A stretch of 62,373 bases of DNA, counting the filler, from Rhabdomonas costata (Eukaryota): the NCBI GenBank assembly GCA_019059605.1. It is 29 parts of 29 records of this genome, joined end to end, with 100 filler letters (N's around TTAATTAATTAA, not from the genome) between each part and the next. Parts side by side here need not be neighbours in the genome. Positions count along the whole stretch, not along the records: positions 1 to 2,056 come from JAHMHO010006034.1; 28 more parts are not named here. One strand, given 5' to 3'. The position numbers and the translations under genes were made by a program. Below the pieces are notes generated by a model, which was not told the DNA's origin, ran no database searches, and saw only the letters and a list, made by a program, of their open reading frames with translations. The stretch's first letter is position 1; each line of letters starts with the position of its first letter. Shown here one piece after another: positions 1 through 62,373 of the stretch.

Positions 1-1525
1 TGTGGGTCTTCCACGCACAGCTGGGAAAGCACCCGCGCAGCAAGAACCCGCTGCGCCACAACCTGAGAGACACAGAGCCAAAGGGGAAGAAGAAGGGAAC
101 TTCGGAGACTGCGAAGAGACGTCCCACTTCAACTTGGACGCAGTTTAAAAGGAAATGCGGGTAAGAACCTGGAAAAGGCAACGGGTGATGCTTCACGAAA
201 ACTTTTTGCGAGGGTGGTGCCCCAAAGCAACGCAGCGACTGTCACAAATGCTGTGGCTTGAAGACGGTGTTGCAGAGAAGACATGGTGAGGACACCAAAC
301 ACTTTCAAAAGCTCAAAATCTTCTTCATAAAAACATACACAAACACATACAACACTTTCAAAATGCAAACTCAATGATTTCAACGCCATGGTGTCCCCCC
401 CTAACTATCACCAGAAACTTCAAAACAAGTTCCGAGGGTGCCCTGAGAGAGCTTTGAGCGCTTTGAACCTGGCTGCGGAGGCCACAGAACAGCGCGTCGA
501 CCTTCTCCTCAACGGTGGCGGTCGGGCCACTGAGGCCCTCCTGGGACTCTTCCCAGGCGGCAGGGAGCTCTGCCACAGGGACGTATGGCGGAGCGGTGGG
601 AGGTGGCTTTGCGGTGGTCTCCAACTTGGGCTTCGTGCCGCATGTCGTTGTGCCGCCGTAGCTTCGCTGGGAGCGGTGCAGTGCCACGGGGAAAGCCCGT
701 CCGGCGACGCTCCATGGGAGGGCGTCTGCTCCACTGCGCGGCCCCACAATCTCGCGGAAGACGACCTTGGACAGCACTGCTGGCAAGGAGGCGTCGGCGC
801 GGTCAAGGCGATCTTGGGGGGTCTCGTCTTCGTCTTCCCCACCCTCCTCTTCAACTTCATCCTCCAGGGAATTCCCGCGAAGAAAGGAGGGAAGCAACAC
901 GGTACTCTACGTCTTCTTGGCAACCGGTTTGCTGTTCTTGAAGTTTTCTTCCAATGAAATAAGGCCAGTGGATGATAATAAAATTCGTATCTACGCTGCT
1001 CCTGTTAGCGATGTGAATAGACCGATCGAACTGGGGAGGGGAAGTGGTGCTACCCCCCCCCCCCCAAGAAAAAACGCGCGAGCAGCCTGCCACACAACGG
1101 TGCCGGCAACGCAGGACTTTCACCAGAGTGGCAGTGAGCACTTTTTCCAAATCGCCGGTGGAAGTGCAACCAAAGCGATCCACAACACCAAGAAGAACCA
1201 TTTGGGGCGTGCTACGAGCTTGGCCAATCGCCAAAACCACCTTATTATCTCTTTCCCTAGCGTGCAGCGGCCACCTAAAGCCTCCCTCCCTTTGCCGCAT
1301 GGTCTCCCTGAGCGTCTCTGCCTCCCCAGACAGCAGCATCCCTCCACCGTGAGCCTGGGCCAGAGCAGAGAACGAGGGCAGGGCCTCCCCGGGCTTCACC
1401 CCATGTCTCTCCCACAACTCCCGCCGAAGGCTGGCCTGTTCCTCGGTGAGTCCCCCAAGCTGAACAACATCGCGAGCAACTTCCCGCCGGGTACGAGGAC
1501 CGCTGGGAGGTTCTCCAGAGGACAT
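1..1525 (-). CDS. RPAP1/MINIYO-like protein, 5' part, 3 exons (partial)
   Basis: Exons 1525-1297 (MSSGEPP...ETM), 878-469 (RGNSLEDEVEEE...FPVALHRS...LRSQ) and 62-1 (VVAQRVLAARVLSQL). Intron 468-63 is GT-AG; intron 1296-879 is non-canonical. FPVAxHRS and LRSQVxAQRxLA resemble RPAP1/IYO motifs as I recall them, but their spacing is short. Confidence 0.45.
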
Positions 1526-2056
1526 TACCCCCAGACAAAGGCAGCAGAAGCAACAGAGAGAGAAAGATGCGAGACGGAGGGAGGGGTCAAGCTTGCTGGA
1601 AAAGGGAAAGGGGGCACACAGCCTCACACTTACACTGCCACCCCAGCCAAGGCCAAGCCTCCCAAGGCAACGACAAAAGAAACAACCAATTTGAGCTCCG
1701 GCAAGAATGATCTCGAATGCGCTGCATCGGGAGCGGCACACACAGCAGGGAGAAGTTGCACATTCCATCAATATACCCTGTAAACATACACCCTGAACTC
1801 AAGCACTATACGTCACGAAGAAAGTGCAAAATCAGAAACTTTCATATAACATGGAATTCCCCCCCCCCAAGCAATTCTATAGAGCAAATCACTTCCCAAT
1901 TCCTTCCTCATTTGTTTCCCCGAAAAGTTTCCATACTGCTCAGCAACGAGCATATCGAAACTGCAGGAACTGTTTTACCGTAAGAAGGGACATCGAACAA
2001 ATAGGTGACGCGCCGAGAAGCGCGAAGAAAAGAAAACAAAACGGAGACAAACAACA

Positions 2057-2156
2057 NNNNNNNNNNNNNNNNNNNNNNNNNNNNNNNNNNNNNNNNNNNN
2101 TTAATTAATTAANNNNNNNNNNNNNNNNNNNNNNNNNNNNNNNNNNNNNNNNNNNN
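2057..2156. other. Artificial contig-joining spacer (N44-TTAATTAATTAA-N44); first of 28
   Basis: The same 100-bp spacer, with stops in all six frames, starts at 2057, 4210, 6363, 8515, 10670, 12833, 14988, 17143, 19298, 21453, 23607, 25762, 27917, 30073, 32226, 34379, 36533, 38687, 40841, 42995, 45148, 47301, 49454, 51608, 53762, 55915, 58068 and 60221. Adjacent contigs are not genomically linked. Confidence 0.99.
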
Positions 2157-2435
2157 TTGTTTGGGTCACCGTGAGTGGGCACTTGCAGGTTGACTCTCAA
2201 TGTGTGGGCAAATTCCGAAGGCAAGACTTTGAAGGCAATCCGCTGCACAGCTCCCTCGTCTGCTCATCTGCTTTTTCCTTTTTCCTCCTTCTGTTCAATG
2301 GGGACCAATGACCCCTTTCGAGCTTCCTTCTGTGTGTTGACAGTTTGCATGTGTGTATGTATGATCGTGGATGCACAAGTGTTGTCTCACAATGTCGCGG
2401 ATGGGGTCCCCCCCCCTCATTGCCGCCTCCCTCTC

Positions 2436-3507
2436 TCACAAGTTGAGCTCCTCCGCCTCGTCATCGCGGGCGCAGGGCACGCTGTTGAGCCGAGGAGTAT
2501 CCTCGTCCTCGTGCGGGGTGGCATCGCCCGCCCGGCTGACGGTCAGGGCCTGATAGCGATTCACCAGCTGGGTGTGCCGCTGCACCACCATGAACAGCGC
2601 CGCAAACAGGGCACCCACCTAAATCGAACGCGAGGGAGTGTGATAGAGGGTGAAAGGGGCAACTCTGAGCTGAGTGGCTGACTGATCTCATGCTCTACTG
2701 GAGTTAATAGGGGCTACGTCAGAGGTGGGGAGAGGGGAAGGAGAGGTAGCCAGCCAGCGAGAGGCATCATCCAGCACATTACGAAATACACAGTCGGGCG
2801 CAATTCTTTTATGCGCGATCCTTCACACTGGCCCGCCGACAGTGAAAGACATTGTCCACTATCCCATAGAGCTGGTACCCGGCAATATGGCAACCGCTGT
2901 CCCAGAAGTCCCATACCACCACACGCGATGCCACAAGAAAACGCACCACTGAGCTTTCAATAGGATCGCTTCCAACCACAACCAAAAGCTACCGCGGAAT
3001 TCCACGTTGTTTCTGGCACGTGCTGTTACGTATATCGCACTCCGGCAACCTCCCATACCACGCCAATCACAAGGAGCACAGTCAGCGTGAACACGTTGAA
3101 GCCGAGCTCCACCTCCATGGACATCGAGCAAGACACCACTTGCACACGCGGCGGGGTTCCGCCGAAGCACTTCACCCCTAGACACCCCACCCCATTGCAA
3201 AAATCTTGTTTCAATGTCCAAGCCCCAAAGTCCAACAAAACAAGGACATCCACGGTCGAAAGCTGAAATGCTACCTTCGGTACCATCGTGCGCACGTTTT
3301 CTTCTTGGACTCAGGAACGTGTCGAAAAGCAGAACAGTGAAAAAAAAGTGCCATGCTTTTGGGTAATTGGGATATGTTAAGTTAATCATGGGTCAGTCAG
3401 TGTGAGAAATGCAACTGGGGGTCCCTGACAACATTTACCCACCCTTCGGTCGTTTAGCATTGTTAGACCAAGCATTGCCCACTTCGTGAAAGATACCAGC
3501 TCAGCCC
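2436..3507 (-). CDS. PqiA-like multi-pass membrane protein, 3' exons
   Basis: Exons ~3507-3470 (AELVSFTKWAML), ~3250-3071 (DVLVLL...VELGFNVFTLTVLL) and 2618-2436 (VGALFAALF...EELNL*). Splicing restores a KWAM[L/V]DV motif like PqiA KWSMLDV. Intron 3070-2619 is GT-AG. Confidence 0.5.
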
Positions 3508-5068
3508 CTGCTGCTGCGCCCTGGTTGCCCTCTGCCCCCCGAAAAGAATTCATGGGAGTCCTAACAGAGTAGTAGAAAGCGCATTGAAGTTCGGCGCAAG
3601 ACTGGATTCGTCCATGCAACCGTGTCCTTTATATGTCAGAGTTTGGTCCAATGTCTGTGAATCCCTTTTTTTGGTGGTGGTGGGTGGGTGGGTGGATCGA
3701 TGTCCCCTCCGATGGATCAGGCTAGACTCTGGCCTTGAACTCGCATCTGTGGTTGCTTGTGGGCATCTGCTGCAGAAACTGATGGCACCTCGAAACGGCA
3801 GGCGTCGTTTTGTCCTCTGCTTTTTTTTTCAGACAACGCTGAACTGATTCGCGTTATACTTGCTGCGACACCCGGGCTGTTCGACGCGGCTGTTGCTGCG
3901 GTATACTCTGCGACGTCTTGTTTTTTACCCCGCCATGTATGTGTGTACAATGCCTTCGTGTAATTTGCCGCGTTAATTGTGTCTTTTCGAGGTGGACAAT
4001 GCCCCAGCACGGTCCGGGGCACACACTAGCTTTTTTAAAAAGTAAATCCTCTCTCTCTCTCTCACGGGCTCTTCTTCTTTGCTTGTTAGATACTCGGGCG
4101 GCGCTGCATTAGACCCCGGGGTTTCTAGGGGAGGGCCTCCCAGCAGGCAATCTCTCTCCGGGCATCTGATGCGCAAACCTTCGACGGGAAGGCAATACTT
4201 CGGTTGAGTNNNNNNNNNNNNNNNNNNNNNNNNNNNNNNNNNNNNNNNNNNNNTTAATTAATTAANNNNNNNNNNNNNNNNNNNNNNNNNNNNNNNNNNN
4301 NNNNNNNNNGGGTGGTTGGATTAGAAAACATTCATTGAGTTAAGATCTTTGCAGGCAGTTAGAGTGCATCTTGGGTCGCCGAGCGCAACGGTGCTTTCAT
4401 GCGCCGAGCTCCCATGCCATCTCTTCTTCGGCGGTTACGCGATATTTGTTGTGGTGGTAATTTGTTCGCTTACCCCAAAATGGCAAAAAAAAAATCTACA
4501 GTCGAAGCTTTTACATTCCGAACACGAACCCAGGATTTCGTTCCGTCACCGCAACACTATGTGCGAATTACCTGTGGCCCCCGTGGTACCGGTGGTTCCA
4601 CAACGCAGGCTGCCATCGGTCGATAGCCAATCAACCAATCAGCGCCAGCCAATCAGCCAATCGGGTACAACAGCTAGCGTGCTTTCGCGCAACACACAGT
4701 GAGGAGTTACCCTAAAATTCATGACTGCTCTCTCCATTGCATGAATGCAATGGGCGGCGGGTGCCCATGTATGGGCAAACGTATCTGACCGTAAATAGTG
4801 GTCACGCTGAAATGTTTTTCAAATTGAAGCAATGGATATTTCTTCACTTTCTTTGAGTTTTGGTCAGAAGCGGTTCTGGCGAAGCGGGAGTCAGTCCAGC
4901 ACCAAACCGGCCCACTGCACGGCAGACGCGACCATCCACAGCTCCGCCCCTCGGCCAGCCAGGCCTCCATCCCAGATCGACCTCGCCTGACTGCCTAAAC
5001 TTCCCTCGGACATTCCCATTATCATTGTATGCACCATTGCATACTAGGCCAGCTCCCTCTGCGCTCAG

Positions 5069-6183
5069 GTTTGCCGTGCGGCAGTTTGTGTTCGTGATGG
5101 TAGTGCTTTCCGTGGTAGAGCTGATCCTGTTTGAGCTGGGGCTATACACGGAGGGCCACTGGAGTGCCTCCGACGGCTACCCGTACTGTGCGGTGGTGAA
5201 GCTGTTCTCCGTGGTGTTTGCGATGAAGCACCTGATCTGGTTCTACCTGTGCTTGAAGGAGGAGCTGGCGGGGTGCCGGCCCCTGCCCAAGCTGCTGTGC
5301 ATCAAGGGGGTGGTCTTCCTGACCTTCATTCAAGGCTGGGTGTTGGCATTCTTTGTGAAGGTTAAGGTGATCCGGCCCCGAGGAAACTTTACGGGTGTGC
5401 TGCATGTTTGTGTGCGTGCGTGTGCGTTTTCATGCCGTGAAGGCCCGACGTGGAGGATTGCAGACTTCTGGAGTTGCGTAAGATCACGATGGCTGAAGGT
5501 ACACTGTGAAAGGGCGCCGACGAAGCTGCAACCCATTCCATGCAGCAGCACTTTAGTGAGGACAGGTGTTCGAGGGCAGTGGCAGTGAATGGTACTACGG
5601 CAGAACGTGGGAATAGCTATCATTTGGTGCACTTCCCAGTGGAGGCTCCTGCATGGATTGGATTGGGGCGGGGTGGGCGCAGCCCTCTCTTTCTCTCTTG
5701 CTGTGTCTCGTGCCTGTGGGGATTTTCCTTCTCTCTTGAATGGAATTCTTGGCCGCGCGCTTTGCATTAGTTTTTCGCGTTGTGCTGCTGAACACGTAGC
5801 ATTATTGATGACCTCCTTTCCAGGTAAGATGGGGTTCTTCTCTCCCTGTCTTCATCCCTTTGCTGTTCTCCGCATAAAAGACTTTTGGTTGTCCCAAAAC
5901 GTGTCGACCGGTCGTGACTATTTTCTGTGATGGCACAGGTCTCGTAGCCTTCTTTGTCCACCCTGTTACAAATTCACACAGAGGCGGACGTTTCTCTGGC
6001 GTGGCAGAACTACCTTCTCTGCCTGGAGATGCTCGTGTTCTCCATACTACACTGCTTCTACTTTCCCCACGATGAGTACAAGCGGAACCCCGGTCCCGGT
6101 GCCGAGGGAACGGTGGCTGGCACTCCCGTGGGGTCGGCGACGCCTCAAGCTCACGGCGAGGACTTCGCCTTCCGGCAATCCTC
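5069..6183 (+). CDS. TMEM184 / organic solute transporter OST-alpha family protein, internal exons
   Basis: Exons 5069-5394 and 5982-6183 joined by a GT-AG intron. Family motifs RPLPKLLCIKGVVFLTFIQG and QNYLLCLEM...LH..YFP..EY are present. Confidence 0.9.
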
Positions 6184-6226
6184 GTAAGAACAGTTGCTTT
6201 TCCAGTCGAGCCGTTCCCAGACGGGC

Positions 6227-6360
6227 GTGGGGATAGAAAAACTGATGTCCTTGCGCCACAAGACAGTAAGAGGGGCGGAGGAGGACGGGGAGTAGATAGG
6301 AGCCGTTTCGGTTCCCTAAGCTGTCTTGTGGCGCAAGGACATCAGTTTTTCTACCCCCAC
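6227..6360. repeat. 40-bp inverted repeat at contig end (probable amplification fold-back)
   Basis: 6227-6266 versus 6321-6360: 39 of 40 positions complementary; the right arm ends 2 nt from the contig end. Confidence 0.9.
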
Positions 6361-6770
6361 AANNNNNNNNNNNNNNNNNNNNNNNNNNNNNNNNNNNNNN
6401 NNNNNNTTAATTAATTAANNNNNNNNNNNNNNNNNNNNNNNNNNNNNNNNNNNNNNNNNNNNGGGTTTGTTCGTGTCGCGTTTCGGGGAGGACAGCAAAC
6501 CCAACTGCACAAGGTCGCTGCTATTTCATGGCAATATATCCTCAAACAACCCTTGGCAATTAGCCCCGAGAGAAATGGGTGCACCTTGTTGGCCGAGAAA
6601 ATAGAACGTAAATGTGAGACACAATTCGACCGCGTCACCACGTCGTCCACGAAGAACTGGGTCGTCTTTACCCAGTACTTTCCCATCGCCCCAGCACCCC
6701 ACTGGTCCGGGTGCTAGTACAGCTTATGCTCACAGCTGCTCTCTCAATGGTGCAGGCACGGGGGAAGAAC

Positions 6771-8013
6771 CTGAGTGTATCTTTTTCGTTTGGCGGCGAG
6801 CACCAGCTGCATCACTTCTCGGACGGAGTCCAGCAGGAACAGGTGGTTGTGGTGGACGTGGGGCTCCGTTGGGCACTCTCCCTCCTGAATCCCACCACCC
6901 CCACTTAATACGGCCACCGGGAAGAGCAAATCAACGAAAGCGCACAGAACAACCCAGCACAACTCCCTAAATTCCTCGTCCAAAGAGTGAACGCCTGAAG
7001 GGATGACATCGACACGAGTTCAGTGGTGCAACGTCCCTGCCAGAAGTGCGGCCGCGGTATTCATCTCGTGGGGACAGCATGCATCGAAAAAAAACCCTCG
7101 CGCCTCAAAAGTTTTTTTTCACATTTGGCACACAACATAATCCTTCAAAGCAAGGTAGCGGTAAAAGAGGGGCTGCGGAGTCCCAAAAATGCACTATATA
7201 CTCAAACAGGTGGAATGGTGTAGAAAGGAGCACAAGGACAATCAAACGAAAGGAGAAAAAGACAAGTTTTTTTTTTTGAAAGAAATGACCTCTCGTGGCA
7301 ATTCATCAAGTTAACAAGTGAGCAAGGCAAGAGGAGAGCTGATGAAGGTCCATCGTAAACTGAATAACAGTAGCATGGGGTGTGTGGAACATCAAGAAAA
7401 TAATAGAGAAGTTCAAAAGTTCTCGAAAAACGGAAAGACAAATTGCAGCAGTAGCAGCGAGGGCCGAGCGGTTGCTTCGATCAAAACAGACAAACATAAC
7501 CACCACCACCACCACCATCAAAACCTGCTGCTTCTCACAAATGTAGCACAGGGAAGCAATCCTACGCCGCTCCTCCTTGTACTCTTGCTGCTCCTTCGAA
7601 ACCCTGAGGAGAGGGAAGGGGGGCGCACCCAGTAGTACCGCATGTGTGGACGGACTACCCGCAGGTAATTAAGAGAGATGCTCCGTACGCCATAAAGGCG
7701 AGCTGCACGCAATACACATCCAACAAGAAGATTGGGATGTTCAAGCACACGGGATGAAAGTATGTGCCATGTACGCTTGACAATTTAGCTTAACGTTAAG
7801 TTTTTTTTAGCTTCGCTTCCGGGCAAGAACTGCAGTTCGTTAGTGCTCATCTAACCATGCCAATCCCCCATCAAGAAAATCAAAAGGGGTCGTGCACCGG
7901 TGCAAAATAAACAAAGCAAAACCAGCAAGCACCTCGAGCGGAGATTCGCCAGATGAGCTTGCTCCTGCTCCGATAATGACCGCGCGGAGGAAGCCTGCAT
8001 CAGCTCAAAATAC
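6771..8013 (-). CDS. Hypothetical multi-exon protein (helical/coiled-coil)
   Basis: AG/GT-bounded exons 8013-7933 and 7603-7566 splice in frame (YFELMQASSARSLSEQEQAHLANLRSRVSKEQQEYKEER). A further exon 6884-6771 reads EGECPTEPHVHHNHLFLLDSVREVMQLVLAAKRKRYTQ; its phase link to the others is unresolved. Confidence 0.5.
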
Positions 8014-8696
8014 CTGTGAGAAAAACATAAAAAACAGGAAAAAACCTAAATATACTTAAATAAATAAGTGACAGATCAACTCATAAAAGATTGTATTACG
8101 AATCAATTGTAGGGAAAGAACTCATGACAAGGTTCTGACGAGATTTGCCATCTGTTGGTCATAAAATCCTTCAATTATACACCAACCCTGGGAATCAGAC
8201 AATTCCCGCGATCCTCACGTGGTAATCATGGATATGGAAATAAGCAGAAAAAAGATTCTGTGCTGCCCGTCCGCCCTGCCCTGGTCGATGTTGGGCACAA
8301 AATACAGAGGGTTCACCGTTTCGTAACAAGTATTGATCACATGCAGGGGAAGGTGGTCCGACATTCAGGGAGAATTGCAGGCCTCCCTTTAAGGCTCCAT
8401 AAGAAGTAGAGAATAGCACCAAGACATAAAACGAACATCACGAAATGACGAATGGGATAACACGATTTCCTAGCTGCATGCAAGAACGCACCATAACAGT
8501 GTTATTGTCCCTCANNNNNNNNNNNNNNNNNNNNNNNNNNNNNNNNNNNNNNNNNNNNTTAATTAATTAANNNNNNNNNNNNNNNNNNNNNNNNNNNNNN
8601 NNNNNNNNNNNNNNGTTGGGTTGGATCATGAGGGAGAAAGGGAGATGGAGGATGAGGATGGGAGGGGAGGGGGCTGAAAACTCGGCTGAAACAAAC

Positions 8697-10470
8697 CTTG
8701 CGCAGCTCACGGCTTTCCTCGACAATGCCAAAGTAGGGTAAAACCTCCCGAAGGTGGATAAACATTGCCCGCGTCCAGCTTAATGCACGCTCCTATGTGA
8801 GAGGGGAGGCAAATATCTGCCAACTGCCCTGCAACTGCCAAAAGCTACGCCTCACCCGTGAAAGCACAAATAAAAAATACAAAAGCCAAATAAACGTACA
8901 CTTCCAGAATTGTGGACGAAGAGTGGACTAGAAAAAACCCTGGGGGTCAAGTTTGAGGAAGGACCTCAGAGCAAGGAAATATCACTAACGAAATTGAAAA
9001 TGGACAAAGACGACTGTGGTATTGCACAAGATAGGGGAGCATCGTGAATCCAGGTTGAGGGAACAACAAAGGCAGAGGGTATAGAGGAGAGCACTGCCTC
9101 CGCGGTGTCGCCCGTGGAGGTGATCTGGGGCCACTCCGGGTACAGCGAAAGAAACAGGTCATTCTTGAGGTCACACACGAGCTTCTCATACTCCTCCCTC
9201 GGAAGCTCCAAGAAAACAAGGTCCCCAGGCAAAACGTTGGACAGACGACTTCTTCGTCTGCAACATCCAAACCAGAATAAAAAAAATAAAACAGAACAAA
9301 TGAACAAAGGGCGATTCCACGCCAGACCGAAATGTCCTTCAGGAAGGCCATCCGGTCCAAGTCAAACGTCGCGATGGCGTCGGAGAGCTCCACGGCGACC
9401 TGCACGTCATCCAGCTGCCGGCGCATGTCTCGCAGCCGAGCCTGAATTTTCCTGCCCAAAAAGCCAAGAAAGAAAATAAGTGAAAAGCCACAGCTTGTAA
9501 CTCCGAAGTCCGCAAAGGAACCACCATCAATGAGATAAAGAAACACCCCCCACCCCAAAATTCACATCTGCCCCAAAATGCTGAAGAAAAAACACTAAGA
9601 AAAACAGAAACAGCATGTACCGCCAAACACAATAGGATACGCCCCCAGCAACGAGCAGGAAGGCAGCGATGGGCACTAGGATGGGGACCAGGTTGAGACC
9701 CGGGGGTGGGGGCAGCGGTGGAATCAAGGGCTTCCCAGCACAGGTCAGCGTGCGCAGCACAGCGGTGAGCTGGTCGGACTCCTCCCCCAAAGCCGCAGCG
9801 AAGCCCAGGGATTCCATCTGCACAGAGACAAAAGAAAGAGCGACCTGGCGATCTCCTCCATACTGACAAGAAATTTAATGGCCCGAGACCAACATCAAGC
9901 TCACCGGAAAACAATCAATTGGGAACACATATGGGTATATCATCCACGAGACATTGCAGTTGTCACTGGGGTTATCTCGCTTACAGTTCCCATCTCGGGA
10001 TGCGAACCACACGGAGGTCCTCCAAAGACCCAATGGCTGGACTTGCAGCACCCAAGCACTCAAGGAGATCCCAATGAATTCCTAATCCAGTGTAATCAAG
10101 CGGGAAAAAATCTCGTCCATTCAGACGAGACCAGCTCCGACGATATGGTCAAGGGGATATGGAAATGCCTCTGGGCATAACTCAAGACAAACTCCCGCTA
10201 ATGGCGATGAGAGCACACCTCCACTCCCAAAATCACTCGGGTCAGGGCCAGTGGCCGGAGGCCCCCATTCAATCATCCAAATCAAACCAAAAATACTAAT
10301 CCACCCAGCGCATACCAGCTCAGAGGCTGTGACGTTGGTGGAGGACCAATGAATGAACTCCACCAGGGCAGCGGCGGGGGCGCAGTTGGGGCCGGGCACC
10401 ACCCGCCGCAGCACAATGCTGGAGAACACCACAATGGGGTAAGCCCCTTCGATGTTGGTGTTCATAACGT
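8697..10470 (-). CDS. Single-pass receptor with PstS-like (PBP2) ectodomain, probably a receptor adenylyl cyclase (partial)
   Basis: Exons 10470-10316 (GAYPIVVFSSIVL...ALVEFIHW, like the PstS C-terminal AYPI motif), 9817-9621 (Pro linker plus TM helix LVPILVPIAAFLLVAGGVSYCVW), 9451-9328 (VAVELSDAIATFDLDRMAFLKDI), ~9205-9098 and 8792-8697. The cyclase domain itself is not on this contig. Confidence 0.7.
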
Positions 10471-10815
10471 CTGCGAAAGAAGAGAAAAGAGAAAGAAGCG
10501 ATGAAGAAGTCAAACACTCAACACACGCACACCGCATCCCCAAATCCCCCCGCGAGCCAAGTTACTGGGCGACATTTACATTGCTCTCGTGTGCAGATGT
10601 GCAGGTTTGTTTCACTGCTGATGTTCCCTTTTCTTCTCACCTCGAGCGCACGCTTGGGTGAGACAAAAANNNNNNNNNNNNNNNNNNNNNNNNNNNNNNN
10701 NNNNNNNNNNNNNTTAATTAATTAANNNNNNNNNNNNNNNNNNNNNNNNNNNNNNNNNNNNNNNNNNNNGGTTGTGGGTTGGGGCACCCTCAACCCCAAA
10801 GCCGAAGCCCCAGGT

Positions 10816-10819
10816 GCGT

Positions 10820-10850
<31 letters not shown>
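10816..10850. repeat. (GT)n microsatellite
   Basis: Near-perfect GT run; a (CT)n run also lies at ~11849-11871. Confidence 0.9.
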
Positions 10851-11630
10851 CCACTCGTTTCACTATATCTGTCCTTATCTTTCACCCACCACCGTTTTTT
10901 TCTGGACGCTTGCGACAACCCCGAAATCGAATGCAGGCTGATTTCCTCGCGGTGGAGGTTATGTTTCTTTTTTGTTATCAAGCAAAGTGGTAGTCTCACT
11001 GAACTATGCACGTGTGTGTTGTTATTGTTGTTCGGATTCGGTACAATTACCCTCAGTCGCTGGGGACTTGGCCAATTTAAAGGGAGTGCCCAGGAGCACG
11101 TCTTGGTGGGACGAATGCTTCCCGTACGACCTGCACACCGGCTGAGCCTCCTTTGCAGATTGCAATTCCGGTGATTAGTTCCCAAGGCATCACGAACAAC
11201 CCCATTTTTACATTCCATTAGATCCCGAGTCGAAGAGTTCTTTACCTTTATGGGCGCCTGTCATCTGTCATGTGAGGTTAATGCGGGCTTTCAACGGAGG
11301 GTCGTTTCATTCCTATTTCCAATCCCATGATGGGTATCCCGAGATTCCGGAACGGAGAAGGGAGCCAACGGACCCTCAAGATTTGCTCGTTCTGAGGAAG
11401 AAGCAAGCACGGCACCGGCCGTGGCAGTGGACGAATGGCGTTGTGTTTTCAGCGAACCCAAAGAACCACAGGAAGAAGAACAGGAAGAAGAACAGAGAGC
11501 CTTTCTCTATTGTCGTCGGAGTCCACGCAATTTGCAGGTAGCTTGGCTTCGAAAGTTGAAAGTTGTCAATTAGTTGTGTTCGTGGATGCATGTATTGTTT
11601 CCGTACGGGGCATATGCCACCCATCCACAG

Positions 11631-11825
11631 GGTCCCCGGTCATTTCCGGCGGGAAAAGCCTTGACAGATGCCTGTGAGGCGAAGGACCACGGAAAGGCTC
11701 TGGCCATTCTTAGCAGTGGCTACCCAGACGTCACGGTGAAGTCCACCAAGGAGTTTGCCACTCCTCTTGAGAGTGCTGTTTTGCATCGATGGACCGACGT
11801 CACCAAAGCCCTCCTCGAGGCTAAG
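11631..11825 (+). CDS. Ankyrin-repeat protein exon
   Basis: AG/GT-bounded 195-nt exon reading ALTDACEAKDHGKALAILSSGYPDVTVKSTKEFATPLESAVLHRWTDVTKALLEAK, with a TPLxxA ankyrin motif. Confidence 0.7.
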
Positions 11826-13176
11826 GTGCAGGCCATTGTCTATCGCTCCTCTCTCTCTCTCTCTCTCTCTCTTTCTCCCTTTTTGGCAGAGATCAGTTGG
11901 CTGTTTTTGAAGCCCTTAGGTGTGCTCCGCTTTGTGATGCGGAACGCAGTCTTCGGCTTTCTTTGACTCAAGAGGCAAAGCGCAGATGTGGCGTACAGGG
12001 ATATCTATATTTTAAAGAGAGCGGGTTGGTGAGGGTAGGGAAGCCTTTGACTAACTTCCTTCACAGAAGCATGCATTTCAGCGTGTGAGGTTTAGACCGG
12101 AGGGCTCCCTCTCAAGTAATTGCCAATAACCTATTATCGTTGTCCGAAACAAAAGTTCAAGAGGCTGAAGCTTCGGCTTGAAATTCCCAGCCGCGAAGGA
12201 AAGAGAGTGTGTACGTGAATACGGGAGGAGGGGTATTTAGGGTGAGCCAGTTTGTAACGATCGTAAACGCTATGAAAAAGCGAAAAAGAAAGGTTTCATT
12301 TAGGGGTCCCGGAAAAGGAATTGTTAAAGTTTTCGTCTTGTGGCCTCAAGTGGGGTGGCGGTAGCCATGGGGTCGAAGTGGTCAGGAAAGTTTTCTTTTC
12401 ACATTTTCCTCCCCACACTTTGGCACTCAGAAATGATATAGATGTTAGGCACGGTGCGGTGGTGAAAACTCTTTGTTCATGGCGTAGCCAGCTTCCTTGA
12501 CCGCGCAGCGAAAGTGTTGCCCAGTAACAGCAAGTGTGACCGCTGTAACGGTGAACGGACCTCCTCCTCCGCCTTATGCAGCAGCATAAAAACCAAGTGA
12601 GAAACACCGCGGGGCAATGCACCATACAACCGCACCCTACCGGATTTCTGTTTTTTTTTCTATTTTCCCCCTCGTTTTATTTTTGCAAAGGATAGAAAAT
12701 ATTATAAAGTACGTTACACCGTAAACTCAGAACTCCACCACAAGCTGCCCCCAGATTCAAACACGAACTCTATACACCCCACTCCTCAAGTATCCTTCCC
12801 CAGAGCTTCACAATTCGCTTCAAAATCCAGCANNNNNNNNNNNNNNNNNNNNNNNNNNNNNNNNNNNNNNNNNNNNTTAATTAATTAANNNNNNNNNNNN
12901 NNNNNNNNNNNNNNNNNNNNNNNNNNNNNNNNGGCCGTTTCTCGACGTTTTGAGACGTCCAAGTTGGAGTTGTCGGTCCAATTATTCCCTTTCCTGCACC
13001 TTGCAGCATGGATTGGGTGAAACAGGTCATAGGTCTTTGCTGTATTCCGCCGAATCAGTAGGCACCAGTCTGCACGTAAATGGTCATGGGAGCCCATTCT
13101 TTGGTCGCGTTCTTTTTTTTCTCCCCCGACTCTCACTCTCCCATTTCCCACTGCTTTTCGGGTTATGTTTTCCAAG

Positions 13177-14510
13177 GTCAAAGTCGGTGATACCGTGGTT
13201 CGTGGGCCTGAGTGGGACTACGGGGACCAGGATGGAGGACCTGGGCAGAGGGGCAAGGTCGTCAAGAATCACGAAGTTAAGGGCGCGTTCTATGTCAAGT
13301 GGGACGCCAGTGGCAAAACCGATGGGTACTGCTGCGGTTACAATGACCGTGTCGACATTCTGGTAGTGGATGCTGGAGAGGTGCGCATCCTTTTTCCCTT
13401 TGTTCATAAGTGTCCGTTTTCTGAGGAGTAAGCCGCTTGACCCTTTCTCCCGCGCATGATTTTTGCCCTTGTGGCGCATCCTCAACGGGGCCCGTTTTCT
13501 ATAGGATTGGTACATGACATGTTGGGTTCGATCTCATGGCTGGGTAACATTTGCCTTGCGTCCTGTTTTATTCTGTGTTCCTGAGGCTCCACTCCGGACG
13601 ATGGCCCGCCTGAAGAGCCTGCCAGTCTTGTGAACTGCACCCTGCGCATTTTTTGGTTGTCACATGTTTTGTCGTGCTTCGTTTTTGCCGCAGGACCTTG
13701 GCCGTGTGCCTTTCATTGCTGCCCTGGAGGTGGGCAACGACGGGGCCTGTGCTGTGCTGCTGGGGCCCACTCTGGCGACGGGGGTGCTACCCCACGGCGG
13801 TGGGGTGGTGGTGGAGCCCTCCACTGCCACCACGGCGGTGCACCGCGCCGTGGCCCTGGGCATGCCCCAGACCCTAACTCTGCTGCTCTCCCACGGCGCC
13901 GACCCCAACCCACAGGCACGCTCACCCACACTGCGCGCACACGGGCAGGCAGAGTACGCACACCATCACTCCTCGATTCCTCTGCATTTCTTGCCATTTG
14001 TTTTGTGCTGTAATGGATGCAGCTGTGAGAGTATGCACTGTGCACGGGCAGACGAGGTCAGAAGGCGGAAAGAACCTGCACAGGAAAGGCAGATGGATAC
14101 TCCGTGCAGTTGGCCGAACCGCCCAAAGGATAAGATCTGGCCCCAAACATGGGTAGAGGGAAATGTAACTGTGAAGACCGCACCTCCCCACCCCCTACCG
14201 GGACGGCACACCTTCACTTTAGGGAACGGTACCTTAAGTTTTTATTTTTGTGTTTTTGATTTTGAAGATGTTCGAGCGACATCCAGTTACAATGCCTCTA
14301 GGACGCTGAGTTATCAGTCAGGGTACATGCAGCACCTTACCACTGCAGCACAGTCAACGCTGCGCTCTGGGTTACGTTCGCCCATCTTCTTTCGCAACTC
14401 TGTGTTTGCTTAGAATTCCTCGGGCAAAACCCCGCTCCACCTTGCCGTGGAAAAGGGAGACGAGGCTGCCTGGAAGGCCCTTCTCCGCCAGTGCCAAGCT
14501 GGACCTCCAG
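13177..14510 (+). CDS. Mib/Herc2 domain plus ankyrin-repeat protein (Mind bomb/HECTD1-like modules), internal exons
   Basis: Exon 13177-13380 VGDTVVRGPEWDYGDQDGGPGQRGKV...VKWD is a Mib_Herc2 domain. Exons 13694-13915 and 14414-14510 join as GADPNPQ|NSSGKTPLHLAV (ankyrin). The second intron is GC-AG. Confidence 0.88.
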
Positions 14511-15119
14511 GTTCCCGTTTGCCCGCCTCTGTGTCTGCTTGTCTTTTTGTGTTTGTGTGCGATGGGTGCAATCGTGGGATGGGTTGTGAGCCTTTTCCTA
14601 AGGCATCGGAGTGGAAAGCACAGTGAAGCAATGAAGCACGCCGGCCCAAAATTGCCTTTCCACCGAAAAGTCACAAAGGGACCAGAGCAAAAGCTCGATT
14701 TGAAACGCGGAAACATAGCCCTTAGCATTCCTCTGCAAAGGCCTTTGCGAGAACCCGCCCTCAACTCGGAAATTTTGTGTATTGTGTGTGTGGCGTGGTA
14801 GTTACTTTGCCGGGGACCGCTCTCTTTAAGAGAGGGCTTCTGCGCTGCAAAAAGTGCTTACAGAAGGTGGGTGCGTTCATAGGACTACAGATATTCAATC
14901 AATGGAAGTACGACATACCTGTAGGGCAACCCAGCGAAGAACGCCAATCGGCCGTGAAGGCGCCTTTTCTCAGAAAGCCAACAACTANNNNNNNNNNNNN
15001 NNNNNNNNNNNNNNNNNNNNNNNNNNNNNNNTTAATTAATTAANNNNNNNNNNNNNNNNNNNNNNNNNNNNNNNNNNNNNNNNNNNNTTTTGGGGGGGAT
15101 GCAGAAAGTGAAACAAAAC

Positions 15120-16516
15120 CGGCAGCCTGCAGTTTGGGGATGATCTCCGAATCCGGAATAAAGGTATTCTTCTTCGCATCCCAGAAGCTGTCTGTCGAAC
15201 CATTGAAGCCACTGCTCTTGAACTTCCCAATGTATTCTCGGAAAATGTTTCTGCGACAAGAGAATTGTACTTTTGATCTTTTGGCGTTGTGCTGGTGAAC
15301 GACTAAATTAAGAGAAAAAGACCTAGTCCACTGCAACACTCAGCTCCTTCCATAGGGGGGGGGAGGGTATATGCAACCAGTCGACCCCTTAAATGCGAAG
15401 CAAAAAATGAATAATAAAGCGTTTCCAGCCGAAAATCGGGCTCATAATGCTAACACAAATGCTATTCTGAAAATTGCACTTTTCGCCCCCCCCCTCCAGG
15501 TGTAAACTCCCGCGAAGAGAAAACTCCTTACCAAACCAAGTGACCGAAGGACCATTCAACTTCTCAACGGGTCCCACACACTAGTCAACATTTTTGAAGG
15601 ACGCAAGAGGGAGAGGGAAAAGCATTCAGAAAACGAGAAAAACTATTCAGACGCAGAAAAGATACCCCGTAGACAGCTGCGGCAGATTGAACTTTTTCAG
15701 CAAAACGTCGATTCGGGGCTGTTTTCCAGCACCACTTTTCCCTATAAAAACAAGAAAACAGCAACAAGGAACCAATTTTCCACACGGAATTGACCGTTTT
15801 GATGCGAACAACTCATCGATCAGTAGTATTCTCTTTTTCACAAGGTTGAGCAACCAGAGATTTGTATCCATTCATTACATGAATACATTTAAAACGGCGA
15901 TTTGTAAAAGCAAGGAAGTGTGAACTGCTGGGTTTTAACCGACACGTAGGACGGTTTTATTGACAGCACAAGTGCAAGTCGTTTAGGCGACGCCGGGGTG
16001 GGCGGAAGTGGACGCATGTAAAGGTATTATTGTTAACGGAAATGAAATCTTTCGTGACCAATTTTTTGTGCTCCTTGATTGCTCCATTAATTATCAATGA
16101 TTTTCTTCTTTGACTTAGAGAAAGTTGTGTGTTTGCTGCATTTTTTGTTTGTTTTGTGTGCGGGTGTGCGAAGAAAAGACGGAAAAGAAACACACACACA
16201 AACATACCCTGCGCGGATCAGAGTCGAATTTGAAACACCCGTGAAGGAGAGAAACAAAAAGAAAAAAGAAAAAAGATCCAACATGTGCATCTTTGTAGAA
16301 TGACAACCAGAACTCCACGGTTCCGTCAGCCAGCAAATCTTCGTGTTTGCTACCATCTTTCAACGATTATGGTCACGAAATACCAATGGCAACGGCACAC
16401 TCTCAGTCGCTCGTAACTTTCATGCACACAAGACAAGTAACCGTACCAGTGACAATAATGTTCTTCACACTGGTGTTCAGAGTTGCAAAAAATCGACGGC
16501 TGACCCCGAAGTTCAT
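15120..16516 (-). CDS. Adenylate kinase family protein (divergent P-loop) with N-terminal mitochondrial-type presequence, 5' exons
   Basis: Exons 16516-16447, 15741-15666 and 15250-15120 join via two GT-AG introns in frame: MNFGVSRRFFATLNTSVKNIIVTGKSGAGKQPRIDVLLKKFNLPQLSTGNIFREYIGKFK... This gives a P-loop GxxGxGK and the NMP-kinase motif [L/I]STGxxxR. The ORF track misses it. Confidence 0.85.
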
Positions 16517-17648
16517 TGTGCAGAAATGCCCGGAATCCCCAAAAGAAGAAACCGACCCAGCTGAACGTCAAAAACACGGGAGCATCTTCAATTCAGAATG
16601 GTACCATATTTCGCCGCTTCATTGCACTTTTCCGCATTTAAGGGCGGATTTTTTGGCACCTAATTCGCTTGTGGTTCGAACCCAGCCTTGCAAAAGAAGT
16701 AGCCAACCAAAAATAATCAAAGTAATCCGTAATGGACACCCCGAGGTGACGGTAACGGAGGTGACGGTTGGGTTACAGACGGGTTGCAGACCGTGATAAT
16801 CGAAGCGCGTGAATCAGCTGAGCGAATGTGGGTATGTGAAAAAGGAAGGTGGCACCTTCCAGCCAAAATGCCAACGAAATGGACGCAAGACTGACAGAGA
16901 TTCACTGTGTGTAGACGTATACAAACAGCCCGGTGATCTTACACACATGCAGCCTCCTTCACGCATTGTTCCAGAGAGCACTCACTTGGCCTTTGGGCAC
17001 TTTGGCACTCAGGTACTTGAGCGGTCCAGCTTGGAAAAGACCCTATACCCGCTCGGGCGGTACAGAAAAGGCAGGGGGATTCATACAGGCTAAACATGCA
17101 AAGGAAAGACGACCTTGGGGCATTGCCAGACTCAACAAACAANNNNNNNNNNNNNNNNNNNNNNNNNNNNNNNNNNNNNNNNNNNNTTAATTAATTAANN
17201 NNNNNNNNNNNNNNNNNNNNNNNNNNNNNNNNNNNNNNNNNNTTCCTTCCACTCCGGGGAACGCAGGCAAGTGTGCGGTCAGGTGCGATTGTACGTGCCC
17301 GTGTTCTGAGCGTTTTTCTGATTTGCTCTGAGATTTTTTTGAACCGAAACCTGCAACGAATCATTGGCCTTGGTTTGAGTTGGGCCACAGTTCTCACCCA
17401 ACTGTGTGAGTTGTAGTGGTGTTGTATTTTGGTTATTGTTCTCTATGATATTGTTCTCTGACTGGCAGAAGCCACTTTTTAGCCCTCAAGAAGCGCAGAT
17501 GAGGCACCTTTTCCTGTTTGGTGGATCCACTACTTCCACTGTTTGATAAGAGACCAGTTCCGCTTGTTCTCAGCGTGTTCTCAGCGTTTCTTGGTTGGCA
17601 AGGCGGGGTGAATCATTCCCGAGGTCTCTTTGGTCGCTTCGCTAAAAG

Positions 17649-18277
17649 ATTTTGTCACGAGCAGGACGCTTCGCGGAACAGTTTCAGCACCAGTGCTGGG
17701 AGGGGCTCTCCCTCCACAAGGTAGCGTTGGAGAGAAAGATATTTGTGGTTCTTTTCGGCTCCTGCCTCGGTGAGCTGCCCACCAGCCAGAGAGAGTGCCA
17801 AAGGATAGCGAACAAAGTTGCTCAACGTTTCGTCGGAATTCCGCCATGATTTTCACCTGAAATGGTTCATCAGTACATAGACTTTACAACCAGTGAAGGA
17901 AACAGCCACAGACGCTCCCTATACACTGCCTTTCAGGTGTGCCCCTTCACAGGGAGCTGCTTGCCGCCGCGGCGACCTTCACTGTCTCTGGACTCATGCA
18001 CGAGTTTCTGTGGCTGGGAATGCTGGCGCAGGGTGCCAATCTGGGCCCAACGATGGCGTTTTTCTGGGCACAGGGCGCGCTGTGCACTGCGCAGGCAGTG
18101 CTGGAGCAGTACCCCCGTGTGGTGCAGTGGGGGCAAAGGGTGCCCCGAGCGCTGCGGTTGGGGCTGACGTATCTGTTGCTGCTTCCCTCAGCACACTGGT
18201 TTCTGGGAAACGGAGTCTATGGGGGACTCTTTACGGATCTTCAGCTTTCCGTGCCCCACTTTGAGTGGCGGCCGTAG
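17649..18277 (+). CDS. MBOAT-family wax synthase / long-chain-alcohol O-acyltransferase, last two exons
   Basis: Exons 17649-17720 ((N)FVTSRTLRGTVSAP...) and 17937-18277 (TFTVSGLMHE...FFWAQG...EWRP*) joined by a GT-AG intron. TFxVSGLMHE is the catalytic-His motif of jojoba-type wax synthases. Confidence 0.85.
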
Positions 18278-21200
18278 TGTGGTTGAACGCGCTGTGAAGC
18301 CGAGGGTTCGTCCCATCGCTCGCTCTGGTTTTTTTTCCGAATGGTCGTTTATTTTACAGCATGGAGTGGTGGCGTATGGTCTTGGAGCAGAGCAAGTCTG
18401 ACTGGCCTCGCGTAGTGGCGTATGAGACTATGAGACGTTGTGAATCAGAAATACCACCTTTTTGGAAGCACGGAGGATGGTTCTTTTTCATCCCAGTTCG
18501 ATATATCTCAAGCTTGGGTGGGTACCTTTGGGTTACACGCCAGCCTTCTTTGGTTTGACTTGCTCCTTATCGGACAGCTTATTATGTTGTCAACTTTCGG
18601 TGTGTTTTCTTTGTTTTCCGTGCATACGATGAACCCGTAAACTGTCCCTCTTCAAACGGTATGGAGGAGGCCGAGGAGCGGAAGCTTTCGGTGGAGGAGT
18701 CTGAGGAGTCTCCGCTGGTGTGGCTCCTTCTTGTTTCCCGCTATTGTGAGCCTTTGCGCCCAACCTGAGCGAAGGTTGGCTTGCACAACCCCCTCATTGA
18801 CACTTTCCATGATGATCATGGCAATGCCCATGGGGTTTTTAAGGTCGAATCTGGGATGGCCACGGATTCGGAGGAGCGAAAGCCTGGCGCCGAGGAGGCA
18901 CCAGTGGCTGCAGTGCAGGTATTGCCCCTCTCCCCCTCCCCCTGTTCCAAGCTCAGCGAGCAAGCTCACGGAGCCTTCTTTTTAAGCGGCGAGGAAGTTT
19001 TTGCCGCGATTGAACGGGGGCGAAGCATCGTTCAGCATCAGTGTTGTAACCACTGCAACCACCGCAATTCAATGTATGCCACTGAAACGGAATCATCAGG
19101 CTTCAGCTTTTGAAAAGGTCTGAAATGGGTGAGCGTTCCTGAATGCCTCCCCGACCCCGGAACCGTTTCCGAAACCACAACCTCTCACTACGTGTCCGCA
19201 TCCACACACAAAGCTTCCTGCGCAACCTCCACAACAACTTCCAGTCTTCCGCGAAACACAGCCTCAAATACACCTTTCACCTCTCTCAAAACAAAAANNN
19301 NNNNNNNNNNNNNNNNNNNNNNNNNNNNNNNNNNNNNNNNNTTAATTAATTAANNNNNNNNNNNNNNNNNNNNNNNNNNNNNNNNNNNNNNNNNNNNGTT
19401 GGGTTGTCTTGCCTTCCGAGATATCGCCTATCGCTATCATGAAGGCAAGACGACGCCAAGTTTCCAAGCTCTGCCCTGGACGAGAAGAACTGGTGATACC
19501 CACGATCTAAAGAAGCCCCCCCAAAAAACAACCACGTACCGGTGCCTCGGCCTTGGGCTTGTCATCGCGGCGGTGGGAGTGAAGGGGCTGGGACTGAACA
19601 GATGACTGCGAAAAAGCGGTACCAAGCCGTACCATTTCAGCCCCGCAAAGCGATAGGATACTGATGTCAACGATGCCCGGGGCCTTGGTAGGTCTAATAA
19701 CTTCCATATAGCGCAGCGTAGGGGAACAACGCAGTTGAGGTCACAACTACTGCATAAATGTTGTGCAATACCCATGCTTAGGGCGCCTTTTCAATTGCCC
19801 ATGGACCAAAATCAACTCCCATGCGAGCGCCGTCAGTGAGTTTAGCCAAAAAGCGCTGGCTCACGGCCCACCTCAGTGTCCCGCCTCGCCGATTTCTGAG
19901 GAGTCAGCGGGTCGTGGCCACGAGATGATTTTCGGGAGCTCTGCACAGGCGCAAAAGGACATAAGAACTGAAATTAAGAGTTTCACAGGGCTCAAGCTCA
20001 AGTTCGGCCCCAACCTCTGCCGCCAGAAGATGGTTTCATGATGTTGTCGTAAAACTGCTGATTTAGTTATTGTAACACATTTTTCCCTATATGGCAGTCG
20101 AATATGATGATTCACCTCGCCACCGAGCGGTATTCAAAGCGTGGTCTGGTCTGAGAAAATGGTAGTTCGCTGCAAAAAGGATTCTTATGAAAGAGATTAT
20201 TCCTATCCTCGTAACCAATGGAACTTTCTAGTCCTGCCACTCCAAAGATAATAATTTATCAATGAAGCGATAAAATAACATTCGTTCATAAGTTGAAGGA
20301 AGCAAGAAAAGCTTGTTCATAATTTCAGTACTGTGCAATTCAACGCGATAATGCCACGCCACAGAGAAACAGGAATGCGGGGGGGGGGCTCGCACCGGGG
20401 TAGCAGGCCTGGTCTTGCCTTCGTCATTTTTGGGCAGGGACGGGGTTTGCGGCAGAACCTCAGGCTGCGAATCAAACGTGCTTGCGTACGTGTCAGCTCG
20501 CAGGCGGCAAGCTGCAAGGACATCCTTTCCGTCTTTCGGGTACGTCTCCACTTTCCGAGTTTCTACTTTCACTCTTTTTTCTGTGGTGGGTGCTCTTCTG
20601 TCCCACTCAAGCGAGCACGCGAATCGGGAACAAAAGAGCAAAAAGGAAAGTCCGATTCTACTTTCACTGCCTCCCTCTGTTTCACAAATCGATAACGAGG
20701 CACGGACAGCCATGAACATGCACAAGACCCCAATGCACGATTGCACCTGCAGGCACGCCCGCAGCACCCTAATCGTGCGATGTCACCTAAACGGTTTCTT
20801 TGTCCTGACTGCTATGTCATAAGAATCGATGCCTCCGCAACCTCAGCGATGCCTCCTTTGGGGTCCTATTTTTTGCCGCACAGTCTCAGCACCCCCAAAC
20901 AGGGGGGTTGACGAGTCTTCCGCCTCCCCCCCCCCACTTTATCACGGACCGTCATTCTTCTGCTCGACTGCACATCTCTGCTCGGGGAGTCAGCGTCGCG
21001 GTCATGAGAGGCCATCAGTGCCTTCTCCCAGTTTTGAGTGAGGCTCAGGAAGCGTCCGGGCGGCGTCTGAGCTGAAGGAGGAGTCGAGGGAGGAGACAAG
21101 GGAGGAGGCGGGGGAGTGAGCGGAAGGGCCAGGCCGGCTCCAGGCAAGCCATCCGCAAAATCCCGTGGGGTCTCCCGGAACGATCTGAGCGCAAGGGGAA

Positions 21201-24200
21201 ACAGCTAAGAGAAAATAATACTTGGAAGCACATCTTCGATGAAGGAATCAGCTGAACTGCACTGCTGGACTTCCGAGCGCAATGCTGTTCTCAACGGCGG
21301 ACAGTTGTGCATACAGCACCGCTTCCTTATACCCCTTTCTACGGGATCGGGAAAGGATCAGGCCCACCTGAATGTTCCTTGACCACGAACCGCCCGACAT
21401 CTCTCTCTATCTCTCGACATCGTGATGCCGGATGCTCGCCATGAACCACACANNNNNNNNNNNNNNNNNNNNNNNNNNNNNNNNNNNNNNNNNNNNTTAA
21501 TTAATTAANNNNNNNNNNNNNNNNNNNNNNNNNNNNNNNNNNNNNNNNNNNNTTGTTGGTGGAAGCCGCATCACGGCGTCCCCGGCAAACGGCAGCGAGA
21601 AGTACGGCCCCTCCGGGGAGTCATCGCGGATGTCAAACAGGGAGCTCACAGGGATATGACCGGGACGGGTGGTGGAGTCCTTCCGCCGCAGCATTGTCGT
21701 CCCTCGCCCACCCCCTCAAAAGAAACCTTTCCGAAAGAGTCACTCTCCCTAACTCCAAATTCCGGACCGGAAAACGCTCCGGCTTTCTTGCAAAATGACA
21801 GACGGAATGCCTGCAGAGTAAATCACTCTCAGATCCGAAGCTTCCAATCAGTGGTTAGCTGGAGTGAACAGCGGGCACATACTGCTCAAATCGCTTTCCA
21901 AGTTCCTTGAAAGCAGAGTAACGCCGGCAACTTCCTTTTTTTCACTATTTTTTCACTATTAACGATGCAACAACTCAGTCGCAAAGAGGGACATGACGGC
22001 GTTTATTTCAGTGATCAGGTATGGCCAATGGGAAAACCTATTGCTGCCAGCACAGAAGGAGTGCTGGATATCAGTATCTCACAGTTCCTACATCAGAGCA
22101 CACACACACGTCTTGACCTGCTTTCCTACGGAGTACTGGGGCATGCGATCAGTGGTGGTCAGATCTGTATTGGAAGATCAGATCAGTATTGGGGAGTCTT
22201 GGAGAAGGCCGGAAGCGGGGTGCTCATTACCTCAATCATAGCAGGTTACGGGACACTTTCGTCTGAGGTGCTTTTTCTCTGAGTAAGAGCGCTTGCTGAT
22301 TCACTTGAAGCGTTGACATTAGAGCTGGGTGTAGATTGGCCGACAATTCTGGACTACGCAAAACAGTAATATTGCCTCCAGTGCACTGGGTTCTGAGTGC
22401 CAGAGCGGGAAATAGCGAAAGCGGAAGATGCCACAAGGAAGGTTTCCTGGTTTCTGCGTTCATGCACTGGCTCCGGAAAAGCCGAAACTTTACAGCACGC
22501 GGCCAGAAAAATTCGTAACGGTGCGCGGTGCGCAAAAAGAAAAAGGCAAAAACTCCAACATCGTTGCACTGGTCCCACGTGGCTTAATACGCCAGGCATC
22601 GTGTTGAACGTGAAACGCATCGGTCAGATCAGTGTATTGTCGAAAATGAGGTTGGCAGTAGTACACATTCCGCTTCGAAAAGTTCTACAAGTGCGCTGCA
22701 GCATCAAACGCTACAATACAGAATGTCCACTGACTTGAACACAAATATCCCTTTGAGGTAGCATTGATACCCGCCACAGTTCAGCGGGCGGTACACGTTC
22801 GTCCAGGAGCCGGGAACGACATTGAGATGAACAAAGTCGTTGCCGATGATAAACATGGTGGAAATGTCACTGTTGGGTTGCTTCTCCCAAAAGTCGGAGG
22901 GCGCCCCTGCGGCCACTCCAGCCGGAGTTGGAATGAGACGGAGCCAGCCCTTGGTAAAAAAGACGTTACGAAAGCCATACGCTCGCGCTGAGGGCTGCTG
23001 ACGTGCACTGGCCGTAAACCAGGGAAGTCTGAATGACAGTGGGGATGCCTGGCGTGTGACTTGTGTCTGGGCCTGACTGGAAAAGCTGATGGCGAGGAAC
23101 CAGCATACATCAAAAGGTAGAAGCCTGCTGTCGATTCCAGCCCCGCCAGCCCCCAGCGCTTGGGAATAGGGAAGGCTCTTGGCTCTTGCGCAGAACCGCA
23201 CGGAAGTGATGTTTTGCAAATATCAGTTCAGAACGCCAGTCAGGCGCAGGCATGGAGACTTCACCTTTTGAGATTAGCAAGCAAATTAGCAAGTCGCTGG
23301 GTGTAACTAGCTAACTGCCCCCTGCCTGCAAAACAATAAAGCCATCCTCCCTCCAAAAGGGGAATCGTCCACCAGGATGTTATCATTGTCCAGCGTCCAA
23401 TATCAGCAACAACTGCAGAGGAAGAAGGGGGTGAGGAGGTCAGAGCGAGCGAGCGAGCAATACAGCAATACAGAAAGCAATGCAACGGGAGAAGAGAAAG
23501 CGTGGAGATTATAAAACCTCTCTAACGGTCAAATCCTTTTAAACGTAAAAGTCTGAACAAGACACATCGGCGCGCACCATCCTCTGCTCTTCAATGACAA
23601 AAAAACNNNNNNNNNNNNNNNNNNNNNNNNNNNNNNNNNNNNNNNNNNNNTTAATTAATTAANNNNNNNNNNNNNNNNNNNNNNNNNNNNNNNNNNNNNN
23701 NNNNNNGGGTGGGGGGGCACTGGGTTATTGTTTTGGTTTTCCCGTTTCATCTCAATGATATGGACCGTCCTGTGTGGTGTATTTCCGTCACTTATTGCTG
23801 GTCCTGTTGGTACGGTACAAAATCAGGGCAGTCGCCTCATGTTTGGGGTCGAAGGTACACGGCGTGCACCTGAAAAACACCCCTATCATCCTCAAAAAGA
23901 CCGCCCTTTTCGCCAAAACGTCGTCCTTGCACTGTGTACCTAAAAGTCTGAAAGGGCCGGAGATTTTCTTCAAAAGTATCGCCGCGTCTTCGGCTCACTT
24001 TACGGTATTTTGTCTCCAGGCCGAACCTTCAACTATGGGCTTCGCTCATCTCCTCGTACACTACAATTTGTGGGCAGCGGCATTCCGAATCAATTTTTTT
24101 CATTGGTGTGACAGTGTGGCAATGACCCACCCCATCGGGATTCAAGCTCTGATTTTTGGTGTGGGAGCAGGTGGCAATGCCCAGGGATGCAGCAAACAGA

Positions 24201-24528
24201 AGGATCGATGTGATCCGCGAAGTACACGGTCCTGCGTCATACACTTTTTACTCTTAACAGTTGTGGAACCGCATTGATTATCCAGCCAATCTGTGCGTTA
24301 TAGGGTGATGAAAGGTCCTAGTAGTTCGGGTTTTGGCTCTGTCCGTCTTGAAACTCTCCCTGGATGCAGGCGTGACGCAGGGCGAACCAAGGTTAGCTCG
24401 ACTGTAATAATTCTAGAGTTACTTACAAACGCCGTTCTCTAGCTGTGTTTCGGTGTGGTAATATTCAAAATGGAGTCCTTCCTCCCCTCTTTTCGTCCTG
24501 ATTCGATGCAAAGCTGGGGGGATGGTAG

Positions 24529-25760
24529 GTATTACAAGGTATACAAGGTGAAGACCATCGGGGACGCCTACTTCGCCATCTCTGGGCCTTCCTGCCTGAT
24601 TGAGGACGACAACCTCAACGCGCAAGGCGGGGCCACGCTGCGAATGCTGCACTTTGCCTCGGACTGCGCACAGATCTTCTCTGGGTGCGTGTGTGGAAGG
24701 AATAGGAAGAGGTGCTCCTGATCTGTCCGGCAAACCGCACTCTTCGCAGTTTTTTGATGGACATGCTGTCATCTTGTCGCCCTTCGTTGAGCTCTGGGTG
24801 GCGCCCTTGCTGTCTTGCCCGCTTGTTGCCCAACAGCCTGTTGTGGCTCACATAAGGTGACAGTTCCGGCACCACCGTGCACCATTTTAAGGAGGGGTAA
24901 GATCTCTCAAAAACGGACATGGTACATGGCGACCCCTGACATGACTCTTGTCATGGTCCTGGGAGATAGTCCGACTTCCCGGGTTGGAGCGTGTCCCCGA
25001 GGTCACAACACCGATCCAAAAAGGCTGTGGTCGTTGGGAACGCTATTCTTAGCCTCCACCACTGAGGAAGAAACGTGTATCCCGGTGATCGCTCAGTGAA
25101 GAAGCGTGAATTGGTTGGGGTCTGCCTGTTTCTTCGATACGCTCAAGAATCTCAATGTCGTGTGCATTTCAGGAGAAAACGTTGCAACTGCCGATGAGGC
25201 AAAGGTTAACGTCTAAGAAATATTATACGTCCATTCTTTTCGGTGGTCAGCTGGGCGATGTCTCTTCCAAAGCGGTGCTCAGTTCCCGATGGCGTTGGCT
25301 TCTCGATTCAACAGCGCGCAGTGAACTAGACCCCATTCCCCACCAGGTTATTGATTGACCACTTCGATGGCTCTTCAGGGCTGAGTCTCAACTGGGGCAA
25401 GTGCAATCAGTTCAACTCTTCAGCACGTCTTATAGTCCTCCCTTCACCACGCAATTCTGGACACCCCCTTCCTCGACTTGTGCGTGTCCCAATGCATACA
25501 CCTCTCCTGCTGACAAGACTCCTCTTCACTCTTTTACAGTGTATATCGCCACCCTGACTCGGAGGCCTGCGTCAAGGCGATGGCGGAGCAGAGCGCATTT
25601 GTGGCCGCCGACGGAAGGCCCAGGAACCGTCATCTCAGCCTGTCGTCGGCGTTCCTCGTGAAGTGCGCCTCGGGGGGCTCACGGTTCAAGTGCCCCATGC
25701 GGTACGGGATCAGCGTAGGCCCGGTGACAATGGGGGTGCTGCCCGGGGAGCGGCCCCAAC
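24529..25760 (+). CDS. Class III nucleotidyl cyclase, likely adenylyl cyclase (partial)
   Basis: Exons 24529-24684 (YKVKTIGDAYFAISG) and 25540-25760 (MRYGISVGPVTMGVLPGERPQ) joined by a GT-AG intron. Lys in KVKTIGD is the ATP-specifying residue; guanylyl cyclases have Glu. Confidence 0.9.
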
Positions 25761-27817
25761 ANNNNNNNNNNNNNNNNNNNNNNNNNNNNNNNNNNNNNNN
25801 NNNNNTTAATTAATTAANNNNNNNNNNNNNNNNNNNNNNNNNNNNNNNNNNNNNNNNNNNNTTGTTTGTGTTATAGAAGATAAAAAAGCAAAACAAATTG
25901 CGTAGAAATTCCAGAAAAACATGAAAAAAGAGAGAAAATGGCATGTATGACCACCATGATCCGTCTTGTGTGCACTCAGTATGGGTGATGGGAGTAAAAA
26001 TGCTTGCTTGTAATGGTCGCATACTCGCATGCGCTCCTTCCTTCATGTAAAGAAGGAACCCAATGAACAACGGAACCCAAGACCTTGACCCCGAGCCACG
26101 AGCCCAGAGACCCAGAACGCAAGAACAACTACACGAGTTCAGCAGTGTAGCCTCCCTCAGCACCACGAATACCGAATCATGACCCAACATCTGACTCCGA
26201 ACCACGCGTGTGTTAGGAGTAATGTGGTGACCAATTCCATCCATTGTGTCGTGGCGGCAGGTATTTTGTCGGCAGGAAAGTGTCTTTTTTGCGGTGTGTG
26301 GTATAAATGGTTACTCAACACAAAGGACAGTTTGTAATGTGATCTTTGTGGTAAGGTCATGTGAAAGGGGCGAAACATAAGTTTGCTTTGCAAGCTGTTT
26401 CGCCATTTTTGAATGCGTGAACGCACACTCGGTTCGTAACCGCGGCCCCAAACAAAATTTTAGTGAAACGTGCCAATGGAAAGGAAGCGTGGTCACGCGA
26501 GATGCGGTCAGGGCCCCCGTCGGGCGATCCAAAATGTGTGGTCAGATGCGGTTATCAAATGAGGTTAGGACGTGCAGACGACAGACCCCCAAACCAAATT
26601 GGAAGGCCGTGGGATGAAAACCTGGGAACTATCCATCTCGAAGCACTTTCCCAAACTTCAAAGCTTCATCCTGGCGCCGTGCTGTGGACGGTTTCTTGTT
26701 AACCTTTTTTTCCCCGTCTTTCCTCGAATTCTGTGCTTTCTGAATGGTCGCGTTTCTTTTAAGGCAAAAGGGCGTGCAGTTTTTTCTGTTTATGTCCGAT
26801 TATGTCCTGCCTGGTCCTCATGTCGACCGTTATCGCTCTCAAGATTGCGCGCCGTCCAAATCGAAGCGGGCAAAGCCATAATGGAAAGCGCTATGGAGGC
26901 CTACGGGCGCAGCGGTTCGAGATCAAAAGCACCGGCGGTAATTGCAGATAAGAGTATAGTTGTGCAGGTTGAAAGCCGCTAAGTATGTTGGCAAACACTT
27001 TTGATCCGATCTACAGCCGTGCGGACGATGCCCATATCAGCAAGCACCTGTGCCTGTTTTTTTTTGACGTGGTGCTACACAGTATCGTGTTGGGAAAGGG
27101 GTAAATTTGTTGGAAGGGTGCTGGAAACCCGCTCTGGATATGTCCGTGGTCGTGCAGGATGAGCGGCTCTGAGGCAATGAGGGCAAAACAGTTGTGAATG
27201 ATGATATTACCTCGACAAGAATTTTCGAATCGATAATGTGTTTGCGAGTATATGCGTGCACTTTGCGCGTTTCAGGTGATGTCTTCTCTGAATGGAGCTG
27301 CACACGACACGTTTTACTGTGAGACCTGTCGACGGATCTTCAACCATGCAAACCAACGTGACACACCCGGCTCCACTCCTCTCACTTCAGCTGAAGAGGC
27401 GACCGCACGTCACGCGAATACACGACACGATCGTACACTATCGTAAAAGCTTGCGAGACTTCTTGGAAGGCGCTTCGTACTCAGAACGGCAGGTATCAGC
27501 CCGTAGACATTCATGAAACTGATCAAACCGGTCCCCTGGCACCACAGCGCCGGGATGAAAATCGATCCACTTCTTCCACAATGGGTCCCCCTGTGGACAG
27601 AAACCACATGCAAGATCGTTACAGACAGAAACAGAGTTCATAGGTCCGATTCGGCACCGACTCGTCTGGAGATCCTACAGGACCCCGGTAAGAGCACGGT
27701 GTAACAATTCAGGCGACAAGCACAAACCGTGTTTGCACACGATTGCGAAGAAGAACGGGCAACATTGCTCAATAGAGAGAGAGCGGGTGGTAGAGCAAAT
27801 GCACGCCTTGAGGGTCG

Positions 27818-27910
27818 CCAGGTGAGAAGAATAACAAAATCCGAACATAGGTAATGCTCCCTAACCCCAGGTGAGAAGAATAACAAAATCCGAACATAGG
27901 TAATGCTCCC
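27818..27910. repeat. Direct tandem duplication of a ~44-bp unit at contig end
   Basis: CCAGGTGAGAAGAATAACAAAATCCGAACATAGGTAATGCTCCC occurs twice, 49 bp apart. Confidence 0.9.
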
Positions 27911-28657
27911 AAACCCNNNNNNNNNNNNNNNNNNNNNNNNNNNNNNNNNNNNNNNNNNNNTTAATTAATTAANNNNNNNNNNNNNNNNNNNNNNNNNNNN
28001 NNNNNNNNNNNNNNNNGGGGGGGGGTGGGCTAAAACAGAAAAGAAAGTACAGCACAACACACACATGTGTGCGTTTTCCCTGAACAAGCTGGCGCCAAGG
28101 AGCAGATGTCTGGGGTGAGATGAAGAAGGTACAATGCGAGACAAAATGGAATGTGCAGTGTGCTGGATATAATGCACAGCAGTAGCATCCCACAGCGTCC
28201 TTCGCCTCTGAGCAAACTACAGTGCGGGCTGACGTGCTGGAATCCGTCAGACTTGAGCGAGCTCATAATCCGAAAATGTCCACCTCGATATGTTCCCCTG
28301 CATCACCAATTGCAACTGTACATAGGGATTAGGGAGACTTCCAGGACAGGGGCATAAATGCCATCGAAGCCAGAAAAAGAGCACGGTGAGAGGCAAGAAG
28401 GCAAGAAGCACACCGCTAACATTGATGACCCTCCGGAAATATACTGTGCCAAAGATTCCACCGTCGCACGCGACACATGTTATAAACTAAATAACAAAGC
28501 TAACCTAAACTCTGCACTGACGACACATCGGAACCACATGCCGCAAACAGAAAATGGCACAGTCCTGGGCAACTGCTTCCATAAGCCTCTAATTTCCGTT
28601 TCAAGTTCTGCCAAACCTCGTCATGGCATTAGCAGCGACAGATAGGCTAAGGCGAAC

Positions 28658-29660
28658 CTTGGGGTGGTGTGGCGAGCGTCGGCATCGCGGGCAGACGTGA
28701 GCAGGGCGCGGTGGCGGGCCTCGTCCATGTGAGCGGGCCTGCCCTGCTTCAGGTTGCTCTCAAGCCGTTCCTTCTCTTCGCGACGCTGCTGAGCCAGCTT
28801 CTGCCGCCGCAGGTAGCCATCCACCCCAGCCGCTGCGAGGAATACAGAGCCATCCCCAACACAGCCACAAATACACACCTTTTCTGAAGCACGCCGCTTT
28901 TTGAAAAGGCAACCACGATGCGAAGGAAGGAGCGAAACTTTACACATCTGAGTACACACAGTCTACCACGCTTGCGGTCATCGCATATTTTCACCTTCTA
29001 CTACAGCAAGCATCCCTTCTCTGGGCACATTAAACCCAAGAGAGTGAGAATACTTTGGTTTCTTGCACTGACGCAGTGTGCCAAAAACCAACAAAAGCCG
29101 TCATCAGGGAAGAAAAGGGCAGCACGGTAACCTTCCCACAATAAGACAGCCGATCATTTCATCGACAACCGGAGGAGGAAGAACGTTTCCCAGAGTTTCG
29201 CGGGGTCAAGGAAAAGCTATTTTTTGCCCCCACGCCGACCCCACCCCGTTTCAGACCTGCTCCCAAAAGCGGCACATTTGCACATATGCGTACGCAATGA
29301 GATGCACCTGGGGGTGCAGGGGAAGGCGCCTTTGTGGCAACCTCCATTGGTCCTCTGTATATCGCCGGCTTGAAGGTGCAAAACTGGTTCACCTGCACCA
29401 TCCACAAGGAACACCAAACGATCCCAGTGCCGTTGGTGAGTCCCCCAAATCGCTGCCGTCCCACAACGTGGCTGACATGCAGGTTGCTTTCAGGGTGTTT
29501 TGCTCCATTCGAATTCAATATACTGAAACATCTGGGGCACGTGGAAGACACGTTTCACAGCAGAAAACAAATTCAAACGGAGGGAAGAAAAGCCGCATAA
29601 AAAAGCCGCACTTACCTCCTTTTCCGTAGTGGTCAGGAGGTCCTTTGGATCCTTCTTCAC
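28658..29660 (-). CDS. Coiled-coil protein with CTFxP motif (possibly cytoskeletal/basal-body type), internal exons
   Basis: GT-AG exons 29660-29616, 29392-29308 and 28832-28658 splice in frame: TTEKEVNQFCTFKPAIY...GVDGYLRRQKLAQQRREEKERLE. Confidence 0.7.
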
Positions 29661-30582
29661 CTGAGGCTATGCGAGAAGGTGGAGAAGTATGCAACAGACC
29701 GATTAGTTAAACATAAAATGAAATTTAGGCGGCCGCTGCAAAAAAAATTTTCGCCATCAACCATCCAAAATCAAAGTGAGGTCTTCCCACATTCATTCTC
29801 AGCCACAAAGCGAAACCAGTTCAGCCGGTTCAAGGTTCAAACACGATTTAATTGTCCGTGAAGACGAGACGAATGGAAGAATCTCCAGGCTGCAAAATAA
29901 ATTCCTTACATTCCTGCGAAACACTCTTTTTCATTCTGAAAACTGAGTGAATATATGAGAGCAAGAAGGCTCCGATGCACTGAAAACAATAGAGGGTGAG
30001 GTTCGATAAAACGAACCAGTTCCAGTACCTGTACCAGTAGTACCTGTACCAGTAGTATCAGTACCAACAAACNNNNNNNNNNNNNNNNNNNNNNNNNNNN
30101 NNNNNNNNNNNNNNNNTTAATTAATTAANNNNNNNNNNNNNNNNNNNNNNNNNNNNNNNNNNNNNNNNNNNNTTGTGGTGGTGCTCGTACGAAATGGAAA
30201 GTTGCTGTATTTAAAGAGACATTGCCGACAGAGCTTTCGTTTGCGAGGAAGGTCCTCAAAGAGGAGGAAACAAATCTGAACCTCAGCGACGATTGGGATA
30301 CCATTTTAACAAAGTTCCAATGGTCAGATGCTAACCACACTGGCGACATAATCCTCTCCATTTTTTGTCGGGTCGGCTGTTCTCTAGGGAGGGCGTGATT
30401 TGAACGAGTTGAACGAGTAGCTGCGCCCATATCATCTCGAAGAGCAAATTAAACTGTAAACAGACATCAAAAACAATACGATGACCACCAACAACATCTG
30501 TGCAGCGAGGTGCGTGAACGCCTTATAAAGAAAAAACGTTCCTAGCACAGCAAGCACCAAAAACTATGATACACCATACCTG

Positions 30583-32042
30583 GCGTAGTAGGCCAGTCCG
30601 CAGGTGAAGCCCACTATCAGCCCTCTTGCACATGACATTGGGGATGTCAGCGACCCTCGCCTGAAGAACACGCGATACACAGCTGGAGAACAATGTTCAT
30701 AAAAATGACTAATTTCATTTCAAAAAGAATCTTAAAGGCAAGTAAATGGTAATTCTGCATCTTTGTCCCCCTCCTTTCCTAGTGGATCAATATTGGACCA
30801 TCTCGAGATTAATTTTTCGAGGGGGGGGGGCGAATTGGAAGACAAAGGTGCTATTTGAGCGCAAAATTCTCTCGCTTTTTTTTTTGCAGGGGGAGGGGAG
30901 TCTCGGTATCAAAAGAGAGAGCTTGGGCAAGGAGTGCCAGAAAATCCCGGAAATATACCTTTTTTCTTCACTAGGGAGAGGATACTTTTTTCAAATTGAG
31001 TTTTGTCAAATACTTCACCTGGACAGGACCGCGACCGGGAAGTGAAGAGCGAAAAGTTGCCCACTCGGGCAGGTGTTGAAGATTATATGTAAATGAGGTC
31101 TGCGTGTCCCAGGTAACTGTAAAGACTCGCAAGCTGCCCACTCCGGGTTTCCATCACAGCATCTCAAAGCAACGCAAAAGCAAGACGACGCACACCCACA
31201 AACCGCGGGGCTGGAGGAGGAGGTGTTGAAGGAAGTCCCCGCCTTCTCTTCGCACTGCGGGAAAAGGAGCGTACACATTGCGAACAAGTCTTTCACTCAA
31301 TCACGTACCACCTAACACCACCTCAACCGCAAGATACAAACCGCACCTCGGACTGCCGGAGAGGTTTCCGCTGTTTCCGCTGTCGTCTGAGACAATTTCG
31401 ACCTCATCGTCGCCACAAAGCTTAGGAAACTTCGCCCGCGAATTTGAGTAAGTCTGGTCCTCAATCTCGGCTGCGCCCCGCCCGCTAATGTCCGTGGGGT
31501 CGAAAGAGGACGGGAACTGGGCCTCTGCAATTAGAGTGACGCCGCACCGCTGGCCCCGAGGCAGCACCTCGGACAGCGGACACGGCTTCGAGGCCACTGC
31601 GCCCGCGGAAAGGCCGCGCAGGTCGAACAGAAGCACCGAGCCCAATGACGTCCCGACGTACACGGAGAGGTTGTGGTGGTTATGTGCACCCACCCATCAC
31701 CACTTCGTTGGTTCACCGTTTAAATGGGTTCCTTGAGGAATTTGTACTTTATTGGACGCAGGAAATGTTAGCGTGCTGCTGCTCATGGGTGAGACGATCC
31801 CCATAAAAAATCCGATCACACACAGCGTTTGTGTGTGCAGCCAGGCAAGTGGTTGACAAATAACACAGCGTTCACGGTGTAGAAAGAAAAGGCAGCACAA
31901 TGAACGAAAAGAGGAATCACATCAACACATAGAACAAAAGCTTACCTACTCAGCTGTCGAAAAAAACGTGCAAGTGTTCAAATGATCACATCTCTGTCTG
32001 GCAATGGCAGCCAGAAGGCAGGAATCGGGAAGCTCGTAGAGC
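30583..32042 (-). CDS. WD40-repeat protein (RFWD3-like blade), partial
   Basis: Exon ~31696-31318 has VYVGTSLGSVLLFDLR, like the YAGxxNGxVLVFDxR blade of RFWD3. Upstream exon ~32042-32006 reads LYELPDSCLLAA. Further AG/GT-bounded exons lie near 31255-31050 and 30682-30580; boundaries are approximate. Confidence 0.5.
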
Positions 32043-32401
32043 TCGTATGAAAAGCGTGGAAAGGCCTCACAAGTAAGGGCGCTGCGCGCCGGGCGCTGAG
32101 GGGTCCCGAACGAAACGAAGGGATTCCAGTGTTCATTTTCGATTGTTTTCTTCGAGGTCGTCTCTTGCACCCCCCACCCGCCCAGACAAGTGTTGACCCT
32201 GACGCTCACCCCGGAGAGCGGCCTTNNNNNNNNNNNNNNNNNNNNNNNNNNNNNNNNNNNNNNNNNNNNTTAATTAATTAANNNNNNNNNNNNNNNNNNN
32301 NNNNNNNNNNNNNNNNNNNNNNNNNGGGTGTGTGGTAACTCTCTACCGTCGCGCCGACTCAGCGCTGCCCTACACGGAGGCCATGGAGGTGGCCCGCACA
32401 C

Positions 32402-32463
32402 GCCACGAAGCTGCCACGTCAGCTCCGCGCACTGCGCCAGCCCGGTGGCGCCCAATGGGTGAC
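32402..32463 (-). CDS. SCP2/SCPx-type thiolase, single internal exon
   Basis: [21 protein letters not shown] is the SCP2-thiolase C-terminal signature; the exon is AG/GT bounded. Confidence 0.85.
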
Positions 32464-33315
32464 CTTTATTATTAAGGGAGCACCCACCATAAGGTGGCCA
32501 ACCAAACAATGGAACCACACTCAGAGCAGCAAGTTTGTAATGTCGTGGAAAACAGTGGATAGCTTGTGTGGAGTCCGCGGGCACATACGCACATACCGCA
32601 AAAGTGTCAACGATGAATCAGTACAAATAATGGATCAATGGATGAGCGTCGATGTTGATCTATGATCTGATGATCCGTATTTCTACTCTGAGAGGGGTTC
32701 ATTTTTCCTCCCTGCGGCGATTCTCGGCTATGTGCTCCTGTGGACTCCCCTGGAATGAGGACTCCGGCTAGGTGCACCCTCTCTCTCGCGTAAATACCCT
32801 GGATCTGGGGCTTCGGAGCGGCCCAAGACATCCAGGAAAAGGCGTGGGGACGCTGGCATCGCCACCTAACTCCGCCCCAGTACACTATCAAGACTTCGGG
32901 AAGCGTGCATGGCCGCCTAACCCCATATAAAGACATGAGATGCCCATGCTTCACTTTTCACTCCTTTTTATCCACTAGAGGCCTTTCCTGCGCTCGCATA
33001 CCCTTGCACTCCACTCGGACATGCGTCGCTACATCCAACAGTTGGGAGCGGAGCGACATCTCAGCCTTTTCGCACACCCTCTCCCTTCCTGTCGTGACGC
33101 ATGTGTAGCGATTGCATAGGGGATTCACTCAGCCACCCTTTAATGGCGTGATGGGTCGGCCATGTAATTTACGATGTCTGCATTTATAATGCGGACGAAG
33201 CTGTGACGTTTAAAAAAATGACTGAAAGAGGACAGATGACACACAGAGAACACATGATCCCAGTGATTAACACAACGGTATTCTCTTCTTATCTTTTCTC
33301 TTGTTACTTGCATAG

Positions 33316-33556
33316 AAGCAACCCTTCACTGTTTGGGTTGTTGGCGCTGCTGGCCATTCCAGTGATCGAGTTGATGCTTCTGGTGCAGTGGATGTGCCGG
33401 CCACAGGAACAGGCTTACGCCCGCCTCCCTCCTCAACCCGTGATCCCTACAACGAATGCCGTTGCGTGGAATTCGACCAGCGCCCAGACTGGTTACTACC
33501 CGAATTCGTACCTGATGTCTACTACGGCCCCGCCAGCAGTCACCACTTCTATGTGA
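33316..33556 (+). CDS. Terminal exon of a single-pass surface protein (TM helix plus Pro/Thr/Tyr tail)
   Basis: AG acceptor after a pyrimidine tract; SNPSLFGLLALLAIPVIELMLLVQWMC followed by a P/T-rich tail and a stop. Confidence 0.5.
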
Positions 33557-34478
33557 TAAGCTTTTTCGCCCTTTTAGAAGGTTAACCCGCTGTTTCCGTT
33601 GACCCCTTCACGCATTCTTCACTCCTGTGAATAGTGGCGCGTCTTTTCATGGGTGCCTTTCGATGCTCTTCGCTCTTTGGTTTTGCCCTCTGGCTCCGCA
33701 TTTTGCTGTGTATAGTTTTGTTGCTAGGTTAACCAACGTGCTCCTGTTCTAATCTTCTGAACTTCTGTGCTGCCCAGCATTCCCTTCATCCAAACGTTGT
33801 GCGGTTGAGGAGCCGTGATGGCCGTTCATCTTGCTGCAAAACCTTACACAGCGAAGAAGGGCGAGTTCAGTTACAGAAAACAATGAAAGTTTTATAACCA
33901 CCCGCCTGTAGTGCGGCGCCGAAACATACATCTGCATGCTCGTGTGTTGTTGGCTAGCTGTCAGACGGCACGGCGGTCCCGGACCAATTACGTGGCTCTT
34001 GCGACTTCCCCGCGGAGCCCACTCGATCCGCCCCCCTCCGTGATACCTCCCGACAAACCTTTCGCTTTTTGAGCGCTGTCAACTCACCTGGTTGGCCTCG
34101 CTTTCGCCGGGCCGGGTAGAGCCTGGTCGCAACCACCCCGCGCAGTTACCCAAGCCTGTGGATTCTTGGTCGACGGCTCTCGGTCGCAACCTTCACGGTC
34201 GGTCACTTCTCACACTCCTCCGATGGGGACTTAACCCCATTCACTCCGCAACTCGTCTAATTTCGCAAAACTCCCCGACCTCGCGCCTCCCCGCACCTCT
34301 AAGGGGACTTGACCGCCGTCGCTTCGACCCAAAACACTGGGAAGGGGACTAAACCGCCTTCCCCTTTAAAACCCCACANNNNNNNNNNNNNNNNNNNNNN
34401 NNNNNNNNNNNNNNNNNNNNNNTTAATTAATTAANNNNNNNNNNNNNNNNNNNNNNNNNNNNNNNNNNNNNNNNNNNN

Positions 34479-36419
34479 TTCGAGGCGGTGGGGCGGCTGG
34501 GACGGGGCCGGTTCGGGAACGTCTTCCTGGTCACCATGAAGGACACCACGCACCAATTCGCGATGAAGGTCGTCTCCAAGGCCTCCACGGTGGACTCTGA
34601 TGGTGTGTATGTGTGTATGGGAAGAAGCAGCCTACTGCTTTGGGAGGTGCCCGGAGGGTCGCGAGAGCCCGTGTGAAGGAATTAAAGCACGTAAATGGAT
34701 TCGTTTGAGTATCCGTGGCCGAAACACATATGCACAAACAGTGCCCAACCAGCAGTGCAGAATGCCAGGGAGATCCGTATCAGCCAGCGCATTACACGTT
34801 CAACACACATACCTGAATTGCACTTTTAACTTAGGCAGGTGCCAATATTTGGCAATTGATCGAGATTACCCACATCAGGTTGTCGCGGAGGATTTCATCG
34901 CCACCGCAACCTCCTCAATTTCTGTCAAAAACGGGCGCGCAGGGATTCGGGACCTCTTCACGGAGCGCAGCGTGCTGAAGAAGTGCTCGCACCCCTTCAT
35001 TGTGAAGCTGCACTACACCTTCCAGAGCGAGGACAGCGTGTATTTCGTGATGGACTACATGCCTGGTACCTCCCTGACCGATTCGCCCATGTGGAATTGG
35101 GAGTGGCGACGGGGATTGGGTCTTCTTTTCTCCAGCCGTCAAGCGGCAGAACTTCAGTGCAAAATCGGGTGGAGGGCTAACACAACTTGCACCAAGTGGT
35201 GGGGTGGGTATGGCGAATACCCACGCTCTTTATGCTGCCCCCTTTGGGCTTTCAGTGGTGAATGGGAATGGATTACCTCTGTATTGGGCATGAAGTATCA
35301 ACAATCTCCGGCAAGTCTGAGATTCGTTGGGCAGGTTTCCTCGGAGATGGAGACGTCTCCGAGGAAGTGTGGACACCTGTTGCTGCACACCAACACCAAC
35401 AACCATTTACAATACCCCACAGCCAGCAGGCATTCTGTAGGCATGACGCAGTTACACAGTTTGAGGGACTGTCCGTTGTCGCCTATTCGGGGAAACAGAC
35501 GCGCGCAACACACACATTTTGTACCCGCGGGGCACGTCATCTCTGTATCTCTCCGTTCTCCAAAGGTGGGGATCTGGCCGGGTACCTTCTGCGCTGCCCC
35601 GAGCACAGGCTTAGCCCTGCTCTGGCCCGGGTCTACGCGGCAGAGATCGCCCTGGCGCTTCAGGTACATGTGGGGAGGGAGACAGAGCCGAGACCTAGAG
35701 GAATATTTGGTTCCCCAAAATCCATGCAACCCCTGCAATATATGAGCCCGACCGGCTTTCGGTTTGGATACCCTTTCTCCCAATACACTCAGTGCAAGCG
35801 TGGCTTGTCGTGAGGCGGCTTTGGTCAACAACTTTTGTGCCCGGTATTGCCTTTCACACCTGCGCGTGCGCCAGATTTTGATTGTTTTGATTCCCTGTGC
35901 GGAGTATTGCTCCTCGGCGGGGTAATGGGTGGTCGGGGTGGGGGGTGCAGTACCTCCATGACCTCCGCGTGCTGTACCGAGATGTCAAGCCGGAAAACTG
36001 CCTGATCGATGCCCAGGGTCACATCTGCCTCACTGACTTCGGGTCTCTTTTTGGGTGAATGTGTTCATGCAATACAGTTTGCCTGCATATTCGCCGTCTC
36101 AACAAGTGGAAAGACCGACACTGTCCCACGTGCTGACGGTTGCAAACCCGTTGGATTCGGACCCGGGTTTGCATAGAAAGGGAAAGTTGCTTGAAATGGG
36201 TTGCACTTTGGTAAAGTGATAATGGCGTGCCCACAGCAGATGCATACTTTTGGCAGTGTGAAACCAACGGAACACACTTTCACCACTTTCACTTTCTCCC
36301 CCGTTCTCTTTTGTTCTTGTCCTGTGCTTGCAGTGCCTGTTCTGTCTTCCTTTTCTGCGAACAGGCTGGCGAAGGAGAATGTCGATCGGGCGGACAGTGT
36401 CGTGGGATCACCATACTAC
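34479..36419 (+). CDS. AGC-family Ser/Thr protein kinase, subdomains I-VIII (partial)
   Basis: Exons 34479-34602, 34943-35065, 35566-35663, 35951-36042 and 36365-36419, all GT-AG and in frame. Motifs [42 protein letters not shown] and VGSPYY. Confidence 0.95.
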
Positions 36420-36635
36420 GTGCGCCTCCCTGTCCCGAATCCCCTCCTCCCTATCCACACATTCACCTCGGCTCCGGCGTTCGTTTACCGCAATGAGAAT
36501 CCGTTGCAAAAACCATTCAACCCCCCCCCCCCNNNNNNNNNNNNNNNNNNNNNNNNNNNNNNNNNNNNNNNNNNNNTTAATTAATTAANNNNNNNNNNNN
36601 NNNNNNNNNNNNNNNNNNNNNNNNNNNNNNNNTTG

Positions 36636-36780
36636 TGTGTTGTGCATCTGGTTGCTTGTAGTTCCCCTGCCTGTCGCTGCCATCTTGTGAAACTGGGGGT
36701 TAACAAAGCACTGCTGAGTGCCCGAGATCCGAGATGCAGCGGGAGGCAGGGGAACTACAAGCAACCAGATGCACAACACA
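36636..36780. repeat. ~37-bp inverted repeat at contig start (probable fold-back)
   Basis: TGTGTTGTGCATCTGGTTGCTTGTAGTTCCCCTGCCT (36636-36672) is the reverse complement of ~36744-36780. Confidence 0.9.
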
Positions 36781-36853
36781 GACACGCCAGACACGCCCAC
36801 CGCATTCGCTGCGGCCACGCAACAGCCCTGTACAATTCTTGAAGCCTCCCTCA

Positions 36854-37923
36854 TCATCGGATTCCGTGCGAGTCCGAGGAGGAAGAAGCGGAGGAGGAGG
36901 AGATAGTGGTGGTGCCGGGCGCAGAGTCCCTCATGGTGTCCTGTGCGAAGTTGAAAATCAGGCCCAGAATCTCCGGCACAGAGTCGGCGCTTTGGCTGAC
37001 GGTGCCGTAAAGCGCGTCGAAGTCCACTCGGGGTACCGGGCGCTGCGTGCGCAAACAGACTCCCCACTCCCCACGTTAGGACATACCACACGAGCAAACG
37101 CCCGCTCAGTTCAGTTTGAAAGTGCTCGAGCGAAAATTCCATCACCTACATCCAATTGCAATGAAGTTTCCAGGTCAATGTGGTCAATGTGCCCCTGGTT
37201 TGATTTTTCCACCTAAGTGGCAAAATCGCACTTGTCCAAAATGTCTAACCCTGAAGCAGCCTCAACGCGACTTTTCGTCTGCCTGGGATCCTCAGGTCAG
37301 CTTCTTCTTTCCACGGAGAGCCCAACCGTGGCGCAGTCCCAACACATGCACTCACACACACAGAAGGCGCACAATTTACAATTTACAATACAATTTCACG
37401 TGATCGACTGCAGGTCTCACTCTCGGGCAGTAATTAATCAATTGTAGTTCTTTATTATTCCCCAAGTCCGCCGTTCACCTTGTACACGACTATCGGGTGG
37501 CCGGTTTAGAACCGGGCGGCTTAAAAAGTCCCTTTACTGACTTCAAACGTCCTGCTCCCCGACAATAGAGAATGATGCGCATTCTGGTGCCCTGTTCATG
37601 TTCTCAACTTCAGAGACTCCAAGCCCACATACAAACACTGAAAGAGAAAGAGAAAGAGAGTACCTGAAACTCCTGCTCGTCGAAGAGATCCGCGATGTAG
37701 GGGTGCCTGAGGGCCTCCTCCACAGTGATCCTCCTCCGTGGCATCAGCACCAGCATGCGTTGCAAGAGGTCCAGCGCGGGCTCTGGTACGGCCCAGCCCG
37801 CGGGCGCCGTCTCCTGCAGCATGTTCCGCAGCCCCGCCCCGGGCTCGTCGGTGCGGGACTGAAGGAGAAAGTTCCGGATGATCCCCGAGCTCATCCCCTC
37901 CAGATCCTCCGTCGAGGGGTACC
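36854..37923 (-). CDS. MAP kinase (CMGC group), last two exons
   Basis: Exon 37923-37664 (GYPSTEDL...ALDLLQRMLVLMPRRRITVEEALRHPY) and exon 37042-36854 ending in a stop; GT-AG intron. Confidence 0.85.
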
Positions 37924-38819
37924 CTGAGGGAGCGGAGGCAAGCCTTTTCGTGAGTGTGTGTACGCGTTTTGAGTGGTGCGTGGCTTACCCGGGAAGAGTA
38001 CTGCACCCTGACACCAAAGGTTCTTCGGAACCCACCACATCGATGGATCGATGTGAATTGTAAAACACGGAGTAACGGTTATTTTTAAACAACCACCCCT
38101 TCTGAAAACGGGCCAGATACGCGGCGTGTGCAAACCCATCTACTATCAACCTCATCTGCGCTTCGCGGCCCAAGACATTGCGGAAAAAGGCCAGGGGACC
38201 ATAAGGGTCATTTTTTTGGGGTTGTTGTTGTTAAACGGTTTCATGTTGTTCAACGAAAAGGTTCAAAATTATGCCGGTAAGTTCGACCGCAAAAAAAAGC
38301 TCCTTCATTTATTGCTGTTTCGGCCCAAAAACCCCACTCCTCCACACTTACAACCTTCCCGCGTGAGCCGCCCGCAGGTCCAAGCGGTTGCGGCGCTGGG
38401 CTTCGCCATTAAAATAACTCGACCTTTTTGAGCGCCATCTCCAGGGCAGTTCAGCGTGCAATATCCTAGGAAAAACTGCGTGTCCTCCGCATATACGCGC
38501 GCCCAGATATCAGATCAGACATCATTCTCCTTTCACAACTCCGTCGAATGGATGGTGATGCTCGACAATGTTATTCCACTGTTGGGCCGGGTTGGACAGC
38601 AGTTTTGCAGATCCGTTCATAGCCCTACCCAAAATACCGAGGAAAGGTACCCCAATACAATCAAACCGTTTAACCACCACCCACAANNNNNNNNNNNNNN
38701 NNNNNNNNNNNNNNNNNNNNNNNNNNNNNNTTAATTAATTAANNNNNNNNNNNNNNNNNNNNNNNNNNNNNNNNNNNNNNNNNNNNGGTTGGGGGTGAAG
38801 TCGCAGGAAACGCGACAGC

Positions 38820-39707
38820 TTAGGATTCCTCGCACCAGCGGTTTTCCTCGCGAATCCGCTCCTCTTCTTCAGGGGTGAAGTCGTCATCCATATTAAACAA
38901 CTGCCGTATCTGCTCCGGAGTCTTTCCTGAAGAAAGCAAAAAGGCGAGCAAGTGCTGAGGGATGCTATGGAAAGTAAGCAACCGGGGCCCAAAGAGCCTT
39001 ATGAGCGGTAAACGGTCACGAAACGTGTTATTGAACGATCACGCAACTCCGCCAGTGCACCTCTTTAGCTGAGCTTGTTGTGCTCGGCGACCGGCAAGTC
39101 ATGCAGACAGAGTGCAATCGTGGCTTTGCTGGACTTTGACGCACCGAATGCAGTGGAGAAGATTTGCATCCAGAATGTCCGCGCCAGGTCATGGAATGAG
39201 GTTACAAAGTCGAATGACTCACAGCAGAAATAGCTGCAACTGAAAACAGCGACAGGTTCATGATAATGTACGGATACAAATGCTTGGCAAACCCTTGATC
39301 ATGGAGGCCACACAGGCGCATGTCAGATGAAGAAGATCCTTGGCGTCCATGTAGTTGGCCGCCATAATGCAGTCGATGAGCAGCTCGTGCTGCCTTTCAT
39401 CCCCGCCTTTGACCTTTGGAAGAAATCCAACTCGCGTCGACTAGCAGGCAAAACAGTAGATAGCACCCCACGGATCCAACACAGCAAAACCGCAATTTGA
39501 ACAGAACTATTCGAGACGTTCGAGATCTGTGATGGACAACAAAACTAAAGTAAAAAGAAAGTATGGAAAGTAACAGAATCGAAGAAAAAAGTAGATGGTG
39601 CCGACCAGGTCAGTGTACAGGAACTGCTTGTCCCACTCTGAAATGAATTCCTCAAGGTTGCCCCTGAGAGGTTTCTCAATGGGCTCGGGCTTGTTGTCTC
39701 GGTGGTG
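38820..39707 (-). CDS. SKP1: S-phase kinase-associated protein 1, last three exons
   Basis: Exons 39707-39606, 39413-39293 and 38926-38820 (GT-AG) give ...IEKPL...[83 protein letters not shown]. The ORF track misses it. Confidence 0.97.
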
Positions 39708-39849
39708 CTGTGAGGAGAAAGGTTATCGCCACCCGCGTTGAACCCAACCAGAAACGGCCTTGCTTAATTTCCCTCCTCCTCTCGGACCCAACCTCACGCT
39801 CATTTTTCGACGCCTGCCGTTCTTCCTCGTGACCTGCTGCGGAATCCTC

Positions 39850-40840
39850 CCTCTGAAGGAGTCACCCTCGCCCTCCAGCAGGACAGGGTTCCCTTGGCCT
39901 TGCCACGCTCAACGAATCCTCCTCCTCGCAGTGGCTGTGGCACCACCACTATGCCGCCCACCGCTTCCTACGTCCGTTCACCAACTGTCCAGCCTCGGAC
40001 AACGGACAACGGCGGTTGGGCTCAGCAGGCCTCTTTGCTGAGGCATGTGAAAAAGGTCCATCTGGCACTTGGTGAGCATCTCGCTGAATCCTTCCTGATC
40101 ACTGAGAGATGACGCGTCTGTTGGCCCTGCCTGCGTTTGTGTCCCCTTGCCCGTGCCGAGGACCTCCGCTCCCAGCTTCAAGCTCACCATCCTCTGGCGC
40201 CAACGCAGGGGCTGGGAATTCCACTGGGCAGTCCTCGTCATCTGCCGCGACATCAACCTCCTTGGGGGTGCCGCTTCTTGCCGCAGTGCTGCCCGCGCCC
40301 TCCTGCTGGGCGAACCTCCCCTTGCTCCTGGCGGAGGTCTCTTCCACGCCCCTTCGTTCCTGAGCAACGTTCCGCTTTCGTGCGTGGACCGATGGAGTGG
40401 TTTGCTAACTCTGGCGCTCCACCGGGCCTCCTCAGACCTCACATAGCAGGCTCTTGCTGAACTCTTTTTGTTGCCTCGCCTGGTGCTCGCCTCCATGCCC
40501 CGGGGCGGGGCAAAGCTGTCACCAATATCCTCATGAGCCCCATGGACGCCTGGCTGAATGGCAAGCGGCAGGAGCTTTGGTCGAAGGTGCGTGGCTCGGC
40601 CTCCAGAAAGGCCAGGAGAGTCGAGACCCGCCCCCAACGGGAGCGGGAGTGGTCCTCTACCCCCAAGTGCTGTGAGGGCTGTGCTCATTGCGGTGAAGGA
40701 AGGGGCCTTGTCCAAAGCAGCCAAAACTTTGATGCAGGACCCCCTTCCCATGCCACCTGACGCGTCAGCTATTCTGCAGAACCTTCATCCGCATGCCTCC
40801 GTCCCGGCTGTTCCACCGGCCCCAGGCGGCTGCGAACCCC
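39850..40840 (+). mobile_element. CRE-like non-LTR retrotransposon, 5' ORF region, frameshifted, inside a Skp1 intron
   Basis: C2H2-like GWAQQASLLRHVKKVHL, then FLSNVPLSCVDRW, AWLNGKRQELW and the pre-RT motif EGALSKAAKTL...ILQNLHP, spread over different frames. Confidence 0.7.
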
Positions 40841-41749
40841 NNNNNNNNNNNNNNNNNNNNNNNNNNNNNNNNNNNNNNNNNNNNTTAATTAATTAANNNN
40901 NNNNNNNNNNNNNNNNNNNNNNNNNNNNNNNNNNNNNNNNGTTGGTCTTTGCGCTCATGGTTCGGTATTTGTATTCTGTACTTGCTTTCGTGGTTTGGAT
41001 TTTTTATTCGGGGTTCGGAGTTGGAGTTGGGAATTTGGATTTCGTCTCCGGTCTTTGGTTTCGGTTTCGCGGAAGTCCTTCGGGATCTCCATTCTTGAGT
41101 TGGTCAAATGCTGCAACGCTACCGTAAGAGACAGTGGAACGCAAGGAATCTGAGGTTCTAAGGAATCGTCCGCCACGATTTCATTGACCAGAAATTGATG
41201 TACTTGTCGCTGAAAGTGACCATGGTTAAGTCTGTTCGACTTTCAAAATGGATCGGGTGTTGGGTTGACATCCTTGAGAGAGATAGATGAGAACTCAGAC
41301 ATTCACTTTTTGTGTACGTTTGCTTACCAATTGTGCTTGTGTTGTTTGGCCTCAATGGTGGTCAGTGGTTTTCGTAGCGTTGATGAGTCGTATTAGCTGG
41401 TTAGGCCTTCTGTATAGGGTTCGGGTTCGGGTTCTGGTTCGGGTTCGCGTGCCATTTCCCATCTCACTGGTTTCTCGTTTGTGTGTGCTTCCTGGTGGTG
41501 AATGGCTTCTTTTGGTACGGTGTCTTTTCGTCGAAGCGGAGCGGAAATGATTGCATAGGAGACCTGGGCGACTGTGTGACCATGCAAGAGGCGCTACCCG
41601 CAACAACTACGACCTAGTAAAAGACACCAACACGAGTACACACCACAAGCTGAAATAATGCGTAGTAAACAAGGAAATAAATGTAGAGTACTTCGTGGAA
41701 TGCCGCTGGTAACAGTTGAGCTAAGACAATGCACAAACGCCAGGTTGGC

Positions 41750-42700
41750 CAAGTGCAGGTGCTAATGTGAGGCTGAATGTGCAGGGGCGAGTCATGAGAG
41801 TACCTCACAGGTTGTCACACGTTCATGACCACATGTGTCCAGAGACACAACACAGTATTAGGGCTAGGTTCTTGTTGTCTTCCTGTTAATAGTGTAGCCG
41901 TGTGTGTTTATACTCAAACCAGGTGTTGGGATAGGAGTAGTGTGAACGTCACCACGGTTAAGCTGTATATGCGCGGTATGGTGCGCCATGGTAGTTGGAT
42001 CCTGTTTCTATCCCTTCACTCAGTGATGGAGGTGGTGGTGTGGCATGTCCTAACTCATGTAGAAGGAGTGGTTAGCGTACCGTTGGATGTGTTGTACCAT
42101 ACTCTCTCATCCGGTGGTGGTTTCAGGGGGTGGTGGCGTTACTCCTACCCACTCACCAACACGTAGTGGTACAGTACAGTATGCCTGTGTGTGTACGTTA
42201 TGTTATCACAAGAGTGTAGTGGTGGTGATGGCGTGATGTCATTGTCGCTCTGATGCCATTGGTGGTCATGGCGTGGTACCATGGTCATGGGAATGCCAAC
42301 ATTGTGATGCAAGGACCCAATGGAAGGGTTGATTTGTAGTGAAGCTAAACGCGCAGGTAGTGGATCTTAGCGCGTAGCAAAGAGACCACATGATCTTCAT
42401 ACCACATACACCCCCAAGAGTGCACCAGAGGGTGTGACGTAGGAACGTGTGGTGGTGGGTGAACCATCATCAAGAGGACGGATTTGATGGACATAGCATC
42501 ACAACGACATGTGATCAAAATAACGTATAGAAACTGGAACATGGGCGACATTTCTTAGCAAGAAGCAAGTGTGACGTCAGGGGAAACACGAAAAGGAGCA
42601 ACGCCAGTGTGAGTGACGACCTACAACAGGATTAAACATGAGTGACATCGAGCTTAGCTAGAGTAACGAATGTGAAAGACCATAAGAGGAACATGAAAAC
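41750..42700 (-). mobile_element. Highly decayed CRE-like non-LTR retrotransposon remnant
   Basis: Broken motifs in the expected order: LG..YEDHVVSLLRAKI (~42420-42360), QAYCTVPLRVG (~42187-42155; compare QxxLPLRxGGLG) and LDTCGH...C...HD (~41845-41790). Many stops and frameshifts. Confidence 0.4.
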
Positions 42701-45248
42701 GAGTATGTATGAGCGTAGCGATTGTGAGAGTGAATGTGACACGTGATCGACAGAAAGTGAAGAGGAAGAACGTGCTACACATTATGGTAGGTAGTGAAAA
42801 CGTCTGAGTTTTGTGTGGAGCATATGAGCGTATGCAAAGGTGCGACCATGAGTATGTTTGTATCGTTCCCGCCGCTTTCTCTCGGTCGCTCTTCCACTCC
42901 AGTGGTTCAATTAGACACCATAAGGCGCATACTTTTACCAAACATCCCTACTATCATCGTTTGTTTCACCACCATAAGGTTGTTTCTCCCAACCNNNNNN
43001 NNNNNNNNNNNNNNNNNNNNNNNNNNNNNNNNNNNNNNTTAATTAATTAANNNNNNNNNNNNNNNNNNNNNNNNNNNNNNNNNNNNNNNNNNNNGGTGGT
43101 GTTTTCGTTCTACTTTCTGTGTTACCTAATCCGCTGCTCCACGTGGCCGCTGATTCTGTCAGCGCTCTGCTTTTTGGGGCAATGTTTTTTGTTTTCTTTT
43201 CCTCGTTTACACTCCTTTTTGTTACGATGCTGTACTCCAGTGACAGCCATGTTCGCTTGAACTACAAACCTCTCCCCCTCCTCGTGCGTCTTAGCGCCTT
43301 CATTGGGCTCTGTGTGCGTGTTCCTTGTCGTGAGATACGAAGAGGGAATGCCCTTCTGATTTGCATTCCATCGCCACTCAGCTGCGACCGCAGTTTTTTA
43401 TGTGCCCCCCCCCGTCCCCTTCCCTGCGTTGCGTGCCTAAGTCCTGTGTAGATCTCTGTTCCTCTGTTTTGTGTTTCTGCTCGTGGCTCTTCGGTATTTG
43501 GGCCGCTCACCGGTGAAGCTGCTCTGGCTACAGTTCTCTTGTGTGGAACCTCAGCAACGTGCTGTGTCAGCTTCCCCCCGTTAGTTGACCATGATGGGAA
43601 GACACCCATGAATACGCTTTCGTCCTAAACCATGTCAATCCCTCGTGTGCATCAATCTGGCACTCGCTTTCTCAAAATGAGGTGAAAGAGGTTTCACTTG
43701 GAGGGGAACTGAGGGGTGGTGGAAACCATGCCAGGATGGATATTTTGTTGGGCTGCTGAAGCGATGCGTTTTGGTGGATTGTGCAGCTGTCGTGAGGTAA
43801 TACATCCTTCACCATTGTTTCTTTGGGTCTTGCGGCAGGCTCTTCTTTAAGAAACCCCTCCTTTTTTCCCCCGCCGGGTTGTCTCAGTTTTTTCGTCTCC
43901 AAAATGCACAGCACTATCACTGGGCTCTCGCCCAACCGTCGAGGAGTCCCGGAAGGCCGATCTTACAGCTCTGGTACTCCCCCCTCCCCATGCAAAGATG
44001 CAAAGTTTTCCCGATGTTCGGACATCACTGTTCATCAGACGCATGTTCTGATTCAAAGTCGGGCGTTGCATTAGTTTTTTGGGACCCTGACGGTGGGAAC
44101 CCTGCCTTGGCCTTGATCTTAGGGATGTGGTGCTTCATGTCAAAAGTGGTGGTTGGTAGAGGGACTCGTTGGTACCTTCGCAGGGAATGGTGGCAAACTG
44201 TGGCCCTTTCTCTTCCGTCGTCATTGAAAGAACATCCCGCTCTTCCAAAGGCTTATCATTGGCGTACTGGTATAATAGCAAGAAGACTCCTCTCTCTCTC
44301 TCTGTCTTCTTTCAGTTGGCATCTGTTTTGCTTTTATCCTCTTTCTGTGCTTAGCGTGTGTGATGCCGTCCTCGGCCGCGCCGCTGAGCAGCAATCGGTA
44401 CACCCGCCTGACTCCCTACCATCTGCCGTTCGCTCCACACCTCATCAAAAGCAACATCGGAAAGGGGGGTGGCGCTTGTGTCGTTGGTGTCTATGGTTCT
44501 GTGTGGTTAGTTTTTCCAACGTCCTGCGCAATCCTGTGCAGGGTTGTTATTATTTTAAGAGGTAAGCGAGCGACGCTTTAACATACCGCTCACAGGAGAG
44601 TCGTCCGTCACAAATTCCAAAGCGACTTTCGCCGCCTTTCCGTCTTTTGCCGGAGTTTGATTCTGCGAATGGAATCAGGAACTGCAATTATGTGACCGGC
44701 TTCTTTTGGGCTGTTTCTAAGAATGTATTACCCGTGCCACCTGAAAAACGTCTTACCAAAGTGAGACCTTTTGCACTTACAGGGGGGCTACACAATAAGG
44801 GATACCGTGAGGTTGCGGTGCTTGGCTTGCCAAGGCGGTGTTGCGCTTGGTTCAATTGACGTTGCGGGGGGGGGGTACCATCGGTAACCGGTAATTGTCA
44901 TTCCCACTCTCCAAAGTTAATTCCACCTTCCGTCCGATGGCGGGAGAAGGCACTTGCTGCACCCGGAAGAAATCCAGAAGCACTGTAGCAGTTGTGGCTT
45001 TGTTGCAGGCACAAGGAAAATGTCACCGCACAAAGCCTGTGGTGAATGGCAGTCACTGGGCACTGGCAAAGGCGCAATGGGAAGGGGCAGAAGAGGCCGC
45101 CCCCTCGTCTTCCTCGCAACACAACACTCCAACTATCCCACAAAACCNNNNNNNNNNNNNNNNNNNNNNNNNNNNNNNNNNNNNNNNNNNNTTAATTAAT
45201 TAANNNNNNNNNNNNNNNNNNNNNNNNNNNNNNNNNNNNNNNNNNNNG

Positions 45249-45352
45249 TGGTGGTTGTGGGTGCTTTTTTTAGCGGAGCAGTGGAAGGCTCTCCCAGAGG
45301 TCCAGAAGAAGGCCTTCCACTGCTCCGCTAAAAAAAGCACCCACAACCACCA
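45249..45352. repeat. ~41-bp inverted repeat at contig start (fold-back through an HMG exon)
   Basis: 45249-45289 is the reverse complement of ~45312-45352. Confidence 0.92.
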
Positions 45353-47076
45353 GCGCTCGTACACCCTTTCGAGATTCCACACGACATTCATGAGGGATTG
45401 CTGTTCCAGGCTGTTCCGGCAATCCCAACGGCGGGTTGTCCAGTTCCCGCTTTCTGGCGGATCAATTGCAATGCTGGGAGGAGGGTCCTGAAAAACCTCG
45501 AACTTGCATTGCATTGGCACGCAGGCTACCCTAAACGCAAATTCTGATTACCTGCTTAGCAATGCCGTGCAGCTGAAGGTTTGACCGCGGCGAGTGACAA
45601 GGAAACCCGTCTGCACTGTTAGTGGTGGGACAGTGGAACATACCGATCTTCTTTCCCACCGCCTCGAAAGGCATAGCCTTGATCTCAGGCCGGGTCCACA
45701 TCTCCTTGACAAAAAGCTGGTAAGCACTGACCTTCTGCGTGCGGTTCAACCAAAAAAAAGTGCAGCAAAGAAAATGAAAAGTTGCACACACAATCCGCTT
45801 GGGAATACCACAAGCGCATCCAGATGCCTGCATTCCGAAGCGCAAGACCAGTGGGCAGGAAACCCGATTAACTCAGATAATGCACCAGACATACAATTCA
45901 ACGTTTGCGCATATCAGCGCGCATTTTGATTGGACCACGTAACGAAGCCAGCTGGGCTCCAAGCAGCAGAGAAGGCATTGCTCTAGACACTACCATGTCT
46001 AAATCTGAGGTAACCAACAGCTTGGGAGTGGGGGAAGACGGCAGGGTTTTCAATCTGGATACCTACTTTCCTTCAGTAAGCGTGCGTGCAAAAAATGGCT
46101 CGAGGGGAAAGACGAAAGAAGGTCCCATCCTTGCACCTTTCGGGGGGACAGGGCGGTAGCCTGGGCCTGGTAGGGCTTCTTCTGCTCAGCGCTCATCCCC
46201 TTCCACTGCTCAGCTGTCGTAATAAGGGAGCAATTCGCGTGGTTAGCTACTACTGCCTCTTTCATTGGCAAGTCTGGCTCATTATCGAACGTGCGGCACC
46301 GCCTACCGGAACCGATCGAAGCACATCAAGCACATGCATCGCTTGCATCAGCCTAGCCAAAGTGTCGTTCGCTATGTCGATAAAGTATTCATTGACAAGA
46401 TTTTTAACCGGAAACAGGTTGTAGACAGTTGCGGTGCGCGGATCCTGGAATTGGAGGCCTTCCATCAGCCAGGATGTGCATTTTCTGGGGCAGCGCGGAT
46501 ACCCTATGGACCCAGCACAACCACTTGCTTGCCGAGGCACGCGAACTGACAGCGCTCGCGCCCGCAGCCAATGGGTCGATTGTGATCACCAAAAGCCATT
46601 CATACAACAGCCAGCGCGCTCACTCACTCATTCACTTACACTCATTTTCTCCAGAGGTACCCATGACCCCTTGTGCCGTTGGTTTCGTGCCTTCGGTTGC
46701 GAACTTCTTCGGCAAGGCGCGATGGGCTGCTTGCCGAAGAAATACGCGCGGCGCTGCGGCCTCGTCAGCGAAATAATGGGCAGCAATGACGGGAGAGGGT
46801 TAGGTTACTTAGGGTGTGAGTAGTAGAAGCTCCTGCCCGAGTGAGACGAAAGAACAACCACCGCAATGTGTAAAGGGCGATGCGAATCACTTGCCGTGGG
46901 AAAGCGGGAGGAATTATTTAAATGTGAATGAAAAAAGTGAGGACGTAGGATAGGCCTTGGAGAGGCCTTGCGAAGAGAGAGATGCCAATTTTCTTTGCCC
47001 GCTCAGCGAAGGGGAGGGCCTTGATGTCCGCCCGGCTATGGGACTCCTTGGTGAACAGAGTGTACGCACTCACGAT
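45312..47076 (-). CDS. Tandem short HMG-box protein (KAP/TFAM-like), internal exons
   Basis: Exons 47076-46986, 46213-46137, 45734-45644 and 45327-45312 give IVSAYTLFTKESHSRADIKALPFAERAKKIAEQWKGMSAEQKKPYQAQA...KVSAYQLFVKEMWTRPEIKAMPFEAVGKKIAEQWKA. This matches the HMG pattern SAYxLF...W..[LM]S..QK..Y. Confidence 0.88.
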
Positions 47077-49559
47077 CTGTTTGAAATGAGAATCAGGGAA
47101 TACCCACGAAGTTGAATTCAATGGGTTGACAACCGCTTTTACAGAATTGTCATTTGCCCTCTCACCATCAAGTTAACGACGAGACGTCCGTATCTCACCT
47201 GCTGACATGATAATGCGCCCGATTCCATGTTCATGTAACCTAGGGAGCATCGCAGTGGCAATGCATACCGAGAAAACGAAAAGATGAACTCCCCCCAACC
47301 NNNNNNNNNNNNNNNNNNNNNNNNNNNNNNNNNNNNNNNNNNNNTTAATTAATTAANNNNNNNNNNNNNNNNNNNNNNNNNNNNNNNNNNNNNNNNNNNN
47401 TGTTGTGTTTGTACGGGTGTTCGCGCCTGGTGTGGCACCAGAACAGGGGCACACTGTACCCCTACAAAGAAGGCAAAAAGTGAGGTTGTGTGCAACGTCA
47501 GAAGGTCGGTAGGAGAGGTAACGAGAGAAGGCAAGCTCCAAGCGGGTCCTGGCAGAAAAATTGCCCAAGCATTTGGTCGACGCGTGTGTTGTAGGTGACG
47601 CAACTGAGCTTTGGAGACGCACTGCGTCCACCTCGCGACCCTGACTGCGGTACTCGGGAATCACGCAGAAGGGGAGTCACAATTCACGATGACCAGAGAT
47701 GTATATATAGGGATCTCTATCGTGCTGTGCAACACCGGCAGAGACTGGTGCTTCAAAACAGGGGATAAAGGGAAGGCTACTTCCGATCCCAGGCCCGTAC
47801 CATCGCCAGAATGACGTCCCAAAGCCAAGTTCGGCCCCGGGCCCCTGGATCTCGAGGCTGCGGCCTATGGCGGACCTCCGTGACATAGATCTTCGGGCAG
47901 GGTAGCGCAGAGGTGTCTGGGAAGAAGGTGAACAGTGGCAGAACCTCCGCTGGTGATTCCTCCCAGGATGAGTGCTGTGCCACTTTCTTCGGCATCCCCT
48001 TCGGACAAGCCACGAAAAGCCGAGTGAATAGCAGAGGCGGAGGGCGGCATCTGGTGTACCGACCATGGTGAGCCCGCGACCCTGTCATATGAGGAGTGCA
48101 ACAGAAGCCACTGCAAAATAAAGCATAAAAAGTGACGGCACCCACCGCAAAATTAATCACACAAGTGAGCCCTTTTCCTGGTGGCTCAAAGCCGAGCCCC
48201 CCCCCCCCCCCCCCCACCGAGGGAGCATTGCTGTGATAGCAAGGCATTTTACATGCGAAGGGCAGGTGAACGGAAGAAACCTGAAAGAGCTGCATGTCTG
48301 GTGGGGTGAGTGAATAATTCAGGTCACGGACTGCGCAGGGAACAACAACCGCCCTGTGACGGACCTTAACCAAACCAAGGAAGCCACAAACCGCGCGGGG
48401 GGCTTCTTAAACGGGGGTCACAGCATCCCATGGTTGTGCAAAGTCCGACCTAGATACAAGTGGCGCGACTTCGCCAAAGGAAGGTCACCATACGAGAAGA
48501 TGGATGCTGCCCTTGACCTTTTGAAAGAAGGCAGGTACTCTTCGCGTTGTAGGTGTGGACCACTGGGGACCAGAGTCTACCAAGAGAAATTCACTTCTGC
48601 CACTGAATACATTCCTCACATGCATCCCAGAACCAACACAACCACCAACTCTGAATCCAAATGAGAACAGGCCCACATTTCCGCCATTCCCGGACAGAAG
48701 CGGCAAACAAAATACGGAGCTTTGCGACAAACAACAGTTTTGGGAGAAGGGATGCAGAGATCTGACGGAAGTACAGCGGAATCAGGTTACTGCTAAGCTA
48801 AACAGGGAGGGGAGGGAGGGTCCGGAACCATCGGACCCACCGCAATTCCCCAGAAAAGCACGCAAAACAGAAACATAAAACAGAATGATAAAGGCGAAAA
48901 AACATCAACCTATCTGTTTGGTTCCAGCAACACGGAAACCGGACTGTGGCCACCCCAAGTGAAAAACACGACAAAGGTGGATGATGGTGCCCACTCCGAT
49001 AGAACAATTCCTCAGTCCAAGAAAAATCGACAACCTTTTCCCACACACGGCCACATCCACAAATCAAGACCGCCCTCCACTGCTTTTTGCCTTCATTATC
49101 AGCCACGGAAACGCACCAACGGCTAAAGCAGAGCGTTACATGACACAAATCTCGCTGAAGGTTGGAATACTACTGAGAAATCAAGACGAAAAGTCAAAAA
49201 GAACCCAAAATATGTGCACTGCAGTGCAAGCAAAAACAGTTGCCACTCACACGAAGTGACATCCCCCAGGAGTCTGGAACGCTCCTTCTGCCAATACACC
49301 ATCGCAGTATTCCTCACAAGTACTTGCATTTCGGTCGAAGCACAACGGAAACAATTACAGCAGCCACTGTTCAGCAACCACGTTGACAGTGACAAAGGGA
49401 ACGTCAAGGTAAACGGTAAGTACTCTACTGAAGTGTGCGTGCCCCCCAAAACANNNNNNNNNNNNNNNNNNNNNNNNNNNNNNNNNNNNNNNNNNNNTTA
49501 ATTAATTAANNNNNNNNNNNNNNNNNNNNNNNNNNNNNNNNNNNNNNNNNNNNGGTTGG

Positions 49560-49740
49560 TTGTCTGGCGCGTTTGCGGACGAAGGGCATCCGGCCCACTG
49601 TTGCGCTCGAGACGCGGCCCTCGCTAGCGTCACCCCTTGCGCTTCATCAATACGAGGACAGAATTGCGGACTTTATCCCTGAGAATCAGCCGGGCTTCAA
49701 ACCGGGGTCTAACGGCGCCCTGACAGCAATCTACCACCGA
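49560..49740 (+). mobile_element. Non-LTR reverse-transcriptase fragment (N-terminal RT motifs)
   Basis: KGIRPTVALETRPSLAS...IADFIPENQPGFKPG resembles the RPI...E..RL...QxGF motifs of non-LTR RTs. Confidence 0.55.
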
Positions 49741-50068
49741 CGACGACGTGATTTTTTTTCAACAGTGTGGCGGCCCTGGTCCGCTCAAGGCTGGCTGGGC
49801 ACGTGGCTTGGTGAATGCGCACAGGGAGCGTCAGGGACGACTCCCGTTGGCAGCGAATGGGAATGAGAGCTGTGGCGGTTGGTGTCTTGGCGTGGGGTCT
49901 CGTGCGGCAAGCGGGATCCACCTCCATCGGCGGACTGTGGTCATGCGTGGAACGGTTGATGCCAAGGACATCCGCTTCGTCGTAGTCGGTGGGATCCGCG
50001 GACTCGCCTCGGACTCGCATCCTGCCGTGCGGTGCCCGGGGAGTTGCCGCACTCATCCAAACCTCCGT

Positions 50069-50761
50069 TTACAGCGCGTTCCACACATTGGCGCATAGGT
50101 TCGCTGCCGTCTCGTTTGCATAGGCGCAGCTAGTCTTCAGATGCTTGATGGAATTTTTTTTGAACCAGATGGCCTGAGGGTGTAATACGCCATACGTGTC
50201 AGCGGCCCACACGTAGTAGATCCATCTTGCGTCCTGCCATCCCTGCAGGTAACGCTTCTCCTTGTTATGGTTTGCCTTGTCCAAAGTATCTTTGGCCACG
50301 AAATTACCCAACACGACCGCGAAGTACAAAGCGTGTGTGCCTTTTGGAAGCATGTGCGTGAGGCGGGTAATAGTTCGGGAAGCTTTCACTTCAGTGCCTG
50401 GATGTTTTCGTCTCTGCATATGGCACGCATTGTCTCTTTGAGCACACTGTGGTAGCGTTCGCGACCACGAGCATTTGATCAGGTGTTTCCATTCTGTGTC
50501 ACTGTGAACTCCACTGTGATGGCAGCATGTCCCTTCTTCAATGCAATGGAGGCCAAGAAGCCATACTAGGGATGCGCGAAACTGACTGGGCGCCATAGAT
50601 ACCCACGGATTAGATTCAGTGAGCCAGCTGGTCGCGTGCGTGGACTGAAGATACAGCAGCTGTTCCTTGGTGTCCTCTTCCAATCTTGAGAAGAATTGTG
50701 CTTTACCCCGCGTATTTGTGCACGTAGAATTGCGCGGCTCAACCAAATTTCTGAATCTCAA
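50069..50761 (-). mobile_element. Decayed CRE-like retrotransposon C-terminus (Zn-knuckle plus restriction-like endonuclease)
   Basis: SWL...MAPSQFRASLVWLLG...CC..SDTEWKHLIKC, then KEKRY and AADTYG.LHP.A, matching the KxxKY and [E/D]TxG motifs of RLE-clade elements. Confidence 0.7.
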
Positions 50762-51999
50762 ATACTGCGCCCGTTTTTAATTTCAGTTACCGCTGATGGC
50801 TTTGTGAATGAACTGAGCAGGCAGGGTTTTTTGAATGGTGTTTTTGGTGGAGTCCGTGGAGTCCCGTTTAGAGAAGTTCCTGGTGTGGTGCTCGTGGAGG
50901 ATCGGTGTAACAGTGTTACGGTCCGGTCTGTGTACCTGGAAGTTTTGGTATGATTCATGCAAATCTGGTCAGATAGCCGTACCGTTTGGACCGATGCCCG
51001 CTACCCGGTACAAAAGCTTCGATATACACTAATCTTAGCCTTTGGGAAGATACGGGTGAAGGAGACCATGGTATATATCAGAGACTGGAGAATGGTATAT
51101 GATTTGTGTCTTCGTCAGGATGAGCTGGAGTGTGAAAAGGCGTGGCGTAGATGATGGCTCCGTGATGCTACAGAAGGAGAGTGATATCTAGGAGTAGGCG
51201 ACGGACAAGAGCGAGGAAGCAGCTAGAGTGGAAGATGGGAGAAATAAATTCTTCAGTCAAGCTGTGGACTTTTGACCGGTACATTTACGTTTCATGTAAC
51301 TCGCTATGGAAAAAAGTCTTGCAAGTCTCAAAACGTCTATCATAGTGCGTGTCTGTGTGGCCGAACAAAGTCAATCATTCAAAGCTTCAAGCCACTTTCA
51401 CACAGCGAGCTAACTTAACGGCACACGCTTTAAGCTTTAAGCCAAAAAAACGTTAGAGATTCGGTTTGCGTCATCTCAATGGATTCTCGTCAACAAAATG
51501 GCACACAAAAAAAACAGCGGAGTGAACAGCAAGTTAAATACACAAAACACGTAGGCACACACATTCACGGCAGCCACCGCCACAATCAAAACGCAAGAAA
51601 ACGATATNNNNNNNNNNNNNNNNNNNNNNNNNNNNNNNNNNNNNNNNNNNNTTAATTAATTAANNNNNNNNNNNNNNNNNNNNNNNNNNNNNNNNNNNNN
51701 NNNNNNNGTGGTGGGTGTGTGTGGTGTGGGTTGGCATCTTGGCGTATGGCATCCACTCCTCCACGATTTCAACCTAGGTGTGTCTTACCCTTGAGGTAGA
51801 ACGTGGGTGTTGTGATGTATATGTCGTGATGTGGTGTCGTGGCAATGAGTGGTGGTGGATGAAGCGCACACGTGGTCATTCGCGGATCAGAGATGTTAGC
51901 ACTTGTGTCTGTTCATTACTCATCCTCATCCAAACTACTTCACATATTTATTGCGTAGTGCACCTATGCTATGGTGTCACGTGGTGGTTTGAGTGCCTC

Positions 52000-53700
52000 T
52001 GGTGTCGATGTGCCGTAGTGGAGGTAGCTTAGGCCGACATGCCAGGTACGTTGCTTTAGCGTCACTACTTCCACACGACGTGATGTAACTGTTTAGCGTC
52101 AACCATATGCCTTGATGTCCATTGGGTGATGCTTGCAAGGACCACTTGTAGTGAAATGTGGGATTGTCCAGCGGATCCCAGCATGATACATACTTTAAGC
52201 CTACAAAGTGATGCTAGTGGTACCGCATGTTGGCACTCCACCAACTGCATAAAACCACACCAGAGATGGACGATGGCATGATGCGTTGTGATGACGTAAG
52301 CCCAATCTCTGAATTACGGTGACACATGGATGTTACCGGTACCGTGATGTCTGGTGATGCAAGGATGCCGCTTCACCACCCACCATAGGAGAGAACTTGA
52401 GGAGCGTGACTATGGGTGGTGATGTCGGGATGTTGTCATGGATGGGTGACGTGCTGATGCCAATGTTACAAGATGCGTTCTTGAGACCCAGATGCCAACC
52501 AGAGTGTAGGAGGATGCTCAACTGCTACTCTTACGCTACCACTACACACTCTTCACCGTGTACACAGTGTAACGAGAGAAGGTGGGAAATCCACCGCCAA
52601 CACGTAAATCTTATACAGAGTTGATGTTGGCGAGAGAGAGAGAAATTCATTCTTCTGAGATGGAAGTGTGAAGTGGAAGATGAAAACGTGGAGTAAAAAG
52701 TGTTGGGGTGGAAGATTATGCTTGCTACTCCACTTTGTTTTGTTTTACTCATCTTCCTTCTGTGCATAGGCCTCGCTCTTCGACTCATGCTCATATCCCA
52801 ACGCGTGTAACTAATGACCCACTTTACGCATACATCCACTACCCAGATGCACTCATACCGCTAAGATGCTGAAGTGAACACAAATGTGTATTCCCTCTGT
52901 TGCTACGCCCGGAAGAACGTAACCGTGTACGTGGCGGAAGACCGAAAGTAACCGTGTAAGTGGTGGAGTGAGTGGAGTGACACGTGGGTGTATTCTTCCT
53001 TCTGTGTTCATGATTTGAGGGGTTTTGATTGGCAACAATTATAATGGAGGGATGCTGGATTAAGTGGAGATGGTAGAATGATTGGCTAGAGTGATTATGG
53101 TATAATGGGGCGTGTGGACTATACTGGTGGATGCCGTCGTAATACATCTGGCTCATTTATGTCCAGGAAGAACCTTGGAAAAGAGAATAAATAAGATAAA
53201 ACAAAAAACAACCACCAAACGGGTGCACAGCTCTCCACAAAGCACAAATTCAATCAACATAACATCCAATGATTAAAAAGGAGCAGCATTGGCATTGAAA
53301 TTTACGTGCCGTTAACGCCTTACACATGTGGGCAGGAATACTTTGGCTTCCACATGTCTTGGAATTCAACACCTAGGGCAATTGGCGCTTGCATTGTACT
53401 CCACGGCTGTCGCAGGGATTGAAGAGCGGTTTACAACGGCTCATGACACTTAGGAGAGTCTTAGATAATAAGATGAAGAACACGTTTGTGTTCGACGAAG
53501 AAGAGGGAGTGGTAGATATACAAGAGATGTTGGAGGAATGGTTGACAATCTAAAGATTGGAGTTCAGTGCTTCAGTTAGGGTAGATGAGACCGCTGTTTC
53601 TGCAATAGCATAGAATATTTTTGTTGGTGAGATGATACGTCATAAAATCTCAAGAGGTGATAAAGCAGTGATGCATTTGGATAAAACCAGTTGATAAAGG
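52000..53700 (-). mobile_element. Highly decayed non-LTR (CRE-like) RT region
   Basis: RGVQ (~53405-53394; compare GVQQGDPL), GCYVD* (~53266-53250; compare YxDD) and LHSGWHLGL (~52510-52481; compare GGLGL) occur in the expected order with stops and frameshifts. Confidence 0.45.
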
Positions 53701-55145
53701 TTGATAAATATAGGTGAGCAATTGATTGATGAGAAAGATGAGGAAGAAGTGGAAGCAATATNNNNNNNNNNNNNNNNNNNNNNNNNNNNNNNNNNNNNNN
53801 NNNNNTTAATTAATTAANNNNNNNNNNNNNNNNNNNNNNNNNNNNNNNNNNNNNNNNNNNNTGTGGGTTTTAAGTAGAAGAGATGGCCCGCCATGCGTGT
53901 CCGCCGCCCAAAAGGAGCGACTCCATTCCGCGTCCTGGCATCCTTGCCGGTACCGCTGGTCCTTGTGCGGGTGTTGAAAAGGTGTCCACAGTTCCTTGAT
54001 TTGAACTTTTGAGCCCGTTCCCGCGCGACTGCGCGCAAATCATTCATTGCCCCACACCTTTTGAAGCAATTTCAATTGGGTTGTTTCGAGTTGTCCATAA
54101 AAATGGGGCTAAAAGCAAAAATTTGCGCGAGTAAACACAATTCCAGCATAATACATTGCATTGTGCCCTGTTGTTGGTTCCGGGGGGCTGCGAGCACGGC
54201 ACAGGACGAAAAGCAAGCCCCGAACAAATCTTTTTTGTGCTTTTGCGTTCTTTGGGGCAGTCCTGCTTGGACCGAGGTGTCAGCGGCGGAATTTCGCGGA
54301 GTTAACCAGGCCGGAACGACATTTGCTTTGTTCGATCGAAAAGAAGCTAAAATGCAAAATCGGGTGCTTCAAATGTGCTTTTGTCTTAGATTACCTTGCC
54401 TTTGCCTGTTATGCAGGAACCTGATTCCCCTATATCAACCCAACATGGAGGGCTCAACTGTGGCCACCTTCGACACCGTCGCTCCCTACGTGTCCTCCCG
54501 TTTGGACAGCATAAGAGTTGACTTAAACTGTTTTTTGTCGTTTAGGCGCAACAGCCTTCACTGGCTGCACTTGACACAAAAGTTGAGGGACGGTGTGTCC
54601 TCTTTGCAGATTTTGGGTTCCACAAAAAAAACACAGGCGCGCAGATTTAAACTATGAAACGACAACCACCCCAGTTTCAACCGTTGACAGTTACCCAAAG
54701 CTTCACTGTCACGGCGAGTCAGGAGGATTAACAATGGATGCGTCCACCTAGCCCTAACCATGGCGACGACAAGCAAAAGGATGAAAAGGCCTCCCACACG
54801 CAGCCACAACAGTTGTATAAAGGTAATCAAAGCGGCTGCTCTGTGGAGCCAACCCAAAGCACAGTCCAGCGGTCCTTCCTCTGCTCCACTGATATATACG
54901 CAGCTCACACTTCGACAGAAACGAGCAGAGAAAAAACACAGGCCCCATGCCAACGTCCCCTTAATCCTCTCCGATCCCTTCATCATCGGAACCACCGCAC
55001 CACCACACTTCTACCGAGGTGCGGCCGGAGCCACGGAGAGAGAGCAGGGAATACAAACGAAAGCAAAGCAAGAGGAAACCCCGGCCAACCCACTCACCAC
55101 CGAAACGGAGCCTTTTCGCGCTGTGTCCAAAATGAGGTGCTTTAC

Positions 55146-55341
55146 ATCGTGGCCAGTTCAGCCTTCAGGGTTTGGTGAGCGTTGGGCAGCAGGGCGGGGT
55201 GCACGGTGGACACCGGGACGCCGCGCTGCTCCAGCGGCAGAAAGTTGGCCGTGTCAACATCCAGGCGGGTGCGGTTGAACTTAGGCAGGATCGAGGGCTC
55301 CGGGAGGTCATCCTCAGGGGAGTACGTGGTACGGTAGTACC
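55146..55341 (-). CDS. Hypothetical protein exon
   Basis: AG/GT-bounded, GC3-rich exon YYRTTYSPEDDLPEPSILPKFNRTRLDVDTANFLPLEQRG...; a probable upstream exon lies at ~55715-55628 (VDEALTRGDMEARYKEISYLMSKRLP). Confidence 0.5.
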
Positions 55342-56014
55342 CTGAGACGAAGACAGAATGGAAAGGCGTGCACACCTCGCTTTCAAATGCACCCCTTCAA
55401 CTGGTGAGCGGATAAGGTGACGTTTCGGGACGAAATGAATGCTTGCCTCCAGAGAGGATGAAGCCTGCATGCCCCCAGCTGAACCCCTTTTTCCAATGAG
55501 CAAACACAAAGCCGGGATGAGGGCGTTCACATGCAATGAGCTGTCGACTTTATCACAAGTTAGCCAGAAAGTGCCCTACGCCGTCCCAACAACTTCTTCA
55601 CACCGGTCTGCCACGACAGGATCACCGCCGCGGGCAAGCGCTTGCTCATAAGGTAGCTGATTTCCTTGTAGCGGGCCTCCATGTCCCCACGGGTGAGCGC
55701 CTCGTCGACTCGCATCACAGCCCTTCACCCCATCCACCAAAAAATGTCACAAATACATATACAAAAAACAAACACACTACAACAATAGCTTTTCTACAAC
55801 AGTTTCTCATGTGAAGACCCACTTCGAATCTAATAACAATTCGGCAAACCAAAATATAAAATCAAGGCAAAAAAAGGCAAGAGGAACGAAGCGTCGCGTC
55901 CGAGGGAAAAAGCTNNNNNNNNNNNNNNNNNNNNNNNNNNNNNNNNNNNNNNNNNNNNTTAATTAATTAANNNNNNNNNNNNNNNNNNNNNNNNNNNNNN
56001 NNNNNNNNNNNNNN

Positions 56015-57804
56015 TGGGGGTTGTTTCCATTGCACCGCCAAACCGCGACCGGGACAGCACAGCCCCCACAAAGGAGCACCGAGAGAGGTCTGCCTTTTCC
56101 AGATTTGAGTCTGAAAGCACGGTGCAATGGAAACAGCCCCCAGAAAAGTTCCAGCTCCGAAAGTCACGCTCACTTAGGTCGGTGTTGTCAAACTTGCATC
56201 CCAAAGCTTCATGGCCGGCCACTCCATCTAGCCGAGCACCGACCAAAGTGCTGTCCGAAAAATCTGTGTTTCGAAGCGTGCACCCCGAAAAGTCGGCGTT
56301 AGACAGGCATACGGAGTGCAGACTTTGATTGGTGAAGTCAATCCCGCACAACTTGGCCCTGCTGAGGTCACAATTCCGTGACTGGTGCTTCTGCCCTAAA
56401 ACCCAGTTGTGCACAACGGCCCCCGAGAGATTGGAGTCAGCGAGACTCACGTTGATGAAGTGAACATCGGACAGTGAGGCCTGCGAGAGATCTGCATGGT
56501 ACAAGGCAGTTCCGAAGAATGAAGCGGAACTGAGGTCACACTGGGCCAGCACAGCGCTGGTCATTATCGCATTGTTGAACGTGCACCTGGACAAATCAGC
56601 ACCAGAAAAGTTCACCCCGGTGAGTCTTGCGTTGTCGAAGCGGCATCGGGCAAATTTCCACCCCGCAGAGAAGTCCCTTCCACTAAAGTTAACGCCCTCG
56701 AGATTGCACCCTGAAAAGTCTCGCTGCAGAATGTCATCCATCAGGCTTCCCGTGAAGTCTGCATCCGTCAAAATAGTGTCCCGAAACTTACATCCAGCGA
56801 GGTTGCACTCTGCAAAGATACGACCACTGAGGTTGAGGCCAGTAAAGTCCACCCCTGCGAGAGTAGCTCCACTGAAATTGGGATCACAGGTTGCTAAAAC
56901 ACTCCCAGTGAGGGAACCTGGGGTGAAGACGGCTTTGACCAGGACGCATGCAGTAAAAACAGTATTTTTCAATGTTGCTCCAGACAAGTTCCCACCCGCC
57001 AAGGTGGCGTTGGCAAACGAAGTGCAGGTCAGGTCGCACCCCGTAAAGACAGCATCAGAGAGGTCCGCGCCAACAAAAGAGCACCCCGAAAGGTTAGCGC
57101 CACGGAAGTTTGTGCGCGAGAGGTTGGCATTGAGAAACGTGCTGTCTGTGAAGTCCCAGCCCTGGCTGAAATCCCGGCCACTCAAGTTCGTGTCGTCAAA
57201 GGTGCACGAGCGAGCAGAACGGCCCAGGATTCCGCTGAGATCACACTGAGAGAAGTCGGAACCGGCGAAGTTCGTGTCCTGGATCCGACACCCTTGAAGT
57301 TTGCAGCCCACAAACACAAATCCCTGAAAGTCCAGTCCAGACAGATCTACTCCTGTTAAAACAGCCCCGGACAGATTCCCGTCGCGAGCTCCAAAGGTCC
57401 ATTTATCAATTGTAACGCCCGATAAGTTGACCCCAACCATCACAGCATTGGTAAAGGTGCAGCGCCGCAAGTTGCAGTCGGAAAACACAACATTGCTGAG
57501 ATTTGCTCCGGTAAAAACGCACGACGAAAGATCAGCGCCTGTAAAGTTGCACTCTTGCAGCGAAGCAGAGGAAAAGTTGCAGCCAGAGAAATCCCAGCCT
57601 CCCAAAAAGTTCCGCTTCCGCAGGTCAACGCCGGTAAAATTGCATTTGGTCAGGTCTTTGGAAAGGTCCTCCAAGATGGCATCGTTCATGACCGCCCCAA
57701 CGAAAGAAGCACCAGAGACGCGGGCCCTGGCCAAGTTTGTTTTTTGTAGGGAAGCAGAAGAAAGCCGACAGTTGGTTAGATTTGCGGCCACCAGAACTGC
57801 TTCC
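56015..57804 (-). CDS. Long pentapeptide-repeat protein (right-handed quadrilateral beta-helix), partial
   Basis: About 1.8-kb uninterrupted exon (AG acceptor at 57805) made of A[D/N]L[S/T]x and CxFxx repeats; it runs off the contig. Confidence 0.95.
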
Positions 57805-58374
57805 CTGAAGGATGACGTAAACAGAGAAGAACTCACAAGAATAGATGAACATTTAAAATAACGTGCAATGCATGTCCCCTCGTTTAATCGGCAACCCCCC
57901 CACAAGATATGTTAAATGAAACCAACGGACCAATATACACAAACAAACGACCGTACATTCATACACGCAGAAAGCAAAGGAAAGCAGAAACCCGACGCAC
58001 TCAAACCCCCGAATCGCAGACACGCATGAAGACCGATACCCTACGCATGAAACCCACACCCCACCCCNNNNNNNNNNNNNNNNNNNNNNNNNNNNNNNNN
58101 NNNNNNNNNNNTTAATTAATTAANNNNNNNNNNNNNNNNNNNNNNNNNNNNNNNNNNNNNNNNNNNNTGTGGGTGTGTCAAAAGGGAAAAACATCTCCTT
58201 CTGCGCAACAAACTCCTCAAGCTTTGAGTCTTGCCTCTATTGTCTGGTGTCTTCAAATGAAACAGTAGACTCGCGGAGCTAGCTGTCATCCATTTGCATG
58301 CAAACCCCAGTCCCACATTCTTTCCAAATAGGTTTTCTTTACTTCCTTCACTCTGCGTCCTTGAAATCACTCCG

Positions 58375-60220
58375 ATGGCGGTTGCCGAGGGAAGGCAGCA
58401 GCATCCTGCCGAGGTGCTAATCGATCTGGAGCATTTTTCAATCTTCCCTCCGACAAGGGCTGCTCCTATTGTGTACGACTTCACCATGAAAGTTCACCGC
58501 GGCACCTTGGTTGCGCTGATGGGTGGCTCAGGCTGCGGGAAGACAACGCTGATGGTGTACCTCACGACTCGGATGCGCGACGCGCACCGGGACTGGGGTG
58601 TGACCGCGACGAAAGACGTCCATCCCAAGCGTGTGGAGTTTGTTGCGCAGAAGGAGATGTTTTTCCCTTTTGACACGCCCGCGCGGCACTTGCTATTCAT
58701 CCGACAGCGCCGGTTCTCGGAAGACTTTGCCAAGTCGATGGAAGTGGTCAAGGAGACTTTGCGGCTTGTCGGGCTCAACGACGAAATGAAATGGTACACG
58801 CCGATTGGTGAAGGCGGACGTCAAAGCACCCTTTCGGGTGGAGAGCGCCGCCTGTTGACCATCGCCGCGGCCCTTGTGGTGAATCCCGATATGGTGATTC
58901 TGGATGAGCCCACCTCAGGGATGGACGGCTACACCGCTCTACACATCTGCAGCCAGCTGCGACAAATTGCACAGGTCCGAAAGACAACCTTCGTCGTCTC
59001 TATCCACCAGCCCTCACAGAAAGTCTTGGCACAGTTCGACAACATCGTGCGCATGACGCCCCCCGTTCCGCCGTTCCAGCGCCAGAGCCAGGGTAACGTA
59101 GCCGTGGTGATCGACACGCACAACGAAGCTGGAGGAAATAGCAGCGCTGTGGAGCTCAGCTCGAGGTCCATCCTGCCTCAGGCGATGCACCTATTCCGCC
59201 TTTATATGTGGCGCTGCTTTGTGCGGGGGTGGACCAACTGGCGCGCGGGTCCCCTACGGCTCGCCGCGTCGCTGGCATTTGCCATTCTATGTGGAATTGC
59301 CTGGGTCAACCTGGACTTCACCAACGGAAACTTCCTGCGGGACATCCTGGGCGCGTGTCTCGCGTTGATTGGGCTGTCTTTTGCACCGATCATTCTCAAC
59401 GCAACGCTATTCGCGGCAGAGCGTGACGTTCTCCTGGAGGAGTACACGCAGTTTTCCTATGTTGCCCTTTCCATGGAAATGCTCTCGCGGTTCCTCGCGG
59501 ACATCTTTGTGGGAGCATGTGCAGCGGCGGTTTTGTTGGTGGCTGCGCCAATAATCGGGTTCTACTACATTGGGTGGTACTTCCTGACGATGTGGATGCA
59601 GGCTTGGGCGGCGGATTCATTCGGGCTGTTCATCTCAATGCTGGCGGCGCCGCACGTCGCGATTGGGGTGATCATCCCCAACGTCGGTTTTCTAAGCATT
59701 GCGCTGGGCACAGGGCTGATGCAGCCTCCTATTGCAAATGAAGGTTACATCTTCCATGTCACCAAATGGATGTCATTCTTCAAGTACGGCTTCCAGGCGC
59801 TTCTCGTCAAGGAGCTTCCACGGACGACGACGACGTGCACCTCGAACTGCCTCCTTCCGGATGGTCCCACCATGCTTGATATGCTGCACCTCTCGGGCAG
59901 TGACTACACTGTGACGATGGGCTTCCAGTACCTGATGCTATTTGTGTTTGCGATCCTGTTTCGGGTGCTGTCCACTGTTGTTCTGCAGCGGCTGATTGCG
60001 GCTGGAAATCGGCGCTACTCTTACGATGGCACAGGTGACAAGCCCGCTAAAGCTGTCCTCTCTCAGACACAGGAAGTCGCTGCTCAAAGCCAGCTGGTTT
60101 TGATCGGGGACCAACAGGCCCTGGAAAATAGGCTGGACGCTGCAGTCCGCTCACCAATTTCAAGTCTCGATGCCATGTCACCAACAACATTTCCGGCCAG
60201 CACAACTCCACCCGAGATGC
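58375..60220 (+). CDS. ABCG (White-like) half-transporter, no intron evident, 3' partial
   Basis: Walker A GGSGCGKTT, signature LSGGERR, Walker B ILDEPTSG and H-loop SIHQP, then an ABC2-type TM domain (ER..L..E, WMSFFKYGFQAL). Confidence 0.95.
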
Positions 60221-60329
60221 NNNNNNNNNNNNNNNNNNNNNNNNNNNNNNNNNNNNNNNNNNNNTTAATTAATTAANNNNNNNNNNNNNNNNNNNNNNNN
60301 NNNNNNNNNNNNNNNNNNNNTTTTGGGGG

Positions 60330-60418
60330 GCACCTCGAGGCCTTTTATCATGTGCATACAAAAATCCAACCTCGCATATTATTCCATATTAGCACAAGAT
60401 AAAAGGCCTCGAGGTGCC
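60330..60418. repeat. ~26-bp inverted repeat at contig start (probable fold-back)
   Basis: GCACCTCGAGGCCTTTTATCATGTGC versus GCACAAGATAAAAGGCCTCGAGGTGC, one mismatch. Confidence 0.88.
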
Positions 60419-61189
60419 GCTGAAAGCCGAGCAAAGCCAGCCTGAGGTGAATGGGGGTACCCTATACCCAGAACGCCTCCCAGCTACGTGGGGGACGCTG
60501 TACAATGGTGCGGGTGTGGGACTGTGCAAGCCAGGCTAGGTAGGGCAACCTGAGGGACCCTCCTTTATGGTGCCTATGGAGACCTATGACGAATACACGC
60601 GGGACCTTAGGACAGCGGTTTGTCGAGTGCCACTATGCCGAACGCGTGATCGAAAGTGAGCGTGTGTGGTGGCTGGGGTCCCCATGAGGCTCGATTGCTT
60701 AGGGACAAAGCCCATAGATGTCCTATTTCTGCCATATGTATAATAGACATATGAGGAGCAGTGTATCCACCCAGAACGAAGACGAGCAAAAGAGAACCAG
60801 TCAATAAGGGAAGTGCCCAGACTTAATGTACGACATAAAATAAAAGCTGTGGAAAGCACACTAAAACGGAATAAGTTTCCCCCCTCCTCATCTAAATCTC
60901 CCTTACCCTGCGACATCTATTTATTTTGTCCTCCGGGCAGGTGGATACACTGCTCCACGTGTGCCGTATAATATTACAAATATTACGATGAACAGAACTC
61001 TCGATTTGTGTACAGAACAGCATAATGGTCTAGTGATCTTGGTGACTTACCCATCTTTCTGTTTTGCTATTACGAGGTCCGGGGCATGCCATTTGCATTC
61101 ACTTAAGTGCAGGGAGGTGCTGGATACTACTGTATTCAGCAAGCTTCTTCAACACAAGAAAGGCTTGCAAGCGGTGCAAGCAAACATAC

Positions 61190-62373
61190 CCGCGTGGTGA
61201 TGTTGATAAATGGGGCACTGCTGCTGCTGACGAAGCCGCTCAACCAGTCGCGGCCCCAGCTCAGCGCGGGCAAAATGTACCCGCGGTAACCGGTCATATT
61301 TCCGGAAATCGTCCAGGCCAGAGCGTTGGTGGTGGTGTCCCGAGCGAGGCCCATGAACGCCCCGTCTGCATAGCCCACCCCAGCATTGCTGACCTCAGTG
61401 TTGCCCTGTAGGCTGAAGAAGATCATCTTGCGGAACTCCTCCGGGAATGGATCAGCTAGGAAAATCAGGGCCCATGTGCAGAACCCGACGTACAAGCAAT
61501 CAAACAATACATCCACTGGGAAATCCAACAATTGCAACACGTCAGCAACAAAATTGAATCCAATATGGTACTTTGAATTCTTGCGTAAAGGATCCATCTC
61601 AAACGAAGCGTCAAAGATCGGACAATGTCTCAGCATATGTGGGTTCCCTCTCTGACACCGTGGTAGTGGTGGCCGGGGAAACCGCAGAAAAAATCTGGGA
61701 AATTGGGCAGAGTTACACACAGCCCAATCCTTAAAGGTAAGGGTGGGTTCCCTCTCTTGATCTCTGATGTTTCGCCAATCAAAATGCTGGTTTAATCGCA
61801 CAAATATGTGCGATTTATCAAGTTTACTCTCGCGATGGTTAAAATCAATCAGTTTGAAAAAGCTTGTACAGTGGTCATATAAGGTAAGTTACATTCCGAA
61901 ACTCAGTTTTAAGTATGTCACGAGTTTCCAACAGAAGTCATGGGATCCAGCGCTGGCCGTGTGAACATGACAGGTTTATATATCTGCGTGGTTGGTATCG
62001 TAAGCCGCAAAACCGCAAGTAAGCCGACCGTTTTTCATGGCGGTCTGCACAACAGAACCGAAACCAGACATTGAAACGGAAAGCAAAGAACCTTCACAAC
62101 TCACTCACGTCACATATACGCCCATATCCACAAAAGAGCGGGAGCAGGGGCACACCTGATGTAAAGGTGGCCTGCTCTTTTGCCACGAGATCTGCCATGC
62201 GCACGTGAGCCTGCAGCAGGTTCAGCACCTTGTTCTCCACCACAACCACGGAGAGGTCGCGGTATTTCGCTGCCACCGAGTCCATTGTGGCTTGAGTCCG
62301 GAAGTAAACCGGCAGGAAGGCCAGCAGTCCCACGAACACCACAGAGAGAGTAACCAGTGAGCCCACCACCCCC
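61190..62373 (-). CDS. Membrane receptor N-terminus with TM helix and Cache-like ectodomain (probable receptor cyclase), partial
   Basis: Exons 62373-62156 (TM LVTLSVVFVGLLAFLPVYF) and 61455-61190 (VGYADGAFMG...NITTR) join in frame via GT-AG. GxxDGxFxG and a terminal xxxxR (usually followed by PWY) suggest a Cache domain. Confidence 0.55.

What the first reader, a model, noticed from the sequence alone, without database searches (positions are those of the whole stretch)
879..1296. Candidate non-conventional (non-GT-AG) intron with base-paired ends in the RPAP1-like gene
Seen: the two minus-strand coding blocks are in different frames. Removing 1296-879 joins them as ...ETM-R-GNSLEDEVEEE. The removed 418 nt begin GGCAAAGGGAGGGAGGC and end GCTTCCCTCCTTTCTTC, forming a 13-bp stem (AAGGGAGGGAGGC/GCTTCCCTCCTTT, two G-U pairs) that starts a few nt inside C|G junctions at both ends. 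Known: euglenid non-conventional introns have Y|R junctions held together by a terminal stem, and their splicing machinery is unidentified. Inference: this is such an intron, in the same gene as a GT-AG intron. The only in-frame GT-AG alternative I found uses a GAG acceptor near 905 with no pyrimidine tract.
Basis: partly seen in the sequence, partly recalled or inferred. Interest (0 to 1): 0.75.

Follow-up and report, generated by a model that had tools for sequence, protein, structure and literature searches.

The report
Probable hairpin-ended intron, borders uncertain
A roughly 420-460-base interruption in a euglenid gene for an RNA-polymerase assembly factor folds back on itself like the odd, non-GT-AG introns already known from Euglena and its relatives, so it is probably one more example of a known oddity, but no RNA data were available and its exact ends could not be fixed.

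Summary
The 13-bp stem, the C|G junctions and the frame change are in the sequence. The genome is euglenid-type and the gene is probably RPAP1 (motif only). A nonconventional intron is therefore likely (about 0.78), but 1296-879 is one of several in-frame border pairs (about 0.25). It fits the Y|R rule but fails the Euglena CDG/CHG code and starts GG where 7 of 7 published Rhabdomonas cases start GC. The outermost firm pairs are CAG/CTG and point to 1313-860. No RNA reads or homologous proteins could be had. The scan has noted many similar introns on other pieces of this genome. Verdict: new member of a known kind, unverified; low interest.

The parts
1596..1620 (-). Pyrimidine tract and CAG acceptor upstream of the first ATG; likely trans-splice or upstream-intron acceptor
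   Evidence: acceptor score 7.9, 88th percentile of 105 predicted acceptors; use inferred
1297..1525 (-). First coding block (ATG at 1525); its 3' end lies somewhere between 1322 and 1296 under the nonconventional models
   Evidence: codon score +0.11 per codon; cumulative score from 1354 peaks at codon 1297; a second strong acceptor at 1355 (7.8) could give a later start at ATG 1339
879..1296 (-). TC|G); one of several in-frame border pairs
860..1313 (-). Alternative intron defined by the outermost firm CAG/CTG pairs with 3-nt and 5-nt spacers (454 nt, C|GC ... GA|T); related options 1313-866, 1298-866, 1295-866, 1300-859, 1321-859, 1321-877
1295..1312 (-). 5' arm of the outer helices (pairs with 862-880), including CAG 1310-1308
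   Evidence: pair probabilities 0.45-1.0, 0.76-1.0 for 1310-1304
1280..1292 (-). 5' arm of the 13-bp helix
1256..1275 (-). 5' arm of the inner helices (1275-1268 with 919-926; 1266-1264 with 930-932; 1261-1256 with 964-970); holds the best GT donor (1274)
   Evidence: pair probabilities 0.87-1.0 for the paired bases; donor score 5.2, 56th percentile
883..895 (-). 3' arm of the 13-bp helix, which is also the pyrimidine tract
862..880 (-). 3' arm of the outer helices, including CTG 867-865, the AG-less site at 875 and the first AG (GAG, 862)
469..878 (-). Second coding block (5' end between 878 and 852); acidic stretch, then FPVALHRS at 693-670
   Evidence: codon score +0.17 per codon; motif position; one substitution from the FPVARHRS motif of IYO/RPAP1
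63..468 (-). Conventional GT-AG intron, 406 nt, phase 0
   Evidence: donor 2.9, acceptor 8.6; flanking codons
5..62 (-). Start of the third exon, which continues on G000:C27730 (L104 1098-877); HEAT/ARM-like
   Evidence: 77-nt overlap of the two contigs; Atlas neighbours HEAT/ARM at 0.91-0.93 (lead only)

Best explanation
A euglenid nonconventional intron interrupts the 5' part of a probable RPAP1 gene. SHOWN by computation: the two ends of the interruption can pair over five co-linear helices, which brings the two coding blocks side by side and buries both the best GT donor and the pyrimidine tract; the pyrimidine tract is not followed by a usable AG. INFERRED from the family: the pre-mRNA folds into this long hairpin, a machinery that is not yet identified recognises the foot of the stem and a purine at the start of the next exon, cuts and joins the exons, and releases the intron as a circle, after the spliceosome has removed the GT-AG intron 468-63. 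NOT DETERMINED: the cut sites. These shares are my judgement from the calls cited, not a computed posterior.
For: Euglenid-type genome: exact 19-nt Rhabdomonas spliced-leader 3' part plus GT once in G000, reversed control 0. Flank duplex -54.5 kcal/mol: 1 of 103 and 0 of 103 predicted conventional introns in the two matching geometries, 2 of 1000 dinucleotide shuffles of the two flanks. Terminal 25-nt duplex: 0 of 104. Codon score peaks at 1297 and falls about 26 units across the insert; -0.18 per codon against a 5th percentile of +0.08 for 196 coding segments. Conventional acceptors in frame are poor: 907 = -4.0, 905 = -5.7, 862 = 3.7 with GAG, seen in 3 of 105 acceptors. 3' end TTC|GC resembles the pyrimidine-rich Y|G ends of the 7 published Rhabdomonas cases. 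All four Y|R positions of Milanowski 2016 are met at 1296/879. The outermost firm pairs read CAG/CTG, and 1313 +3..+7 reads TCAGG against the CCAGG consensus of E. gracilis.
Against: No in-frame pair meets all published rules: 1296/879 lacks CDG/CHG and starts GG; 1313/860 ends A|T although a purine starts the next exon in 55 of 55 cases; 1300/859 meets the code by letter but its CGG and CTG do not pair in the fold. Looser nulls give 4-9%, and the windows were chosen after seeing the fold. Nonconventional introns are rare in the published heterotroph: 105 contigs with read support, 7 checked by hand. The null set is predicted, not transcript-verified. The insert keeps a weak coding-like signal in the frame of the first block.
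Confidence: 0.78

Rival explanations
1. An ordinary spliceosomal intron 1274-875 whose acceptor reads CGG|G in this assembly instead of CAG|G (base error, allele, or a rare true GT-GG intron). The stem would be a chance match of a purine-rich exon end to the pyrimidine tract.
For: 1274 is the best donor of the region (5.2, 56th percentile) and is in phase with 875; the 875 window would score 9.6 (96th percentile) if its -2 base were canonical. The published heterotroph assembly was made from amplified DNA at 10-20x. GT-GG calls occur in the published exonerate table (139 occurrences over the file's sheets).
Against: Needs the -54.5 kcal/mol pairing to be chance (1 of 103; 2 of 1000) and 7 codons scoring -1.9, which 3% of predicted exon ends do. 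GT-CG and GT-TG calls are as frequent (118 and 122 occurrences), so the class looks like alignment noise. GT-NG decoys of 7.4 or more exist in 36 of 94 pairs that have a good canonical solution. The tract-plus-CGG pattern is not enriched in G000 (3 matches, control 2).
Confidence: 0.1
2. An ordinary GT-AG intron with weak sites: 1240-862 (first AG after the tract), or 1240-907, 1274-905, or two introns around a small exon at 1030 or 1001.
For: GT-AG and GC-AG make up about 10,095 of 11,418 intron calls in the published heterotroph. 1240 (3.7) and 862 (3.7) are in phase and both inside the range of predicted sites (22nd and 15th percentile); acceptors at 1031 (3.8) and 1002 (2.8) exist.
Against: 1240-862 adds 19 codons scoring -7.3 and drops 5 good ones (total -9.2); GAG in 3 of 105 acceptors; 907 and 905 score below all 105; pairing unexplained (0 of 103); small-exon models need a further weak acceptor and codons that score negative.
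Confidence: 0.06
3. No regular splicing here: the stretch is coding or retained, with a one-base frameshift (assembly slip or damaged copy) between 906 and 860, or it yields a 222-aa product ending at TGA 859-857.
For: The first block's frame has 0 stops and 0 antisense stops over 140 codons while the other two frames have 22 (32 of 5000 and 0 of 5000 shuffles; 0 of 237 intron frames; 0 of 76 introns with an empty frame); 3-base periodicity is reached by 2 of 79 introns.
Against: Codon score -0.18 per codon, far below coding; 5 of 105 predicted introns are also open throughout in the upstream frame; the same frame is also open over about 270 nt of non-coding-looking DNA upstream of the ATG; no Pfam family or second copy; does not explain the pairing or the pyrimidine tract.
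Confidence: 0.06

Closest known systems
Putative nonconventional introns of Rhabdomonas costata (PMC8219788, Table S6; seven cases)
   Same: Few hundred bases, pyrimidine-rich 3' end cut at Y|G, irregular terminal stem with a purine-rich/pyrimidine-rich helix in several cases, no fixed CAG/CTG spacing, in a genome dominated by GT-AG introns.
   Different: GC-starting in-frame options exist but end at 877, 866, 860, 859 or 853, mostly past the pyrimidine tract. RPAP1 is not among the named hits of Tables S5-S6 (0 occurrences in the file), though unannotated contigs are listed there by number only.
Euglena nonconventional introns with the code 5'-N3CDG-/-CH'GN5-6|R (PMC12501133; also PMC4770533, PMC11170887)
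   Same: Non-GT-AG ends held by a stem; Y|R junctions at 1296/879; a paired CAG/CTG at the foot of the long stem with 3-nt and 5-nt spacers at 1313/860.
   Different: At 1296/879 positions +4..+6 are AAA and no CHG lies at -8..-6; at 1313/860 the next exon would start with T. The code covers 61.2% of E. agilis nonconventional introns, so failing it does not exclude the class.
Conventional/intermediate euglenid introns (GT/GC-AG with pairing ends; PMC3935182, PMC4770533)
   Same: A GT donor at 1274 whose first bases pair with sequence 45-52 nt before 875 (-15.8 kcal/mol, reached by 1 of 103 predicted introns).
   Different: There is no AG at the matching acceptor in the assembly.
Noncanonical introns of hemistasiid diplonemids (PMC12621601)
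   Different: Other lineage; there such introns are the majority in two species.

Membership tests
Euglenid nonconventional introns (Milanowski rules) | Segment is absent from the mature mRNA and has non-GT/GC-AG ends | not testable with these tools
Euglenid nonconventional introns (Milanowski rules) | Stable stem that brings the two ends together | tested here: met
   weaker under loose nulls
Euglenid nonconventional introns (Milanowski rules) | Y|R at both junctions | tested here: met
   C|G and C|G at 1296/879 (rule); also met by 1313/866, 1298/866, 1300/859; not by 1313/860
Euglenid nonconventional introns (Milanowski rules) | Pairing of +4..+6 with -8..-6 | tested here: inconclusive
   Not met at 1296/879 (+5 pairs with -5); met at 1313/860
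Euglenid nonconventional introns (Milanowski rules) | Excised as a circular RNA, without the spliceosome | not testable with these tools
   Family trait taken from passages
Euglena code N3CDG / CH'GN5-6|R | CDG exactly 3 nt after the 5' junction, complementary CHG 5-6 nt before the 3' junction, purine at exon start | tested here: not met
Of 3424 in-frame stop-free pairs 4 match the letters and 1 (1300/859) is complementary, but it does not pair in the fold. 1313/860 meets motif and spacers but not the purine.
Published Rhabdomonas nonconventional introns | Intron starts GC (7 of 7) | tested here: not met
   GG in the Y|G register 1296/879; GC only in the slide 1295/878 or at other borders
Published Rhabdomonas nonconventional introns | Pyrimidine-rich 3' end, Y|G junction (7 of 7) | tested here: met
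   At 879|878
Conventional spliceosomal intron | GT/GC donor in phase | tested here: met
   1274 (5.2) and 1240 (3.7)
Conventional spliceosomal intron | YAG directly behind the pyrimidine tract | tested here: not met
   First AG is GAG at 862, 17 nt behind 879; 92 of 105 predicted acceptors are CAG or TAG
RPAP1 / IYO / Rba50 | N-terminal FPVARHRS-type motif | tested here: met
   FPVALHRS at 693-670, one substitution from the motif given in PMC6748027
RPAP1 / IYO / Rba50 | RPAP1_N and RPAP1_C Pfam domains | tested here: not met
   No RPAP1 family hit on any single exon; PF08620 found nothing in G000, but that search had no working control; a domain split by intron 468-63 may be missed
RPAP1 / IYO / Rba50 | Armadillo/HEAT repeats behind the N-terminal domains | tested here: inconclusive
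   Third exon draws HEAT/ARM clusters at 0.91-0.93 with recognition below the threshold

The most novel reading that the evidence does not exclude
That would give a second origin route and a second recognition rule for a splicing system whose machinery is unknown.
Probability: 0.07. Interest if true: 0.6.

Novelty: new member of a known kind. Interest (0 to 1): 0.22.

Why it matters
As one more hairpin-ended euglenid intron it changes little: the class is well described and has candidates in this genus in print. Its modest use is as a test case. The competing borders make different predictions (Euglena CAG/CTG ruler: 1313-860; GC start with Y|G end: 1313-866, 1298-866, 1295-866, 1321-859, 1321-877; innermost long helix: 1296-879), so one junction read would say which rule a heterotrophic euglenid follows, which bears on the open question of how these introns are recognised.

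Tried and rejected
Relatives: exon 2 against longer proteins, 0 of 992 candidates; against all representatives, 2 hits, both unrelated repeat proteins; exon-1 frame, 0 of 7; exon 3, 0 of 977; PDB sequences, 0 for exon 2 and one chance-level hit (E 1.7) for exon 3; Atlas, nothing usable for exon 2. Repeat or mobile origin: one DNA match and one protein match in G000, both itself; the 15-nt 5' motif occurs 3 times against 6 for the control and the other two are in unrelated contexts; no Rfam match to E 1; no earlier scan finding by sequence. A gene on the plus strand (ORF 662-1783): codon score -0.15 and no Pfam family above noise: rejected. A systematic GG-acceptor class: not enriched (counts small, 3 and 4). 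A 49-nt mini-intron 910-862 behind a long first exon: donor 910 is below the listing threshold of 1.5 and the codons before it score strongly negative: rejected. Second block as first exon after trans-splicing: no Met, no AG at the tract: rejected. Building my own verified set of nonconventional introns from 159 exon pairs failed: candidates could not be told from chance. No structure or complex was predicted.

Full report
SETTING. The window is 29 unrelated contigs joined by spacers. The finding lies on G000:C6034 (window 1-2056), single copy, in an assembly of 97.2 Mb in 104,289 contigs. G000 holds one exact match to the 3' 19 nt of the spliced leader published for Rhabdomonas costata followed by GT, with 0 matches for the reversed control; the 5' 8 nt differ. 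I take the organism to be a Rhabdomonas-type heterotrophic euglenid (inference). The gene is on the minus strand: first block from ATG 1525, second block to 469, a GT-AG intron 468-63, and a third exon that continues on G000:C27730. FPVALHRS at 693-670 is one substitution from the FPVARHRS motif described for IYO/RPAP1, and the third exon has HEAT/ARM-like neighbours in the Atlas (lead only). No RPAP1 Pfam domain and no relative was found, so 'RPAP1' is probable, not shown. Further likenesses to RPAP1 that I recall come from no call and are not used.

OBSERVATION. The 418 nt, the end sequences, the C|G junctions and the 13-bp helix with two G-U pairs are as stated; pair probabilities are 0.92-1.0. 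The second block has no Met in frame, so some joining event is needed. Two statements are wrong or incomplete. Many in-frame GT-AG pairs exist. And the pairing does not stop at the proposed borders: 1312-1304 pairs with 862-871, 1302-1301 with 874-875, 1299-1295 with 876-880, then come the 13-bp helix, 1275-1268 with 919-926, 1266-1264 with 930-932 and 1261-1256 with 964-970; the helices from 1310 inwards are the same in three folding contexts, while 1312-1311 are weak.

A MODEL OF THIS GENOME. I fetched the 100 first contigs (586,046 bases) and trained a codon model (404 segments). Of 136 of these segments sent to Pfam, 47 hit a family at E 0.01 or better in the predicted frame. Leaving out 6 contigs with retroelement-like, repeated or very long ORFs, 159 neighbouring segment pairs gave 105 in which the independently chosen donor and acceptor are in phase, where a third would be by chance. 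These 105 are predictions, not verified introns; they serve as the null set. Their acceptors are CAG 76, TAG 16, AAG 10, GAG 3. Best donor: 1274 (5.2, 56th percentile), then 1240 (3.7). In-frame AG acceptors: 862 (3.7, GAG), 907 (-4.0), 905 (-5.7). The AG-less site 875 would score 9.6 (96th percentile) with a canonical -2 base and is in phase with 1274.

IS THE PAIRING MORE THAN CHANCE? For: 1 of 1000 intron shuffles; 0 of 104 null introns at their ends, 3 of 104 within 40 nt of the donor, 0 of 104 with a 13-bp helix, and this tail against 104 other donor regions 0 of 104; the extended flanks give -54.5 kcal/mol, reached by 1 of 103 and 0 of 103 null introns in the geometries of the two conventional rivals and by 2 of 1000 shuffles that keep each flank's dinucleotides. 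Against: whole-region z = -1.87, 6 of 100 shuffles; the G run at 1065 pairs better with the tail in isolation; 6 of 158 pairs reach -26.9 under a free border search; 7 of 159 have a 13-bp helix in wide flanks; 9 of 102 reach the 40 x 60 nt energy with a sliding start; the windows were chosen after the fold was seen. I read this as real but not overwhelming: about 1 in 100, between 1 in 500 and 1 in 11 by the null chosen.

WHERE ARE THE BORDERS? It starts GG, where 7 of 7 start GC, and has AAA at +4..+6, so it fails the Euglena code, in which the 3-nt 5' spacer and the CAG/CTG pair were essential. The outermost firm pairs of the long stem are CAG 1310-1308 with CTG 867-865; with 3-nt and 5-nt spacers they define 1313-860, which is in frame and starts C|GC, but ends A|T; an exon-start T was tolerated in one of two tested Euglena introns. 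1313-866, 1298-866, 1295-866, 1321-877, 1321-859 and 1300-859 are also in frame, at codon costs of 0.5 to 3.3. The outer helix as chance exon-exon pairing has a frequency of 293 of 11,025 in register, 7 of 105 without register; the flanking codons score like exon ends (+1.5 and +1.6; 10% of intron starts reach 1.5). These two lines cancel, so the borders stay open. Two earlier scan notes on other pieces of this genome (e1-7218053, e1-7216723; unchecked) report cuts lying outside the stem, which raised my weight on the longer variants.

HOW IT WORKS. Shown by computation: a long irregular hairpin joins the ends and buries the best GT donor and the pyrimidine tract. Inferred from the family: recognition of the stem foot and a purine at the exon start by factors not yet identified, excision as a circle, after removal of the spliceosomal introns. 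These figures are judgement.

UNEXPLAINED. The first block's frame has no stop and no antisense stop over the 140 codons of the insert, while the other frames hold 22 such triplets (0 of 5000 shuffles; 0 of 237 null frames; 0 of 76 null introns); periodicity is reached by 2 of 79 null introns and the codon score (-0.18) is above the intron mean (-0.35, sd 0.10) but far below coding. The sense-strand part alone is not rare: 5 of 105 null introns are open throughout, and the same register is open upstream of the ATG too. I noticed this after the fact. It is the only hint of something new (an origin from coding DNA).

KNOWN OR NEW. Nonconventional introns are described for Euglena, Peranema and Rhabdomonas. 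In the published heterotroph, GT-AG and GC-AG make up about 10,095 occurrences against 11,418 rows of Table S2, 105 contigs have read-supported nonconventional borders and 7 were checked by hand. RPAP1 does not occur in that supplementary file; its first supplementary PDF is too large to read here, supplements 1-5 were not opened, and unannotated cases are listed by contig number only, so this intron may or may not be among the 105. Searches for other reports: 'nonconventional introns' + 'euglen' (23 papers), 'Rhabdomonas' + 'intron' (7), 'non-conventional introns' + 'euglen' + 'heterotrophic' from 2021 (0), and an intronization/exitron search (1 review); no title or abstract start listed deals with this gene. 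The scan itself has many similar notes on other pieces of this genome and none on this sequence. Verdict: new member of a known kind, unverified; interest 0.22.

PAPERS SEEN. PMC8219788: passages, section 7, supplement 6 parts 1 and 85 and three term counts. PMC12501133: parts 1-4 of 6 of the text. PMC4770533, PMC3935182, PMC11170887, PMC12621601, PMC6748027: passages. PMC6221363 and PMC11282704: search listing and start of abstract only. The 2021 paper on circular intron RNA: not read, known only as cited.

Noticed in passing
whole window: The window is a string of unrelated contigs of about 2.05 kb joined by N44-TTAATTAATTAA-N44 spacers (28 spacers); neighbouring pieces are not genomic neighbours. 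The finding lies on G000:C6034.
   Followed up: yes
857-1798 (-) and 662-1783 (+): One codon register is free of stops on both strands for about 900 nt, through the upstream non-coding-looking DNA, the first block and the insert. Only partly explained by chance.
   Followed up: partly
1308-1321 (-): By eye, the 14 bases from 1321 agree at 11 positions with the start of one of the seven published Rhabdomonas nonconventional introns; no statistic was run and many comparisons were possible.
   Followed up: no
1-4 and L104 1041-1117: The contig overlaps G000:C27730 by 77 nt but its last 4 bases differ from that contig: an assembly tip.
   Followed up: partly
L002 821-841 (-): The spliced-leader match has the published 3' 19 nt plus GT but not the published 5' 8 nt: a variant gene or a fragment.
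   Followed up: no
4860-6233 (+): Organic solute transporter alpha (PF03619, E 1e-29) exons separated by ordinary-looking GT-AG introns.
   Followed up: no
27817-27916 (+): A direct repeat of about 45 nt at a contig end, seen by eye; probably an assembly feature.
   Followed up: no
L012 about 5160-5600 (+); L086 (- strand positions about 3530-4430): Other inserts with strongly pairing ends between coding blocks (O-methyltransferase gene in L012); candidates for nonconventional introns.
   Followed up: partly
splice model from contigs C1-C100: Predicted conventional donors in this genome are loose behind GT (G at +5 in 66%, G at -1 in 92%), and the pairing of intron starts with -65..-28 was no stronger in own than in mismatched pairs (medians -7.2 and -7.4), which does not support a general start-to-end zipper in this sample.
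   Followed up: partly
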